Under the pieces are notes generated by a model. It was not told the origin of the DNA. It worked only from the letters and a program-made list of their open reading frames with translations, and searched no databases. A stretch of 64,000 bases of DNA from a virus, in the IMG/VR virus record IMGVR_UViG_3300046171_000185, positions 2,998-66,997 of that record; one strand, written 5' to 3'. A program made the position numbers and the translations under genes. This document shows, piece after piece, positions 1 through 64,000 of this stretch. The first letter of the stretch is position 1. Each line of letters begins with the position of its first letter.

Positions 1-117
1 GTTGATGCTAATGCCAATATAGATGGCAATTCATTTGATGTCGTTATTGTATATGACATTATAGGAGCGGACATTCCAACACAACAATTAGAATTCGTAT
101 TGCAACCAACAAGGTAA
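1..117 (+). CDS. gp25: 3' end of baseplate wedge protein gp25 (partial)
   Basis: Frame 1 reads VDANANIDGNSFDVVIVYDIIGADIPTQQLEFVLQPTR*. It lies directly upstream of gp6, as in T4-like cyanophages. Confidence 0.7.
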   Translation, partial: VDANANIDGNSFDVVIVYDIIGADIPTQQLEFVLQPTR

Positions 118-118
118 G

Positions 119-2186
119 ATGCCACTAGTAAATTTTACAAATTTAGACTTTGAAGAAGTCAAATCGACTCTCACAGAATATTTAAAATCAAATTCCAATT
201 TTACGGATTATGATTTTGAAGGTTCTAACTTATCATCAATTCTAGATGTATTAGCATATAATACGTACATTACTTCGTATAATGCCAATATGGTGGCGAA
301 TGAAGTTTTTATTGATACTGCAACTCTAAGAGAGAAATGTAATAAGCTCTTGCAAGAAATATTGGATATACACCTAAATCAAGAAAAGCAGCAACATCTT
401 CAATAACGTTCTTTGTTGACACAACCAACATAACCCCCGTACCAGCATCTCTAACGCTTCGTAAGGGGACCGTAGTAGCGTCTCAGGGCGTCTTTGGTAC
501 GTGGGTCGGGGTCATTCTGTATCTTAGACGATATAACCGTTCCTGTAGTAGATGGAATTGCATCTTTTAATAATATTTCCATTTTTGAAGGATCAAGTCT
601 AGAAAAGAATTTTACATATAGTGCTAGAAATCCACAACAAAAATTTATTTTACCAAATGCTGGTATTGATACTGAATTACTCAGAGTAACCGTAAAAAAT
701 AATCAATCCTCTACTGCATCTGTAACTTATACTCTGCAGGATAATTTATTTTATGTTGGATCGAGTTCTAAAATTTACTACCTTCAGGAAGTAGCAGATG
801 AAAGATATGAGTTATTTTTTGGTGATGGAGTTTTTGGTCAACAACTTGAGGATCAGAATTACATAACAGTTTCGTATATCGTAACTAATGGTGATTCTGG
901 AAATGGAATGAACCAGTTTAGATTTAATGGTAAGATAACCTATTCTAGAAATGGATTAGAATATACAGTTACTAATGGAATATCACTGCTAACTACTGAT
1001 TATAGTTCTAGAGGTGGTGATTCAATCGAGGCAGTTGAGTCTGTTAGAAAATATGCACCAAAAATTTATGCCACTCAGAATCGTGCAGTAACTGCAGATG
1101 ATTATGAAACTCTTATTCCAGCAAGAATATATCCAGATACTGAATCAATTTCAGGTTTTGGTGGAGAAGAATTAAACCCACCACAATATGGAAAAGTTTT
1201 CATTAGTATAAAACCAAAGTTTGGAGATTTCTTACCAAATCTGATTAAAGAAAATATTAAATTAAAATTAAAGAAGTATGCAGTTGCAGGTGTTGTACCT
1301 GAAATCTTAGATCTCAAATATCTTTATATTGAAATAAGTTCAAAAGTTTACTACAACACAAATTTAGCACCGTCACCAGCTAGATGTTTCTTCAATAGTT
1401 TCTAATAATGCGTCTAAGTATGCAAATTCTACTGAATTAAATAAGTATGGTGCTCGGTTTAAATATAGTAAATTTTTGAAAATTATTGATGATAGTCATC
1501 CATCAGTAACATCAAACATTACTATTATGAAGATGAGAAGAGATTTGAGGATTGTTCCAAATACATTTGCGGAATATCAAATTGGATTTGGAAATAGATT
1601 CCATATTAGAAGTAATGATGGATATAATATAAAATCTAGTGCATTCAGAGTATCTGGAATCCAAGAAAATGTTTATATAAGTGATATTCCAAGTTCTGAT
1701 GGATTAACTGGATCTATATTCCTTTTCACCTTACCTAATGTTGGGTCAGAAAATCCAACGATCTTACGATCCAATGTGGGAAGTGTTGATTATGTAAATG
1801 GTATAGTAACAATTAATGCTATTAATATCTTAGGTGGAATGGAAAAAGACGGTCAGCAAGTAATCGAAGTACAAGCGACTCCTTCATCAAATGACGTTGT
1901 TGGATTACAGGATCTTTATTTGCAACTAGATAATAGTAATAGCACATTCGAAATGGTTCCAGATCAAATTGCATCGGGAATTGACCCATCAGCTTCTACT
2001 TACACCGTATCATCTTCATACTCAAATGGAAACTTAGTTCGCCTTGGTGGACCAGACAATGTTACACCTACTGTAGTTACTACTGCAGATATTACTACTA
2101 CTAATAATTCTTTTACTGGAACAACTTCGACTTCCGGTGCTTCTGGTGGATCATCAACACCTTCGGGTGCTGGCGGCGGTTACTAA
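119..2186 (+). CDS. gp6: Baseplate wedge subunit gp6 (split into three ORFs by probable sequencing frameshifts)
   Basis: Contains LDFEEVK...FTDYDFEGSNLSSILDVLAYNT, YELFFGDGVFG, QNRAVTADDY and PPQYGKVFISIKP. ORFs 119-406, 494-1405 and 1476-2186 are colinear parts of one protein. Confidence 0.9.
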
Positions 2187-2206
2187 TTCAGAAATATACA
2201 AAAAAA

Positions 2207-5200
2207 ATGGCAGAAACAAGAATCAAGTTTAGCAACATCGTTAAGAGTCAACTCCCATTATATGTGGAGAATGAGTTCCCTCTTATCTCTGAATTTTTAA
2301 AACAGTATTATATTGGACAAGAATATAAAAGTGGACCTATTGATTTAATTCAAAATATTGATCAATATGTAAAACTAGATGAACAAACTTCAATAGATCA
2401 TGAAGTAATTTTATCTGGTGATACTGATGCGTTTTCAACAACCATTAATATAAACCTTGAAGATTCACCAAAAGGAACTACGGATTTTCCTAGTTCTTAT
2501 GGACTTCTGAAACTAGGTAACGAAGTAATAACATATACAGGAAAAACTGATTCGTCCTTTACTGGATGTATTAGAGGGATTTAACGCAGTAACTTCATAT
2601 CAATCGGATTCAAATCAAGGGGATCTTGTCTTTAGTTCTACTGAAGCAGCTGATCATAAAAAGGGTGATATTGTAGAGAATTTAAGTTGTTTATTTCTTA
2701 AAGAATTTTTAAAGAAAACAAAAATTCAATTTTTACCTGGATTAACTGAAAGACCACTATCTTCTAATTTAAATCAAAATTTATTCATAAAGCAATCAAA
2801 AGATTTTTATACTAGTAAAGGTACTGATCAGGCACATAAAATTTTATTTAAAACACTTTATGGGGTAAATGTTGAAGTTGTAAAACCAAGAGATCATTTA
2901 TTCACACCATCAAATTCAAACAATTTAGTTACATCTAATTTTTTAGTTGAACAGGTTAGTGGTGATCCAAATTCTTTAGAAAATAAAACCATATTCCAAG
3001 GCACAAATAGTGAAACATACACCCCATTATACAACGTTGAGGAGATTAATACAGGAACTGGAAAAAATTTCTTTAAACTCTCATATGATGATGGATATAA
3101 TAGAGATATTAGAGTTCTTGGATCTACGACAGGTAACTTTAAAGTTGCACCAAAAACTCATATAATTGGAAATGTTTCTGCTGGATCAACGTTTATTGAT
3201 GTTGATTCAACAATTGGGTTCCCAAACTCCGGATCTCTTTACGTAGATTATCCCACAGGAGTTGCTAACCAAACTGGTATTGTATCCTATACCTCAAAAA
3301 CAATCACCCAGTTCTTAGATTGTAGTAATATTACCGAAACTTTAATTGATGGTGATACATTAAGTACAGAAGATTTTGCCTTTGTAAAACCAGATGAAAA
3401 CAATTCATCAATTGTAGTTCGCCTCTCTTCAGTTCTATCTGGATTTTCAAAACAAGATGGAATATATGATTATAAACCAGGGGATAGTTTTAATATAAAA
3501 ACTCTTGGTGTTGAAGAAGATTCATTTAAATTTAAAAATTGGTTATATAATAATCCAGTAAAATATCTAATTGCAGATATTGAATTAATTGGAAATGTTT
3601 CACCAAAAACATATAAATTAACTTTAAACAAAGATAATTATTTGCTACTTGGTGATAATGTGACTGTTACTTCAGCATCAGGTATCGAAGTTTATAATGC
3701 AGAAATTTCTGATATTATTTCGTCTAAAGTTGTAACGATCAAGACTTCTGGTAATCTTATTACTGGTACAGAATATTACTTGCAACGAAATATAAGAAAA
3801 GCAACGTCTACATTTTTTCCACAAATTAATAAGTTTCATGCAAATATTCAGAATGTTTATAAAAAGCAATATGGAGATTCAATTTTAGTTGCATCAAACT
3901 CTTTACCTTCTTATAAAGAAAAACCAATTGTTGCAAATAAATCAACAAAAACTTTTAGTGGTACATTTGTAGGAACAACTTTAAATATAAAAGATCATGG
4001 ATATTATAGTGGAGAATCTATATCATATACCCCACAAAAAATTGTAAGACAGTTGAGATTGGTGATGGAGAAACTGCAGAAGAAACTACAATTTTGTCTT
4101 CATTATTTGGTGGAGATACTGGTGGTGAGGGAATATATTATATCTTCAGAGTGGATCATGATAAGATAAAATTGGCAAGGTCTTTAGCTAACTTATATAC
4201 CTCAAAATTTATAGTTATAGAAAGTACTACTGTTAAAGATAACATTTTAGAAAAATCTGAAACAAAGAATAAAAATACCGAGCCCCAAAAACTCTATAGA
4301 GAAATTGCTACTCCAATTAATAGTGATGTTGAAGTAAAAACCAAACCAGGTTCTACTGGAATTTTGGTTAATGGAGTTGAAATTTTAAATTATAAATCAA
4401 GGGATATAATTCACACAGGAAGACTAGAAGAAGTTAAAGTATCTTCACCTGGAATTGACTTTGACGTAATTAATCCACCAGAACTAACTATAACAGATCC
4501 GGTTGGAACTGATGCAACAGGATTTCTTGCGATCAATGGAAGTTTAAGAGAACTTAGAATTATTGATAAGGGATTTGATTTTACAGAAGTTCCTGTTGTC
4601 ACGATAACTGGTGGCAATGGTAAGATGCTAATGCACTAGTTAATCTAAAGTTAATTTCACACTCTCAAGAATTTTTCTCTGATCCTCAATCGAATAGAGT
4701 TGGTTTAGGAGTTACTCTTTCTACTATTGGATTTTCTACTTATCATAAGTTTAGAAATGGAGAACAGTTAGTTTATAAACCAAACTCTCAAAAAGTAGTT
4801 GGTGGACTTTCTACTGATGCAACATATTTTGCAGAAGTTATTGATGCTACTACAATTAAACTCCACAATACTGTTGGAGAGGCCATTAGTGGTATTAATA
4901 CAGTTACCTTATCTTTTAATGGTATAGGAAAACATACACTTGAATGTTCTTCTAAAAAAGCAGTTGTAGATTCTATTAACATTGTTAATACTGGATCTGG
5001 ATATCAAAATAAAAAAAGATCTGTTACTTCATCGGGAATTAATACTTCCTCTGATAATATTAATATAGAAAATCATGATTATAAATCTGGAGAGATATTG
5101 CGATATTCTTCTGGAACTACAAACATTGGCGGATTAAGTAATGGGAATAATTACTATGTTACGGTAGTTGATGATAACAACTTTAAACTATCTGAAATTG

Positions 5201-8200
5201 GATCTGCAGATGATGAAACTTTCTTCTATAAAACTAAACAATATGTAGATTTTAACACTTCTGGTAGTGGAACACATCACTTCAATTACATTCCCATCTC
5301 AGTATCAATTAAAGGTCCTGTTGGTATAGAAACTGTTACTGGAATTGAATCTAGTGCATATGAAGTTCAGGTTCAACCAATTTTTAGAGGAGAACTTACA
5401 TCGGTACATTTATCCGATAAAGGAACTGGATATGGAACTAATGAGATTATCAACTTTAAAAAACCACCCAATGTATCGATTACTTCTGGAAAAAATGCCC
5501 AAGTTAATCCAATAGTATCTGCTGACGGAAAAATTGTTGAAGTAATTGTAAATAATGTTGGATCAGATTATACGTCTATTCCAGATGTAGACATACTCTC
5601 TTCTTCTGGAATTGGTTGTGTTTTAACTCCAATAATTGAAAATGGAATGCTTCGTGAAGTAAAAGTTATTGAACCTGGATCTGGATATATTTCTGGAGAT
5701 GTTGATATTGAAATAGTTGCAACAGAAAGAGATTTTCAATTTATTCCTAGTCTGCAAACTTGGAGAGTCAATTTGTTTGAAAAATTATATAATAATAATT
5801 TAATCGGATCTGATGATGTAATTGTTAAAGCGGCATTGAATGAAAATTCTGGATTGCAATGTTACTCATTATATGCTCCTAGAGCATTGAGACAAATGAT
5901 TTATTCTGTTAGTGAGTCAGGAAAAACTCTTTACGGAAAATTAGATCTAAAATTAGTAAACTCTCAAGAAACAGATTTTACAGATCACTCACCTATCATT
6001 GGTTGGGCTTTATGATGGAAATCCAATTTATGGTCCATATGGATATTCAAATAAAAATGGGGGAGTAGTAACCCTCATGAATTCGAGTTACAAACTTAAT
6101 ACTTCACGTATAGGTGGTCCACCGGTATCAGTTTTCCCATTAGGATTTTTTGTTGAAGATTTTACTTATTATGAAAATGATGATGATAAGTATCTTGACA
6201 GAAATAATGGAAGATTTTGTATAACACCAGATTATCCAAATGGAACATATGCATATTTTGCAACAGTTAATCCAGATTCTGTAGAGTCTTCTGGAGTATT
6301 TGAAAGTTTTAAACTTCCAGTCTTTCCATATACTTTAGGTGACAAATATTATTCAACTCCTAATGAATTTAATTTCAAAAAATCATCAAACCAAGATGAT
6401 TATGACATTGAAGATAATAATTGGTGCAGAAATACAATTTCGTATAATTTAAGAGAGGATGGAGTTGATTACCCTTACATATATTCTCCAAATAATTTAT
6501 CCCAAACAGGAAAAATTGTATCTACATCTAGAGGAAAAGTTTCTAGAGTAGATGTAAAAAGTTCTGGAGATAATTATAAAGTTGGAGACACTTTAAATTT
6601 TTCAGACTCAGATAATACTGGATATGGTGCTGCAGGAAAAATTTCTAGATTAAAAGGTAGAGATGTTAATAGTATTAGTGCATCTATAACCGAATTGTCT
6701 AATGTGGAATTAATTCCTTCGAAAAAGAAAGGAACTTATGTTGTGGAATCTACATCACCGCATAATTTTAATGCATTAGATATTGTTGATGTTAATGGTA
6801 TTTCTACTACATCATCAAAAATCGAAGGATTTTATACAATCGGTGTGTCTAGTGAGAGATTTGCATTAGTTGGATTAGGGACTACAGGGGTTGCTGTTGG
6901 TAACACAAGTATTACTGGATTGGTAACATTCTTTAATGTATCTTCAAATTTAACTGGATCAAATATTGTACCTAATGATATTTTGGGCATTGGAACAGAG
7001 AGAGTAAAAGTTTTAAATATAGACACAAAAAATTCTAGATTTAGAGTTTTAAGATCTGTAGATGGAACTGTTGGTCGGTATTCATACTGTTGGATCTATC
7101 ATAATGAAGATTCTAGAAGATTTACTATTAACTCTGGATTTAAAACAACATTCAATTTAAAAGAAATAAAGAAGTATATTTTGAACCATCAGAAACTGTT
7201 GGTCTTGGAACAACCGCTGTTGGAATTGGATCAGTATTGCAATTTAGTTCTTTTGGATTAAATACTGTTGGTCTTGGAACAACTTTTGGTTCTAGTACTC
7301 TTGCAGTTCCTATTAAATCTCTTTACTTAAGAAATCATAATTTACAAACTGGTGATATATTAACATATTCCTCCAAATGGTGGAGCAGGTATTGTTTATA
7401 ATGAATATCAAAGATATTGGAGTTGCGCAACTTTAGCTGATGATCAACAATTGTTTGTTGCTAAAATTTCTAATGATTTAATTGGTATTGCAACTCAAAG
7501 AGTTGGTTTGGGATCTACTGGTGGATTTGATGGTGTAGGTAATTCTTCAAAAACATTTTCTTTCACTGGAGTTGGTACTGGAATCTAATCATAGTTTTAC
7601 AACAAATTACGATAATATTTCTGGAGATGTTTCAAAGAAGAACCGTAACTGTAACTACTGATGTGAATCATGGAATTCATGCAGGACATAAGTTATCGAT
7701 ATTGATGTTAATCCATCATTTACGACAACTATGCTGTAAAGTACAATATACACACAGAAGAGTGTTAGTTGGTATTGAAACTTTTAGTGCAGTTGGCGTT
7801 AATAGTTCAACTAATACTATTAATATAGTTAATCATGGATATGAAAGTGGTGATAAAGTAATTCATCACTTCAACTGCCCTGTGAAGGATTAGAAAATGA
7901 TAAAATTTATTATATTGTAAAAGTTGATAATGATAATATTAAATTATCAAATACTTATTACGATTCAACTCAACTTAACACCAAGTGTTGTTGGAATTTC
8001 TAGTACATCATTTGGTGAATTTGGATCTGATCAATCCCAAAGATTGATGCATATAGAAGTTCTACCATGAACTTTGATCTGTCAGATGCTACTCTTGCGT
8101 ATACATCTCAAGCTACTCAATATTCTGCATTTAAACTTAACTTCTACCTTGATTCTAGTTGCACCAAACTTTGGGAAACTGACGGATCATCTAATAACTT

Positions 8201-11200
8201 CTCTGTATCCAGATCTGGTAGTGTAGGAATAACCACAGACGCTAAAGTATCAGTTTCTATTGGAAAAACTACTCCAGAAAGACTTTATTATAAGTTTGAA
8301 CCAATTTCTGACGGAACATTACCTAAAGAAAAATTTGAAATAATATCAGATACGGAAGTTTTACAGAACAACTCAATTTTCTGTCAAAATAGTGTTTATA
8401 ATGGAAGTAGAAGAATTTCCATCGCAGGAACTAATTTCTTCAACTTTGAGTTAGCAGAAGTTCCAGAAATAGATTCTTATGTATCAACTTCATCTAGTAT
8501 TACATACACCACAGACTGTACACATACATCTGGCCCAATATCTACAGTAGAAGTTACTAGTTCTGGAAGAAATTACACCACTTTACCTTCAATAGTTTCT
8601 ATTAATACTATTGATGGAGAAAAAGGAGACCTTATATCTGTTAGTGATAGTATTGGTACTATTGAAAAGGTAAAAATTAATGATATTGGATTTGATTTTC
8701 CAACAGATAAAACTTTAAAACCAAGTGCTTCTTTACCACAAATCATTAATGTTGATTCTTTTGCTAAAATTGAAAGTATTACGATAACTTCTGGAGGTAG
8801 AGGATATTCTTCAGCGCCAGATTTAATATATTTTGACGGAAAAACTGGTAACGAAATAACCGATCTTTCGACTAAGTATTCTCTTGGTGATTCTACTGTA
8901 ACTATTTTAAGTAATACTAGAGGAATTAATAACTCTACTCCATCAGTGTTACCAATAAGAAATACTAATGGAGTTGGTATTAGTACCATTGGATTTAGTA
9001 CAATTACCAAAGATGTATCTGTTGAGATGGCAGTTGGATTTAGTGAGACATTCCCGTTTGAAGTTGGAGATCAAGTTATGATCGAAAACATTAGTATCGG
9101 TGGTACTGAAAAAGGATATAACTCTAAAGATTATGGATACAAACTATTCACTCTCACTTCTGTAACACCTAATATTGGTGGGATTGGAAGTGTTGCATAC
9201 AATTTATCAAACCACTTAAATGAAGGAGAAACCCCAGGAGATATTGATTTAATTAATTCTTCCGGAATGATAATCGCAGAAAAGGATTTCCCAACTTTTA
9301 ATATTCAATTAAGAACTGCAAATTATCTTAGTGGAGAAAGAGCTACTACTAATGGTAAAGAAGGTATTATTCAGAGTTGGGATAGAACAACAAAAACCCT
9401 TAGAGTTCTTTCTAGTGATAACTTTGTAAGTGGAGATATCATAAGAGGACTTACCTCAGAATTATCTGGAGTTGCATCTTCAGTAACTTCATATGAATCT
9501 TATTTTGAAACAGATGTTTCCTCTCAGATATTCAGTGGAACCCAAACTGGATCAGGATTTTTGAACGACAATTTACAAAGACTGCAAGATAATCTTTACT
9601 ACCAAAATTTCTCATATTCTTTAAAGAGTACAGTTCCATTTGATACTTGGAAAGATGCAATATCTTCAATAAATCATACTCTTGGATATAGAAAATTTGG
9701 AGATTTGCAAATTGAAGCAACAAATACAAATCAACCATTAACTGTTGGTATTACTACACAATTGACCGATGTTACTATTGTCAGCAGTTTGGATGGATTT
9801 ATAGATCTTAATTGTGTATTTGATTTTGATATTGCAACAGAAAATAATTTAAATTTCTCTGATGGGAGTAGAATTCTTTCTAACGAAATTGCTTTTAACA
9901 ATAAAATTTTAACTGATTTTTCAGAATCATCTGGAAATAGAGTTCTTTCTATTGATGATATAAGTGACAAATTTAATAGCAATCCAAGATCAACTGCTTT
10001 TAGTGTTCTTAACACGTTTAAGTTGAGTGATTCTAGATTTAGAAAATATTTTACTTATCTTAGAGATAAGAGATTTACTCAAGAGAGGCAAGCTTTAATT
10101 GTCGATCTTATTCATGATGATGCAATTGGGTATATTAATCAATATGCAAGATTGGAAACAGTATATGATCAAGGATCTTTTGACTTTTCAATTTCTGGTA
10201 CAGAAGGTCAACTTTTATTCTATCCAATTAAATCATCGGTAAATGATTATGATATTACAACAATTTCATATAATTTAAATGATAATTTCTTAAGTACTGG
10301 TTCTACTTCTATCGGGGGAGTTTTAATTGATTCAGAGAGCACAATAGTAAGTGCTGGAACGACTGCAACAATTGTAAGTATTGGTAATACATATCATTCA
10401 CTGAAAGTTCTTGTTGAAATTACACCAGATGTTACAAACCCATCGTATGGAAGTACTGCTACATTCAATGGCAATGAATATGAGGCTCAAGAACTTAATA
10501 TTGTTCATGATGGATCAGATGTTTCTATTTTAGAATATGGTAAGTTAACTACTTCACCGAGTGGATATAGCGCAATTGGATTTGGAACTTACACGGCACG
10601 TCTCGATGGATCAAACATTAAAGTTGACTTTAATCCATCTGGAATAGGAACTAATGCGATAGTTAATACTATTGTTGTTGGTTTGTCTTCAATATCTTCA
10701 GGAATTTCAACTGTTGATATTAAACATGCCAGATTACAATCCGTTATGACTGATATTGCATCATCTGGTTCTCCAACTGAAAATGTTGTTGCAGAATATC
10801 CAAGTCACATTTCTACTGAAATTGATAGATATGATGCTGGATATTTTATGATTCAGATTCACGATACAACAAATGATAGATATGAATTTTTAGAATATTT
10901 TGTTGTTGACGATCATATTGAAGGAGAAACATCTTCAGAAACATTCGATACAGAGTTTGCAAATATTCAAACTCACTCTGGGCTTGGAACTTTTGATTCT
11001 AGAGTAATAGCAAATTCTGTTGGACTTGCTGCAACTACTCAAGTTCTCTTTACACCAATAGCAGGAATTGATGCAAGAGTTCATGTTTATACAAATGCTC
11101 TTAGAATTGAGGATGATACAAAAGATATTATTGATTTCACTAATGGTACTATAGAAACGGGATATGGTACGTATACTGGAACTGATAGAGATATAAAGAG

Positions 11201-14200
11201 AGAATTTGAACTAACTCACAAGAACGATACTATTTTTATAAAAGCCTTTGAAGGAAATAATACTTCAATTGTCAACCTCGATTCAAATACAATTACAATT
11301 CCAAATCACTTCTATGTGACGGGTGAGCAAATTGAATATACTTGCCCTGGTATTGGAATTACTCAATCTATTGGTATTGCTCAGACTACATTCCCTGCAA
11401 CTGGTGTTACAACAACATTACTTCCAGAAACTGGAATATTTGCAATTAAAATCAATGACAACACTATTAAACTTGCTAGAAGTGCTGAAGATGCTTTAAA
11501 CTCAGTTCCTCAAGTTATTAATTTAACTTCTACTGGTGTAGGTGCTGCTCATACATTTACTGCAACGAATCAGAATGCAAAAGCATTAGTCGCTATTGAT
11601 AATCTTATTCAATCACCTATCGTTTCTACAGCACTTACAACAACACTTGCTGATGAAGTTGTCACTACTGACAATGCTGTTAAATTTACCGGATTAGGTT
11701 CATTCTTCGGAGGTGATCTGTTTAAGGTCGGTGATGAAATCATGAAGATTGAAGGTGTTGGTATCGGAAGCACAAACAGACTTGTGGTTCGTAGAGGTTG
11801 GATGGGAACCAACATTCAATCTGGTCTTGCAACTGGTCAACTGGTGACAAAAGTTGTTGGAAACTACAACATTGTTAGAAATACTCTGAACTTTGTTGAA
11901 GCACCATTTGGAAATACTCCAGTTGGATCTCCGACTAATCCTCCTGATGAAAGAGATTATGTTGGGATAACTACAAGTTCATCCTTCCAAGGAAGATCTT
12001 TCTTGAGAACTGCTGCTCCAAATACAACAAATGAGACCTATTCTAAAAATTATATATTTGATGATCTTTCTGATCAATTTAATGGAGTAGAAAACGAGTT
12101 TACATTAAAATCTAATGGATCTAATGTAGATGGAATTAGTAATGAAGGTGCAATCGTATTAGTAAATGACATATTACAAACTCCAGGCGAGTTACGTAAT
12201 TATACACTCAGTGAAGCTTCTGGTATAACAACGATTTCATTTGTTGGAACTTCTAGAGATTTGACTAATGATGTTGGACTGAGTACCTTCCCAAGAGGAG
12301 GAATGATTGTTTCTGTTGGTTCTACAGCAGGAATTGGTTATCAACCACTTGTTGCTGCAGGAGGAACCGCAGTTGTATCTTCTGCAGGTACTATTACTTC
12401 AGTATCGATTGGTAATAGTGGTTCTGGATATAGGTCTGGAATACAAACTACGGTTAATGTTAGCGTCGGAACTTCTAGTGTTACTGGTTCTAATTTAGTT
12501 AGAGTCGGAGTTGCGTCAATCAGCAATGGTAATATTGTTAGTGTTGCTATCACAAATCCAGGAACTGGATATACGACTACAAATCCACCGTTTGTAATCT
12601 TTGATAATCCACTTTCATATAATAACCTGGCATTAGAATATGTTTCTGGAACAACTGGACTTGGAACAGCTGGTGTAATTGATATTGTTGTTGGTCAAGG
12701 ATCCAGTGTTATTGACTTTAGTATTAATAACACTGGATATGGTTATGGTAACGGTCAAAGACTAACGGTTTCTGTTGGAGGAACGACAGGAATTCCAACT
12801 ACATCTAGTTTCTCTCCTCCAAATCAATTTGAAATTGAAATTGAAAAAGTTATTAATGATGAATTTACTGGTTGGTCTGTAGGTGTTATTGAAACATTTG
12901 ATGATGTTAGTAATTATATCGATGGAAGTAGAATTGATTTCCCATTATTAAAGTCTGGTGTTCCAATATCAATCAATAAATCTAAAGGATCTAAGATTGA
13001 ACTTGATCAACTACTAATTGTTCTTGTTAATGGAATTCTTCAAGTTCCTGGAATTGCTTACGAATTTAATGGAGGATCTCAGATAACATTCACAGAACCA
13101 TTGAAGGTTGAAGATACACTCGTAATCAACTTCTACAAAGGAAGTGGAGATGAGTTGGATGTTATTGAAAGAGAAGTAATCGAGACAATTAAATATGGAG
13201 ATGAAGTAACTCTCAATTACAATCCAGATCTTGGACAAAAACCATATCAACAGGAGAATGCAAGAACTATTAGTACTGTCACTAATGTTGATAGGTCTAA
13301 TACTCTTCCATACTTTGGTCCTGGTAACACCAGAGACACTACTTTTGAAAGACCTGTTACATGGTGTAGACAAACTGAAGACAAGATCATTAATGGACAG
13401 GGAGTTGGTAAAGATAGAGAAATCTATGAACCAGTTATTAATCCAGTGGCGAATATAATTAAACCAGTTGGTATTGGTTCCACTGTCATTTATGTCGATA
13501 GAATTAGACCTCTGTTCAATCTTAACAATGAAAATGCCGATTCTAATTTCAGAGCAAATCTAACAAAAGAAATAACACTGGTCAATCTAGATGAAACTGT
13601 AGGTGCATCTGCAACTGCTATAGTTTCCACTGCTGGAACTATTACATCAATTTCTCTTACCACAGGTGGGGTTGGATATTCTACAATTCCAGATGTAAGT
13701 GTTGGTCTTGGAACAACTACTGCGACTGCTACGGCAACAATCAGTGGCGGAGTTGTTACTGGAATTACGGTTACTAATGGTGGATCTGGATATACTCAGT
13801 CAAATCCACCATTAGTTCTGATTAGTCCTCCAGCAAAACAAACAGAAACCAACGAAGTTCAGTCTACTGGATATGTAGGAGATTCTGGAATAATTGTTGG
13901 ACTTGGAACAACTTCTATTGGTGTTGGATCAACTGGAATGACATTCCACCTGCACATTCCATATGACTCTGAAATGAGAAATACCGACTTAGTTGGAACT
14001 GCGGTAACTCTGAGTAGTATTTCGGCAGGAGATTACTTCATTGTAAGAAATTCCAACTTAGGATCAGCAACAACAAGTATAACTGCTCTTGGAACAGATA
14101 ACACTACAGTTATTGGAATTGGATCAGAGTTTATTGATAATGTGTACGTCGTTAATTCAGTTGGAATAACTACTCAAATTATTTCTGGAATCACTACTAG

Positions 14201-14435
14201 TGTATCTAAAGTGACCGTGAATACAAATATCAATCCAAGCGGAATATCTGGATTTACAACTGCTCCGTTCTTTGGTGAATATTCTTGGGGTAAAATTACC
14301 ATGGATGCAAGAACTAAAGACATTTCCTATCCAGCACATACATTATCTGGAATTGGTACAAATGAATTGACGGGAATATCCACTTCATCTAAGGTCTATA
14401 GAACCAAATATATTAGATTCAAAAAATTCACATGA
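2207..14435 (+). CDS. gp7: Giant (~4,000 aa) baseplate wedge initiator / gp7-like structural protein, frameshifted in several places
   Basis: Lies between gp6 and gp8. N-terminus SQLPLYVENEFPLISEFLKQYY; later RLQDNLYYQNFSYSLKS...HTLGYRKFG; YHYH-domain-like segment HSPIIGWA-YDGNPIYGPYGY...GRFCITPDYPNGTYAYF; many GxGY beta repeats. Coding-like sequence continues across the gaps between ORF fragments. Confidence 0.75.
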
Positions 14436-14443
14436 TTTTTTGT

Positions 14444-14451
14444 AATAAATA
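14444..14451 (+). promoter_or_regulatory. T4-type late promoter (AATAAATA) upstream of gp8
   Basis: Matches the NATAAATA gp55-dependent consensus in a short intergenic gap. Confidence 0.7.
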
Positions 14452-14471
14452 AGTAAAAAAGTCCGTCAAAA

Positions 14472-16025
14472 ATGGCTGCCATTATAACTGATCAAGTTAG
14501 AATATTAAACGCGAAAAATTTTGTTGCTGGAATTGCTAACGCAAGCAATTCCTATTATTCTTTTGTCGGACTTCCAAATCCGACAGATTATGATTCGTCA
14601 TGGAATGATAATCCCCCCTCACCAAAAGATAATTTTGATGAAGAGAATGATTATTGGGATACCATGATTGCAATGAAGAGGATTAACACTACCGATGTTA
14701 GGCAGGTTATTCCTAGAAGGATCTGGTCTTCGGGTACTACTTATGATATGTACCGTCATGATTACAGTAGATCAAATACTGCCCCTGTTTCAGGATCCAC
14801 TAATTTATATACTTCAAACTTTTACGTTTTAAACAGCGATTATAGAGTTTATATTTGCCTTCAGAATGGCACCAATCCAGAAAACACTCTTGGTAGACCA
14901 TCATTAGACGAACCAACTTTTACTGATTTAGAACCAAAAGCAGCTGGAACCAGTGGTGATGGTTATATTTGGAAATATCTTTATACTATTAAACCAGCAG
15001 ATATCACCAAATTTGATTCTACAGATTTTATGCCAGTCCCTACGGACTGGAGCACTAGCAATGATACATCTTTAGTTAGAGAAAATGCTGTAGATGGATC
15101 GATTAAAATTGTAAATATAACCAATCGCGGAGTTGGATTAGGAACAGCAAACGTTACTTATACCAGAGTTCCTATCAGAGGAGATGGGACTGGTGCAGAA
15201 TGCACTATTGCGATTGATGGAGACTCTAAGATTGATTCAGTTACTGTATCTGCACAAGGATCTGGGTATACTTTTGCCACTGTTGACTTTGAAGCAGGTG
15301 GAGTTCCTGCAGGAACCACAAGACCAGTTTTTGATGTTATGATCTCCCCACAAGGTGGACATGGAGCAGATATCTATAGAGAACTGGGGGCGTATAGTGT
15401 ATTGATGTACTCAAGACTTGAGAGTGATAATGAAAATCCAGATTTTGTCACTGGCAATCAGTTTGCAAGGATTGGCATCGTAGAAAATCCACTTTCTCCT
15501 GCTGGAGGATCAGTTTTAACTTCAGATAAAGCAAGTGCTGTTACTGCTTTAAAATTGACTGGGGTTGGATATAGTGAAGCAACCTTCACTGCAGACTCCT
15601 TTGTTACTCAAACGGTTGGAACTGGTGTTACTGCTGTTGGTAGAGTTGTAAACTATGACCAGAACACTGGAGTTCTCAAACTCTGGCAAGACAGAACTGT
15701 AGCAGGATTTACAACTGCAGGTATTGGAATTACCAATCCAACTTATGGTTATCTTTTAGAGAATTTTACAGGTAATCCAACCGGAGATGGAACAGTTGCT
15801 ATTACACCATCTACAGGATTGCAGTTAAGTATTGACAGTGCGTTTAGCGATAACAAAACGACGATAAATAATCGTACATATTATCTTGGAATGGATTTCA
15901 CTACAGGTGTTGCGTCCCCAGAGGTAAAACAGCATTCTGGTAATATTATATACGTAGATAATAGACCTTCGATTACAAGATCGTCAAACCAAAAAGAAGA
16001 CATAAAAGTTATCTTGCAGTTCTAA
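14472..16025 (+). CDS. gp8: Baseplate wedge subunit gp8
   Basis: MAAIITDQVRILNAKNF, WSSGTTYDMYRHDY, YRVYICLQNG, DGYIWKYLYTI, and C-terminal YVDNRPSITRSSNQKEDIKVILQF. Confidence 0.92.
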   Translation: MAAIITDQVRILNAKNFVAGIANASNSYYSFVGLPNPTDYDSSWNDNPPSPKDNFDEENDYWDTMIAMKRINTTDVRQVIPRRIWSSGTTYDMYRHDYSRSNTAPVSGSTNLYTSNFYVLNSDYRVYICLQNGTNPENTLGRPSLDEPTFTDLEPKAAGTSGDGYIWKYLYTIKPADITKFDSTDFMPVPTDWSTSNDTSLVRENAVDGSIKIVNITNRGVGLGTANVTYTRVPIRGDGTGAECTIAIDGDSKIDSVTVSAQGSGYTFATVDFEAGGVPAGTTRPVFDVMISPQGGHGADIYRELGAYSVLMYSRLESDNENPDFVTGNQFARIGIVENPLSPAGGSVLTSDKASAVTALKLTGVGYSEATFTADSFVTQTVGTGVTAVGRVVNYDQNTGVLKLWQDRTVAGFTTAGIGITNPTYGYLLENFTGNPTGDGTVAITPSTGLQLSIDSAFSDNKTTINNRTYYLGMDFTTGVASPEVKQHSGNIIYVDNRPSITRSSNQKEDIKVILQF

Positions 16026-16031
16026 AGAATT

Positions 16032-19000
16032 ATGCCACAGCAGACGAACCTCAACGTAGCACCATATTTTGACGATTTTGATGCGACGAACGACTATCAC
16101 AAGGTGCTTTTTAAGCCTGGATATCCTGTCCAGGCAAGAGAACTAACGACTTTACAGTCTATCCTGCAGAATCAGGTAGAAAAGTTTGGTCAACATTTTT
16201 TCAAAGAAGGTGCTAAAGTAATTCCAGGAAATACTGGATACTCTAGACTTTACTATGCTATTCAACTTGCAAATACTTTTCAGGGTGTTCCTGTTGAGGC
16301 ATATGCAGATCAGTTAGTTGGAACAACTATCACAGGTCAATCTTCAGGTGTTACTGCTGTTGTTGACAATATTCTTCCCTCTGCAGATTCTGAGAGAGGA
16401 AACTTAACTCTTTATGTTGCATATCAGGGATCTTCTAAATTAGACAATACTACTCAAACATTCACTGATGGTGAACCTTTAACATGTAATCAAACATTAT
16501 CATCTGGATTATTAGGAAATACTACTATTACTGCGGGAACTCCTTTTGCGAATACTTTAGGGGCTAACGCATCTGCTACGGGATCAGTATTCCAAATTGA
16601 AAATGGCGTATATTTTATTCGTGGATACTTTGTAAACGTAAATAAAGAATCTTTAGTCTTAGATCAATATTCAAATACTCCAAGTTATAGAATTGGACTC
16701 TTTGTTAATGAAGAGATTGTAAATTCAAATTCAGATGAATCCTTAAATGATAATTCTCAAGGATTTAATAATTACGGAGCACCAGGTGCTGACAGACTTA
16801 AAATTTCCGTAAGTCTGTTCAAAAAACCGCTTGATGACTTCAATGATGATAATTTTATTCTCTTAGCAACCGTTATTAATGGCGTTCTTCAGTCTCCTAC
16901 TAGGAGAGGAAGTTCTAGAGGCAATGGTTCAGTCTTCTATGAGGATTTAACTGATGTTTTGGCTAGAAGAACCTATGACGAGAGTGGTCACTATATTGTA
17001 AAACCATTTAATATTTCTCTAGTTAACTCTTTAAATAATAATCTTGGTAACCAAGGTTTATATGAAGAAGGTCAGTTTACTGCAGGTGGTTCTACTCCTA
17101 ATCCAGATTTAGCAGTTCTTAGAATATCTCCTGGTAAGGCATACGTTAAAGGATATGAAGTAGAAACAATCAGTCCAACTTTTATTGATGTACCAAAACC
17201 AAGAACAACTAAAACTATTGAAAATCAGTTCTTTCCTTATAATACTGGACCAACATTAAAATTAAACTCAGTTTATAGATCTCCAACAGTCGGTGTTGGA
17301 AACACTTTTATCTTAAGTTTGAGAGATCAAAGGGTTGGAGTAAATTCTGAAACAGCAGCAGGTAAGGAAATTGGACTTGCTAGAGTATTTGATTTCAGAC
17401 TCGAATCTGGATCATACAATACATCGTTCCCCCAAGAAAATGAGTGGGGCATGTCAATGTATGATGTGCAACCATATACGGAGTTGACGCTCAATCAGCA
17501 AACTTCAGTATCAGTTCCTGCGTATATTAAGGGAAATAGTAGTGGTGCAACTGGATTTTTAAGAAGTCCAGTACAAGCTGGGACGGCATTAACAGTATAT
17601 GACAAAAAAGGAAATTTCCTGAATAATGAAGTCCTTGTAATAACTAGTGGCATTTCTACGCAATCGGAATCAATCAATAGAACTGTTACTGATATTCATC
17701 AATATGGAATATCTGATGTAAAATCAATTTATTCAAATTCTGGAACTGCTGCTGGAACAAATGGGAATGATGCAGCGACTGGTATTAATACATTTAGTGC
17801 AAACATAGTACAGACATCTTCCAAAATCATCGGAGTTTCTTCAATTACTGCTGTCGATGCAACTAATGGCATTAGTACTATTACTAGTGCCAATAAGGAT
17901 TTCCTGGGTGATTTAAAAATTAATAATTTACTGCAATATTCAGATACATCAGTTTCCAATGATCCTGTCATGGCTAGGGTTACTGGTATTACAACTGCCT
18001 CTGGAAAGATTACTGTAGTTGGTGTAACTACTATAAGTGGTAGTGTTAATGGGGCACTTCCTACCTCTAGTTTTACAACATCTGATCTTGAAATTGTTAC
18101 AACTAAGTTAGATCAATCTTCTGACAATACTTTCTATACAGAATTGCCAAATGAAAATATTTCTACTGTTGATTTAACCGATGCTAGGTTAAATATTAGA
18201 AAAACATTTACTGTAACTATTGAAAATAATCAGTTAACTTCTACAAGTCTTATTACCGCAACATTACCTGAAGGAGAAACTTATCTTTCGTATAATGATG
18301 AAAGATATTCCTTAATTAGATCGGATGGGACTACAGAACCTCTTTCTGCTGATAAGTTTACTTTCTCAGCAGACCTTAGAGAACTTCAGATTAGAGGATT
18401 GGGGTCAAATAATGAAGATGCTCAACTAGTTGTTACAGTAGAGAAAGCTAGTGTTAAAGCGAAGAAAAAAATTAAGAATAGAGTTAGATCTATTGTTGTT
18501 GATAAATCAACAAATCCATCATCTGGAATTGGATCAACATCTGTAAACGATGGATTAACTTATGGCAATTATCCATTTGGAACTAGAGTTCAAGATGAAG
18601 TCATTTCATTGAATGTTCCTGATATTATTGAGATTCATGCAATATATGAAACGTCCGATGTAAATTTAACGGACGCCAGTTTTGGATCTCCAGAAATGAC
18701 GCTTACTCAGATGAATGGACCTAGTGCTACAACTGGTGACATGATTATTGGTGAATTAATAGTTGGTCAAACAAGTGGTGCGGTTGCAGTATTTGGAGAA
18801 ATCAAAGATACTTCTACCTTGAGATATCTTCCTAAAAACAATTTTAAGTTTGTTGAGGGGGAAACTGTAATATTCCAAGAGTCTTCTATTACAGGAGGAG
18901 TTAGTTCTTTAAATACTACTTCATTTGATATCTCATCAAACTACTCTTTCTCTTGTGGTCAGAAAAATACAATATATGATTATGGTTTCTTACAGAGAAC

Positions 19001-22000
19001 CGCTGATTCTAGTGCTCCAAATAATAAAATAAAAATATATTACAAAAGTGCTTCGTTTGATTCTTCAGATACTGGAGATATTGTTACCGTAGAATCGTAT
19101 AATGATTTTAATTATTCAACAGAAGTTAAAGCTATTAATGGTATATTAAATACTGATATCATTCGATTTGCGTCCTAGAGTTAGTGAATATGCAGTAGCA
19201 GAAGGTTCTAGATCCTCCTTTAGAGTTTCTTGGTAGATCATTTAATACTGCAGGAAATTCTGTTCCTAATATCTTAGCATCTAATGAAACTATTTTCTTA
19301 GACTATGCATACTATCAAGGAAGAATTGATAGGTTATATCTGCATAAAGATGGTAAATTCCAAATGAAGTTTGGAACTCCTTCGGATGATCCGAAGAGAT
19401 CTAAACCAGAATCTCCAGATAATGCTATTGAAATTGCAGAAATTCAGTATCCACCATATCTTCATAACGTACAACAATCATCTATTAGATTCTTGAAGTA
19501 CAAGAGATATCAAATGAAAGATATCAAGAAATTGGAAGATAGAATTAGAAATTTAGAGTATTATACTCAACTTTCTATGCTGGAGTCATCTACAGCAAAT
19601 CAATTTATTCCTGACGACTAATGGATTGAATAGATTTAAATCTGGATTTTTTGTAGATAATTTTACATCTTTTGCTACTCAGGATTATAGATTGAGTAGA
19701 AAAAATAGTATTGACCAAACAAATCAAATTCTTAGACCAAAGCATAGTACTAATTCGTTTACATTGCAAACTGGACCGGTTGTTGATGAGGATACAACAG
19801 CAGATCAAAGAAATTCAAACATAGAAGGGACAAATGTTAGAAAACAGAATGATATACTGAGTCTAGATTACTCTGATATTGAATTTATTAAGCAATCCTT
19901 TGCAACTAGAACCGAAAGTGTAACTCCTTTCTTAATTAGTTTCTGGCAAGGAAGTTTAGTATTAACACCTGCTTCAGATAATTGGGTTACCCAGAATAGA
20001 ATGGAAGCAAGAACGATTGATACCATTGGCAATTACTCTCAGGTTATGTCTGAGGCTCAAGAAAAGTATGGTGTTGATCCTGAAACTGGATTTGCTTCAG
20101 AAATATGGAATTCTTGGGAAACAAATTGGTCGGGAACAACCTCTACAGAATCTACTACTCAGACAAGTGAAACTACTTCTAGCGATACATTTGGTCGTGG
20201 TGGATGGATTAATGGTGGTAGTGGTGGACCTGCTGAATGGGTTGAACAGACTACTACGCAACCAGTCGAACAAGATGTTGTTAACACTAACGAATCTGGT
20301 ACAAAGTCAAGAAGTGGAACTCAATATCAGGTCGTTGAAACTTTTGACGAACTTTCTATTGGAGATAAAGTCGTAAGCACGGAAATTATTTCTACCGTAA
20401 GGTCTAGAAATGTTGAATTCTATGCAGCAAACTTAAAACCAAGTACTAGAATCTACGCATTCTTTGATGGAAAAGATGTAAGCAAGTATTGTGTACCTAA
20501 AATTATTGAAATTACTATGAAATCTGGAACTTTCCAGGTTGGAGAAACTGTACAAGGTAGAGTTCTTGCTACAGGGCTTGGCGAGGAAGGGAAAGATACT
20601 GATCCTAAAATTAACTTTAGAGTCGCTCAATCTAATCATAGAAAAGGTGATTATGATTCTCCAACTGAGGTTTATCCAGATAATCCCTATAAAGATGGTG
20701 AAACAATTCCCGAGGTATATTCATCTACTTCAACTATCTTAAATGTAGATACTTACTCTCTTGCAAATCAACCACAAGGAGACTTCTTTGGTCATATTCA
20801 AACTGGAATGATTTTAACTGGAGAAACTAGTGGTGCAGAGGCAGAAGTATCTAATGTAAGACTCATAACGGACAAATCTTCTGCTTTGGTAGGAAGTTTC
20901 TTCATTCCAGACCCAGACAATGGTGATAATCCTAATTTCAAAACAGGAACTAATGTCTTTACATTAACAAATGATCCAGATAATGATCAAGATGCTGCAA
21001 CTACTGTTGGTGAAGAAGCATATGTAACTGCTGGTACTCTTGAAACTGTTCAGGATCAAATTCTTTCAATTAGAAATGCTAAAATTGAGCAGAAAAAATT
21101 ATTTGAAGATGAAATAGTTAATAGAACTCTTGACACTGAAATTGTTGCCACTAGAAATCTTGGAGAAGCAACGGTAAGTGAATCAATTGTTGGTTATTAT
21201 GACCCTCTTGCACAATCTTTTGAAGTTTCGGCAGCAGAAGATCCTGAAGGAGTATTTGTAACAAAATGTGATGTTTTCTTCCGTACAAAAGATGATGATG
21301 ATACTCCTGTTAGATTCCAAATAAGAACCATGAACAATGGTTTCCCAACTGCCAAGTATTTTGATCTTTCTGAAGTAGTTCTTACTCCAGAAAATGTCAA
21401 TACTTCTACGGATGGTTCTGTAGCAACTACTTTTGAATTTGCTGCACCAGTTTACCTAGAAGGTGGTACTGAATATGCAATATGTTTAATTTCAAACTCA
21501 ACTAAGTATAGTGTTTATATTTCTAGAGTTGGTGAAAATGATATCCTTACGGATTCATATATTTCTAACCAACCAACTCTCGGATCACTATTCAAATCCC
21601 AGAATGCATCTACTTGGGAAGCAAGTCAATGGGAAGATCTTAAATTTACCATGTATAGAGCGGACTTTGTAGAGTCTGGGTCTGTTGATCTTTACAGTCC
21701 AGAATTGACCCAAGGTAATAAGCAAGTTGCTACTCTTCAAGAAAATCCTTTGAATATTTCTTCAAACGAAATTCGTGTTGGACTTGGAACAACAGTTGCT
21801 GATGATCGTTATATTCTTGGCAACACTTTCTTCCAAGGAACTTCTATTAATAGAACTGCAGAGGGAGATTTAGTTGGAGTTGCTGCCAGTGCAGTAGGAA
21901 CAATGTCAATAACTAATCCTGGTGTTGGATATACTCCAGCTGATGGACAACTTAGTTATGGAAATGTTAACTTAGTCTCAATTTCTGGTAAGGGATCTGG

Positions 22001-23717
22001 AGCAGTTGCAAATGTTACCATTGAGGATGGTGTCGCTATTGCAGCAACAATTACTGGTAATGGTGGAAATGGTTATCAGGTTGGTGACGTAGTTACTATT
22101 AGTGCTGCATCACCTTCACCATCATCTCCAGATCCAATTGGGTTAAGTGTCGGTACAAATGCAAGATTTACATTAACTGGTATTGGACTTACTTCACAAT
22201 TAATTATTGGTAATGTTCAAGGAGAATTTATTACTGGGGCCGCTGGAACTATTCGTTTCTTTGACAATAGTAATACTGAAAGAGAATTGAATAGTAGCAA
22301 TGGTGGAGATGTGACAATTCCTTCAAATGGAATAGAATCTATTACTGATGGTTTGCATATTAAAGTCAACCATGTAAATCATGGAATGAATTTTGATGAT
22401 AACTTTGTAAGAATTTCGGGCATTCTGCCAGATATCAAACCCACAAAACTGACTGCAGAATATAGTAAATCATCTACAGATCCAATACCGGTAAGTAGTG
22501 GAACTGGAGATAGATTCTCAACATTTGAAAACGCTAGTGTCTCTACGACTAATACTGGATTAATTCTTATTGGTGAAGAAATTATAGAATATACTAATAC
22601 TACTTCATCAACCATTAGTGGTAGTATTTCTAGAGGAGAAATTCCCAAAACATATCCAGTTGATACGCCGGTTTATAAGTATGAATTGGGAGGAGTAAGT
22701 CTTGCTAGAATTAATAAAACTCATGATTTAAGCGAAGTAACTATTACAAATCCAATAACTTTAGATTCTTATTACATAAAACTTGATATGTCCGAAAAAT
22801 TTGGAACTATTGGGTCAGTTGATAATGCCGATAGATCCGTTGGAACACCATTACCTAAACTGTTTATCAGTGCATCCAGGTCTACGGGTGGAAGTAATGT
22901 GAAGGCTACTAAAAACATTCCATTCGAAATTATTAAACCATCAATACATAATACTACTGTGGAGGGAACTTCTTTATCTGGTCAGATAAGAACTGTTACC
23001 ACACAAAGTATAAGTGGAAATGAAATTCCTTATGTAAATGCGGGATTTGAAGATGTTGTTTTAAACACTAATAATTATCTTGATACTCCTAGAGCAATTT
23101 TCTCTAAGGTAAATGAAGATCGCAAATTGGATTCTATTGAAGGTAATAAATCTATGCAAATGAGACTTTTCCTTGGAACCACTAATTCTAAACTAAGTCC
23201 TCAAATTGAACTTCAAAGATGTAGTGTATATGCAACATCAAATAGAGTTAATTCTGAAGTTACCAATTATGCTACTGATCCTAGAGTAAATACTTTCTTT
23301 AATGATCCCAGTGCATGTCAGTACATTTCCAAAGAAATAACTCTAGAGAATCCAGCAACATCATTAAAGATTTTTGCTGATACTCACATTCCAGCAGATT
23401 GTGACGTTAGAGCATTCTATGCTATTAGTGCTAATCCAGGACTTGAACCAATATTTACTCCATTCCCAGGATATTTAAACCTTGATGTTAATGGATTGGT
23501 ACTTAATGAAGAAAATAATGACGGAAGATCTGATTCTTTCGTAACACCCTCAACTAAGAGAGGATTTAGTCTTGAAGATACTGATTTTGTAGAACGTACA
23601 TTTACAGTTGACAATCTACAAACGTTTAGATCTTATAGAATCAAAATTGTAATGACTTCGACAAATCAAACATTAGTACCTCAAATGAAAAATCTTAGAG
23701 TAATTGCTTTAGCATAA
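16032..23717 (+). CDS. Large VrlC-like (DUF4815-type) virion structural protein, ~2,550 aa, frameshifted near 19170-19220 and 19620
   Basis: MPQQTNLNVAPYFDDFD...KVLFKPGYPVQARELTTLQSILQNQ, APGADRLKI, ARRTYDESGHY, RFKSGFFVDNF, DPLAQSF and GSLFKSQNASTW. Ends LRVIALA. Confidence 0.85.
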
Positions 23718-23718
23718 T

Positions 23719-23948
23719 ATGGAAATTTATACAGGTAAAAGGTCATCAGGATCTCGCAAGAGATCCCAAAACTAATACGGTGATTAATGTAAATAAAGTA
23801 TCATATGATCAATATGTTGCTAGTCGTGAGGCTAAGAATATGAAGAATCAAAAGATGCAGACAATTGAAGATGAAGTTGCTACTATTAAAGATGATATCA
23901 ACGATATCTAAGTCGTTACTTAAGGAGTTATTAAATGGATCCAGATAG
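23719..23948 (+). CDS. Small hypothetical protein with C-terminal coiled coil (frameshifted)
   Basis: ATG 2 nt after the previous stop. Re-joined it reads ...KGHQDLARDPKTNTVINVN...IEDEVATIKDDINDI-KSLLKELLNGSR*. Confidence 0.6.
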
Positions 23949-24117
23949 TATAGAACTAAGTAATCTATCAAAGCAATTTGCTTACACTAAATTGGCATCA
24001 CAGATAGATAGTTGTGATGATCGTGACGAACTAAAGAATATTGCAAAATCTTTTTGCAAACTATATTATAAACAGCAAGAAACCATGAAACTCATAGGAA
24101 TAACTAATGGCGTCTAG
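23935..24117 (+). CDS. Small helical protein, possibly NblA-like
   Basis: 60 aa. IELSNLSKQF resembles the NblA (I/L)ELSLEQQF motif and is followed by two amphipathic helices. Confidence 0.4.
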   Translation: MDPDSIELSNLSKQFAYTKLASQIDSCDDRDELKNIAKSFCKLYYKQQETMKLIGITNGV

Positions 24118-24499
24118 TACAATTAATTTTGATCCAGATTCTGGAGTTCCTTATGGCGCAAATTTGACCATTTATAGTGGGACAGATTTTACTCAAACAT
24201 TTAATGTTAAGAGTACTTCAAATAGTGCTTTCAATTTTACAAGTTACTCTGGAGCAGGAAAGTTATCCAAATCTATTGGTATTGGAGCATCAACTGGTAG
24301 TGATAATTACACTACCTTTACAGTTGGTATAACAAGTGCTTTAGATGGCGTGTTACAGGTTTCTCTAACAGATACTCAAACTAAGGCATTAGATCAAGGT
24401 AGATATATGTATGATGTTTTGGTTACTGTGGGATCAACAACGTATCCTTTAGTAAATGGTAATGTTTATGTATATAATACTGTCACGCAAAGAACCTAA
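24107..24499 (+). CDS. Hypothetical virion-associated beta-sandwich protein
   Basis: ANLTIYSGTDFTQTF...SLTDTQTKALDQGRYMYDVLV; lies upstream of gp13 in the late module. Confidence 0.65.
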   Translation: MASSTINFDPDSGVPYGANLTIYSGTDFTQTFNVKSTSNSAFNFTSYSGAGKLSKSIGIGASTGSDNYTTFTVGITSALDGVLQVSLTDTQTKALDQGRYMYDVLVTVGSTTYPLVNGNVYVYNTVTQRT

Positions 24500-24524
24500 A
24501 TACACATAGGAAACTAGAGAATAA

Positions 24525-25370
24525 ATGGCTCAACCAGCAAGTAGAACAGATCTAGTTAATTACTGTAAGAGGCAACTAGGTGCTCCTGTATTGGAGATTA
24601 ACGTTGCCGATGAGCAGATTGATGACTTGGTTGATGATGCCCTCCAGTTGTTCCAGGAACGCGACTATGATGGGACAACTAACACGTTCCTGAAGTATAA
24701 GATAACCCAGGCAGATATTGATAGGGGAAGAGGTAGAGGTGGAAGCAATCCAATCGGTATTGTAACTACAAGTGCAAGTTCTACAATCGATGGTCAGTCG
24801 GTATCTTTTTCTTTTGAAGAGAATAGCAACTACTTACAAGTTCCTCCAGAAGTTTTAGGTGTAACAAAGATATATCACTTTAATGGTTCTAATACAACCA
24901 CCAACAACATGTTCAGTATTAAATATCAGTTGTTCTTGAATGATATTTACTACTTTGGTTCAACAGAAATTTTAACCTATGCAATGACAAAAAGATATCT
25001 TGAGGATATCGACTTTGCATTAACAACACAAAAGCAAATTAGATTTAATATTAGATCAGATAGACTTTACTTAGATATTGATTGGGCAAGCGTCAGTGTG
25101 GATGATTATCTAGTTATTGATTGCTATAGATTACTTAATCCCAATGATTTTCCAAGAGTTTATAATGATAGTTTTCTAAAGCGTTATCTGACAGCATTGA
25201 TTAAGAGACAGTGGGGACAAAATCTAATTAAGTTCCAGGGAGTTAAACTTCCAGGTGGTATTGAACTGAATGGCAGACAAATATATGATGATGCAGAAAG
25301 AGAACTAGATAAGATTAGAGAGGTGATGTCAAACACTTATGAACTTCCACCTCTTGATATGATAGGCTGA
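24525..25370 (+). CDS. gp13: Neck protein gp13
   Basis: YCKRQLGAPVLEINVADEQIDD...KRQWGQNLIKFQGVKLPGGIELNGRQIYDDA. Confidence 0.93.
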   Translation: MAQPASRTDLVNYCKRQLGAPVLEINVADEQIDDLVDDALQLFQERDYDGTTNTFLKYKITQADIDRGRGRGGSNPIGIVTTSASSTIDGQSVSFSFEENSNYLQVPPEVLGVTKIYHFNGSNTTTNNMFSIKYQLFLNDIYYFGSTEILTYAMTKRYLEDIDFALTTQKQIRFNIRSDRLYLDIDWASVSVDDYLVIDCYRLLNPNDFPRVYNDSFLKRYLTALIKRQWGQNLIKFQGVKLPGGIELNGRQIYDDAERELDKIREVMSNTYELPPLDMIG

Positions 25371-27931
25371 TGTTAAATCCGTTTTTTACTCAAGGCACTT
25401 CTTCTGAACAAAATCTTGTTCAGGATCTGATCAACGAACAGTTGAGGATGTATGGTGTTGACATATATTACATCCCAAGAAAATACATGACAGAAAAAAC
25501 TGTCATTAGAGAAGTTGTTCAATCTAAATTTGATGAAGCTCTACCTATAGAAGCATATGTAGATAATTACGATGCATATTCTGGAGCAGGAGATGTATTA
25601 TCTAAGTTTGGTATTGAGTCAAAAGATGAAGTACGATTAATTATATCGAGAGAAAGATATGAAAACTATATTACTCCATTAATTCAAGGAAAATCAAATA
25701 TAAAACTTTCAACTCGACCTAAGGGTGGAGACTTAATTTGGTTTCCTTTAGATGACCGTCTTTATGAAATTAAAGATATTGAGTATGCAAAACCATACTA
25801 TCAATTGCAAAGTCTTTATGTATATGAATTATATTGCGAACTCTTTAGATATCAAGATGAGGTCATTGCAACAGGAGTCGAAGATATTGATAATGAATTA
25901 CTAGGTGACGAGTCTGATGGTCTTACCGATGATGGCATTAGTACTATTCAGGGTGTCACTCAAACACTTACCATGGTTGGAGATGCAGTGAGTGCATCTG
26001 CAGTTTCTGGAATTGTACTTGGTGGTGTAAGAAAGTTCACTGTCACTAATAGAGGCGGTGGATATGGAATGATTCCTACTGTTAGCGTATCTTCCGCACC
26101 ATCAGGAGGAATAACAGCAGTTGGTATTGCATCAATGATTGGTGGAATAAATGTTTGTAATCTTAATGCAAATCCAAGACTTCAATCAGTTCAGAGAGTT
26201 GATCTTGTAAACGCTGGAGCAGGGTATACAAATGCACCATCAGTAACCTTCAGAACAACTGATGGAACTGGCACTGGTGCTGCTGCAACTGCGACTCTTA
26301 CTGAAATAGGTGGTGTTGGCATAGTAACACTATCAAATGCTGGTGGAGGATTTGTTACACCGCCAACGGTAACATTCTCAAATCCAAAGCATGTTGGAGC
26401 AGCAGCGACTGCAACTTTAGATTTCCCAGTAGTTGGTGGAGGTGTAAGTGTAACTTCTGCAACTATTAGTGTTGGTGCAACTGCATACTTGTTCCCTGGT
26501 GGAACAACTGGTGGCGTATTCTATAAGGAAGCACCAGCAGTTACCTTCTCCTTACCAACAGGAACTGGAAACGAGGCACAAGCAACAGCAACTCTCGATA
26601 ATATCAACCTAACTGGGGGAACAATAGAAACACTTGGATTAACCACTGAAGGTAAATTCTATACCAGTGTCCCAACAGTAACAATCCCACATCCAGGAAC
26701 AAGTTTTGCAGCTGCAACAATAGGTATTGCTGGTTCATCTGTAAATCCAAGTTCTGTCGCATTTAGTACTACTGGTAGAGCATATACTACTGCACCTACT
26801 GTTGCAATCTCTACATCTGGAGTAATGGATGCACCAACTCAAGTTGCTGTTGGTATTGCGACAATTCATCCAATAACTGGTATTATTACGGCAGTATCCT
26901 TCAATACCTCCGATTCTTGGGCAACAGGAACAGGGGCGACAATTGGTGCTGGATATACAGTGGCACCTAGTATTTCTTTCTCTGGAAGTCCATCACCAGT
27001 ACAAGCAACTGCTAGCGTTACTGTGTCCATTGCAGGCACTGTAAGCACCATTAGTATTGGTAATAGTGGATTTGGTTATATCTCTGTTCCAACTGTTTCT
27101 ATTGCATCTCCTGGAGGAGCAAATGAAGCGTTTAGAGCACTTGGTATTGCAACAATTAGATTTAATTCCGTTCAAACTCAAGGAACGATTGGTATAGGAT
27201 CTACAACTATTACAGGTATTACTACAACAAATATTCTTGTTGGAGATAGAGTAAGACTTGGTGTTGGATATAGCGATCTGTACAACTTTATACCAACAGA
27301 TACATTTGTCACATCTATTGGATCAAGCACTGTTTCTATAAATCAAGATCCAACGAATGTAGGAATTGCAACATCAGTATTTGAGTTTGGTATTGATAAG
27401 TGTGGTATTGTTACTGGTATTGCAGTCACCTTTGGTGGTGGCGGATACTTAACACCTCCTGTAGTTTCTATATCTAACACTGTGGGAGATAAGAACTATG
27501 TCGATCAAGTTGTTGGTGTCGCAAGTGCTACAGCACTATCTGTTATTAGTGCAGCAGGTACAATTACAAGTATCAACATTACCGATAGTGGAAACAAATA
27601 CATACTTCCACCAGATATCACTATTTCGGAACCATCTTCGACTTCCAGTGGAGACTTTGAATTTAATGAAATCATTACTGGATCTACAACTGGAGTAACT
27701 GCAAGAGTAAGATCATGGAACTCCACAACTAATGTACTTGAAATTTCTTCCGTCTCTGGTTCATTCTCGCTAGGAGAGACTCTTACTGGATCAACTTCAG
27801 GTGCAACCAGAGTTCTGAGATTGATCGATAAGACTGTTAATAATGACCCATATGCAGATAACTTTGATATAGAAACTGAAGCAGATGCTATTCTTGACTT
27901 CACTGAGCAGAACCCATTTGGGATGCCCTAA
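25370..27931 (+). CDS. gp14: Neck protein gp14 with a large internal repeat expansion
   Basis: MLNPFF...EQNLVQDLINEQLRMYGVDIYYIPR, SKFGIE, RPKGGDLIWFPL and C-terminal ILDFTEQNPFG. About 10 internal GxGY..P.V.[FI]S repeats. Confidence 0.88.
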   Translation: MLNPFFTQGTSSEQNLVQDLINEQLRMYGVDIYYIPRKYMTEKTVIREVVQSKFDEALPIEAYVDNYDAYSGAGDVLSKFGIESKDEVRLIISRERYENYITPLIQGKSNIKLSTRPKGGDLIWFPLDDRLYEIKDIEYAKPYYQLQSLYVYELYCELFRYQDEVIATGVEDIDNELLGDESDGLTDDGISTIQGVTQTLTMVGDAVSASAVSGIVLGGVRKFTVTNRGGGYGMIPTVSVSSAPSGGITAVGIASMIGGINVCNLNANPRLQSVQRVDLVNAGAGYTNAPSVTFRTTDGTGTGAAATATLTEIGGVGIVTLSNAGGGFVTPPTVTFSNPKHVGAAATATLDFPVVGGGVSVTSATISVGATAYLFPGGTTGGVFYKEAPAVTFSLPTGTGNEAQATATLDNINLTGGTIETLGLTTEGKFYTSVPTVTIPHPGTSFAAATIGIAGSSVNPSSVAFSTTGRAYTTAPTVAISTSGVMDAPTQVAVGIATIHPITGIITAVSFNTSDSWATGTGATIGAGYTVAPSISFSGSPSPVQATASVTVSIAGTVSTISIGNSGFGYISVPTVSIASPGGANEAFRALGIATIRFNSVQTQGTIGIGSTTITGITTTNILVGDRVRLGVGYSDLYNFIPTDTFVTSIGSSTVSINQDPTNVGIATSVFEFGIDKCGIVTGIAVTFGGGGYLTPPVVSISNTVGDKNYVDQVVGVASATALSVISAAGTITSINITDSGNKYILPPDITISEPSSTSSGDFEFNEIITGSTTGVTARVRSWNSTTNVLEISSVSGSFSLGETLTGSTSGATRVLRLIDKTVNNDPYADNFDIETEADAILDFTEQNPFGMP

Positions 27932-27969
27932 ATAATTTTATTGCTGATCAGTAAACTAAGGTTTAAATC

Positions 27970-28989
27970 ATGTTTGAATACTTTTACAACGAGATTCTGA
28001 GGAGAACCATTATTGGTTTTGGAACTCTATTTAATTCAATGGAGATTCAGCAGGAAGGTTCTGTTGTAAGAGTTCCTTTGGCATATGGACCTACCCAAAA
28101 ATTCTTAGCAAGAATTGAGCAATCTCCAGATCTCAACAAACCAATGGCAATTACATTGCCAAGGATGTCTTTTGAATTTACTGGATTAACTTATGACCCA
28201 AGTAGGAAAGTAACTACAACTCAGACATTTATAGCAAAAGACAAAGATGATGGAACTGAGACTCGTAAGTCATATATGCCAGTTCCATATAATATGCAAT
28301 TCGAATTAAGCATCTTTACTAAGTTAAATGATGATGCTCTTCAACTTGTAGAACAAATTTTACCATATTTTCAACCAGCATATAATCTTTCTATTGAACT
28401 AGTTGATCAAATAAGAGAAAAAAGAGATATACCCATTGTACTAGAAAGTGTTACAATGCAAGATGATTATGAAGGTGATTTTACTACAAGAAGAGCTTTA
28501 TATTATACTTTAAGATTTACTGCAAAGACATATCTATTTGGACCTACTTCTACAGCTTCTAAAGATATTATCAAGAGAGCAACTGTCAGTTACCTTTCAG
28601 GTTCGGATACAACAAATTCAAGAAGGGAACTTACTTATTCTGCAACTGCAAGAGCACTTAAGTCCTATACTGATAATGTTGTTACTACATTAGCACAAGA
28701 TATTACGGCAACGACAAAAACATTTGAAGTTGCCGATGCTGCTGGAATCAAAACCGACAAATATATCTTTATTGGAGATGAAGAATTATTTGTAAGATCT
28801 AAAACTGGTAATAAAATTACCGTTGATAGGGGAAGAGATAATACAAAAGCAGAAAAACATGTATCTGGAGCAGATGTTAAGGGTATTGATTATACGACAA
28901 CAACCCTACCAAGTATTGGAACTATTGGTGCAGATAGTGCTCTAATTGAAGAAGGTGATGATTTTGGATTTGATGGTGGATTTGTATGA
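27970..28989 (+). CDS. gp15: Tail sheath stabilizer / completion protein gp15
   Basis: MFEYFYNEILRRTIIGFGTLFN, VPLAYGPTQKFLARI, LPRMSFE and QLVEQILPYFQP. Confidence 0.93.
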   Translation: MFEYFYNEILRRTIIGFGTLFNSMEIQQEGSVVRVPLAYGPTQKFLARIEQSPDLNKPMAITLPRMSFEFTGLTYDPSRKVTTTQTFIAKDKDDGTETRKSYMPVPYNMQFELSIFTKLNDDALQLVEQILPYFQPAYNLSIELVDQIREKRDIPIVLESVTMQDDYEGDFTTRRALYYTLRFTAKTYLFGPTSTASKDIIKRATVSYLSGSDTTNSRRELTYSATARALKSYTDNVVTTLAQDITATTKTFEVADAAGIKTDKYIFIGDEELFVRSKTGNKITVDRGRDNTKAEKHVSGADVKGIDYTTTTLPSIGTIGADSALIEEGDDFGFDGGFV

Positions 28990-29414
28990 AGTCCGCTAGT
29001 AAATTTGAAGATTTAAACGATACGTTTAATGTAGTTGATGATGTTGTTGAAACGGAAGTTGTTAAGCAATCACCAAAAGAAGTAGTAAAACCAACTATTG
29101 ATGATGTCAAAAAAGACTATGACTATACAAGAGGAAACTTGTATTCTATTATTGAAAAGGGGCAAGAGGCACTCAATGGTGTTTTAGAACTTGCACAGGA
29201 AAGTGAGATGCCAAGAGCATATGAAGTTGCAGGACAATTAATTAAGAACGTTGCGGATGCAACTGATAAATTATTAGATCTTCAGAAAAAACTGAAAGAT
29301 GTTGAGGAAGAAAAACAAAAAGGACCATCTACAGTCAATAATGCACTTTTTGTTGGTTCAACTGCGGACTTAGCAAAAATGCTCAAGAGCGGATTAAAAG
29401 AGGACAATAAATAA
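28986..29414 (+). CDS. gp16: Terminase small subunit gp16
   Basis: DYDYTRGNLYSIIEKGQEAL...PRAYEVAGQLIK...NNALFVGSTADL. Confidence 0.92.
   Translation: MKSASKFEDLNDTFNVVDDVVETEVVKQSPKEVVKPTIDDVKKDYDYTRGNLYSIIEKGQEALNGVLELAQESEMPRAYEVAGQLIKNVADATDKLLDLQKKLKDVEEEKQKGPSTVNNALFVGSTADLAKMLKSGLKEDNK
29406..29413 (+). promoter_or_regulatory. Late promoter (AATAAATA) at the gp16 3' end
   Basis: NATAAATA consensus overlapping the gp16 stop, upstream of the 29439 gene. Confidence 0.6.
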
Positions 29415-29438
29415 TAAAATACAGGAGATATATTAAAA

Positions 29439-31788
29439 GTGGCATTAAAGAAGCCTTCAGATTTTTTTGGAAATAATAAAAAGACTCCTCTTGATGAAGT
29501 AAAAGAGGAGTATAGTGCTGCGTCTCCAGAAAAAATTGAACAGGTTTCAGAAGCATTTAATACTTTTAAATCTAATCTAAACCATATTCAATCATTATCT
29601 GATTTTACTTCTACCTTTGATAGTTTTAAAGAAAACTTAGAGAAAGTAGAAAACGTATCCAGTGAAATTATCACCATTAAAGGTGAAATAAGGAATTTAA
29701 TCAAACAAGAAGATTTGGATAGTGCCATGATGGCACAACTTCTTTTTGTAGAAGAATCAATATCAAAGATTGAATCTAAGATCTCCTCTATCAACGGCGA
29801 AACAGTTGATCAGATCAAAAAAGATTTCAAAGGTCTGTCAACTTCTGTTGAAGGATTTCTTAGTATTGATGTACCAAAGTACAAGAAACTAATCTCAGAG
29901 TCTGAGGTTAGAACTGATGATAGATTTGGACAGTTTAAAGAAAAGGTAGAAGAAAATTTAGATACTATTAGAGCAGATGTAAACCAAGAAGTTACAACTG
30001 CGTTATCGGAGGTTGAGTCTCTTAATCAAAATACAATCAACACTGTCAGGGAGGAGTTTAAAGAAACCGCCAAAGACCTCAACAAAAATGTAAACAATTT
30101 AGTAGAAACTGAGTTTCCAAAATATAAAAAGTTTTTTACTGAAACAGAGTTAAAAACTGAAAAAACAATCAAGAACGCAATAGATTCTTACAAAAGAACT
30201 ATTGAAAGTCTTAATGCAAAAGTAAAGGTATTTACAGAAACTGAGATACCCAAGTATAACAATCTTTTAATTGAAACTAAACTCAAATCTGAAGAAGAAG
30301 TAAAGCAACTGGAAGAGGAAGTTCTTTCAAAAGTAAATTCTCTTTCGGAAAAAGTTGATTTTATTTCCGGCGATGTAACTGAGAAGACTGCTGAAAAGAT
30401 AGAAGAACTTCAGACAGTAATTGATGAATATAAGGAAGAAATTGATTCTATTTCTAAAACATATCAAAATCTCTATAAAGATTTTAAAAAGAGAGAGATT
30501 AGTGAAAATGAAAAACTAGAGAGTTATTCAAAAGACATTGAAAAGTATTACAAGAGATTTAATTTCTTAGAAGAGACTGTTCATGAAGATCTGAGAGAAA
30601 TTCAAAGTGATTTAGTTACATCAAACGAAAATTATCACGCAAGTCTTAGAACTGAAGTACGTAAGTTTAGAGACAAAATTTCTGACCAGATGAAAGGTCT
30701 TGAGGTAGATCTTGTTGTCAATGAAAAGCATGTTAATAAACAGAATGAAACTATTGAGAATATTCGAGAAGAAATAAAGGACGTTTTTGATAAACTTCAG
30801 TTAGATGAATTAGAGAAAAAAAATAAAGAATTAGTTGATAAAATAAACCTTATTGAAGAAAAGATAACAGACTTCAATGAGAAAAAACTTTTAAAAGAGG
30901 ACAATCCAACCCTACCAGGAGATCCGTCTACAAATAATTCGGGAGATCCATTAACTCCCCTAAATCAAAAGTTCGCGACACTTGATGATCTTCAAAATCA
31001 TTACAGAACATTCATTAATAGAATTCAACAACAAATTGCTACCATTGGTGGCGGTGGTGCTGGGTTTATTAAAGATCTTAGACGATGTAACATTTGATCA
31101 GACTACAGGTCAAGGTAAACTCCTCATTTACAATGGTTCTAAATGGGTAGGTATTGCCAGTACAGCAGTCGGTGGTGGCGCTGCATCCGAATTAGCAGAA
31201 GATGCGACAGGAACTAATTTAACATTAAGTGGCAACTTAAATGTCACTGGTGATATTGTATATGATGAAGCAAATGCTAGAAATTGGAATGTAAGTGGAG
31301 TAGCAACTGCAACCAAATTACATGTTGGTGTTGATACTGGTTTTTATAATGAAGATCTAGTTGTAAATGGTGATGCCAGAGTAACTGGAATTCTTACTGT
31401 TGGAGAAGGATCAATTACTCTTGATCCAAATGCCAAAAAGATTTCTGGTGTAGATGAGATAATCATTGGAACTGCAACAACCGTAAGAATTCATCAGGAT
31501 ACTTCAGGAGAGGTTGTATTTAGTGATAGAGATGGTAAACAATCATCTGTTGGAATTGGTACAACAGTTTCTATCAATACAACTGGTATTGTTACTGCTG
31601 CTACTTTAAAAGCAACAACTGCTTTCTATCCACCAATTTATACAACAACACAAAGAGATGCTGGTTCATTTGATGAGGGTGCGATAATTTTTAATACCAC
31701 ATCTAAGAAAATGGAGTTCTATGATGGAACTAATTGGCAGTCACTGCCTGGAATGACACTTGGTCTTACTGTGGCACTTGATGGTTGA
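29439..31788 (+). CDS. ~780-aa protein with a long acidic coiled coil and a C-terminal fibre-like beta domain (frameshift near 31080)
   Basis: Removing one A in aaagatcttAgacgat joins 29439-31097 to 30982-31788 (…GGGGAGFIKDL-DDVTF…). The N-terminal ~490 aa is E/K-rich and heptad-like. The C-terminus has GAIIFNTTSKKMEFYDGTNW. Confidence 0.7.
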
Positions 31789-31794
31789 TAAATA
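31787..31794 (+). promoter_or_regulatory. Late promoter (GATAAATA)
   Basis: NATAAATA consensus about 24 nt upstream of ATG 31818. Confidence 0.6.
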
Positions 31795-31817
31795 ATAACG
31801 AGTAATTACTCTTTTGA

Positions 31818-33375
31818 ATGGCTAAGAACGGTAAATGTAAAGCAGGACATTATTACTGCTATACTGACAAAAAATGTAAACCTATTCCTAAAGGGTTTAA
31901 GATGGTCGGTCGTGCCGGATATCTTCGTAAGGAGAATGGTCATTCTGTGGACGATGATGAGAATAAGAATGGAAATGGAAATGGTTCCAATGGTAATGGT
32001 TCCAATGGAAATGGAAATGGTGGGGGAGTAAGTGAATCGAAAAGTGGTGATTCTTCTCTGCGTGACTGGTTTGGCAAGAGTAAGTCTAGTGATGGCAAGC
32101 CTGGTTGGGTTCAACTGGGTGGGAAATACGCTGGAAAACCTTGCGCCAAGCAACCAGGACAAACCACAAAACCAAAGTGTGGTTCTAGTAAAATGAAACG
32201 CAATCTCTCTAAAGATGAGGAGCAAGCAGCGTTTCGTAGAAAGAATGCAAAAGATCCAAATCCAAATAGATCAGGGAAGGCAATTAACGTGAAGACAGAA
32301 GAAACCATTCTCGAAAAGGATATGCTTGATAAGCAAGGTAATGATAAGTTTGATCGTTATAAGCGCATGATTCGCCATAAGCAGGATAAGCATGGTCGTG
32401 CTTCTGTAATGGATAAGATTAAAACTGGTAAAGATTATGGAAGAAACCGTAATCGAAAAAGCAGGTGAGAAAGATGCTTGCTATCATAAGGTTAAGTCTC
32501 GTTACTCTGTATGGCCATCTGCATATGCATCAGGTGCTTTAGTTAAGTGTCGTAAAAAAGGTGCTGCTAATTGGGGCAATAAAACTAAAAAAGAAGAATT
32601 CTCTAATTGGAGAGATGATTTTAAAGCCACTGAATATGAATTTACAGATTTAATTACACCAGAACCTTTACAACCAACTGAGGGAATTGGAAGTAAGATG
32701 CTTGATGAAAAGTGTTGGAAAGGATATACCAAAAAAGGTATGAAGACTATGTTTGGAAAGAGATATCCAAACTGCGTCAAAAAAGAAGAAGAAGAACTCA
32801 ATCTAGTATCAAAAACTCCTTTAGATGAAAAGGAAGGATGTATGCATAACCATAAAGGGGAAGAGTGTCCCGTTCATGGTGCTAAAGAATGTCCAGCACT
32901 TGAGAAAGTGGATGAGGCAGTACAAGTTCCCAGAAAAACTGGAAACATGATAATGGTTTACCTCTCGTTTAGAGGTAAAATGTATAGTATTAAAATGTTC
33001 TTCCCTTCGGTAAGAATTCCAAGTAGATCTGATATCCAGGGTCAAATTGAAAAAGTTTATCCTGGTGGCAAAGTAAGATCTTACCAGGTTTCAGACTATG
33101 AACCAGGAGAACCAGTATTTCATTCAGAGGGTGCTGCATGGACTAAGAAGTCTGGTAAGAATAGTGAAGGTGGTCTCAATGAAAAGGGACGCAAGTCTTA
33201 TGAAGCAGAGAATCCTGGTTCTGACCTGAAAGCGCCATCTAAAAAGAAAGGTAACAAAAGAAGAGCATCATTCTGTGCAAGAATGAAAGGTATGAAGAAA
33301 AAACTGACTTCTGCTAAAACTGCAAGAGATCCTGACAGCAGAATTAATAAATCACTTAGAGCTTGGAACTGTTGA
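31818..33375 (+). CDS. Multi-module basic Cys-containing protein (probably one ~518-aa gene, frameshift near 32440)
   Basis: Removing one G in gattatGgaagaa gives KDYEETVIEK and joins the two ORFs. Lys/Arg-rich modules are separated by acidic linkers. Confidence 0.7.
31966..32025 (+). repeat. Gly-Asn low-complexity coding repeat (aatgga/aatggt units)
   Basis: Encodes KNGNGNGSNGNGSNGNGNGG. Confidence 0.85.
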
Positions 33376-33381
33376 TAAATT

Positions 33382-35037
33382 ATGCCTGATAATGTATACC
33401 TTGGTAATCCTAATCTAAAAAAAGCAAACACCGCAATTGAGTTTACTCAAGAACAAATTCTTGAGTTTATGCGGTGTAAAGAAGACCCCGTATATTTTGC
33501 TAACAAATATATAAAAATTGTCTCTTTGGATGAGGGTCTTACTCAGTTTCATCCGTATCACTTCCAAGAAAAATTAATCAATAATTTCCATGAAAATAGA
33601 TTTAACATCTGTAAAATGCCCCGTCAAACTGGCAAAAGTACTACAGTTGTGTCTTATCTTCTTCATTATGCGGTATTCAATGACTCTGTTAACATTGGCA
33701 TCCTTGCTAACAAAGCAGCGACTGCTAGAGAACTTTTAGGAAGGTTACAGACTGCATATGAGAACTTGCCCAAATGGATGCAGCAGGGTATTATTGCATG
33801 GAACAAAGGATCTCTGGAGTTAGAGAATGGCAGTAAGATATTGGCAGCTTCTACGTCTGCAAGTGCTGTCCGAGGCATGTCTTTCAATATCCTCTTCCTC
33901 GACGAATTTGCATTCGTTCCAAACCATGTTGCAGACTCGTTCTTTGCATCTGTTTATCCTACTATTACTTCTGGTAAAAACACCAAAGTAATTATTGTAT
34001 CTACCCCACACGGTATGAATCATTTCTACCGCATGTGGCATGATGCGGAGAAAGGTAAAAATGAATATATTCCAACAGATGTTCACTGGTCTGAAGTTCC
34101 TGGTAGAGATGAAAAGTGGAGAGAGACTACAATTGCAAACACTTCAGAAGCACAATTTAAAGTTGAGTTTGAGTGTGAATTTTTAGGATCGGTCAATACA
34201 CTGATTGCTCCAAGTAAATTAAGAACTTTAATTTATGATAACCCAATACAAAGAAATGCTGGATTAGATGTATATGAAAATCCAGTAGAGAATCATGACT
34301 ATGTAATGACAGTTGACGTTGCTAGAGGAGTTGGAGAAGACTACTCGGCATTCATAGTTGTAGATATTACAGAGTTTCCTCATAAAATAGTATCAAAATA
34401 TAGAAACAATGATATCAAACCGATGTTGTTTCCAAATATAATTTACGAAATAGCAAGGAATTATAATAGTGCATATATTCTTTGTGAAGTAAATGATATT
34501 GGAGATCAAGTTGCAAGCATTCTTCAATATGATTTAGAATATCAAAACCTTCTTATGTGCTCTATGAGAGGTAGAGCAGGTCAAATTGTAGGTCAAGGAT
34601 TTTCTGGTAAGAAAACTCAATTGGGAGTTAAGATGTCCAAAACTGTAAAAAAAGTTGGATCACTTAATCTTAAAACTCTTATAGAAGAAGATAAAGTTAT
34701 CTTCAATGATTATGAAATTATCTCTGAGTTGACAACATTTATCTCAAAGCATAATTCATTTGAGGCTGAAGAAGGATGTAATGACGACCTGGCAATGTGT
34801 CTTGTCATATATGCATGGTTAGTCCAGATGGACTATTTCAAAGAATTGACAGACCAGGATGTTAGGAAAAGATTATATGAGGAACAAAAAAATCAAATTG
34901 AACAGGATATGGCACCATTTGGATTTTTGAATGATGGATTAGATGAAGATAGTTTTGTTGATGCCCAAGGCGATCGTTGGTCTAATGCTTCGATTGGCGA
35001 ATATGGAGATATGTCTCATATGTGGAATTATAGGTAA
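33382..35037 (+). CDS. gp17: Terminase large subunit gp17
   Basis: YLGNPNLKKAN, Walker A PRQTGKSTT, Walker B ILFLDEFAF, VSTPHG, nuclease motifs VDVARG and DDLAMC. Confidence 0.97.
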   Translation: MPDNVYLGNPNLKKANTAIEFTQEQILEFMRCKEDPVYFANKYIKIVSLDEGLTQFHPYHFQEKLINNFHENRFNICKMPRQTGKSTTVVSYLLHYAVFNDSVNIGILANKAATARELLGRLQTAYENLPKWMQQGIIAWNKGSLELENGSKILAASTSASAVRGMSFNILFLDEFAFVPNHVADSFFASVYPTITSGKNTKVIIVSTPHGMNHFYRMWHDAEKGKNEYIPTDVHWSEVPGRDEKWRETTIANTSEAQFKVEFECEFLGSVNTLIAPSKLRTLIYDNPIQRNAGLDVYENPVENHDYVMTVDVARGVGEDYSAFIVVDITEFPHKIVSKYRNNDIKPMLFPNIIYEIARNYNSAYILCEVNDIGDQVASILQYDLEYQNLLMCSMRGRAGQIVGQGFSGKKTQLGVKMSKTVKKVGSLNLKTLIEEDKVIFNDYEIISELTTFISKHNSFEAEEGCNDDLAMCLVIYAWLVQMDYFKELTDQDVRKRLYEEQKNQIEQDMAPFGFLNDGLDEDSFVDAQGDRWSNASIGEYGDMSHMWNYR

Positions 35038-35258
35038 TGGATTTAGATGGTCAAATAAAACTTGGTCACCTTTTACTGCAAGATAGAAAATGTAGAACTT
35101 GTGGTATTGATAAAAATCTAATTGATGGATTTTATAGAACAAGAAAAGATAGAGGTGCAGTTGCATCTTCATATTCATATGAATGTAAAGATTGTACGAT
35201 AGAAAGAATACTTAAAAATAAAAAATGTAAAAATGATTGGACATACCCAGATTGGTAA
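35037..35258 (+). CDS. Small zinc-finger protein (CxxC...CxxC)
   Basis: RKCRTCGIDK...FYRTRK...YECKDC; start overlaps the gp17 stop. Confidence 0.7.
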   Translation: MDLDGQIKLGHLLLQDRKCRTCGIDKNLIDGFYRTRKDRGAVASSYSYECKDCTIERILKNKKCKNDWTYPDW

Positions 35259-35294
35259 TTCACGTCGCGTTTCCCCTGTGAAAAGTCAGTTATT

Positions 35295-35302
35295 AATAAA
35301 TA
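35295..35302 (+). promoter_or_regulatory. Late promoter (AATAAATA) for gp18
   Basis: Consensus match followed by a GGAG Shine-Dalgarno and ATG 35338. Confidence 0.75.
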
Positions 35303-35337
35303 TTTGAAGATAAACTGAGACCACGGAGAATCAAAAC

Positions 35338-37556
35338 ATGGCGACTCCTCAATTATCTCCTGGAGTTCTGGTAAGGGAGGTTGACCTAACAGTAGGAAGA
35401 GCTGATAATGTACTAGATAACATTGGTGCCATTTGCGGCCCATTTGAAATTGGACCTGTTGATGAAGTCACAAACATTTCAAACGAACAAGATCTCATCA
35501 ATATATTTGGTGAACCTAAGACTGCCGACGCACAATATGAATACTGGATGAGCGCATCGTCCTATCTTTCATATGGCGGAGTTCTTAAGGTTGTCAGAGC
35601 AGATGATGACGATTTAAAAAATGCTAATGCTGGTGTAGGTATTGCAAGTACTACCACACTAAAAATTAAAAATTACGACGATTACAGTAATAATTACGAT
35701 ACTGCAACTGACTTCTATTATGCGGCTAAGAATCCAGGTTCTTGGTCAGAAAGTCTAAAAGTTTGCTATATCGATGATTTTGCTGACCAAACTTTAGGAA
35801 TTACCACCACCAATCTTGCAGGACTTGGTGCAACAGTTGGTATGGGTATTACCGCAGCAGTTACTGGAGTTCTTCCTGGCGCAGGAACAACCGCAGTATT
35901 TACTGGATATGTAAAAGGTATTATCACTGGAGCAACTAATGATGCTGGTGGTGCTAGTAAACTGGATGTCAAGATTGTTTCTAGAGTTTCCTCTACTGGA
36001 ACAGAAACTAGAATTGATTATGCAGAGGGAGATGCATTCTCATCTTTCGATACTGCAGATTCTGTTTTCTTCACCTCTGATGTAGGTAACGTAACTACTG
36101 CACAAACACCCACAACTGTTGTTGACTGGTATGATCAGCAGACTTTAGGACTTACTAACTCTACGGTATATTGGAGCACACTTGCACCAAAACCTGGAAC
36201 CAGCATCTATGTAGATGATAGACAAGGGCACAACGATCAACTTCATATTGCTGTTATTGATGACACTGGAGATGTAACTGGAATCAAAGGTAACATCCTT
36301 GAGAAGCACGTTGATTTATCTAAGGCAAGCGATACAGTTTCTAATGTAAACGCACCTCAGAGAACATACTTTAAAGATTATCTTCGCGATCTTTCTGCTA
36401 ACATTTATGCTGGTAAAGATCCTTTAGCAGCAGCAGATGCTTTCCATGGTACAACACCTGTTGCAACTGGATTTACAGCATATACTGGAGTCAAGGCAGC
36501 ATCCTTTACTAAGGACAATTCATCAACAAACCAGTCAGGTACGATTGCACAGGATAAACAGTTCCTTGCTATCGGCAACGTAACTTACAACCTCCTAGGT
36601 GGTAATGATTATGAGAGCACTGGTGGAGATGGATACAAAGCAGACCTTGGAAAACTGATTTCTGGTTACGGACTCTTCTCCAATAAGGATGAAGTAGAAG
36701 CAGACTTCTTAATTATGGGACCAGGTTGTGCAGATGAATCACAGTCTCAAGCAAAGGCAAATTACATCATCTCTCTTGCAAATGCAAGAAAAGATTGTAT
36801 GGCAACTATCGGCGCTCACAGAACTAATTTGGTTGCTGCAGCTGGAAGTACTCTATTAACTTCAGAGCAACAAACAACCAATGTACTTTCATACTTTAGT
36901 CCACTAACATCATCGTCTTATGCGACGTTTGATTGTGGATACAAGTACACCTTTGACAGATTTAATAATAGATTTGTCTATATTCCAACCAACGCTGATG
37001 TTGCTGGAATGATGGCAAGAACAGGACTTCTCGCTTTCCCTTGGTTCTCACCAGCAGGTCAGCAAAGAGGTGTACTGAACAATGCTGTTAAACTTGCTTT
37101 CAATCCAAGCAAGTCACAAAGAGACCGTCTCTATCCTAAGAGAATCAACTCTTTCATCACTTCACCTGGTGCAGGAACATTCCTCTTCGGAGATAAGACT
37201 GCCCTTGGTTATCAATCAGCATTTGATAGAATTAACGTTCGCCGCTTGTTCCTTACTGTTGAACAGGCACTAGAGAGAGCAGCACAAGCTCAACTCTTTG
37301 AACTGAACGACGATTTGACTAGAGCAAACTTTAGAAACATCGTTGATCCATACCTCCGTGATGTTCAAGCGAAAGAGGACTCATTGACTACCTCGTCATT
37401 TGTGACGAGAGTAATAATACTCCTGATGTGATCGATAACAATGAGTTTAGAGCAGACATCTTCCTGAAGCCTGCCAAGTCTATTAACTTTATCACCCTTA
37501 CTTTCGTAGCAACGCGAACAGGCGTTTCTTTCTCGGAAGTAGCAGGTAGAGTTTGA
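35338..37556 (+). CDS. gp18: Tail sheath protein gp18 (frameshift near 37375)
   Basis: QLSPGVLVREVDLT, PWFSPAGQQRG and AFDRINVRRLF. The shifted frame continues ...NNEFRADIFLKPAKSINFITLTFVATRTGVSFSEVAGRV*. Confidence 0.95.
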
Positions 37557-37590
37557 TCATTAATCATAAAATAACGGAGGATTACTAAAA

Positions 37591-38231
37591 ATGTCAACTT
37601 TACGCACACTTTCAAAATTTCAGAGCAAATTACAGGGCGGTGGTGCAAGACCCAATCTATTTGAGGTCTCAATTCCAGATCTACCTGATGCTGCTAAAAA
37701 TTCAAGCCCCAGAAGCAACCTGGGGTTCTGAAGAGCAAGAAGACTTTTACTATTATGTGTAAGGGAGCTCAACTCCCTGCATCAACTATTGCTTCTATCG
37801 ATGTTCCCTTCAGAGGTCGTATTCTGAAGGTTGCTGGAGATAGAACTATTGAAAACTGGAACATAACAATTATTAATGATGAAGATTTTGCAATTAGAAA
37901 TGCCATGGAAGCATGGATGAATGCAATTGCCAAACTCAGTAATAATACTGGTGCGGTAAATCCATCTTCATACATGACCGATGCTTATGTCTATCAACTT
38001 GGAAGAGGTTACTCATCCGGTAGATTTAGTAAAGCAAATTCTGGTACTGATGATGGAGAATCGATAACTCCTTTGAAATCATTCAAATTCTTGGATATTT
38101 TTCCAGTTTCTGTTTCTGCAATCGACCTTTCTTATGATTCAGGTGATACTATTGAAGAGTTTACTGTAGAATTTGCAGTTCAATCTTTTGAATCTCTTTC
38201 TGATGACGCAACTGGCGTTGCGCTGAACTAA
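37591..38231 (+). CDS. gp19: Tail tube protein gp19 (frameshift near 37710)
   Basis: MSTLRTLSKFQSKLQGGGARPNLFEV, then CKGAQLPAS...VPFRGRILKVAGDRT...IEEFTVEFAVQ. Confidence 0.93.
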
Positions 38232-38237
38232 TAAATA
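38230..38237 (+). promoter_or_regulatory. Late promoter (AATAAATA) for gp20
   Basis: Consensus overlapping the gp19 stop. Confidence 0.7.
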
Positions 38238-38262
38238 GAAGAGATAAAGTTCCAATATAATA

Positions 38263-39920
38263 ATGTCAAAATTGTTTGGGTTCTCAATAGAGGACAACGA
38301 ACCACTCTCACCGTCAGCGGTCTCCCCCGTTCCTCCTAATAATGAGGACGGGGTTGATCACTACCTGAGCAGTGGTTTTTTTGGTTCCTATGTAGATATT
38401 GAAGGTGTTTATAAGAATGAAAATGAGTTAATTAGAAGATATCGTGAGATGGCACTCCATCCAGAGTGTGATAGTGCGATTGAAGATATTGTAAATGAAG
38501 CAGTTGTTTCAGACTCTAATGATAGTCCTGTAGAAATTGAACTATCTAATCTAAATGCCAGTGATGGTATTAAAAAACTATTAGAAGCGAATTTAAATAT
38601 ATTTTAGATTTATTGGATTTTGATAAAAAAGCACATGAGATATATCGTAACTGGTATGTTGATGGTAGATTGTATTACCATAAAATAATTGATTTAAAGA
38701 ATCCTCAAGAAGGTATTCAAGAACTTCGTTACATTGACGCTACTAAAATGCGTTATGTAAGAAAACAAAAGAAAAACGAAAAGCAGCAACTGAATAGACT
38801 CAATCCTCTGAAAAATGATCCGATGGATTATGATTTTCCAGAGTTAGAAGAGTTTTACATCTATAATCCCTAAAGTTAATACAACTTCAGGAAACATGGG
38901 ATCTCCTGGTGCAGGAATTAAGATGGCAAAAGATGCTGTCACTTACTGCACTTCGGGTCTTGTAGATAGAAATAAGGGACAGACTCTTTCATATCTTCAT
39001 AAAGCAATTAAATCACTCAATCAACTACGTATGATTGAGGATAGTCTTGTAATCTATAGACTATCAAGAGCACCAGAACGTAGAATTTTCTACATTGATG
39101 TTGGTAATCTTCCTAAGCAAAAGGCAGAACAATATCTGCGTGACGTTATGATGCGTTATCGCAACAAACTTGTATATGATGCAAACACTGGAGAGATTCG
39201 TGATGACAAAAAATACATGTCGATGCTTGAGGACTTCTGGCTTCCCAGGCGTGAAGGTGGAAGAGGAACCGAAATCACCACTCTCCCTGGCGGACAAAAC
39301 TTGGGTGAAATCACTGATATTGAATACTTTAAAAAGAAATTATACAGGTCCCTTAATGTTCCACCATCAAGAATGGATGGAGAAGGTGGGTTTAACTTGG
39401 GGAGATCTTCTGAGATCTTAAGAGATGAACTTAAGTTTACTAAGTTTGTTGGTCGTTTAAGAAAGAGATTCTCTAACATGTTTAATGACATGTTGAGGAC
39501 CCAATTACTCCTGAAGAATGTAATTACTCCTGAAGATTGGGAGTCAATGAGTGAGCATATTCAGTATGATTTCCTCTATGATAATCACTTCTCAGAACTG
39601 AAAGAAGCAGAATTGATGAACGAGAGACTTGCTCTTGTTGCAACTGCAGAACCATATGTTGGCAAGTATTACTCACAAGATTATATTAGACGTAAGATCT
39701 TGCGTCAAACTGATATTGAAATTCTTGAGCAGGATAAACTGATTGAAGATGAAATTAAAAAAGGTATAATTCCTGATCCTGCAACTATTGATCCAGCTAC
39801 TGGAAACCACTAGATCAGCTGGAGCAGCAAATATGGATCTTGGGTCAACCCCAGATGGAACCTGAAATTGACGCATCTGCTGCAGAACCCATTGAAATGC
39901 CCAAGGGTGGTGAGATATAA
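38263..39920 (+). CDS. gp20: Portal vertex protein gp20 (several frameshifts)
   Basis: LIRRYREMALHPECDSAIEDIVNE, WYVDGRLYYHK, YRLSRAPERRIFYIDVGNLPK and EDFWLPRREGGRGTEI. Confidence 0.95.
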
Positions 39921-39923
39921 ATA
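39916..39923 (+). promoter_or_regulatory. Late promoter (TATAAATA)
   Basis: Exact T4 late consensus overlapping the gp20 stop. Confidence 0.75.
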
Positions 39924-39939
39924 CAAATAAATTTGTAAC

Positions 39940-40137
39940 ATGGAAAACATGGATGACCTTCTAGATAATATCATCACTGATGAATCGCCTTCGCAAATTA
40001 GCGATACGATTAAAGATATGCTCTATGCAAAAACAGCATCAAGAGTAGATTCATACAAGCAAACTGCTGCAAATGCACTTTTTAATGCAAGTGATGAAGT
40101 CTCTGATAATGAAGTAGAGACCAGTGATGGTGTTTAA
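39940..40137 (+). CDS. Small acidic prohead core protein (gp67-like)
   Basis: 65-aa acidic helical protein between the portal and protease genes; the assignment is positional. Confidence 0.55.
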   Translation: MENMDDLLDNIITDESPSQISDTIKDMLYAKTASRVDSYKQTAANALFNASDEVSDNEVETSDGV

Positions 40138-40139
40138 TT

Positions 40140-40147
40140 TATAAATA
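40140..40147 (+). promoter_or_regulatory. Late promoter (TATAAATA)
   Basis: Exact consensus in an intergenic gap. Confidence 0.75.
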
Positions 40148-40170
40148 ACAAATATAAGTAATATAAAAAA

Positions 40171-40434
40171 ATGACAAGGGTTTTACCATTAGCAGCAAAA
40201 GCAGCATTGTCAGCAGGGGCAAGTAATAAAACCACTGTTGGTAATGCTACTGTTGTGAGAATTGTTGCCACTGCTGGTGTAGTAGTTGTTTTTAGACTTG
40301 ATTCAGACGACAATGTTATTGGTTCGTTTACTCAACTCAATAATACGGTTGAATTAGTAGAAAAAAATCCAACTGACAAGATTTATGTTACTGGTGCTGC
40401 AGTTGAAGTTGCAAAAGTAGGTTACACCGCATAA
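40171..40434 (+). CDS. Hypothetical late protein
   Basis: 87-aa ORF filling the gap between a late promoter and gp21. Confidence 0.7.
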   Translation: MTRVLPLAAKAALSAGASNKTTVGNATVVRIVATAGVVVVFRLDSDDNVIGSFTQLNNTVELVEKNPTDKIYVTGAAVEVAKVGYTA

Positions 40435-40438
40435 AAAA

Positions 40439-41092
40439 ATGAAACTAATCAGAGAAGAGATCGAATCAGTCAAATATCTTGTAGAGACTACTAAGTCTGG
40501 CAAGAAATCATTGTATATTGAGGGTGTTTTCCTCCAGGGCAACATTAAAAACCGTAATGGTCGTATGTACCCTATGGAAACTCTCCGTAAGGAAGTTTCT
40601 CGTTACAATGAATCAAACGTTCAGTCTGGCAGAGCACTCGGTGAACTCGGTCACCCCGATGGTCCTACCGTGAATCTCGACAGAGTTTCTCATAAGATCG
40701 TTTCTCTGAAAGAAAGTGGTTCAAACTTCATTGGTAAAGCAAAGATTTTGAGCACCCCAATGGGTAAAATTGCATCTGCTTTAGTTGAAGACGGCGTAAA
40801 ACTCGGCGTTTCTTCTCGCGGTATTGGTTCATTAAAGCAAACCCGTGAGGGTGTTAACATCGTCGGTGACGATTTTATGTTAGCAACTGCTGCTGATATC
40901 GTTGCTGATCCTTCTGCTCCTGATGCATTTGTTGAAGGAATTATGGAAGGAAAAGAGTGGGTTTGGGATGGTGGACTTCTGCGTGAAAAGTATGCAGAGC
41001 AAACCAAAAAACAAATTAATACACTCGTAGACCAGAGAAGATTAGAAGAACATAAGTTGGAGTTATGGAATAACTTCCTTTCTAATCTTTAG
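40439..41092 (+). CDS. gp21: Prohead protease gp21
   Basis: IEGVFLQGNIKNRNGRMYP, ALGELGHP, GVSSRGIGS and DIVADPSAPDAFV. Confidence 0.96.
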   Translation: MKLIREEIESVKYLVETTKSGKKSLYIEGVFLQGNIKNRNGRMYPMETLRKEVSRYNESNVQSGRALGELGHPDGPTVNLDRVSHKIVSLKESGSNFIGKAKILSTPMGKIASALVEDGVKLGVSSRGIGSLKQTREGVNIVGDDFMLATAADIVADPSAPDAFVEGIMEGKEWVWDGGLLREKYAEQTKKQINTLVDQRRLEEHKLELWNNFLSNL

Positions 41093-41095
41093 TTT

Positions 41096-41103
41096 TATAA
41101 ATA
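41096..41103 (+). promoter_or_regulatory. Late promoter (TATAAATA) for gp22-gp23
   Basis: Exact consensus followed by a GGAG Shine-Dalgarno and ATG 41143. Confidence 0.8.
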
Positions 41104-41142
41104 AATATAGTTTTTAATACCCGGCAATAACGGAGAGTTCAA

Positions 41143-42282
41143 ATGTCTCGTGGAGATTTACAAGAAATGGAAGTAAAGACACAGCAATCCAAAACTGCTG
41201 TCAACGCTGGAGCTGCAGCTGCAGATCCTATGCCTAAGATGGCGGATCCTGGTACTCAACTCGCTAATGTTGAGGACCTCGGAGGTCCTACTCCAGAAAA
41301 TTACAAGCCTGATGATGATTCGGCTAAACTGGCTACACCTGGTGGCACCCTTAAACAAGTTAAGGATGTCGTAACCAAGAAAGCTGGTAAGGCAGACCCT
41401 ATGCCAGCAGGCATGAAGGAAGAAGAAGAAATCACTGACGAAGTTGTTGCCGAAGAAGAGACCTCCGAAGAGGAAGTTGTTGCAGAAGCAGAGACCTCCG
41501 AAGAAGAAGTTGTTTCCGAAGAAGAAGTAACCGAGACTGAAGAAATCGTTGCTGAGTATGACATCGAAGAAGATGTCAATGCTCTTCTCCAGGGTGAAGA
41601 ACTCTCCGAAGAATTCCAAGAGAAAGCACGCACCATCTTTGAAGCAGCAATCAATGCAAAGATTGCTAGTATCAAAGAAGAGTTGGAAGCAAAGTACGAA
41701 GAGAAGTTCGTAGAAGAAGTTGCTTCCGCTAAAGAGTCACTCGCTGAGCGTGTTGATTCTTATCTTGAGTATGTTGCCGACGAGTGGATGTCTGAAAATC
41801 AACTCGCCGTTGAATCCGGACTTAAGTCCGAAATGACCGAATCATTCCTCACCGGAATGAAGAGTCTTTTTGAAGAACATTATGTATCAATCCCTGAAGA
41901 AAAATATGATGTGCTTGAGAGCATGGTAGAAAAACTTGATGACATGGAAACAAAACTCAACGAGCAAATTGAGAAGAATATTTCCCTGAACTCCCGCCTT
42001 TCCGAGTCGGTTGCTGAAGGAGTATTAGATCAAGTCTCTGAAGGTCTTGCACAGACACAGAAAGAGAAACTCGCCTCACTTTCCGAAAGTGTGGAGTTTG
42101 AAAGTGAAGCACAATATCGTGAGAAGTTAGAAACTCTGAAAGAATCTTACTTCAATCAGAAGACAGTTTCTACATCAGCTAAAACTGAAACCCTTTCTGA
42201 GGGTGTAGAGTCTGGATCAGGATCAAATTCTGGTTCTATGGACGCCTACCTCAGAGCATTAGGTTCAACCATTAGCAACTAA
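41143..42282 (+). CDS. gp22: Prohead core scaffold gp22
   Basis: Acidic coiled coil with LSEEFQEKARTIFEAA, VDSYLEYVADEW and terminal MDAYLRAL. Confidence 0.93.
   Translation: MSRGDLQEMEVKTQQSKTAVNAGAAAADPMPKMADPGTQLANVEDLGGPTPENYKPDDDSAKLATPGGTLKQVKDVVTKKAGKADPMPAGMKEEEEITDEVVAEEETSEEEVVAEAETSEEEVVSEEEVTETEEIVAEYDIEEDVNALLQGEELSEEFQEKARTIFEAAINAKIASIKEELEAKYEEKFVEEVASAKESLAERVDSYLEYVADEWMSENQLAVESGLKSEMTESFLTGMKSLFEEHYVSIPEEKYDVLESMVEKLDDMETKLNEQIEKNISLNSRLSESVAEGVLDQVSEGLAQTQKEKLASLSESVEFESEAQYREKLETLKESYFNQKTVSTSAKTETLSEGVESGSGSNSGSMDAYLRALGSTISN
41440..41526 (+). repeat. 33-bp tandem coding repeat (about 2.6 copies) in gp22
   Basis: Unit gaagttgttgcNgaagNagagacctccgaagaR; encodes EVVAEEETSEE / EVVAEAETSEE / EVVSEEE. 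Confidence 0.8.
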
Positions 42283-42335
42283 ACTGAATTTAATATTAAT
42301 TCAAACCGTAAATTAACCACATAGGTAAAAAGCAA

Positions 42336-43724
42336 ATGTTCCAATCAGAACAGTTGCAGGAAAAGTGGGCACCTCTCCTCAACCATGAGGGTCTCGACAA
42401 GATCGAAGACAACCATAAGAGAGCCGTTACCGCTGTCCTGCTCGAAAACCAAGAGAAGTTCCTTTCCGAACAACAAGCATTTAGTCAGTCAGGATCCTTC
42501 CTGACTGAGCAACCTACCAACTCTGTTGGTAATGGTGGATACACCTCCTCAGGCGGTCAAACCGTTGCTGGTTTCGACCCCGTACTGATCTCCCTGATCA
42601 GACGCTCTATGCCTAACTTGGTCGCTTATGACCTCGCAGGCGTTCAGCCAATGTCTGGTCCTACTGGACTCATCTTCGCGATGCGTTCTAAGTACAAGAC
42701 TCAGGACGGAAGCGAAACCTTCTTCGACGAAGTAGATTCCGCATTCTCTGGTCAGAACGAAGGATTCGACCTCACCAACGGCATGTCTGGTGTTACCGTT
42801 GGTATGGGTACTACCGCACAAGGTGGAACCAATCCTGGCGCTCTGAACCCTTCCACCAACGCTACCCAACAGGCATATAGTGCTGGTCAGGGTATGAGAA
42901 CCGATGATGCTGAGGACCTCGGCACCTCCGGTGATAACTTCAACCAGATGGCATTCTCGATCGAGAAAGTCACTGTAACCGCTAAGTCCAGAGCACTCAA
43001 AGCTGAGTACTCCTTGGAACTGGCACAAGACCTCAAGGCGATTCACGGTCTGAACGCTGAGGCTGAGTTGGCAAACATCTTGTCAACTGAGATCCTCGCT
43101 GAAATCAACCGCGAAGTCATCAGAACCATCTACAAGACTGCTGAGTCTGGTGCTCAAGCAAACGTTGCTACCGCTGGCGAGTTCGACCTCGACATCGACT
43201 CCAACGGTCGCTGGTCTGTTGAGAAGTTCAAAGGTCTTCTGTTCCAAATCGAGAGAGATGCAAACCGCATCGCCCAAAGAACTCGTAGAGGAAAGGGCAA
43301 CATCATCCTGTGTTCCGCAGACGTTGCTTCCGCTCTGACCATGGCAGGCGTACTCGACTACACCCCTGCACTCAACGCTAACCTGAACGTTGACGACACT
43401 GGTAACACCTTCGCTGGTGTTCTGCAAGGTAAGTATCGCGTATATATCGATCCTTATGCTGCAAACAGTGCTGCTAACCAGTACTACGTTGTTGGTTATA
43501 AGGGTACTTCACCTTATGACGCAGGTCTGTTCTATTGCCCATATGTTCCCCTCCAGATGGTTCGTGCCGTTGGAGAGAACACCTTCCAGCCCAAGATTGG
43601 CTTTAAGACCCGCTACGGCATGGTCGCTAACCCATTCGCTGAAGGCACCAATGTCGGCGCAGGCGCACTCACCGTTAACGCTAACCGTTACTACCAGCGC
43701 GTTACTGTTAAGAACCTCATGTGA
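42336..43724 (+). CDS. gp23: Major capsid protein gp23
   Basis: LQEKWAPLL, FDPVLISLIRRSMPNL, GVQPMSGPTGLIFAMR, SRALKAEYSLELAQDLKAIHGL and FQPKIGFKTRYG. Confidence 0.98.
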   Translation: MFQSEQLQEKWAPLLNHEGLDKIEDNHKRAVTAVLLENQEKFLSEQQAFSQSGSFLTEQPTNSVGNGGYTSSGGQTVAGFDPVLISLIRRSMPNLVAYDLAGVQPMSGPTGLIFAMRSKYKTQDGSETFFDEVDSAFSGQNEGFDLTNGMSGVTVGMGTTAQGGTNPGALNPSTNATQQAYSAGQGMRTDDAEDLGTSGDNFNQMAFSIEKVTVTAKSRALKAEYSLELAQDLKAIHGLNAEAELANILSTEILAEINREVIRTIYKTAESGAQANVATAGEFDLDIDSNGRWSVEKFKGLLFQIERDANRIAQRTRRGKGNIILCSADVASALTMAGVLDYTPALNANLNVDDTGNTFAGVLQGKYRVYIDPYAANSAANQYYVVGYKGTSPYDAGLFYCPYVPLQMVRAVGENTFQPKIGFKTRYGMVANPFAEGTNVGAGALTVNANRYYQRVTVKNLM

Positions 43725-43743
43725 TCAATCACTGAGATTTTAC

Positions 43744-43770
43744 AAGACCTCCTTCGGGGGGTCTTTTTTT
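43744..43770 (+). terminator. Rho-independent terminator after gp23 with a cUUCGg loop
   Basis: AAGACCTCC-TTCG-GGGGGTCTT followed by a T run. Confidence 0.9.
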
Positions 43771-43775
43771 ATGTT

Positions 43776-43783
43776 CATAAATA
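43776..43783 (+). promoter_or_regulatory. Late promoter (CATAAATA)
   Basis: Consensus immediately after the terminator, which would re-initiate transcription. Confidence 0.7.
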
Positions 43784-43805
43784 GTCAATATTGTCTTTTC
43801 AAGAA

Positions 43806-43991
43806 ATGGCATTTCACATCAAAAAACCAAGCGTATTAAAAGCAGACACAACCGTGTATCATACCGGTGGCACTAATTGGACAGAATCTTTTGCTGACAG
43901 AAAGCAATATGCTGACGATCCAACGGGACTCCTTGCAAATCCTGACGGAAAGAACGGTGGATGGACTGGTGCTACTGTAGTTAGCGAGTGA
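43806..43991 (+). CDS. Small hypothetical late protein
   Basis: MAFHIKKPSVL...GGWTGATVVSE; ATG 43806 preferred over TTG 43791. Confidence 0.7.
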   Translation: MAFHIKKPSVLKADTTVYHTGGTNWTESFADRKQYADDPTGLLANPDGKNGGWTGATVVSE

Positions 43992-43997
43992 TAACTG

Positions 43998-44573
43998 ATG
44001 GCAACACAAAAATATGATGAGTTGACATCTTCTCGTCAAATTGAAAATAGAAATTTTTTAAGTCCCAACGGGTTTAGATTTGCTTTACGTAGATCACCTC
44101 AAGTTGCATTTTTTTGCAATCAGGCAAACATACCTGATCTATCATTTGGTGTAGCTACACAAGCAACATACTTGAAGGATCTTCCTGTTCCTGGAGATAA
44201 AATTGAATTTGGAGATTTGAATCTTAGATTCCTAGTCGATGAAGATCTTGGCAACTACATGGAAATTCAAAAATGGATTCGTGGACTTGGATATCCAGAT
44301 AGATTATCGGAGTTTGAGGCACTAGAGGCACAAGCAGAAGTATTTGGAAGATATGCAAAAGATCAGGATAATATTTACTCTGACGGAACTCTTAGTATTC
44401 TGTCTAGTAATTTAATTCCTAAGTTTCAAATTTTCTTTCAAAATCTTTTTCCGTATAGTTTGTCCACAATGACTTTTGATGCCACACAAACGGATCAGGA
44501 GTACTTTACAGCAGACGTGAGTTTCAAGTATGCTATCTATACAATCACTGATATGAACAACAGACCTTTATGA
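43998..44573 (+). CDS. gp3: Tail completion / tube terminator gp3
   Basis: NRNFLSPNGFRF, FFCNQANIP, PGDKIEFGDLNLRFLVDEDLGNY and ADVSFKY. Confidence 0.88.
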   Translation: MATQKYDELTSSRQIENRNFLSPNGFRFALRRSPQVAFFCNQANIPDLSFGVATQATYLKDLPVPGDKIEFGDLNLRFLVDEDLGNYMEIQKWIRGLGYPDRLSEFEALEAQAEVFGRYAKDQDNIYSDGTLSILSSNLIPKFQIFFQNLFPYSLSTMTFDATQTDQEYFTADVSFKYAIYTITDMNNRPL

Positions 44574-45004
44574 TCGACCTTGACAAACTTCAGGAGACCT
44601 GGGAAAAAGACTCTAAAATTGATATGGACAATCTTCATACTGAGTCAACCAATATTCCCACTCTCCATGCGAAGTACTTTGAAATGTACAACACAATCTT
44701 TCTGATGAGAAAGAAAGCAGAACAGCAAAGAAAAAATATTAGACACGAACGTTATGAATACTTCAGCGGTAAAGCAGACCCTGATGTATATGTGCAGAAT
44801 CCTTTTCCAAAAAAGATTCGTGACAAGGACACGATGCAGAAGTATCTTGACGCTGACGAAAAATTGTCTACAGTATGTTTGAAAATAGACTATTACGATA
44901 CAATGTTAGTCTATATTGAAAGTATACTTAAACAGATAACTAATAGAACTTATCAAATCAAAAACGCAATAGAATTCATGAGGTTCAATGCAGGACTAGG
45001 ATGA
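44570..45004 (+). CDS. uvsY: Recombination mediator UvsY
   Basis: WEKDSKID...IPTLHAKY...RYEYFSGKA...YLDAD...RTYQIKNAIEF. Confidence 0.9.
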   Translation: MIDLDKLQETWEKDSKIDMDNLHTESTNIPTLHAKYFEMYNTIFLMRKKAEQQRKNIRHERYEYFSGKADPDVYVQNPFPKKIRDKDTMQKYLDADEKLSTVCLKIDYYDTMLVYIESILKQITNRTYQIKNAIEFMRFNAGLG

Positions 45005-45081
45005 AAAAGAAATCCAAGAAGAAGTGCAAGAAATCAAAGTGTTCTCACTATAAGGGAGGCAAGTGTAATTGTGGAAGATGA
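45001..45081 (+). CDS. Putative 26-aa Lys/Cys-rich peptide
   Basis: ATGA overlap with the uvsY stop. Reads MKKKSKKKCKKSKCSHYKGGKCNCGR* and overlaps the next start. Confidence 0.45.
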   Translation: MKKKSKKKCKKSKCSHYKGGKCNCGR

Positions 45082-45256
45082 GGAAAATTATTACCGCTTA
45101 GAATTACCAATTGAAGCAGTTCGTATTATCCATACAGGTTTGACACAAGCTTGTCAAAAATGGTCGGGTGGAGATCCTATGGAACAAGAAAACCTTTTGG
45201 CTATGCGAGATCATTTCTATAGAATAATGTTAGAACATAGGTTTAGCAATATGTAA
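45071..45256 (+). CDS. Hypothetical protein
   Basis: 61-aa ORF with GTG start and an upstream GGAGG. Confidence 0.65.
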   Translation: MEDEENYYRLELPIEAVRIIHTGLTQACQKWSGGDPMEQENLLAMRDHFYRIMLEHRFSNM

Positions 45257-45262
45257 TAAATA
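45255..45262 (+). promoter_or_regulatory. Late promoter (AATAAATA) for uvsW
   Basis: Consensus match; uvsW is also a late gene in T4. Confidence 0.65.
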
Positions 45263-45283
45263 TTCTTAGATGAATGGATCTAC

Positions 45284-46759
45284 GTGATTGACACTAGTGT
45301 AAATCTTGTTATATCAAAATCTAACGAAGTATTTTTAAAAATTAATACTGAACCTCATATTGAATATGAACTTAGAGACCACTTTAAGTTTGAGGTTCCG
45401 AATGCAAAATTTATGCCGCAATATCGTGGTAAGAATTGGAATGGAGAGATTCACCTATACGATATGCGGTCTAAGCAGATCTATGTTGGTCTTTTAGATA
45501 AGATCGTTAATTTCTGCGAGCAATATGGATATAGTTATAAATTTGAGGATAATAAGTTCTATGGAACTCCTTATGAGGAGAATGACGGTATCTCAATGGA
45601 GGGTGTCAAAGATTACATGCACTCCATTTGTTCTCATACTCCTAGGAAGTACCAAGTTGAGGGAGTATACGGAGCTTTAAAGCACAATAGAAAGCTATTG
45701 ATAAGCCCCACTGCTTCTGGCAAATCATTGATGATTTATTCTCTAGTGAGATATTATGTAGACCGAGGAGAAAAAATCCTTTTAGTTGTTCCAACGACAT
45801 CTCTTGTAGAGCAGATGTACAAGGATTTTCTTGATTATGGTTGGGATGCTGATTCATATTGTCACCGTATCTATTCGGGCAGAGAAAAAAGTAATGATGC
45901 TCCAGTGACAATTACAACCTGGCAGTCTGTATATAAACTAGAACGGTCTTTCTTTGAAGACTATGGTTGTATTATAGGCGATGAAGCACATTTATTCAAG
46001 TCTAAATCTTTAATACAGATTATGACTAAACTTCATCATGCTAAGTATAGATTTGGTTTCACTGGAACTTTAGACGGCACACAGACGCACAAGTGGGTCT
46101 TAGAGGGGTTGTTTGGTCCGTCATATAAAGTCACAAGAACTGATGAGTTAATGAAGCAAGGACACTTATCCCAACTTGATATTCAGTGTCTTGTACTTAA
46201 ACATCCTCCACAAACATTTGATGTGTATGAGGATGAGATACAGTATTTAATAGGGCACGAACAACGCAATAATTTTATTAAGAATCTAGCACTTGATCTT
46301 AAAGGAAATACACTTGTTCTTTTCCAAAGAGTCGAAAGTCATGGAGCAGTACTCTATGAGAAGATAAATAACAACAAGGGTGATAACCGTAAAGTATTTT
46401 TTGTACACGGTGGAGTTGGTGCTGAAGAACGAGAATTAGTAAGAGAGATAACTGAGCGAGAAAACAACGCTATTATTGTTGCTTCTTATGGAACTTTTAG
46501 TACTGGTATCAACATTAAAAAACTCCATAATGTTATCTTTGCCTCTCCAAGTAAATCAAGAGTCCGTAATCTTCAAAGTATTGGACGAGTTCTTAGAAAA
46601 GGAAAGGGCAAAGTGAAGGCAACTCTATATGATATTTCAGATGATTGCTCAACAAAATCCAGAAGAAATTACACGCTAAACCACTTTATAGAAAGAATTA
46701 AAATCTATAACGAAGAAAAATTTAATTATGATATAATCTCTATTCAATTAAAGATATGA
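45284..46759 (+). CDS. uvsW: SF2 RNA-DNA/DNA helicase UvsW
   Basis: SPTASGKS, GDEAH, FGFTGTL and QSIGRVLR. Confidence 0.95.
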   Translation: MIDTSVNLVISKSNEVFLKINTEPHIEYELRDHFKFEVPNAKFMPQYRGKNWNGEIHLYDMRSKQIYVGLLDKIVNFCEQYGYSYKFEDNKFYGTPYEENDGISMEGVKDYMHSICSHTPRKYQVEGVYGALKHNRKLLISPTASGKSLMIYSLVRYYVDRGEKILLVVPTTSLVEQMYKDFLDYGWDADSYCHRIYSGREKSNDAPVTITTWQSVYKLERSFFEDYGCIIGDEAHLFKSKSLIQIMTKLHHAKYRFGFTGTLDGTQTHKWVLEGLFGPSYKVTRTDELMKQGHLSQLDIQCLVLKHPPQTFDVYEDEIQYLIGHEQRNNFIKNLALDLKGNTLVLFQRVESHGAVLYEKINNNKGDNRKVFFVHGGVGAEERELVREITERENNAIIVASYGTFSTGINIKKLHNVIFASPSKSRVRNLQSIGRVLRKGKGKVKATLYDISDDCSTKSRRNYTLNHFIERIKIYNEEKFNYDIISIQLKI

Positions 46760-47160
46760 TAGAAGACGATTTTTATGCAACGTTAAAATTTAAATCTGGT
46801 GAAGAGATATTTGCCAAAGTAGCTGCTTCTGAAGAAGATAGTAGAACTATGTTAATAATATCTCACCCAATTATAGTTAAAGAATTAAAAAGTAGATCTG
46901 GAATCGTTGGTTATAAGATCGAACCTTGGTTAAAAACAACTAGTGATGACATGTTTATTGTCAATCTGAGTGATATACTTACATTGTCCGAATCATCCGA
47001 TATCGAGATGATTATGATGTATCAAGATTACTTAAGATCTTCTGATAAAGAAAGTCAAAATCAAGCAAGTCTGAATCGTAAAATGGGATACCTTGGTACA
47101 GTCAATGACACTAAAGAACTTTTAGAAAAAATATTTAAAATCAGTTCTGAAGAACTATAG
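46756..47160 (+). CDS. Conserved hypothetical protein, Sm-like beta-barrel family
   Basis: ATLKFKSGEEIFAKV...HPIIV...IEPWL; the motif is shared with three other ORFs in this window. Confidence 0.65.
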   Translation: MIEDDFYATLKFKSGEEIFAKVAASEEDSRTMLIISHPIIVKELKSRSGIVGYKIEPWLKTTSDDMFIVNLSDILTLSESSDIEMIMMYQDYLRSSDKESQNQASLNRKMGYLGTVNDTKELLEKIFKISSEEL

Positions 47161-47191
47161 CTATAGCCTCCTTATCAACCCTAACAGAGTT

Positions 47192-47220
47192 ATTCTACAG
47201 AGTATTTCATACCTTGTCAA
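47192..47220 (-). promoter_or_regulatory. Sigma70-type promoter on the minus strand (TTGACA-17-TAGAAT)
   Basis: The reverse complement of 47215-47220 is TTGACA and of 47192-47197 is TAGAAT, with a 17-nt spacer. Confidence 0.65.
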
Positions 47221-47228
47221 GTGTCACC

Positions 47229-47257
47229 TTGTCACCTGATGTTAAACATGATATAAT
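47229..47257 (+). promoter_or_regulatory. Sigma70-type promoter for the gp55 operon (TTGTCA-17-TATAAT)
   Basis: TTGTCA at 47229-47234 and TATAAT at 47252-47257. Confidence 0.75.
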
Positions 47258-47281
47258 TCATACATATTATGAGATAAACTT

Positions 47282-47774
47282 ATGATAAGACCTATGGCTA
47301 AAAGAAAGAGGTCAGAACACTATGTAAATAACAAAGAGTTTCTGGCAGCACTTATCAAGTATCGTGAAGATAAAGAAATTGCATTGATGAAAGATCTTCC
47401 CAAACCTCCCATTCCACGCTACATTGGGGAGTGTTTCTTGAAGATCGCAAATCACTTGTCCTTCAAGCCAAACTTTGTGAACTACATGTTTAAGGAGGAT
47501 ATGATCTCTGATGGAATCGAAAATTGCGTTCAGTACATACATAATTTTAATCCTGAGAAATCCCAGAATCCTTTTGCTTACTTTCACGCAGATCATTCAT
47601 TATGCGTTTCTCCGCAGGATCCAAAGAGAGAAGCGTCAACTAGAAATCAAGAACAAGATCATTGAACGATCTGGTTACAGTGAGGTGTTTGACGACAACA
47701 ACACCCTTGACGGATCGAACTACTCCGACTACAATCAAATCAAAGACAACGTGCATTCCAAGCTCCGCAGTTAA
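47282..47774 (+). CDS. gp55: Late-transcription sigma factor gp55 (frameshift near 47583)
   Basis: HYVNNKEFL, YIGECFLKIANHLSFKPNFVNY, MISDGIENC and NPFAY-FTQIIHYAFLRRIQREKRQ. Confidence 0.93.
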
Positions 47775-48815
47775 TGAAAGTTGCAATCATCACCGATCAG
47801 CACTTTGGTGCTAGAAAGAACTCCAAGTTATTTCATGATTATTTTCTAAAGTTCTATAATGATATTTTCTTTCCTTATCTAGAGGAAAATGGTATTACTA
47901 CCGTTGTAGATATGGGAGATACCTTTGATAGTCGTAAAGGTATTGATTTTTCCTCCCTTGCTTGGGCAAAGAACAATTACTATGACCGTCTTAAGGGTAT
48001 GGGAATTCACGTTCACACGATTGTGGGAAATCATACAGCATACTACAAGAATACTAATGATGTAAATGCTGTTGATTTACTGCTTCGTGAATATGATAAC
48101 GTGACGGTTTATTCTGAGGCAACTAAAGCTAAATTGGATAAACTAAACGTATTGTTCATTCCGTGGATTAACAAAGAAAATGAGGAAAGCAGTTTTAAAC
48201 TTATTAAAAGTTCAGTTTGCAAAGGTCGCGCTGGGGCACCTTGAGCTCAGCGGATTTAGAGCTCATCGAGGCTGCATCATGGAAAATGGTCATGCAAGCG
48301 AGTTATATTCAAAGTTCACCAAGGTCTTCAGCGGTCACTACCACACTCGATCGGATGATGGACGGATCTATTACTTGGGAAATCCATACGAAATGTTCTG
48401 GAACGATGTCGGTGATCGGAGAGGATTCACCATCTTTGATACAGAAACTCTTGAACATTTTCATGTAGACAATCCATACAGATTGTTTTATAATGTGTAC
48501 TATGAGGATACTCCTCATCAACTGTTTGATGCTACCGAGTATGCAAATAAAATTGTCAAGGTAATTGTCCGTCAAAAGACAAGCACCAAAGACTTTGAAA
48601 AATTTATTGATAAACTTTATGAAGTTGGAGTTGCTGATCTTAAAATTGTAGAAAATTTTGTTCTTCAAGATCCTGAAGAATTTGAAGTCTTTGAATCGGA
48701 AGATACTCTTTCTATCCTTGATAGGTACATTCAAGAAGCAGAAATTAATCTAGATAAACCTAAATTGCAAAATATTATGCGAATGACCTATCAAGAAGCG
48801 TGTGAATTGATTTGA
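47774..48815 (+). CDS. gp47: Recombination endonuclease gp47 (Mre11/SbcD-like; frameshift near 48222)
   Basis: ITDQHFG, MGDTFDSRK, VGNH, GHLE, SGHYH and YLGNPY. Confidence 0.93.
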
Positions 48816-48816
48816 G

Positions 48817-49092
48817 ATGTATATTCTAACAATTTATGGCAAAGAAACTGACGGCGCATATTCTGTAACAGATCCTTCCGATGGAGAACAGATACTTTAT
48901 CTTTTTGAAGCAGAAGATGATGCAATGAGATTTGCTATGATGTTAGAAGAAGATGGTAGTCCAACTATGCATGTTATAGAAATAGAAGATGATATAATGA
49001 TAAAAACATGTGAACTTCATGACTATAGTTACACTATAATCACACCCAACGACATTGTAATTCCACCTAAGACAAATCATGATTTTATTTGA
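48817..49092 (+). CDS. Conserved hypothetical protein between gp47 and gp46
   Basis: 91-aa ORF (GAYSV...LYLFEAEDDAMRFA) coupled to both neighbours. Confidence 0.75.
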   Translation: MYILTIYGKETDGAYSVTDPSDGEQILYLFEAEDDAMRFAMMLEEDGSPTMHVIEIEDDIMIKTCELHDYSYTIITPNDIVIPPKTNHDFI

Positions 49093-50798
49093 AAAAATTC
49101 GTTGGAAGAACTTTCTTAGTACAGGCAATCAATTCACAGAAGTAGATTTTTTAAAACACTCCACCAATCTTATTATTGGTACAAATGGTGCTGGTAAATC
49201 TACTATTCTTGATGCTTTAACATTTTCCCTTTTTGGAAAATCTTTTCGTAAGATTAATAAACCTCAACTCATCAATTCTGTAAATGATAAGGACTGTGTG
49301 GTTGAGGTTGAATTTTCTATTGGTGGTGTGAGTTGGAAGATTGAACGTGGAATTAAACCTGCTATATTTAAAGTTTGGAGAGATGATAATCTTTTAGATC
49401 AAGCAGCAGCTGCAGCAGATCAACAAAAATGGTTAGAGCAGAATGTTCTTAAAATGAACTACAAGTCTTTTACTCAGATTGTAATTTTGGGTAGTAGTAC
49501 TTTTGTCCCTTTTCATGCAATTAACTTCTACTAATAGAAGAGATGTTATTGAAGACTTATTGGATATTCGTATTTTTTCTTCTATGAATAGTGTGATTAA
49601 AGATAAGATTCGACTAGCCAGAGAAGATATAAAAGTTTTGGAATTGAAGAAAGAATCACTTAGCGATAAAGTTAGGATGCAAGAAAACTTTATTGATGAA
49701 CTTGAGAGTCGTGGAAAAGAAAATATAAAAGACAAGGAAGATCGTATCGGCAATCTTCTTAATGAAGAGAATGAACACATGGGATCTAATGAAGAGTTGG
49801 AAAGATCCCTTATAGATGTTAATGGCAAACTTGAAAAAGTTTTCTGGTGCAACTAGTAAACTTCGTAAACTTGGTGATCTTAAAGGTAAGATTTCTAATA
49901 AAGGTAGCAACTATTACCAAGGAACATAAATTTTTCACAGGAGAATACGGTTTGTCCTACATGTGATCAGGATATTGAAGAGGACCTTCAGAATAAATAG
50001 ATTAACGACGCTCAAAATAAAGCAAAAGAGTTGCAATCTGGTTATAAAGAACTAGAGGAAGGCAATTAAAGAGGAAGGAAGAGCGAGAGCGTCAATTCAC
50101 AATTCTATCTAAGGAGATTACTTCACTAACGCATGGCATTTCTCAAAACAATACTAAGATCGCTGGATGTCAAAGACAAGTCAGAGATCTGGAATCGGAA
50201 ATTCAAAGAATTACCGACAACCTTGCAAACAGAAATACTGAGCATGAAAAGTTAGCAACCTTCAAAGATAATCTAAAAACTACATACGACGAACTAGCTC
50301 AACGTAAAGAAACGATTAACTATTACGATTTCTCGTATAGTTTACTAAAGGACGGTGGAGTCAAAACTAAAATCATCAAGAAGTATCTACCGCTGATAAA
50401 TCAGCAAGTCAATAAGTATCTACAACTTATGGACTTTTATATTAACTTCTCACTTGATGAGGAATTTAGTGAAACCGTCCAGTCCCCAATTCATGAAGAT
50501 TTTTCTTATGCTTCTTTCAGCGAGGGAGAGAAGATGAGAATCGACTTAGCACTCTTGTTTACTTGGAGAGAAGTGGCAAGAATGAAAAATTCTGTCAATA
50601 CTAATCTATTGATTATGGATGAAGTATTTGATAGTTCTCTAGATGGATTTGGTACAGAAGAATTTCTTAAAGATTATTAAATTTGTAATTAAAGATGCAA
50701 ATATTTTTGTTATCTCACATAAAGAATCATTGCATGATAAGTTTGATAGTGTTACGAAATTTGATAAGATAAAGGGGTTTAGTAGAATAGTTGGTTAA
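49079..50798 (+). CDS. gp46: Recombination ATPase gp46 (Rad50/SbcC-like; many frameshifts)
   Basis: WKNFLSTGN, Walker A GTNGAGKS, CPTC zinc hook near 49955, FSEGEKMRIDLAL, LIMDEVFDSSLD and VISH. Confidence 0.92.
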
Positions 50799-50936
50799 GA
50801 ACTATTGCGTGACATCATGAAAAGGTTAAGTATAACAAGAACTTCATTAAGTTAGCATACGCTGACTAAATAATAACAGAATTGGAGAAATGGATGTAGT
50901 AAACTCCCTTTATTATTTTTTCATGAGGAGGACATC

Positions 50937-51122
50937 ATGCACAATCTAGTATCATTTAATCAATTAGCAGACTGGACTAGGAGTCTTAAAAGACTTAGTA
51001 AAACTCTGGACACTACAATGGAGGAGAGCGATCAAATCAACGATTACTACGAATGTTTAATCGATTGTAGCGATAACCAGGCAACGTGTAAACGAATTTG
51101 CAGACCAATTTTAACAACCTGA
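50937..51122 (+). CDS. Small protein with a C-x3-C-x6-C-x3-C helical hairpin
   Basis: Strong GAGGAGG Shine-Dalgarno; YYECLIDCSDNQATCKRIC. Confidence 0.75.
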   Translation: MHNLVSFNQLADWTRSLKRLSKTLDTTMEESDQINDYYECLIDCSDNQATCKRICRPILTT

Positions 51123-51142
51123 CCGAGACCAACCAATTGGAG

Positions 51143-51188
51143 AACTGTCACCTAATACCCCTGCCGCAAGGTGGGGGTTTGGTATTAT
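51143..51188 (+). promoter_or_regulatory. Composite element: AACTGTCAC box, GNRA hairpin and extended -10 (TGgTATTAT)
   Basis: Hairpin ACCCCTGCC-GCAA-GGTGGGGGT at 51157-51178; TATTAT at 51183-51188; ATG at 51210. Confidence 0.55.
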
Positions 51189-51209
51189 AGGTACATACGA
51201 GACAAACCT

Positions 51210-53357
51210 ATGGCAATCAAACAGGAAATCAAATCTCAACTTGCCAAACTCCTTGCCACTGAAGACCTGGTGGTAGAGCATAAACAGACAGAGACTGCTT
51301 GCTTTAACGTCCATACCCGCGTTCTAACGCTTCCAATGTGGGAAAGGGCAAGCAACACCGTATATGACCTTCTGGTTGGACATGAGGTGGGTCATGCATT
51401 GTTTACCCCAGATGAGAATTGGTTGGAGAAGGTAGCAGTTCCTCCACAATTTGTAAATGTAGTTGAGGATGCACGCATTGAAAAGTTGATGAAGCGTAAA
51501 TATGCTGGCATTTCAAAAACGTTTTTTAAAGGGTATCAAGAACTAAATGACGAAGACTTCTTCTCTATTTCTGACGAGTCTATTTCTGATCTTAATCTTG
51601 CTGATCGTGCAAATCTATACTTTAAGGTCGGTAATTTTGTAGATATTTCTTTTGACTCCGAAGAAAAGATTCTTATTCAGAAGATTGCAAAAGTAGAGAC
51701 CTTTGATGAGGTATTGAAGATTGCTGAAGAACTGTATCTGTTCTGTAAAAAGGAGAAAGAAGAAAAGGTTGATGATATGCCCCCTCCTCCTGAAGTAGGT
51801 CAGGGTGGAGAATCTCAAACTCCATCTTCCCAGACTAGTTCTGGTGAGAGCGAAGGTGATTCTGATGGTGGGTCTGGTGAATCTATGACTCATGAGGAGA
51901 TGCTTGAGGAAGCACAACGCCGTGAGTCTGCTGATGCTCCTCTGAATGATGAACCTGAAGTTCAGACTGCCGATTCTTTGGAATCAAATCTGCAGGACCT
52001 TGTGGATTCAAATTCAGCAGAGAATGTATATGTTGAAATTCCTCAAGTAGATCTGAAGAAAATCATTGCGGACAACTCTGAGATTCACGAAGATATTGAT
52101 TCTTTCTTCTCTATTCAACAAAAGAGTGTCCCGTCTGTTGATATCTATGAACGTGTAGACACGCGGTTTGTTGAGTTCAAACGATCTGCTCAGAAAGAAG
52201 TCAATTACCTGGTAAAAGAGTTTGAGTGCCGTAAGGCAGCAGACTCCTATGCTCGCGCTACAACCGCCCGTACAGGCGTCCTGGACACTTCTAAACTGCA
52301 TACCTACAAGTACAATGAAGACTTGTTCAAGAAGGTTTCTGTGATCCCTGATGGCAAGAATCATGGTCTGATCTTTGTCCTTGACTGGAGTGGTTCTATG
52401 AGCCGTGTGATGCTGGATACGATCAAACAACTCTACAATCTAATCTGGTTCTGTAAGAAAGTTTCCATTCCCTTTGAGGTTTATGCTTTCACTAATGAGT
52501 GGAATCGTCCTAAGATTGACTATGAAACTCAAGAAGTAACTAAACCAATGGATTTCTCTCTTGCATATGAAGCGAAAGAAAATTTGCTTTCTGTTAGTCA
52601 TGAGTTTGTAATGATGAATATTCTTACCAGTCGTATTAATGGTAAGCAACTGGAGAATCAGATGATCAATATCTGGCGTGTTGCTAACTACTTCTCTGAT
52701 CAATATATGGTTGGATATGGTATTCCTCCTCGTATGAGTTTGTCGGGTACTCCTCTGAACGAGGCATTTGTTACTCTTCATCAGATTCTTCCGAAGTTTC
52801 AACGTGAGAACAAACTGCAAAAAGTTCAGTGTATTGTTCTGACTGATGGTGAAGCAAATCATCTCGCCCGCCACGTTGTAGTGAAAAGAGCCTGGGAGAA
52901 CGAACCTTATATGGGTAAGCGTCAACTGACTGGTGGTAATACTTTTCTTCGAGATCGTAAGACTGGTAATACTTATAAGGTTCCTTATGGTTGGCATGGT
53001 TTCTCTGATCTAATGCTTCAAAATCTTCGTGATAATTTTCCTATGGTTAACTTTGTTGGTATCCGTGTTCTTGAGAGTCGCGATGCAAATCACTTTATGA
53101 AATTGTATTACGATCAGAACTCTAATGAGTTTCGTAAGATTCAAAGTGAGTGGAAGAAGCAGCGCAGTTGTACTATCAAGACTTCTGGTTATCATGCATA
53201 CTTTGCTATGTCTGCTGCTTCTCTATCACAAGATGCAGACTTCTCTGTTGATGAAGGTGCAACAAAAGCAAAGATTAAGTCTGCTTTCATTAAGTCTCTT
53301 AAGACTAAGAAACTAAATAAGAAAGTTCTAGGCGAATTTATCTCTCTGGTAGCATGA
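51210..53357 (+). CDS. Metallopeptidase-like + vWA (CobT-like) protein
   Basis: HEVGH zinc motif, NVVEDARIE, an acidic linker, and the MIDAS motif DWSGSM...GTPL...LTDGE. Confidence 0.85.
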   Translation: MAIKQEIKSQLAKLLATEDLVVEHKQTETACFNVHTRVLTLPMWERASNTVYDLLVGHEVGHALFTPDENWLEKVAVPPQFVNVVEDARIEKLMKRKYAGISKTFFKGYQELNDEDFFSISDESISDLNLADRANLYFKVGNFVDISFDSEEKILIQKIAKVETFDEVLKIAEELYLFCKKEKEEKVDDMPPPPEVGQGGESQTPSSQTSSGESEGDSDGGSGESMTHEEMLEEAQRRESADAPLNDEPEVQTADSLESNLQDLVDSNSAENVYVEIPQVDLKKIIADNSEIHEDIDSFFSIQQKSVPSVDIYERVDTRFVEFKRSAQKEVNYLVKEFECRKAADSYARATTARTGVLDTSKLHTYKYNEDLFKKVSVIPDGKNHGLIFVLDWSGSMSRVMLDTIKQLYNLIWFCKKVSIPFEVYAFTNEWNRPKIDYETQEVTKPMDFSLAYEAKENLLSVSHEFVMMNILTSRINGKQLENQMINIWRVANYFSDQYMVGYGIPPRMSLSGTPLNEAFVTLHQILPKFQRENKLQKVQCIVLTDGEANHLARHVVVKRAWENEPYMGKRQLTGGNTFLRDRKTGNTYKVPYGWHGFSDLMLQNLRDNFPMVNFVGIRVLESRDANHFMKLYYDQNSNEFRKIQSEWKKQRSCTIKTSGYHAYFAMSAASLSQDADFSVDEGATKAKIKSAFIKSLKTKKLNKKVLGEFISLVA

Positions 53358-53500
53358 CAAAAGAAAACTGGAAAGAAATTGCCAAAGCATCAGAAAAAGA
53401 CCCTAAAGTAATTAAAATCCTTGAAGAGGGTCCTAGGTCGCTTGGTCAGGCATATCTACTTTCGGCCATGCGATATAAGTATGGACGATCTGACAAGTGA
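53354..53500 (+). CDS. Small hypothetical protein (48 aa)
   Basis: ATGA overlap with the upstream stop; MTKENWKEIAKASEKDPKVIKILEEGPRSLGQAYLLSAMRYKYGRSDK*. Confidence 0.6.
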   Translation: MTKENWKEIAKASEKDPKVIKILEEGPRSLGQAYLLSAMRYKYGRSDK

Positions 53501-53539
53501 CACACGGGGGGTTTGAGACCCCCCTTTTTCGTCTATAAT
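53495..53539 (+). promoter_or_regulatory. Composite element: AAGTGACAC box, terminator-like hairpin and TATAAT
   Basis: GGGGGGT-ttgag-ACCCCCC-TTTTT, then TATAAT at 53534-53539 ahead of ATG 53561. Confidence 0.6.
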
Positions 53540-53560
53540 AACTTCAGTTAAACAAAACAA

Positions 53561-54637
53561 ATGGGTCTGTCCAAAGAAAGCATCATTGAATGTCTCCGCG
53601 AGTCCTACGGCGAGTCTGTGACTTCTGCTGAGATTAAGGCATACTGTCAGATGAATGACTTCAACTACCAGACTATCACCAATAAACTGACTGACTATAA
53701 AGTTGGCCGCGGCAAGTGGAATCTGGAAGTAACAAAGGAGACTGTGGAAGAACTTGAAGTAACTTATAATGGACCTGCAGCACTGCCTGCAGTAGAGCAA
53801 AACCTTATCCCCACGAAAGATGATACCTTCGTCAGCTTTGGTAATTTCACAGATATTAAAAAAATTATTAAGTCCGGTCTCTTCTACCCTACGTTTATCA
53901 CGGGTCTCTCGGGCAATGGCAAAACGTTTTCTGTCGAACAAGCATGTGCCCAACTCGGTCGTGAACTCATCCGAGTCAACATTACGGTAGAGACTGATGA
54001 AGATGATCTTATTGGCGGTTTCCGTCTTGTTGGTGGAGAAACCGTTTGGCACAACGGACCAGTTATCGAAGCCCTGCAGCGGGGTGCTGTGCTGCTCCTT
54101 GACGAGATCGACCTCGCCTCAAACAAAATCCTCTGTCTTCAGTCTATTCTCGAAGGAAAAGGAGTTTTCCTCAAGAAGATTGGCAAATGGGTTGCGCCCA
54201 CAGAAGGTTTCCAAGTATTCGCCACTGCCAACACCAAAGGCAAAGGTAGCGACGACGGACGATTCATCGGAACTAACGTGCTCAACGAAGCATTCCTTGA
54301 GCGATTCCCTGTAACCTTTGAGCAGGAGTATCCTTCTACTGCCACCGAACAGAAGATCCTTGGTAAGATCTGTAAGGATGAAGAGTTCTGCAAGCGACTT
54401 GCTGATTGGGCTGACATCATCCGTAAGACCTTCTATGATGGTGGTATCGAAGAGATCATCTCTACCCGCCGTCTGGTTCACATTGTGAAGGCATACAGCA
54501 TCTTCAGTGATAAGGCAAAGGCAATTCAGGTTTGTGTAAATCGTTTCGATGATGAAACCAAGCAAGCATTCCTGGAACTGTACGACAAAGTTGATGCAGA
54601 TTTCCAGATGCCAATTGACGCAGAGGTACAATCCTGA
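53561..54637 (+). CDS. cobS: CobS-like / MoxR-type AAA+ ATPase
   Basis: Walker A GLSGNGKT, Walker B LLLDEID, ATANTKGKG, NEAFLERF and ISTRRL; adjacent to the vWA gene. Confidence 0.85.
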   Translation: MGLSKESIIECLRESYGESVTSAEIKAYCQMNDFNYQTITNKLTDYKVGRGKWNLEVTKETVEELEVTYNGPAALPAVEQNLIPTKDDTFVSFGNFTDIKKIIKSGLFYPTFITGLSGNGKTFSVEQACAQLGRELIRVNITVETDEDDLIGGFRLVGGETVWHNGPVIEALQRGAVLLLDEIDLASNKILCLQSILEGKGVFLKKIGKWVAPTEGFQVFATANTKGKGSDDGRFIGTNVLNEAFLERFPVTFEQEYPSTATEQKILGKICKDEEFCKRLADWADIIRKTFYDGGIEEIISTRRLVHIVKAYSIFSDKAKAIQVCVNRFDDETKQAFLELYDKVDADFQMPIDAEVQS

Positions 54638-54643
54638 TATAAT
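54615..54643 (+). promoter_or_regulatory. Sigma70-type promoter (TTGACG-17-TATAAT)
   Basis: Near-consensus with an exact 17-nt spacer, upstream of the gp45-gp44 cluster. Confidence 0.7.
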
Positions 54644-55207
54644 ATGACTAACTCATGGTCCTTTCTATCCGACGAATTAAATATGTCTAATCAAGATTAT
54701 TGGGAAGGTGATGGACTCAGCATTGTGGGTAATCCAGGTGCTGCATCTCCAGATACTATTGTTTTCAGTAGTTCTCATCTTCCAGGTGGTATGGGTAATG
54801 ATCATATCACTTTTACTGGTAACGGAATCAAAGCAGCCGAAACTGTGCCAATTGATTACTTTGGATCGGGAGATAATATCTCTTTTGATCTACCCACTCC
54901 CTCCAAACCCCAAACTAACAGTAAACAGAAGTACAGTGAAGATGTAATCATTAAAGAACTGAAAGATTACATCACTAGAACATATGATCAGCACTATTCT
55001 GCTGGTGATGATAAGATTCAAACTCTTGATCTTATCGAAGCTTGTGGTGATGGTGAGGCATTCTGTCGCAGCAACATCCTCAAGTATGCGTCACGATACG
55101 ATAAGAAGGGCACTGCCCGTCGTGACATTATGAAGATTCTGCACTATGCTGTCCTTCTAATGCATTTCAATGATAAAAATGCAAACCGCGAAACCTATCC
55201 TCAGTGA
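54644..55207 (+). CDS. DUF3310-like (T7 gp1.7-like putative nucleotide kinase) domain protein with a disordered N-terminus
   Basis: QHYS...IQTLDLI...FCRSNILKYASRYDKKG...DIMKILHY. Confidence 0.7.
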   Translation: MTNSWSFLSDELNMSNQDYWEGDGLSIVGNPGAASPDTIVFSSSHLPGGMGNDHITFTGNGIKAAETVPIDYFGSGDNISFDLPTPSKPQTNSKQKYSEDVIIKELKDYITRTYDQHYSAGDDKIQTLDLIEACGDGEAFCRSNILKYASRYDKKGTARRDIMKILHYAVLLMHFNDKNANRETYPQ

Positions 55208-55208
55208 G

Positions 55209-55895
55209 ATGAAACTGAAACCTACAATTATGAAACTGTCTGACAAAACCATTTCAGTTCTGAAGAACTTCTCTTCAATCAATCAATCAATTCTTTTCAA
55301 AGAAGGGAACAAACTTCGCACCATTAGTGTGATGAAGAACATTCTTGCTGAGGCAACTGTCACAGAAGAATTTATGAAAGATTTTGGGATCTATGATCTC
55401 AATCAATTCCTTAATGGATTGAGTTTGCATTCAAGTCCTGAACTTGACTTTGCAAATAGTGGATATGTGATGATCCGTGAAGGTAAATCCCGTTCGAAGT
55501 ATTTCTTTGCAGATCCTAATGTCATTGTTACTCCTCCTGATAAAGACATTACACTTCCTAGCGAAGATGTGTGCTTTGAGATTAGCACAGAACAACTTGA
55601 TAAACTGCTGAAAGCAGCTGCTGTCTATCAACTTCCTGATATCTCTGCCGTTGGTGAGGGTGGTGTAATTAAGTTGGTTGTTCGAGACAAGAAGAATGAT
55701 ACGTCTAATGACTTTGCTATTGTTGTTGGAGAGACTACGAATGAATTTTCCTTCAATTTCAAAGTGGAAAATATCAAAGTTCTCCCTGGAACTTATGAAG
55801 TTGTTGTGTCAAAAAAACTTCTGTCTCGATTTGAATCAAAAAATCATGATTTGACTTATTATATTGCTCTAGAACCTGATTCTACTTTCGACTGA
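55209..55895 (+). CDS. gp45: Sliding clamp gp45
   Basis: MKLSDKTISVLKNFSSINQSILF, FGIYDLNQFL and YYIALEPDS. Confidence 0.93.
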   Translation: MKLKPTIMKLSDKTISVLKNFSSINQSILFKEGNKLRTISVMKNILAEATVTEEFMKDFGIYDLNQFLNGLSLHSSPELDFANSGYVMIREGKSRSKYFFADPNVIVTPPDKDITLPSEDVCFEISTEQLDKLLKAAAVYQLPDISAVGEGGVIKLVVRDKKNDTSNDFAIVVGETTNEFSFNFKVENIKVLPGTYEVVVSKKLLSRFESKNHDLTYYIALEPDSTFD

Positions 55896-55911
55896 TTTTA
55901 ACTAATTTATT

Positions 55912-56854
55912 ATGCGTAATGAGTTTCTTTGGGTGGAAAAATACCGCCCTCAGACAATTGAAGACTGTATTCTCCCTGAAAGCATTAAGAAAACTTTTCA
56001 GGGTTTTTTATCTAAAGGTGAAGTACCTAACATGCTGCTTGCTGGTCCTGCAGGATGTGGTAAAACAACTGTAGCAAAAGCACTGTGTAACGAACTGGGG
56101 GTAGATGTTTATGTCATCAACGGATCCGATGAGGGACGCTTTCTTGATACGGTCAGAAATACTGCAAAAAATTTCGCTTCGACCGTCTCACTTCAAGCAA
56201 CTGGCAAACACAAAGTCATCATCATCGATGAGGCTGATAACACAACAAACGACGTACAACTCTTACTTAGGGCGTTTACAGAGGAGTTTTCTGGCAACTG
56301 CAGATTCATCTTTACCTGCAATTTCAAAAACAAAATTATCGAACCCCTCCATTCTCGTTGTGCCGTCATTGAATTTCAATTGGAGGAAAGCAAAACCTCT
56401 CATTGCCTCGCAATTCTTCAAACGAGTACAGACCATCCTGGATACGGAGGGTATTAAATATGAGCCGAAAGTTCTTGTTGAACTCATTAACAAACATTTT
56501 CCCGATTGGAGGAGGGTCCTCAACGAATGCCAAAGGTATTCAGCAGGGGGTCAAATTGACTCAGGAATCCTAGCACATTTTTCGGACGTAAAAGTAAATG
56601 ACTTGGTTAAAAAACTTAAAGACAAGGACTTCCCCGAAGTACGTAAATGGATCGTTAACAATTTGGATAACGATACTAACGTTCTCCTTCGTCGCATTTA
56701 CGATGCTTGTTATGATGCCTTGGTTCCGAATAGTGTTCCTGCTGCTGTGCTTTGTCTGGCTAAGTATCAATATCAGATGGCGTTCGTGGCGGATCAGGAA
56801 ATAAACATGCTCGCTTGTCTTACAGAGATTATGGTGGAGTGTGAGTTCAAATGA
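55912..56854 (+). CDS. gp44: Clamp loader large subunit gp44 (frameshift near 56380)
   Basis: LWVEKYRP, GPAGCGKTT, IIDEAD, PLHSRC and FPDWRRVLNECQRY. Confidence 0.94.
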
Positions 56855-57036
56855 CAGAAGAACAATTAGAGCACGAACGGTGTGTGGATGATGATTATAA
56901 TGTAATCAATCATTACTATCGTGCTAAATATTGGCACCCAGATATTCCATTCTTTCTCCAAGATGAAAAAGGAGATACCTATGAATTCGGATGGAGTTTG
57001 ATTTATCAGTACATTGAGAAATTGACTAATGGCTAA
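56851..57036 (+). CDS. Hypothetical protein
   Basis: 61-aa ORF with an ATGA overlap. Confidence 0.6.
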   Translation: MTEEQLEHERCVDDDYNVINHYYRAKYWHPDIPFFLQDEKGDTYEFGWSLIYQYIEKLTNG

Positions 57037-57044
57037 AGAAAAAA

Positions 57045-57233
57045 GTGAAGGCACAAGTAAAGTCTAGATTTTATTATGTGTTTTGGGGCACTGCCACCGT
57101 TGCAGTAGTCCTCGGTCAACTTTATGTTGGCACAGGATATCGAGTTTTACATAGTGGTATCCAAGATCTACTTGGTAAAGTTGATGGAGTGCTTCTCCAT
57201 GCAACACCCGATAATGAACCTAAATTTTATTGA
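57045..57233 (+). CDS. Small putative membrane protein
   Basis: Hydrophobic stretch FYYVFWGTATVAVVLGQLYVG. Confidence 0.6.
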   Translation: MKAQVKSRFYYVFWGTATVAVVLGQLYVGTGYRVLHSGIQDLLGKVDGVLLHATPDNEPKFY

Positions 57234-57523
57234 TTATGAACGTCAAAGTTATTCGTATGTGGTCTGGCGAAGATGTCGTCGCTGACCTTGTAAAAGAGAG
57301 TGATGAAACTATCACTGTATGCAATCCTATTGTTGCTGTTCCGACTAGAGATGGTCAGATGGGATTTGCACCATGGGCACCCCTTCTCTCTGGAAAGAAT
57401 GTAGATCTTGATATTGCCCGAAAGTATGTTGTTTATATTTCGGAAACTCAAGAAGAAATTGAAGAGAATTATACTCAAATGTTCTCCACTATTCAAACTC
57501 CAAGTAAAAAATTGATTGTGTGA
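57230..57523 (+). CDS. Conserved hypothetical protein, Sm-like beta-barrel family
   Basis: VKVIRMWSGEDVVADL...NPIVAV...FAPWAP. Confidence 0.7.
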   Translation: MIMNVKVIRMWSGEDVVADLVKESDETITVCNPIVAVPTRDGQMGFAPWAPLLSGKNVDLDIARKYVVYISETQEEIEENYTQMFSTIQTPSKKLIV

Positions 57524-58374
57524 TGAAGTCTCATAAGACTCCTTTGAGGTATCCTGGTGGCAAGTCGCGTGCTTGCACTAAGATGGATCAATATCTCTTG
57601 AAGGTATCTGACTGTAGAGAATACAGAGAACCATTTCTGGGTGGTGGTAGCGTTGCAATTTATATTACTAAGAAATATCCTAAACTAGATATTTGGGTTA
57701 ATGATTTGTATGAACCTCTTTATAATTTTTGGAGAGTTCTTCAAGATGATGGTAATGCTTTATATGAAACATTATGTGATTTAAAATCTAGACATCCAGA
57801 ACCAGAATCTGCAAAAGAACTATTCTTAAAATCAAAGGAGTATTTAAATGACGAATCCAATAATGACTCTTTACAGCGTGCTGTCAGTTTTTATACTATC
57901 AATAAGTGTTCTTTTTCTGGTCTCACCGAGTCATCCTCCTTCAGCAAACAAGCAAGTGACTCAAACTTCTCAATGCGAGGAATCGAAAAACTCCCAGGAT
58001 ACACAAAGATAATTGAGAACTGGAAAATTACTAACTGGTCATATGAATCGCTTCTAACTGATCGTAGAGATGTGTTTACATATCTGGATCCTCCATACGA
58101 TATTAAAGATAATCTTTATGGGAAGAAAGGGAGTATGCACAATGGATTTAACCATGATGATTTTGCTTCCGATTGTGATAGGTACATTGGTGATCAACTT
58201 GTATCTTACAACTCTTCCAATCTGGTTAAAGAAAGATTTGACGGATGGAATGCAGGCGAGTTTGATTTGACTTACACTATGCGGTCTGTAGGTGAGTATA
58301 TGCGAGAGCAAAAAGATCGTAAGGAACTTTTACTTTATAATTATGGAATTGAAGGATTGGCTACATTCAATTAA
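57520..58374 (+). CDS. dam: DNA adenine methyltransferase (Dam/D12 class)
   Basis: LRYPGGKS, EPFLGGGSV, VND and catalytic YLDPPY. Confidence 0.9.
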   Translation: MMKSHKTPLRYPGGKSRACTKMDQYLLKVSDCREYREPFLGGGSVAIYITKKYPKLDIWVNDLYEPLYNFWRVLQDDGNALYETLCDLKSRHPEPESAKELFLKSKEYLNDESNNDSLQRAVSFYTINKCSFSGLTESSSFSKQASDSNFSMRGIEKLPGYTKIIENWKITNWSYESLLTDRRDVFTYLDPPYDIKDNLYGKKGSMHNGFNHDDFASDCDRYIGDQLVSYNSSNLVKERFDGWNAGEFDLTYTMRSVGEYMREQKDRKELLLYNYGIEGLATFN

Positions 58375-58711
58375 TTTTAGCAAAGAGGATTTACGTGAGG
58401 ACATTAGGTCTTACCCTCCATATATCGTTAATCGTTGTCTGTCTGGGCACCTTGATTGCGTCATGTTCGCTAATGAAATGAATAAGTATAACTTTCTTGA
58501 TAAAGATATGCAATATTCTTTTTATCTAAATAGTCTGAGGAAACGAAAGAGGTTCTCTCCTTGGCTCCGAAAGGATAAAGTCCAGGATTTAGAATGTGTC
58601 AAACAATACTATGGTTATAGTAATGAGAAGGCATCTCAGGCTCTGAAAATTCTGACAAACGAACAGATTAACTTTATTAAACAACGACTTGATGTTGGAG
58701 GAATGAAATGA
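58343..58711 (+). CDS. gp62: Clamp loader small subunit gp62
   Basis: YPPYIVNRCLS, ANEMN, LRKRKRFSPW and YYGYSNEKA; lies upstream of regA. Confidence 0.9.
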   Translation: MELKDWLHSINFSKEDLREDIRSYPPYIVNRCLSGHLDCVMFANEMNKYNFLDKDMQYSFYLNSLRKRKRFSPWLRKDKVQDLECVKQYYGYSNEKASQALKILTNEQINFIKQRLDVGGMK

Positions 58712-59149
58712 CTACTGTGGAACCTACAGTTGAGTGGTCTCAGGACCAAATGGTGGAAGTACTTCTTAATGAACCTGATGACTTTTTAAAGGTTCGTGAG
58801 ACATTGACAAGAATTGGAGTTGCATCACGCAAGGAAAAGAAACTCTATCAGTCTTGTCACATCCTGCATAAGCAAGGAAGATATTTTATCGTTCACTTTC
58901 AAAGAGTTGTTGCCCTGGATGGTAAGAGAGCAAATCTTACACTGAATGATGTACAACGTCGCAATCGTATCACACGCCTCCTTGCTGACTGGGGACTTAT
59001 CTCAGTCGGTAAAGGAAGATACTGTTGCAGACATTGCACCTCTGAATCAAATCAAAGTTCTTGCATATCAGGATAAAGGTGATTGGATTCTTGAGCAGAA
59101 GTATAATATTGGTAAGAAGACTAAACCCCAAGAAGAAGTCAATAAATAA
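58708..59149 (+). CDS. regA: Translational repressor RegA (frameshifted)
   Basis: PDDFLKVRETLTRIGVAS, LYQSCHILHKQGRYFIVHF, RRNRI...LLADWGL and C-terminal KYNIG. Confidence 0.93.
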
Positions 59150-59229
59150 GACTGAGACCTTTCGTGCGGTCTCTACGAAAGTCGGAACACCCTATAAAGA
59201 GGTTCGGTTATTACCGTTCCTCTTTTTTT
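59141..59229 (+). ncRNA. Candidate ~75-nt late small RNA with its own promoter and terminator
   Basis: AATAAATA at 59141-59148; hairpin GAGACC/GGTCTC whose loop TTTCGT is complementary to downstream ACGAAA; terminator AAAGAGG..CCTCTTTTTTT at 59196-59229. Confidence 0.55.
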
Positions 59230-59237
59230 GTTTATGT

Positions 59238-59306
59238 TATAAATATATCGGATGCCTTCGGGGTCCACAAAACACAAACTCGCTTTTAAAGGAGCTAAGA
59301 ATCATG
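59238..59306 (+). promoter_or_regulatory. hsp20 leader: late promoter, UUCG hairpin and ROSE-like SD-masking hairpin
   Basis: TATAAATA at 59238-59245; GGATGCC-TTCG-GGGTCC at 59250-59266; CTCGCTT (59279-59285) can pair with AAGGAG (59289-59294). Confidence 0.6.
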
Positions 59307-59740
59307 GGAAACCTTACAAGGTATACTGCTGCAGATCTTGCCTGTGCTATTAGATAAAATTTCTAAAAACTAGCATTGGTATGCATGATTACCTAAATAG
59401 AGTGTTCGACCTACATGAGACACAGACAAACTACCCTCCCTATAACTTAATTGAGGTTAGTAATGTAGAGTCGCTACTAGAAATTGCACTTGCAGGATTT
59501 AAGAAGAAAGAAGTAAATGTCTACACACAAGACGGAAAACTCTTCATTGAAGGGCAGAAAGAAGACAAAGAAACAGGAACAAACTACATCCATAGAGGAA
59601 TGGCTCAACGATCTTTCACCAGATCTTGGACCCTCAGTGATGAGACGGAAGTTAGATCAGTTGAATTTGAGGATGGGCTCTTAACAGTGGTTCTTGGTAG
59701 AATTGTTCCAGAATATCACAAGCGTAAGGACTGGTTCTAA
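59304..59740 (+). CDS. hsp20: Small heat-shock protein (Hsp20/IbpA family; 5' frameshifts)
   Basis: MGNLTRYTAADL..., NYPPYNLI, LEIALAGF, YIHRGMAQRSFTRSW and FEDGLL. Confidence 0.92.
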
Positions 59741-59763
59741 ATAGAATTGAATATCGTCGCCGC

Positions 59764-59804
59764 GAGGGGCAACTGGCAAAATCCAGTTGACGCCCCTCTT
59801 TTTT
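59764..59804 (+). terminator. Long terminator hairpin after hsp20
   Basis: GAGGGGC-AACTGG-caaaat-CCAGTT-gac-GCCCCTC followed by TTTTTT. Confidence 0.8.
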
Positions 59805-59815
59805 CTTGATAGAAT
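59787..59815 (+). promoter_or_regulatory. Sigma70-type promoter (TTGACG-17-TAGAAT) overlapping the terminator
   Basis: The -35 lies in the hairpin 3' arm and the -10 is at 59810-59815; it points into the gp43 operon. Confidence 0.65.
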
Positions 59816-59834
59816 AGAGGAAAATACAAATCTT

Positions 59835-60014
59835 ATGACTAAAAAGCAATTTGTAAGTAATAAGGGTGAGACTTGGGAGTGGGAAGAAACCCCTGAAACA
59901 GAAGCAGCATTGAAAGCGTTGCGTGAAACTGAAAAGAGGAACGCAACCGAACGTCTTCATTCAGATATCCGCGAACTGGAACTGAAAGCACCTGATTATG
60001 GAGTTGGTAAATGA
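59835..60014 (+). CDS. Small hypothetical protein
   Basis: MTKKQFVSNKGETWEWEET...; GAGG lies upstream. Confidence 0.6.
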   Translation: MTKKQFVSNKGETWEWEETPETEAALKALRETEKRNATERLHSDIRELELKAPDYGVGK

Positions 60015-60385
60015 CTATTAAATTTATTGTTTTAAAATCTGGAGAACAACTTATCTCTGATATTAAAGAGATGGCTGTCGGGGAAGAAGATGATCAAAAA
60101 GTTGTTGGTTACTTTCTTCACAGACCATGTATTGTTAAGATGAAAAATCCTGGAGTAATTGATCAGGAAAAAAGCAAAACTAAAGCAGGGTTTGAAGTAA
60201 CTTTGATTCCTTGGCTTTCTTTAACCCAAGATGAAGTTATTCCTATTCCCTCAGATTGGTTGGTGACTCTAGTAGAACCAGTTCCCCAACTTACACAAAT
60301 GTACACCGAAGATGTTTTAAATTATGGAAAAGACAATCAAAGCGATTCTGCTGACGAACAACCAGGTATTGGTATCACAAATTGA
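60011..60385 (+). CDS. Conserved hypothetical protein, Sm-like beta-barrel family
   Basis: IKFIVLKSGEQLISDIKE...HRPCIV...LIPWL...WLVTLVEP. Confidence 0.7.
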   Translation: MTIKFIVLKSGEQLISDIKEMAVGEEDDQKVVGYFLHRPCIVKMKNPGVIDQEKSKTKAGFEVTLIPWLSLTQDEVIPIPSDWLVTLVEPVPQLTQMYTEDVLNYGKDNQSDSADEQPGIGITN

Positions 60386-60584
60386 TGAGGTTGCTGCTTC
60401 AGTTCCTGGAGAACCAGATTGTAAACTGACCAATCCTTTTCTTCTAGTAGAAGGTGGTATGTTAGAATCTTGGATGATGGATGCAACCAGAGAAGATGTC
60501 TTTATGATTAGTTCCGACAAGATTCTGACTCTTGTAACGCCCACACCAACACTAGTAGAAAAATACGAGGACCTAACAAAGTAA
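60324..60584 (+). CDS. Conserved hypothetical protein, Sm-like beta-barrel family
   Basis: IKAILLTNNQVLVSQIDE...LTNPFLL...LESWM...KILTLVTP. Confidence 0.7.
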   Translation: MEKTIKAILLTNNQVLVSQIDEVAASVPGEPDCKLTNPFLLVEGGMLESWMMDATREDVFMISSDKILTLVTPTPTLVEKYEDLTK

Positions 60585-60817
60585 TGGCACTATCTAAAAG
60601 CACCCTAGATCATTTACTTGAGGCAAAGTCTCATATCAGGGCAGCGATTAAGTCCGCTGCAGTAAATGAAAAACCTATGGTTGTAAAAAATCTTTCTGAT
60701 ATCCTAATGAATATGGAGCAGACAGAGAAATTTGATGAGATCATGGATATGATTGATAACCGTGACCCTGGTAGTAACGGTATGTTTGGTTCTTTTTTTA
60801 ATGATGATAACGAATGA
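60584..60817 (+). CDS. Hypothetical helical protein
   Basis: 77-aa ORF coupled to both neighbours. Confidence 0.65.
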   Translation: MALSKSTLDHLLEAKSHIRAAIKSAAVNEKPMVVKNLSDILMNMEQTEKFDEIMDMIDNRDPGSNGMFGSFFNDDNE

Positions 60818-63310
60818 AGTTCTACACTAATGTTCAGTTAATTGGCAATCAGTTTTTGGTTCGTGGAGTTGATAATGGTAATAGATTTGAGTTTAGGGAT
60901 GAGTTCTTCCCTACACTCTTTGTAAAATCAAAAAAAGATACCCAATATAGAACATTAAATGGAGAAGTAGTAGAGAAGATTCATCCTGGCACCGTTCGCG
61001 ATTGTCGTGACTTCTATAAGAAGTATGATGAAGTTGATGGATTTGAGATCTATGGAAATGATCGATACATCTATCAATACATTTCAGAGAAGTATCCTGA
61101 GAATGAGATTAAGTTCGATATCAGTCAGATTAAACTGGTAACTCTTGATATTGAGACCACTGCAGAGAGAGGATTCCCTGATGTAGAGTCTGCATCAGAG
61201 GAGATTCTTGCGATTACGATTCAGGACTATACAACCAAGCAGATTACTACTTGGGGTGTCAAACCTTTTCTGAATAAGCAAAAGAACGTTACTTATCATC
61301 ATTGCCCTACAGAGCATGAACTTCTGAGTCACTTCATCAATCACTGGATGCAGGATGTTCCTGATGTGGTGACTGGTTGGAACATTCAACTGTTCGATAT
61401 CCCATACATCTGTAAGCGCCTCAACAGGGTGCTTGGAGAGAAGTTGATGAAGAGATTCTCTAACTGGGGTCTTGTGACCGAAGGAGAAGTTTATATTCAA
61501 GGTAGAAAGCAAACAACTTTTGATGTTGGTGGGTTGACTCAACTTGACTATCTTGATCTGTATAAGAAGTTTACATATAAAGCACAAGAATCATATCGCC
61601 TTGACTACATAGCTGAGGTTGAGTTGGGTCAAAAGAAACTAGATCACTCTGAGTTTGAGACCTTTAAAGATTTCTATACTCAAGGGTGGCAGAAGTATAT
61701 TGAATATAATATCGTTGACGTAGAACTTGTTGACCGACTGGAAGACAAGATGAAATTGATTGAACTTGCACTGACTATGGCATATGATGCCAAGGTCAAC
61801 TATGCAGATGTGTTCTATCAGGTTCGTATGTGGGACAACATAATCTATAATTATCTGAAGAAACGGGATATTGTTATTCCTCCCAAAGATTCGGTCTGAT
61901 AAAAACGAAAAGTACGCAGGTGCTTATGTCAAGGAACCGATTCCAGGAAAGTATGATTGGGTTGTCAGTTTTGACCTTAATAGTCTATATCCTCATCTTA
62001 TTATGCAGTACAACATCTCCCAGAGACGCTTCTTGACGAGAAGACATCCCACAGCAACAGTTGATAGAATACTTGATGAGGAGATAAACTTTGAGTTGTA
62101 TAAAGATAATGCAGTCTGTGCCAATGGTGCAATGTACCGCAAAGATGTTCGTGGGTTCCTACCAGAACTCATGGATAAGATGTATAGTGAGCGGGTAATC
62201 TTTAAGAAGCGAATGCTTCAGGCAAAGCAAGCATATGAGAAGACACCTACTAAGACACTGGAGAAAGAGATTGCCCGGTGCAACAATATCCAGATGGCTA
62301 AGAAGATTTCACTCAACTCTGCTTATGGTGCTATCGGTAATCAGTATTTTAGGTACTATAAACTGGCCAATGCGGAGGCGATTACGCTTTCTGGTCAAGT
62401 CTCTATCCGTTGGATTGAGAGTAAGATGAACCAGTATCTAAATAAACTGTTGTCTACAACCGACGAGGACTACGTAATTGCATCTGACACAGATTCAATT
62501 TATCTTAATCTCGGACCTCTTGTTGATAAATTTTTTGCTAATAAGTCTGGTGATAAAGCAAAGGTCGTTGAACTACTTGATATGGTATGCCGCGACAAGT
62601 TGGAACCGTACATCGACAAGTGTTATAACGACTTGGCAACGTATGTATCGGCGTATGATCAGAAAATGCAAATGAAGCGTGAGAATATCGCTGATCGTGG
62701 TATCTGGACTGCTAAGAAGCGATATATTCTTAATGTGTGGAATAGTGAGGGTGTTGCTTATGCAGAACCTAAACTTAAGATGATGGGTATTGAAGCAGTC
62801 AAATCATCCACTCCTGCACCATGTAGGAAGATGATTAAGGATGCTCTGAAGTTGATGATGAGTGGAACTGAGGAAGATGTTATCGACTTTATTGACAAGT
62901 CTCGTAAAGAGTTTAAAGAACTTCCTCCCGAACAGATTGCTTTCCCGCGATCAGTTTCTGATGTTGTGAAATATAGATCTTCTTCTGACATCTATGCTAA
63001 GGGAACACCTATTCACTGTCGTGGAGCACTTTTGTACAATTATTATATCAAGAAGAACAAACTTGAAAACAAATACTCTCTAATTCAAAATGGAGAGAAG
63101 ATCAAATTTTGTTATTTGAAAAAACCCAATATCATTCATGAGAATATTATCTCATTCATTCAAGAGTTCCCTAAAGAACTCAACCTTGACAAGTACATTG
63201 ACTATGACCTACAATTTGAGAAGTCCTTTGTCGAACCGCTGAAAGCAATCCTTGATGCTATTGGTTGGAATGTCGAAAAAACTGTAAACCTGGAATTATT
63301 TTTCTCCTAA
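60814..63310 (+). CDS. gp43: Family B DNA polymerase gp43 (frameshift near 61890)
   Basis: Exonuclease motifs LDIET, GWNIQLFDIPY and YNIVDV; polymerase motifs SFDLNSLYP, KISLNSAYG, SDTDS and KKRY; C-terminal clamp-binding-like LELFF. Confidence 0.96.
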
Positions 63311-63481
63311 TGGACCTACCTATTAACGACAAAGAACTTGGCTACTATTATTAGTGCTATGCGTCTCGGGGGAGATGCTGCCCTTTATCAAAAACTGAAA
63401 AGGATTAAGGACATCCGTGATGCTAACCCAGGCGGACCTTACAAAAAAATTGCCCGCGAAGAATTTGGAATTGTTATTTAA
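63310..63481 (+). CDS. Small hypothetical protein (frameshifted)
   Basis: MDLPINDKEL-ATIISAMRLGGDAALYQKLKRIK...EEFGIVI*; overlaps the gp43 stop and the uvsX start. Confidence 0.5.
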
Positions 63482-64000
63482 TGGATTTTTTAAAAGAGAT
63501 TGTAAAAGAGATTGGCGATGACTATACCAAACTCGCAAGAGACATCGACGACACAGAAACTTTCGTGGACACAGGTTCGTACATCTTTAACGGACTTTGT
63601 TCAGGTAGTATATTTGGTGGCGTATCTGGGAATAAGATTACTGCCATTGCTGGGGAGTCTAGCTACTGGAAAAACTTTCTTCAGCTTGGCAGTCGTCAAG
63701 AATTTCCTTGATTCTAATCCTGATGGTTATTGTCTATATTTTGACACTGAAGCCGCTGTTAACAAGGGTCTTATCGCAAGTCGTGGGGTAGACATGGATC
63801 GCCTTGTGGTGGTCAATGTTGTCACCATTGAGGAGTTTAGAACCAAGGCACTGAAGGCAGTAGACATATACTTAAAAAAATCTGAAGAAGAACGCAGACC
63901 CTGTATGTTTGTGTTAGACTCTCTTGGTATGCTTTCCACAGAGAAGGAGATTCGTGATGCACTAGACGACAAGCAAGTCAGGGACATGACCAAATCTCAA
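63481..64000 (+). CDS. uvsX: RecA-like recombinase UvsX (partial, frameshift near 63662)
   Basis: FVDTGSYIFN, ITAIAGES-STGKTF, YFDTEAA and FVLDSLGMLST. Confidence 0.92.

Follow-up and report, generated by a model that had tools for sequence, protein, structure and literature searches.

Does the short spacer between regA and hsp20 in a T4-like cyanomyovirus merely close one transcript and open the next, or does it hold a gene of its own, for a small RNA that stands apart from both neighbours? The question is raised by a window of 64,000 nucleotides, the whole stretch of DNA analysed here, which forms part of a 66,997-base virus record of IMG/VR (IMGVR_UViG_3300046171_000185) and which is 75% identical across that stretch to S-SM2, a Synechococcus phage and its closest named relative. 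An initial annotation of this DNA had pointed in the spacer to a stand-alone structured small RNA, bistable or pseudoknot-like, with its own late promoter and terminator.

The unit and its putative promoter

The elements of the unit, together with the promoter motif that follows it, are these:

59141-59148, + strand: late-type promoter motif AATAAATA, overlapping the regA stop codon (TAA, 59147-59149)
59154-59229, + strand: predicted primary transcript of about 76 nt, from promoter spacing and terminator
59154-59173, + strand: hairpin P1 of 6 bp, with arms GAGACC (59154-59159) and GGTCTC (59168-59173)
59160-59167, + strand: 8-nt loop of P1, DNA TTTCGTGC, written UUUCGUGC
59174-59182, + strand: linker UACGAAAGU, which includes ACGAAA (59175-59180)
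59183-59188, + strand: single-stranded motif CGGAAC, its GGAA invariant and the preceding C nearly so
59196-59229, + strand: intrinsic terminator, a hairpin (59196-59225) and then a U-tract (seven T) to 59229
59238-59245: second promoter motif TATAAATA, ahead of the hsp20 leader

The letters quoted in the initial annotation were all confirmed in place: its late promoter over the regA stop is present in sequence as AATAAATA, its intrinsic terminator as a hairpin with a T-run whose pairing covaries, and the new promoter that it assigned to hsp20 as the TATAAATA lying before that gene. A simple terminator scan had missed the terminator because the stem contains internal mismatches, and covariation supports it. 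In the window the unit is flanked by regA upstream and hsp20 downstream, and gene 43 starts at 60814, in overlap with the preceding ORF and 1.6 kb downstream of the unit. The regA gene of the window is itself disrupted, by one extra base near 59007. A 92-nt stretch folds into P1 plus the terminator at -27.4 kcal/mol (z -3.54), better than all 200 of 200 dinucleotide shuffles.

Late promoters of the T4 type carry their motif about 6 nt upstream of the transcription start and have no -35 element. P1 begins 6 nt past TAAATA in the window and 3-6 nt past it in 99 of 101 sequences; because this spacing between motif and hairpin matches the T4 late-promoter rule, RNA synthesis is predicted to start at the hairpin base, with the start of P1 as the predicted 5′ end of the RNA. 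The hsp20 leader has a parallel layout, in which TATAAATA is followed six bases later by a hairpin. The window holds 26 copies of MTAAATA against 41 expected, 25 of them on the + strand, and 12 of these 25 sit 21-44 nt ahead of a crude ORF start; judged by this distribution, MTAAATA appears to behave as a signal in the window phage. A T4-type late promoter motif of TATAAATA-like form is named in PMC3014915 and PMC5931967.

The motif also travels with the hairpin. TAAATA is unchanged in 39 of 39 distinct homologues that had been selected by the loop motif alone, and, where a locus extends far enough upstream to tell, NTAAATA is found 100-260 nt ahead of the start of hsp20 in all 46 of 46 loci with the unit at that place, versus 2 of 34 loci without it. 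Relatives devoid of the element show AACCGAATAAAAA followed by a simple terminator. The register of the regA stop codon within the motif differs between S-SM2 and the window, and the stop codon alone is therefore insufficient to explain the conservation of the motif.

Homologues, covariation and fixed letters

Five named phages of different genera have regA-hsp20 spacers that can be aligned over their whole length. A covariance model, R1, was built on 17 gap-free sequences, its structure being the two hairpins, and was searched against 86 sources: the window, five named loci and 80 IMG/VR loci chosen solely for encoding an Hsp20 relative. It gave 51 + strand matches at E<=0.001, a rough value as all R1 E-values are, in 50 of the 86 sources; another two, L020 and L023, had weak scores (E 0.76-0.99) and yet match the loop letter for letter and have CGGAA. 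In IMG/VR a pattern scan found at least 119 stretches and, among the matches listed, 80 were kept as loci, 63 of them with CGGAA. The unit is found across phages of Synechococcus and Prochlorococcus, in many genera.

MAFFT alone misaligned P1, and a model-based alignment was used for this reason. In the 41 distinct rows of its 51, five of the six P1 pairs have changed on both sides, with 98.3% of the cells paired, and so have 11 of the 12 pairs of the terminator, with 95.3% paired, counts that lean towards the structure inasmuch as fitting to the model shaped the alignment, and that are inflated by many closely related rows. In 500 shuffles the covariation score never came up to the observed one, and in a control with the partners slid by 1-3 columns the pairing falls from 90.6% to 42-59%. 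Moreover, an alignment-free tally anchored on the loop recovered at least eight different compensated P1 stems in 102 distinct sequences, among them GCGATC/GGTCGC, GAGACC/GGTCTC, GTCGC/GCGAC, GTGACC/GGTCAC, GAGTC/GACTC and GTCAC/GTGAC, so the GAGACC/GGTCTC pairing of the initial annotation both folds in the window and covaries across homologues. A U.G stands at one P1 pair in 22 distinct rows, and G.U in 7-12 rows at each of three terminator pairs; such frequent wobbles mean that the structure belongs to the + strand RNA, and an RNA from the minus strand is ruled out by them.

What lies between the stems behaves otherwise. The loop UUUCGUGCG is almost invariant; in sequences picked by the loop motif alone, the loop with its 3′ neighbour (TTTCGTGCG) is unvarying, and so is a GGAA placed 6-11 nt past the stem. 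Of 102 distinct sequences, 98 have this motif as CGGAA, three as AGGAA and one as TGGAA, the P-TIM68 version being AGGAAC. The linker before it comes in several variants, which in the same 102 sequences are TACGAAAGTC (22), TTCAAAAGTC (21), TACAAAAGTC (14), ACGCTACATAC (10) and others. The T-run of the terminator is invariant in homologues picked by the loop motif, and in other genomic contexts the terminator has been swapped for wholly different terminator hairpins.

For 102 of 104 distinct homologues the predicted RNA has a length of 58-78 nt, and the mode is 76 nt. The view that the unit has no plausible ORF was borne out, with no conserved frame among the 104: the sole frame within the unit starts at a GTG in the loop and gives peptides of 9-50 aa with unrelated tails. 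A small-peptide reading is thus ruled out, no reading frame being conserved.

Rfam had been named at the outset as a check on novelty, and a scan of the whole window at gathering thresholds gave no match to any characterised family; at E<=10 over 58900-59500 the best overlap was RatA, on the minus strand, whose 22.2 bits (E 2.4) fall short of its threshold of 49. No published description of the unit was found in the full-text literature, a coverage that ends before supplementary transcript tables. The part of PMC9964418 that lists known non-coding RNAs of T4-like cyanophages has CfrI, PhotoRC-II, wcaG, the glutamine riboswitch and manA, and lacks the unit. These are also small structured RNAs from the same phage group, but they are cis-regulatory or antisense to specific genes, and the unit has no Rfam match. 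The unit is a candidate for, and most likely represents, a new family of phage sRNAs.

Copy number, genomic contexts and competing readings

Exactly one + strand copy was found by R1 in 10 of 15 named complete cyanomyovirus genomes (S-SM2, DSL-LC03, Sf-CH5, Bellamy, S-RIM32, S-T4, S-PRM1, S-CAM9, P-HM2 and P-TIM68), and none in the complete genomes of P-SSM2, S-SSM7, S-SKS1, S-SRM01 and S-SCSM1; since five of the 15 do without a copy, the unit is dispensable. A second match in S-RIM32, weak at E 0.024, proved on inspection to lack the loop motif. Two IMG/VR genomes that are 99-100% complete carry one copy each, R1 matches the 66,997-base record of the window once, and five records without the element at the regA|hsp20 junction (7-76% complete) showed no copy elsewhere.

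The usual position is after regA and before hsp20, but it is not the only one. In S-CAM9 a 2OG-Fe(II) oxygenase gene lies between regA and the unit; P-HM2 has it behind gp32, at positions 5885-5956 of NC_015284, with a convergent gene as its downstream neighbour; P-TIM68, whose regA-hsp20 spacer has a plain terminator only, carries the unit a long way from regA, behind a hypothetical gene; and several IMG/VR contigs place it ahead of glutaredoxin-like genes. Altogether, the unit is conserved irrespective of its neighbours, with a single copy in each carrier genome and no fewer than four contexts. Nothing points to the RegA link suggested in the initial annotation, which had noted that RegA binds RNA, as the unit is also found away from regA. 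A counterpart in hosts was sought with a 20-nt degenerate P1 pattern, covering two stem variants only, in 185,579 species genomes; it gave 23 matches and no bacterial unit. Of these, 21 have neither CGGAA nor terminator and are chance matches in G+C-rich DNA, and the other two, in one single-cell assembly and one MAG, are phage DNA.

With covarying stems, an invariant loop, a single copy, several contexts and a promoter motif that co-occurs with it, the stand-alone structured sRNA of the initial annotation is supported on comparative grounds, shorn of its pseudoknot-like part. We put at roughly 0.6 the probability that T4-like cyanophages (Kyanoviridae and relatives) have in the unit an autonomous gene whose product is a small non-coding RNA. 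The comparisons show its structure, conservation, copy number and independence of context; we infer where and how late transcription starts, that the RNA acts in trans, and what it binds, and the mechanism could run as follows. A late-type promoter (MTAAATA, the T4 gp55-type motif) would fire about 6 nt upstream of the hairpin, giving an RNA of roughly 60-78 nt that would open with the 5′-terminal stem-loop and close at its own intrinsic terminator, the two structures stabilising it. The P1 stem would need only to pair, while the loop UUUCGUGCG and the GGAA(C) some 6-11 nt past the stem, fixed in sequence, may form a two-part recognition surface working in trans. Its partner would most likely be a conserved phage or host protein, bound much as an operator or a decoy is; less likely, it would be an RNA, conserved to the same degree and contacted through a kissing or seed interaction.

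The most serious alternative is that the unit is a 3′-UTR or termination module of the upstream gene, whose two 3′ hairpins end and stabilise the mRNA of regA (or of another gene), TAAATA being kept only as part of the block. The unit always begins 0-6 nt past the stop of a co-oriented ORF and, because such an ORF always ends within a few bases upstream, it is probably also part of the 3′ UTR of that gene. In this line, contigs from four marine metatranscriptome runs, compared over 58300-60400, include one (58981-59187) that bridges regA into the element and two (59102-59278 and 59159-59277) that bridge the element into the hsp20 leader, although these are contigs that carry no transcript ends, strand or levels, and they fit either read-through or DNA carry-over in the libraries. 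Relatives without the element, moreover, still have a plain terminator there. One would nevertheless expect a generic 3′ stabiliser to recur within a genome, whereas the unit is single-copy and is found behind at least five different upstream genes; termination does not need an invariant 9-nt loop plus GGAA; and the spacing from motif to P1 is fixed while the stop codon changes register, the motif being lost together with P1. We hold a 3′-UTR module as the whole explanation to be unlikely.

A second possibility starts from gene 43 of T4, whose operator is a hairpin plus a ribosome-binding-site sequence bound by the DNA polymerase, the loop sequence being the part kept between T4 and RB69 (PMC3014915). 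This operator is the closest architecture that was verified: in the T4 regA-43 spacer, sequence and fold give a 5-bp stem, an 8-nt loop, eight bases and then AGGAAU. The unit shares with this operator a hairpin of 5-6 bp, an 8-nt loop, a GGAA purine motif 8-10 nt later, a loop kept in sequence and, at its usual place, a position just downstream of regA. The loop sequences are unrelated, however, and the GGAA of T4 is the Shine-Dalgarno of gene 43 with AUG next, while in the unit it is followed by no ORF and by a terminator; besides, the unit comes with a promoter motif of its own, and its genomic position varies. Nor does it overlap the ribosome-binding site of gene 43, which lies 1.6 kb downstream. 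The relation is a resemblance and not membership. The unit might still be an orphan operator, a free-standing descendant or analogue of the T4 hairpin-plus-GGAA operator that now serves as a late decoy RNA titrating an RNA-binding phage protein of the replication phase (the DNA polymerase gp43, or gp32 or RegA), beside whose genes it is usually found; we regard this as doubtful.

Cassettes of the PeSL kind, which T4-like phages carry in many copies in hyperplastic regions, offer a third reading, in which promoter, stem-loop and terminator would act as punctuation and as a recombination site for gene shuffling, the RNA itself being functionless. The regA|hsp20 junction is a hot spot of indels, genes having been inserted both before and after the unit, and in one locus (L035) a gene inserted inside the unit has left a full copy plus a 3′ half copy, which recalls the degraded half PeSLs near indels, as well as the composite build, of the description in PMC4122927. 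PeSLs are there reported as many repeats per genome with early promoters, in contrast to the unit, which has a late-type motif, a sequence-invariant loop, a covarying stem and one copy in each of the 10 carriers among the 15 named genomes and in the two near-complete IMG/VR genomes. Few PeSL-like structures are reported for cyanophage S-PM2 in PMC4503421. That the stem covaries while the loop stays fixed, and does so across genera, points to selection on an RNA surface and not on DNA homology. A punctuation cassette seems improbable to us.

The unit could also be a 5′ leader or attenuator, riboswitch- or thermosensor-like, governing read-through into hsp20, which lies downstream in 73 of 116 instances by a crude count, with the terminator of the unit just ahead of it. 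But a separate hsp20 promoter stands between that terminator and the hsp20 leader in all the phages compared, other downstream genes also occur, P-HM2 with its convergent next gene contradicts the idea, and the terminator sequence is freely replaced with no conserved anti-terminator pairing, all of which leaves such a control very improbable. T4-like phages are not known to have a Q antitermination system. RNAs of the StxS type, which likewise have a terminator close behind a phage late promoter, are by-products of Q antitermination ahead of a late operon, unlike the unit, where a separate promoter serves the next gene; StxS itself is a short RNA from the late promoter of a Shiga-toxin phage with its terminator close behind (PMC7547250).

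The pseudoknot-like part of the initial annotation turned on a second helix, in which UUUCGU of the loop would pair with ACGAAA of the linker. Their complementarity is perfect in the window, as it is in the 22 of 102 distinct homologues with linker TACGAAAGTC, and four of the six positions are mostly still pairable. Across the alignment, however, 73.5% of the cells pair and none of the six pairs is compensatory (five of six in P1, the other helix proposed for a covariation check); the central C:G survives in 9 and the U:A in 18 of 40 distinct rows. The complementarity is real in the window, then, but it is not conserved, and a pseudoknot or two-state switch built on it therefore loses its comparative basis. 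RNAalifold on the plain MAFFT alignment chose only another pairing, UUUCG of the loop with CGGAA, four of whose five pairs never vary and so lie beyond covariation testing; its G:C pair shows disruptive changes (AGGAA in L093, L148 and P-TIM68, and loop G to U in L006) and one wobble-compatible change (TGGAA in L138). A loop-GGAA pseudoknot is possible but unsupported.

Type III antitoxins of the ToxI kind have a conserved pseudoknot and come as repeats in tandem, which a ToxN-type endoribonuclease encoded next to them processes. They entered the initial annotation as an analogy only, as small structured RNAs associated with phages and defence; the unit has no tandem repeats, no ToxN-type gene adjoining and no conserved pseudoknot, the window has its loop motif and its GGAA motif just once apiece, and R1 matches the record a single time, so a mimic of such antitoxins finds no footing in a single-copy unit. 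A partial pseudoknot, two-state switch or dimer on UUUCGU:ACGAAA, perhaps in the guise of such a mimic, is the least credible of the readings, its linkers of 0-2 nt being sterically too short, as the initial annotation had already pointed out.

Possible partners and their meaning

If the unit is an autonomous RNA gene, its fixed letters should meet something equally fixed, and RNA partners were sought in several ways. The complement of the loop, as an 8- or 9-mer, is absent from the window except on the element's own opposite strand, and GCACGAAA has 24 matches in five complete phage genomes, against 25 for the reversed control. Duplexes of the RNA core with the hsp20 leader and with the gene 43 start of the window were equalled by 97 and 53 of 200 shuffles, respectively. 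The regA start of the window did better (3 of 200 shuffles as good) and was rejected as a target, as relatives do not preserve this pairing (26 loci with a mean z of -0.59, six of them below -2). Because these searches were empty, and given the architecture of the unit, a protein partner is favoured.

The T4-like cyanophages are among the most abundant viruses of the sea, and few of their non-coding RNAs are known. The family proposed here is easily tested, since cultured isolates such as P-HM2, S-SM2, S-RIM32 and S-T4 carry the unit, and its presence or absence among close relatives provides natural controls. Were the orphan-operator reading true, the RNA would be a trans-acting protein sponge of a T4-like phage, encoded by a single-copy gene that is mobile within the genome, and translational repression would be switched off or redirected late in infection. 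More generally, expression of the unit would point to a partner that is itself conserved and at work in infection, be it a phage regulator of replication or translation or a universal component of the host.

A candidate RNA thermometer before hsp20

Downstream of the element (the candidate small-RNA unit between regA and hsp20), the hsp20 gene of the window has a structured leader of its own.

59238-59310: hsp20 leader, with promoter motif, 5′ hairpin and a stretch that pairs with the Shine-Dalgarno sequence

The leader opens with the late-type promoter motif TATAAATA, followed by the 5′ hairpin GGATGCC/GGGTCC, which covaries among relatives, where its counterparts read GTACGCC/GGGTAC, GATTGCC/GGGATC and GAGCGCC/GGGTTC. 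On the 3′ side of this hairpin, the segment CUC-G-CUU pairs with the Shine-Dalgarno AAGGAG of hsp20, leaving a single G bulged. The Rfam family ROSE_3 was matched by the leader at 19.5 bits (E 0.15), below the threshold of 43. The hsp20 leader looks like a ROSE-type RNA thermometer. Among the literature matches listed, no paper combining the terms "RNA thermometer" and "cyanophage" was found, and the same CTCGCTT stretch has been interpreted in phage S-PM2d as a putative Pho box (PMC10976474, in excerpt). In L052, L056, L057, L069 and L081, loci compared with the window, the leader carries an extra hairpin of ~40 nt, placed between the hsp20 promoter and the leader hairpin, 5′ of the conserved GGATGCC-type hairpin.

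Late-type promoter motifs and broken reading frames

Taking the window as a whole, the late-type motif MTAAATA is rarer than expected (26 copies observed versus 41 expected), 25 of the 26 copies lie on the + strand, and 12 of these 25 stand 21-44 nt upstream of a crude ORF start. This pattern is consistent with MTAAATA serving as the late promoter throughout this block.

Both regA and hsp20 are broken in the window across two or three frames, with single-base extras relative to close relatives at the following places.

~59007: extra base in regA
~59337 and ~59371: extra bases in hsp20
58900-58909: extra base

At each of them, close relatives lack one base relative to the window, as do contigs of other runs, and the frame breaks are probably single-base errors of the record and not real pseudogenes.

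The element in other contexts

In three IMG/VR contigs from a phage subgroup (L136, L144 and L151), the element occurs between a gene ending in ...GxKxGxKYxF and a glutaredoxin-like gene (protein pattern MNF.VYTR.GCPYC...), whose ribosome-binding site lies directly 3′ of the element's terminator. L113 and L157 share this upstream gene, with a different downstream ORF call. The "chromosome" of L221 (CP070751.1, titled MAG: Thermoplasmata archaeon) also holds the cyanophage element in full, including its promoter motif, the CGGAA and the terminator; a cyanophage contig was probably binned or joined into this archaeal MAG.

Variation at the regA|hsp20 junction

Relatives lacking the element have another conserved spacer in common, made of AACCGAATAAAAA and a plain GC-rich terminator, which is also found after upstream genes other than regA.

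~100-170 nt before hsp20: AACCGAATAAAAA-type spacer (L011, L026, L034, L037-L040, L043, L049, L051 and others)

This spacer looks like a deletion derivative that has lost the promoter motif too. In L035, a gene lies inside the element, which is left as one full copy, ending in a new terminator, and one copy of its 3′ half.

L035, 485-569 and 971-1051: copies of the gene-interrupted element

L009 carries a 172-aa gene after the element, and the DNA inserted in L006 and L083, without a long + strand ORF, may be read from the opposite strand. The junction between regA and hsp20 is a hot spot for insertions.
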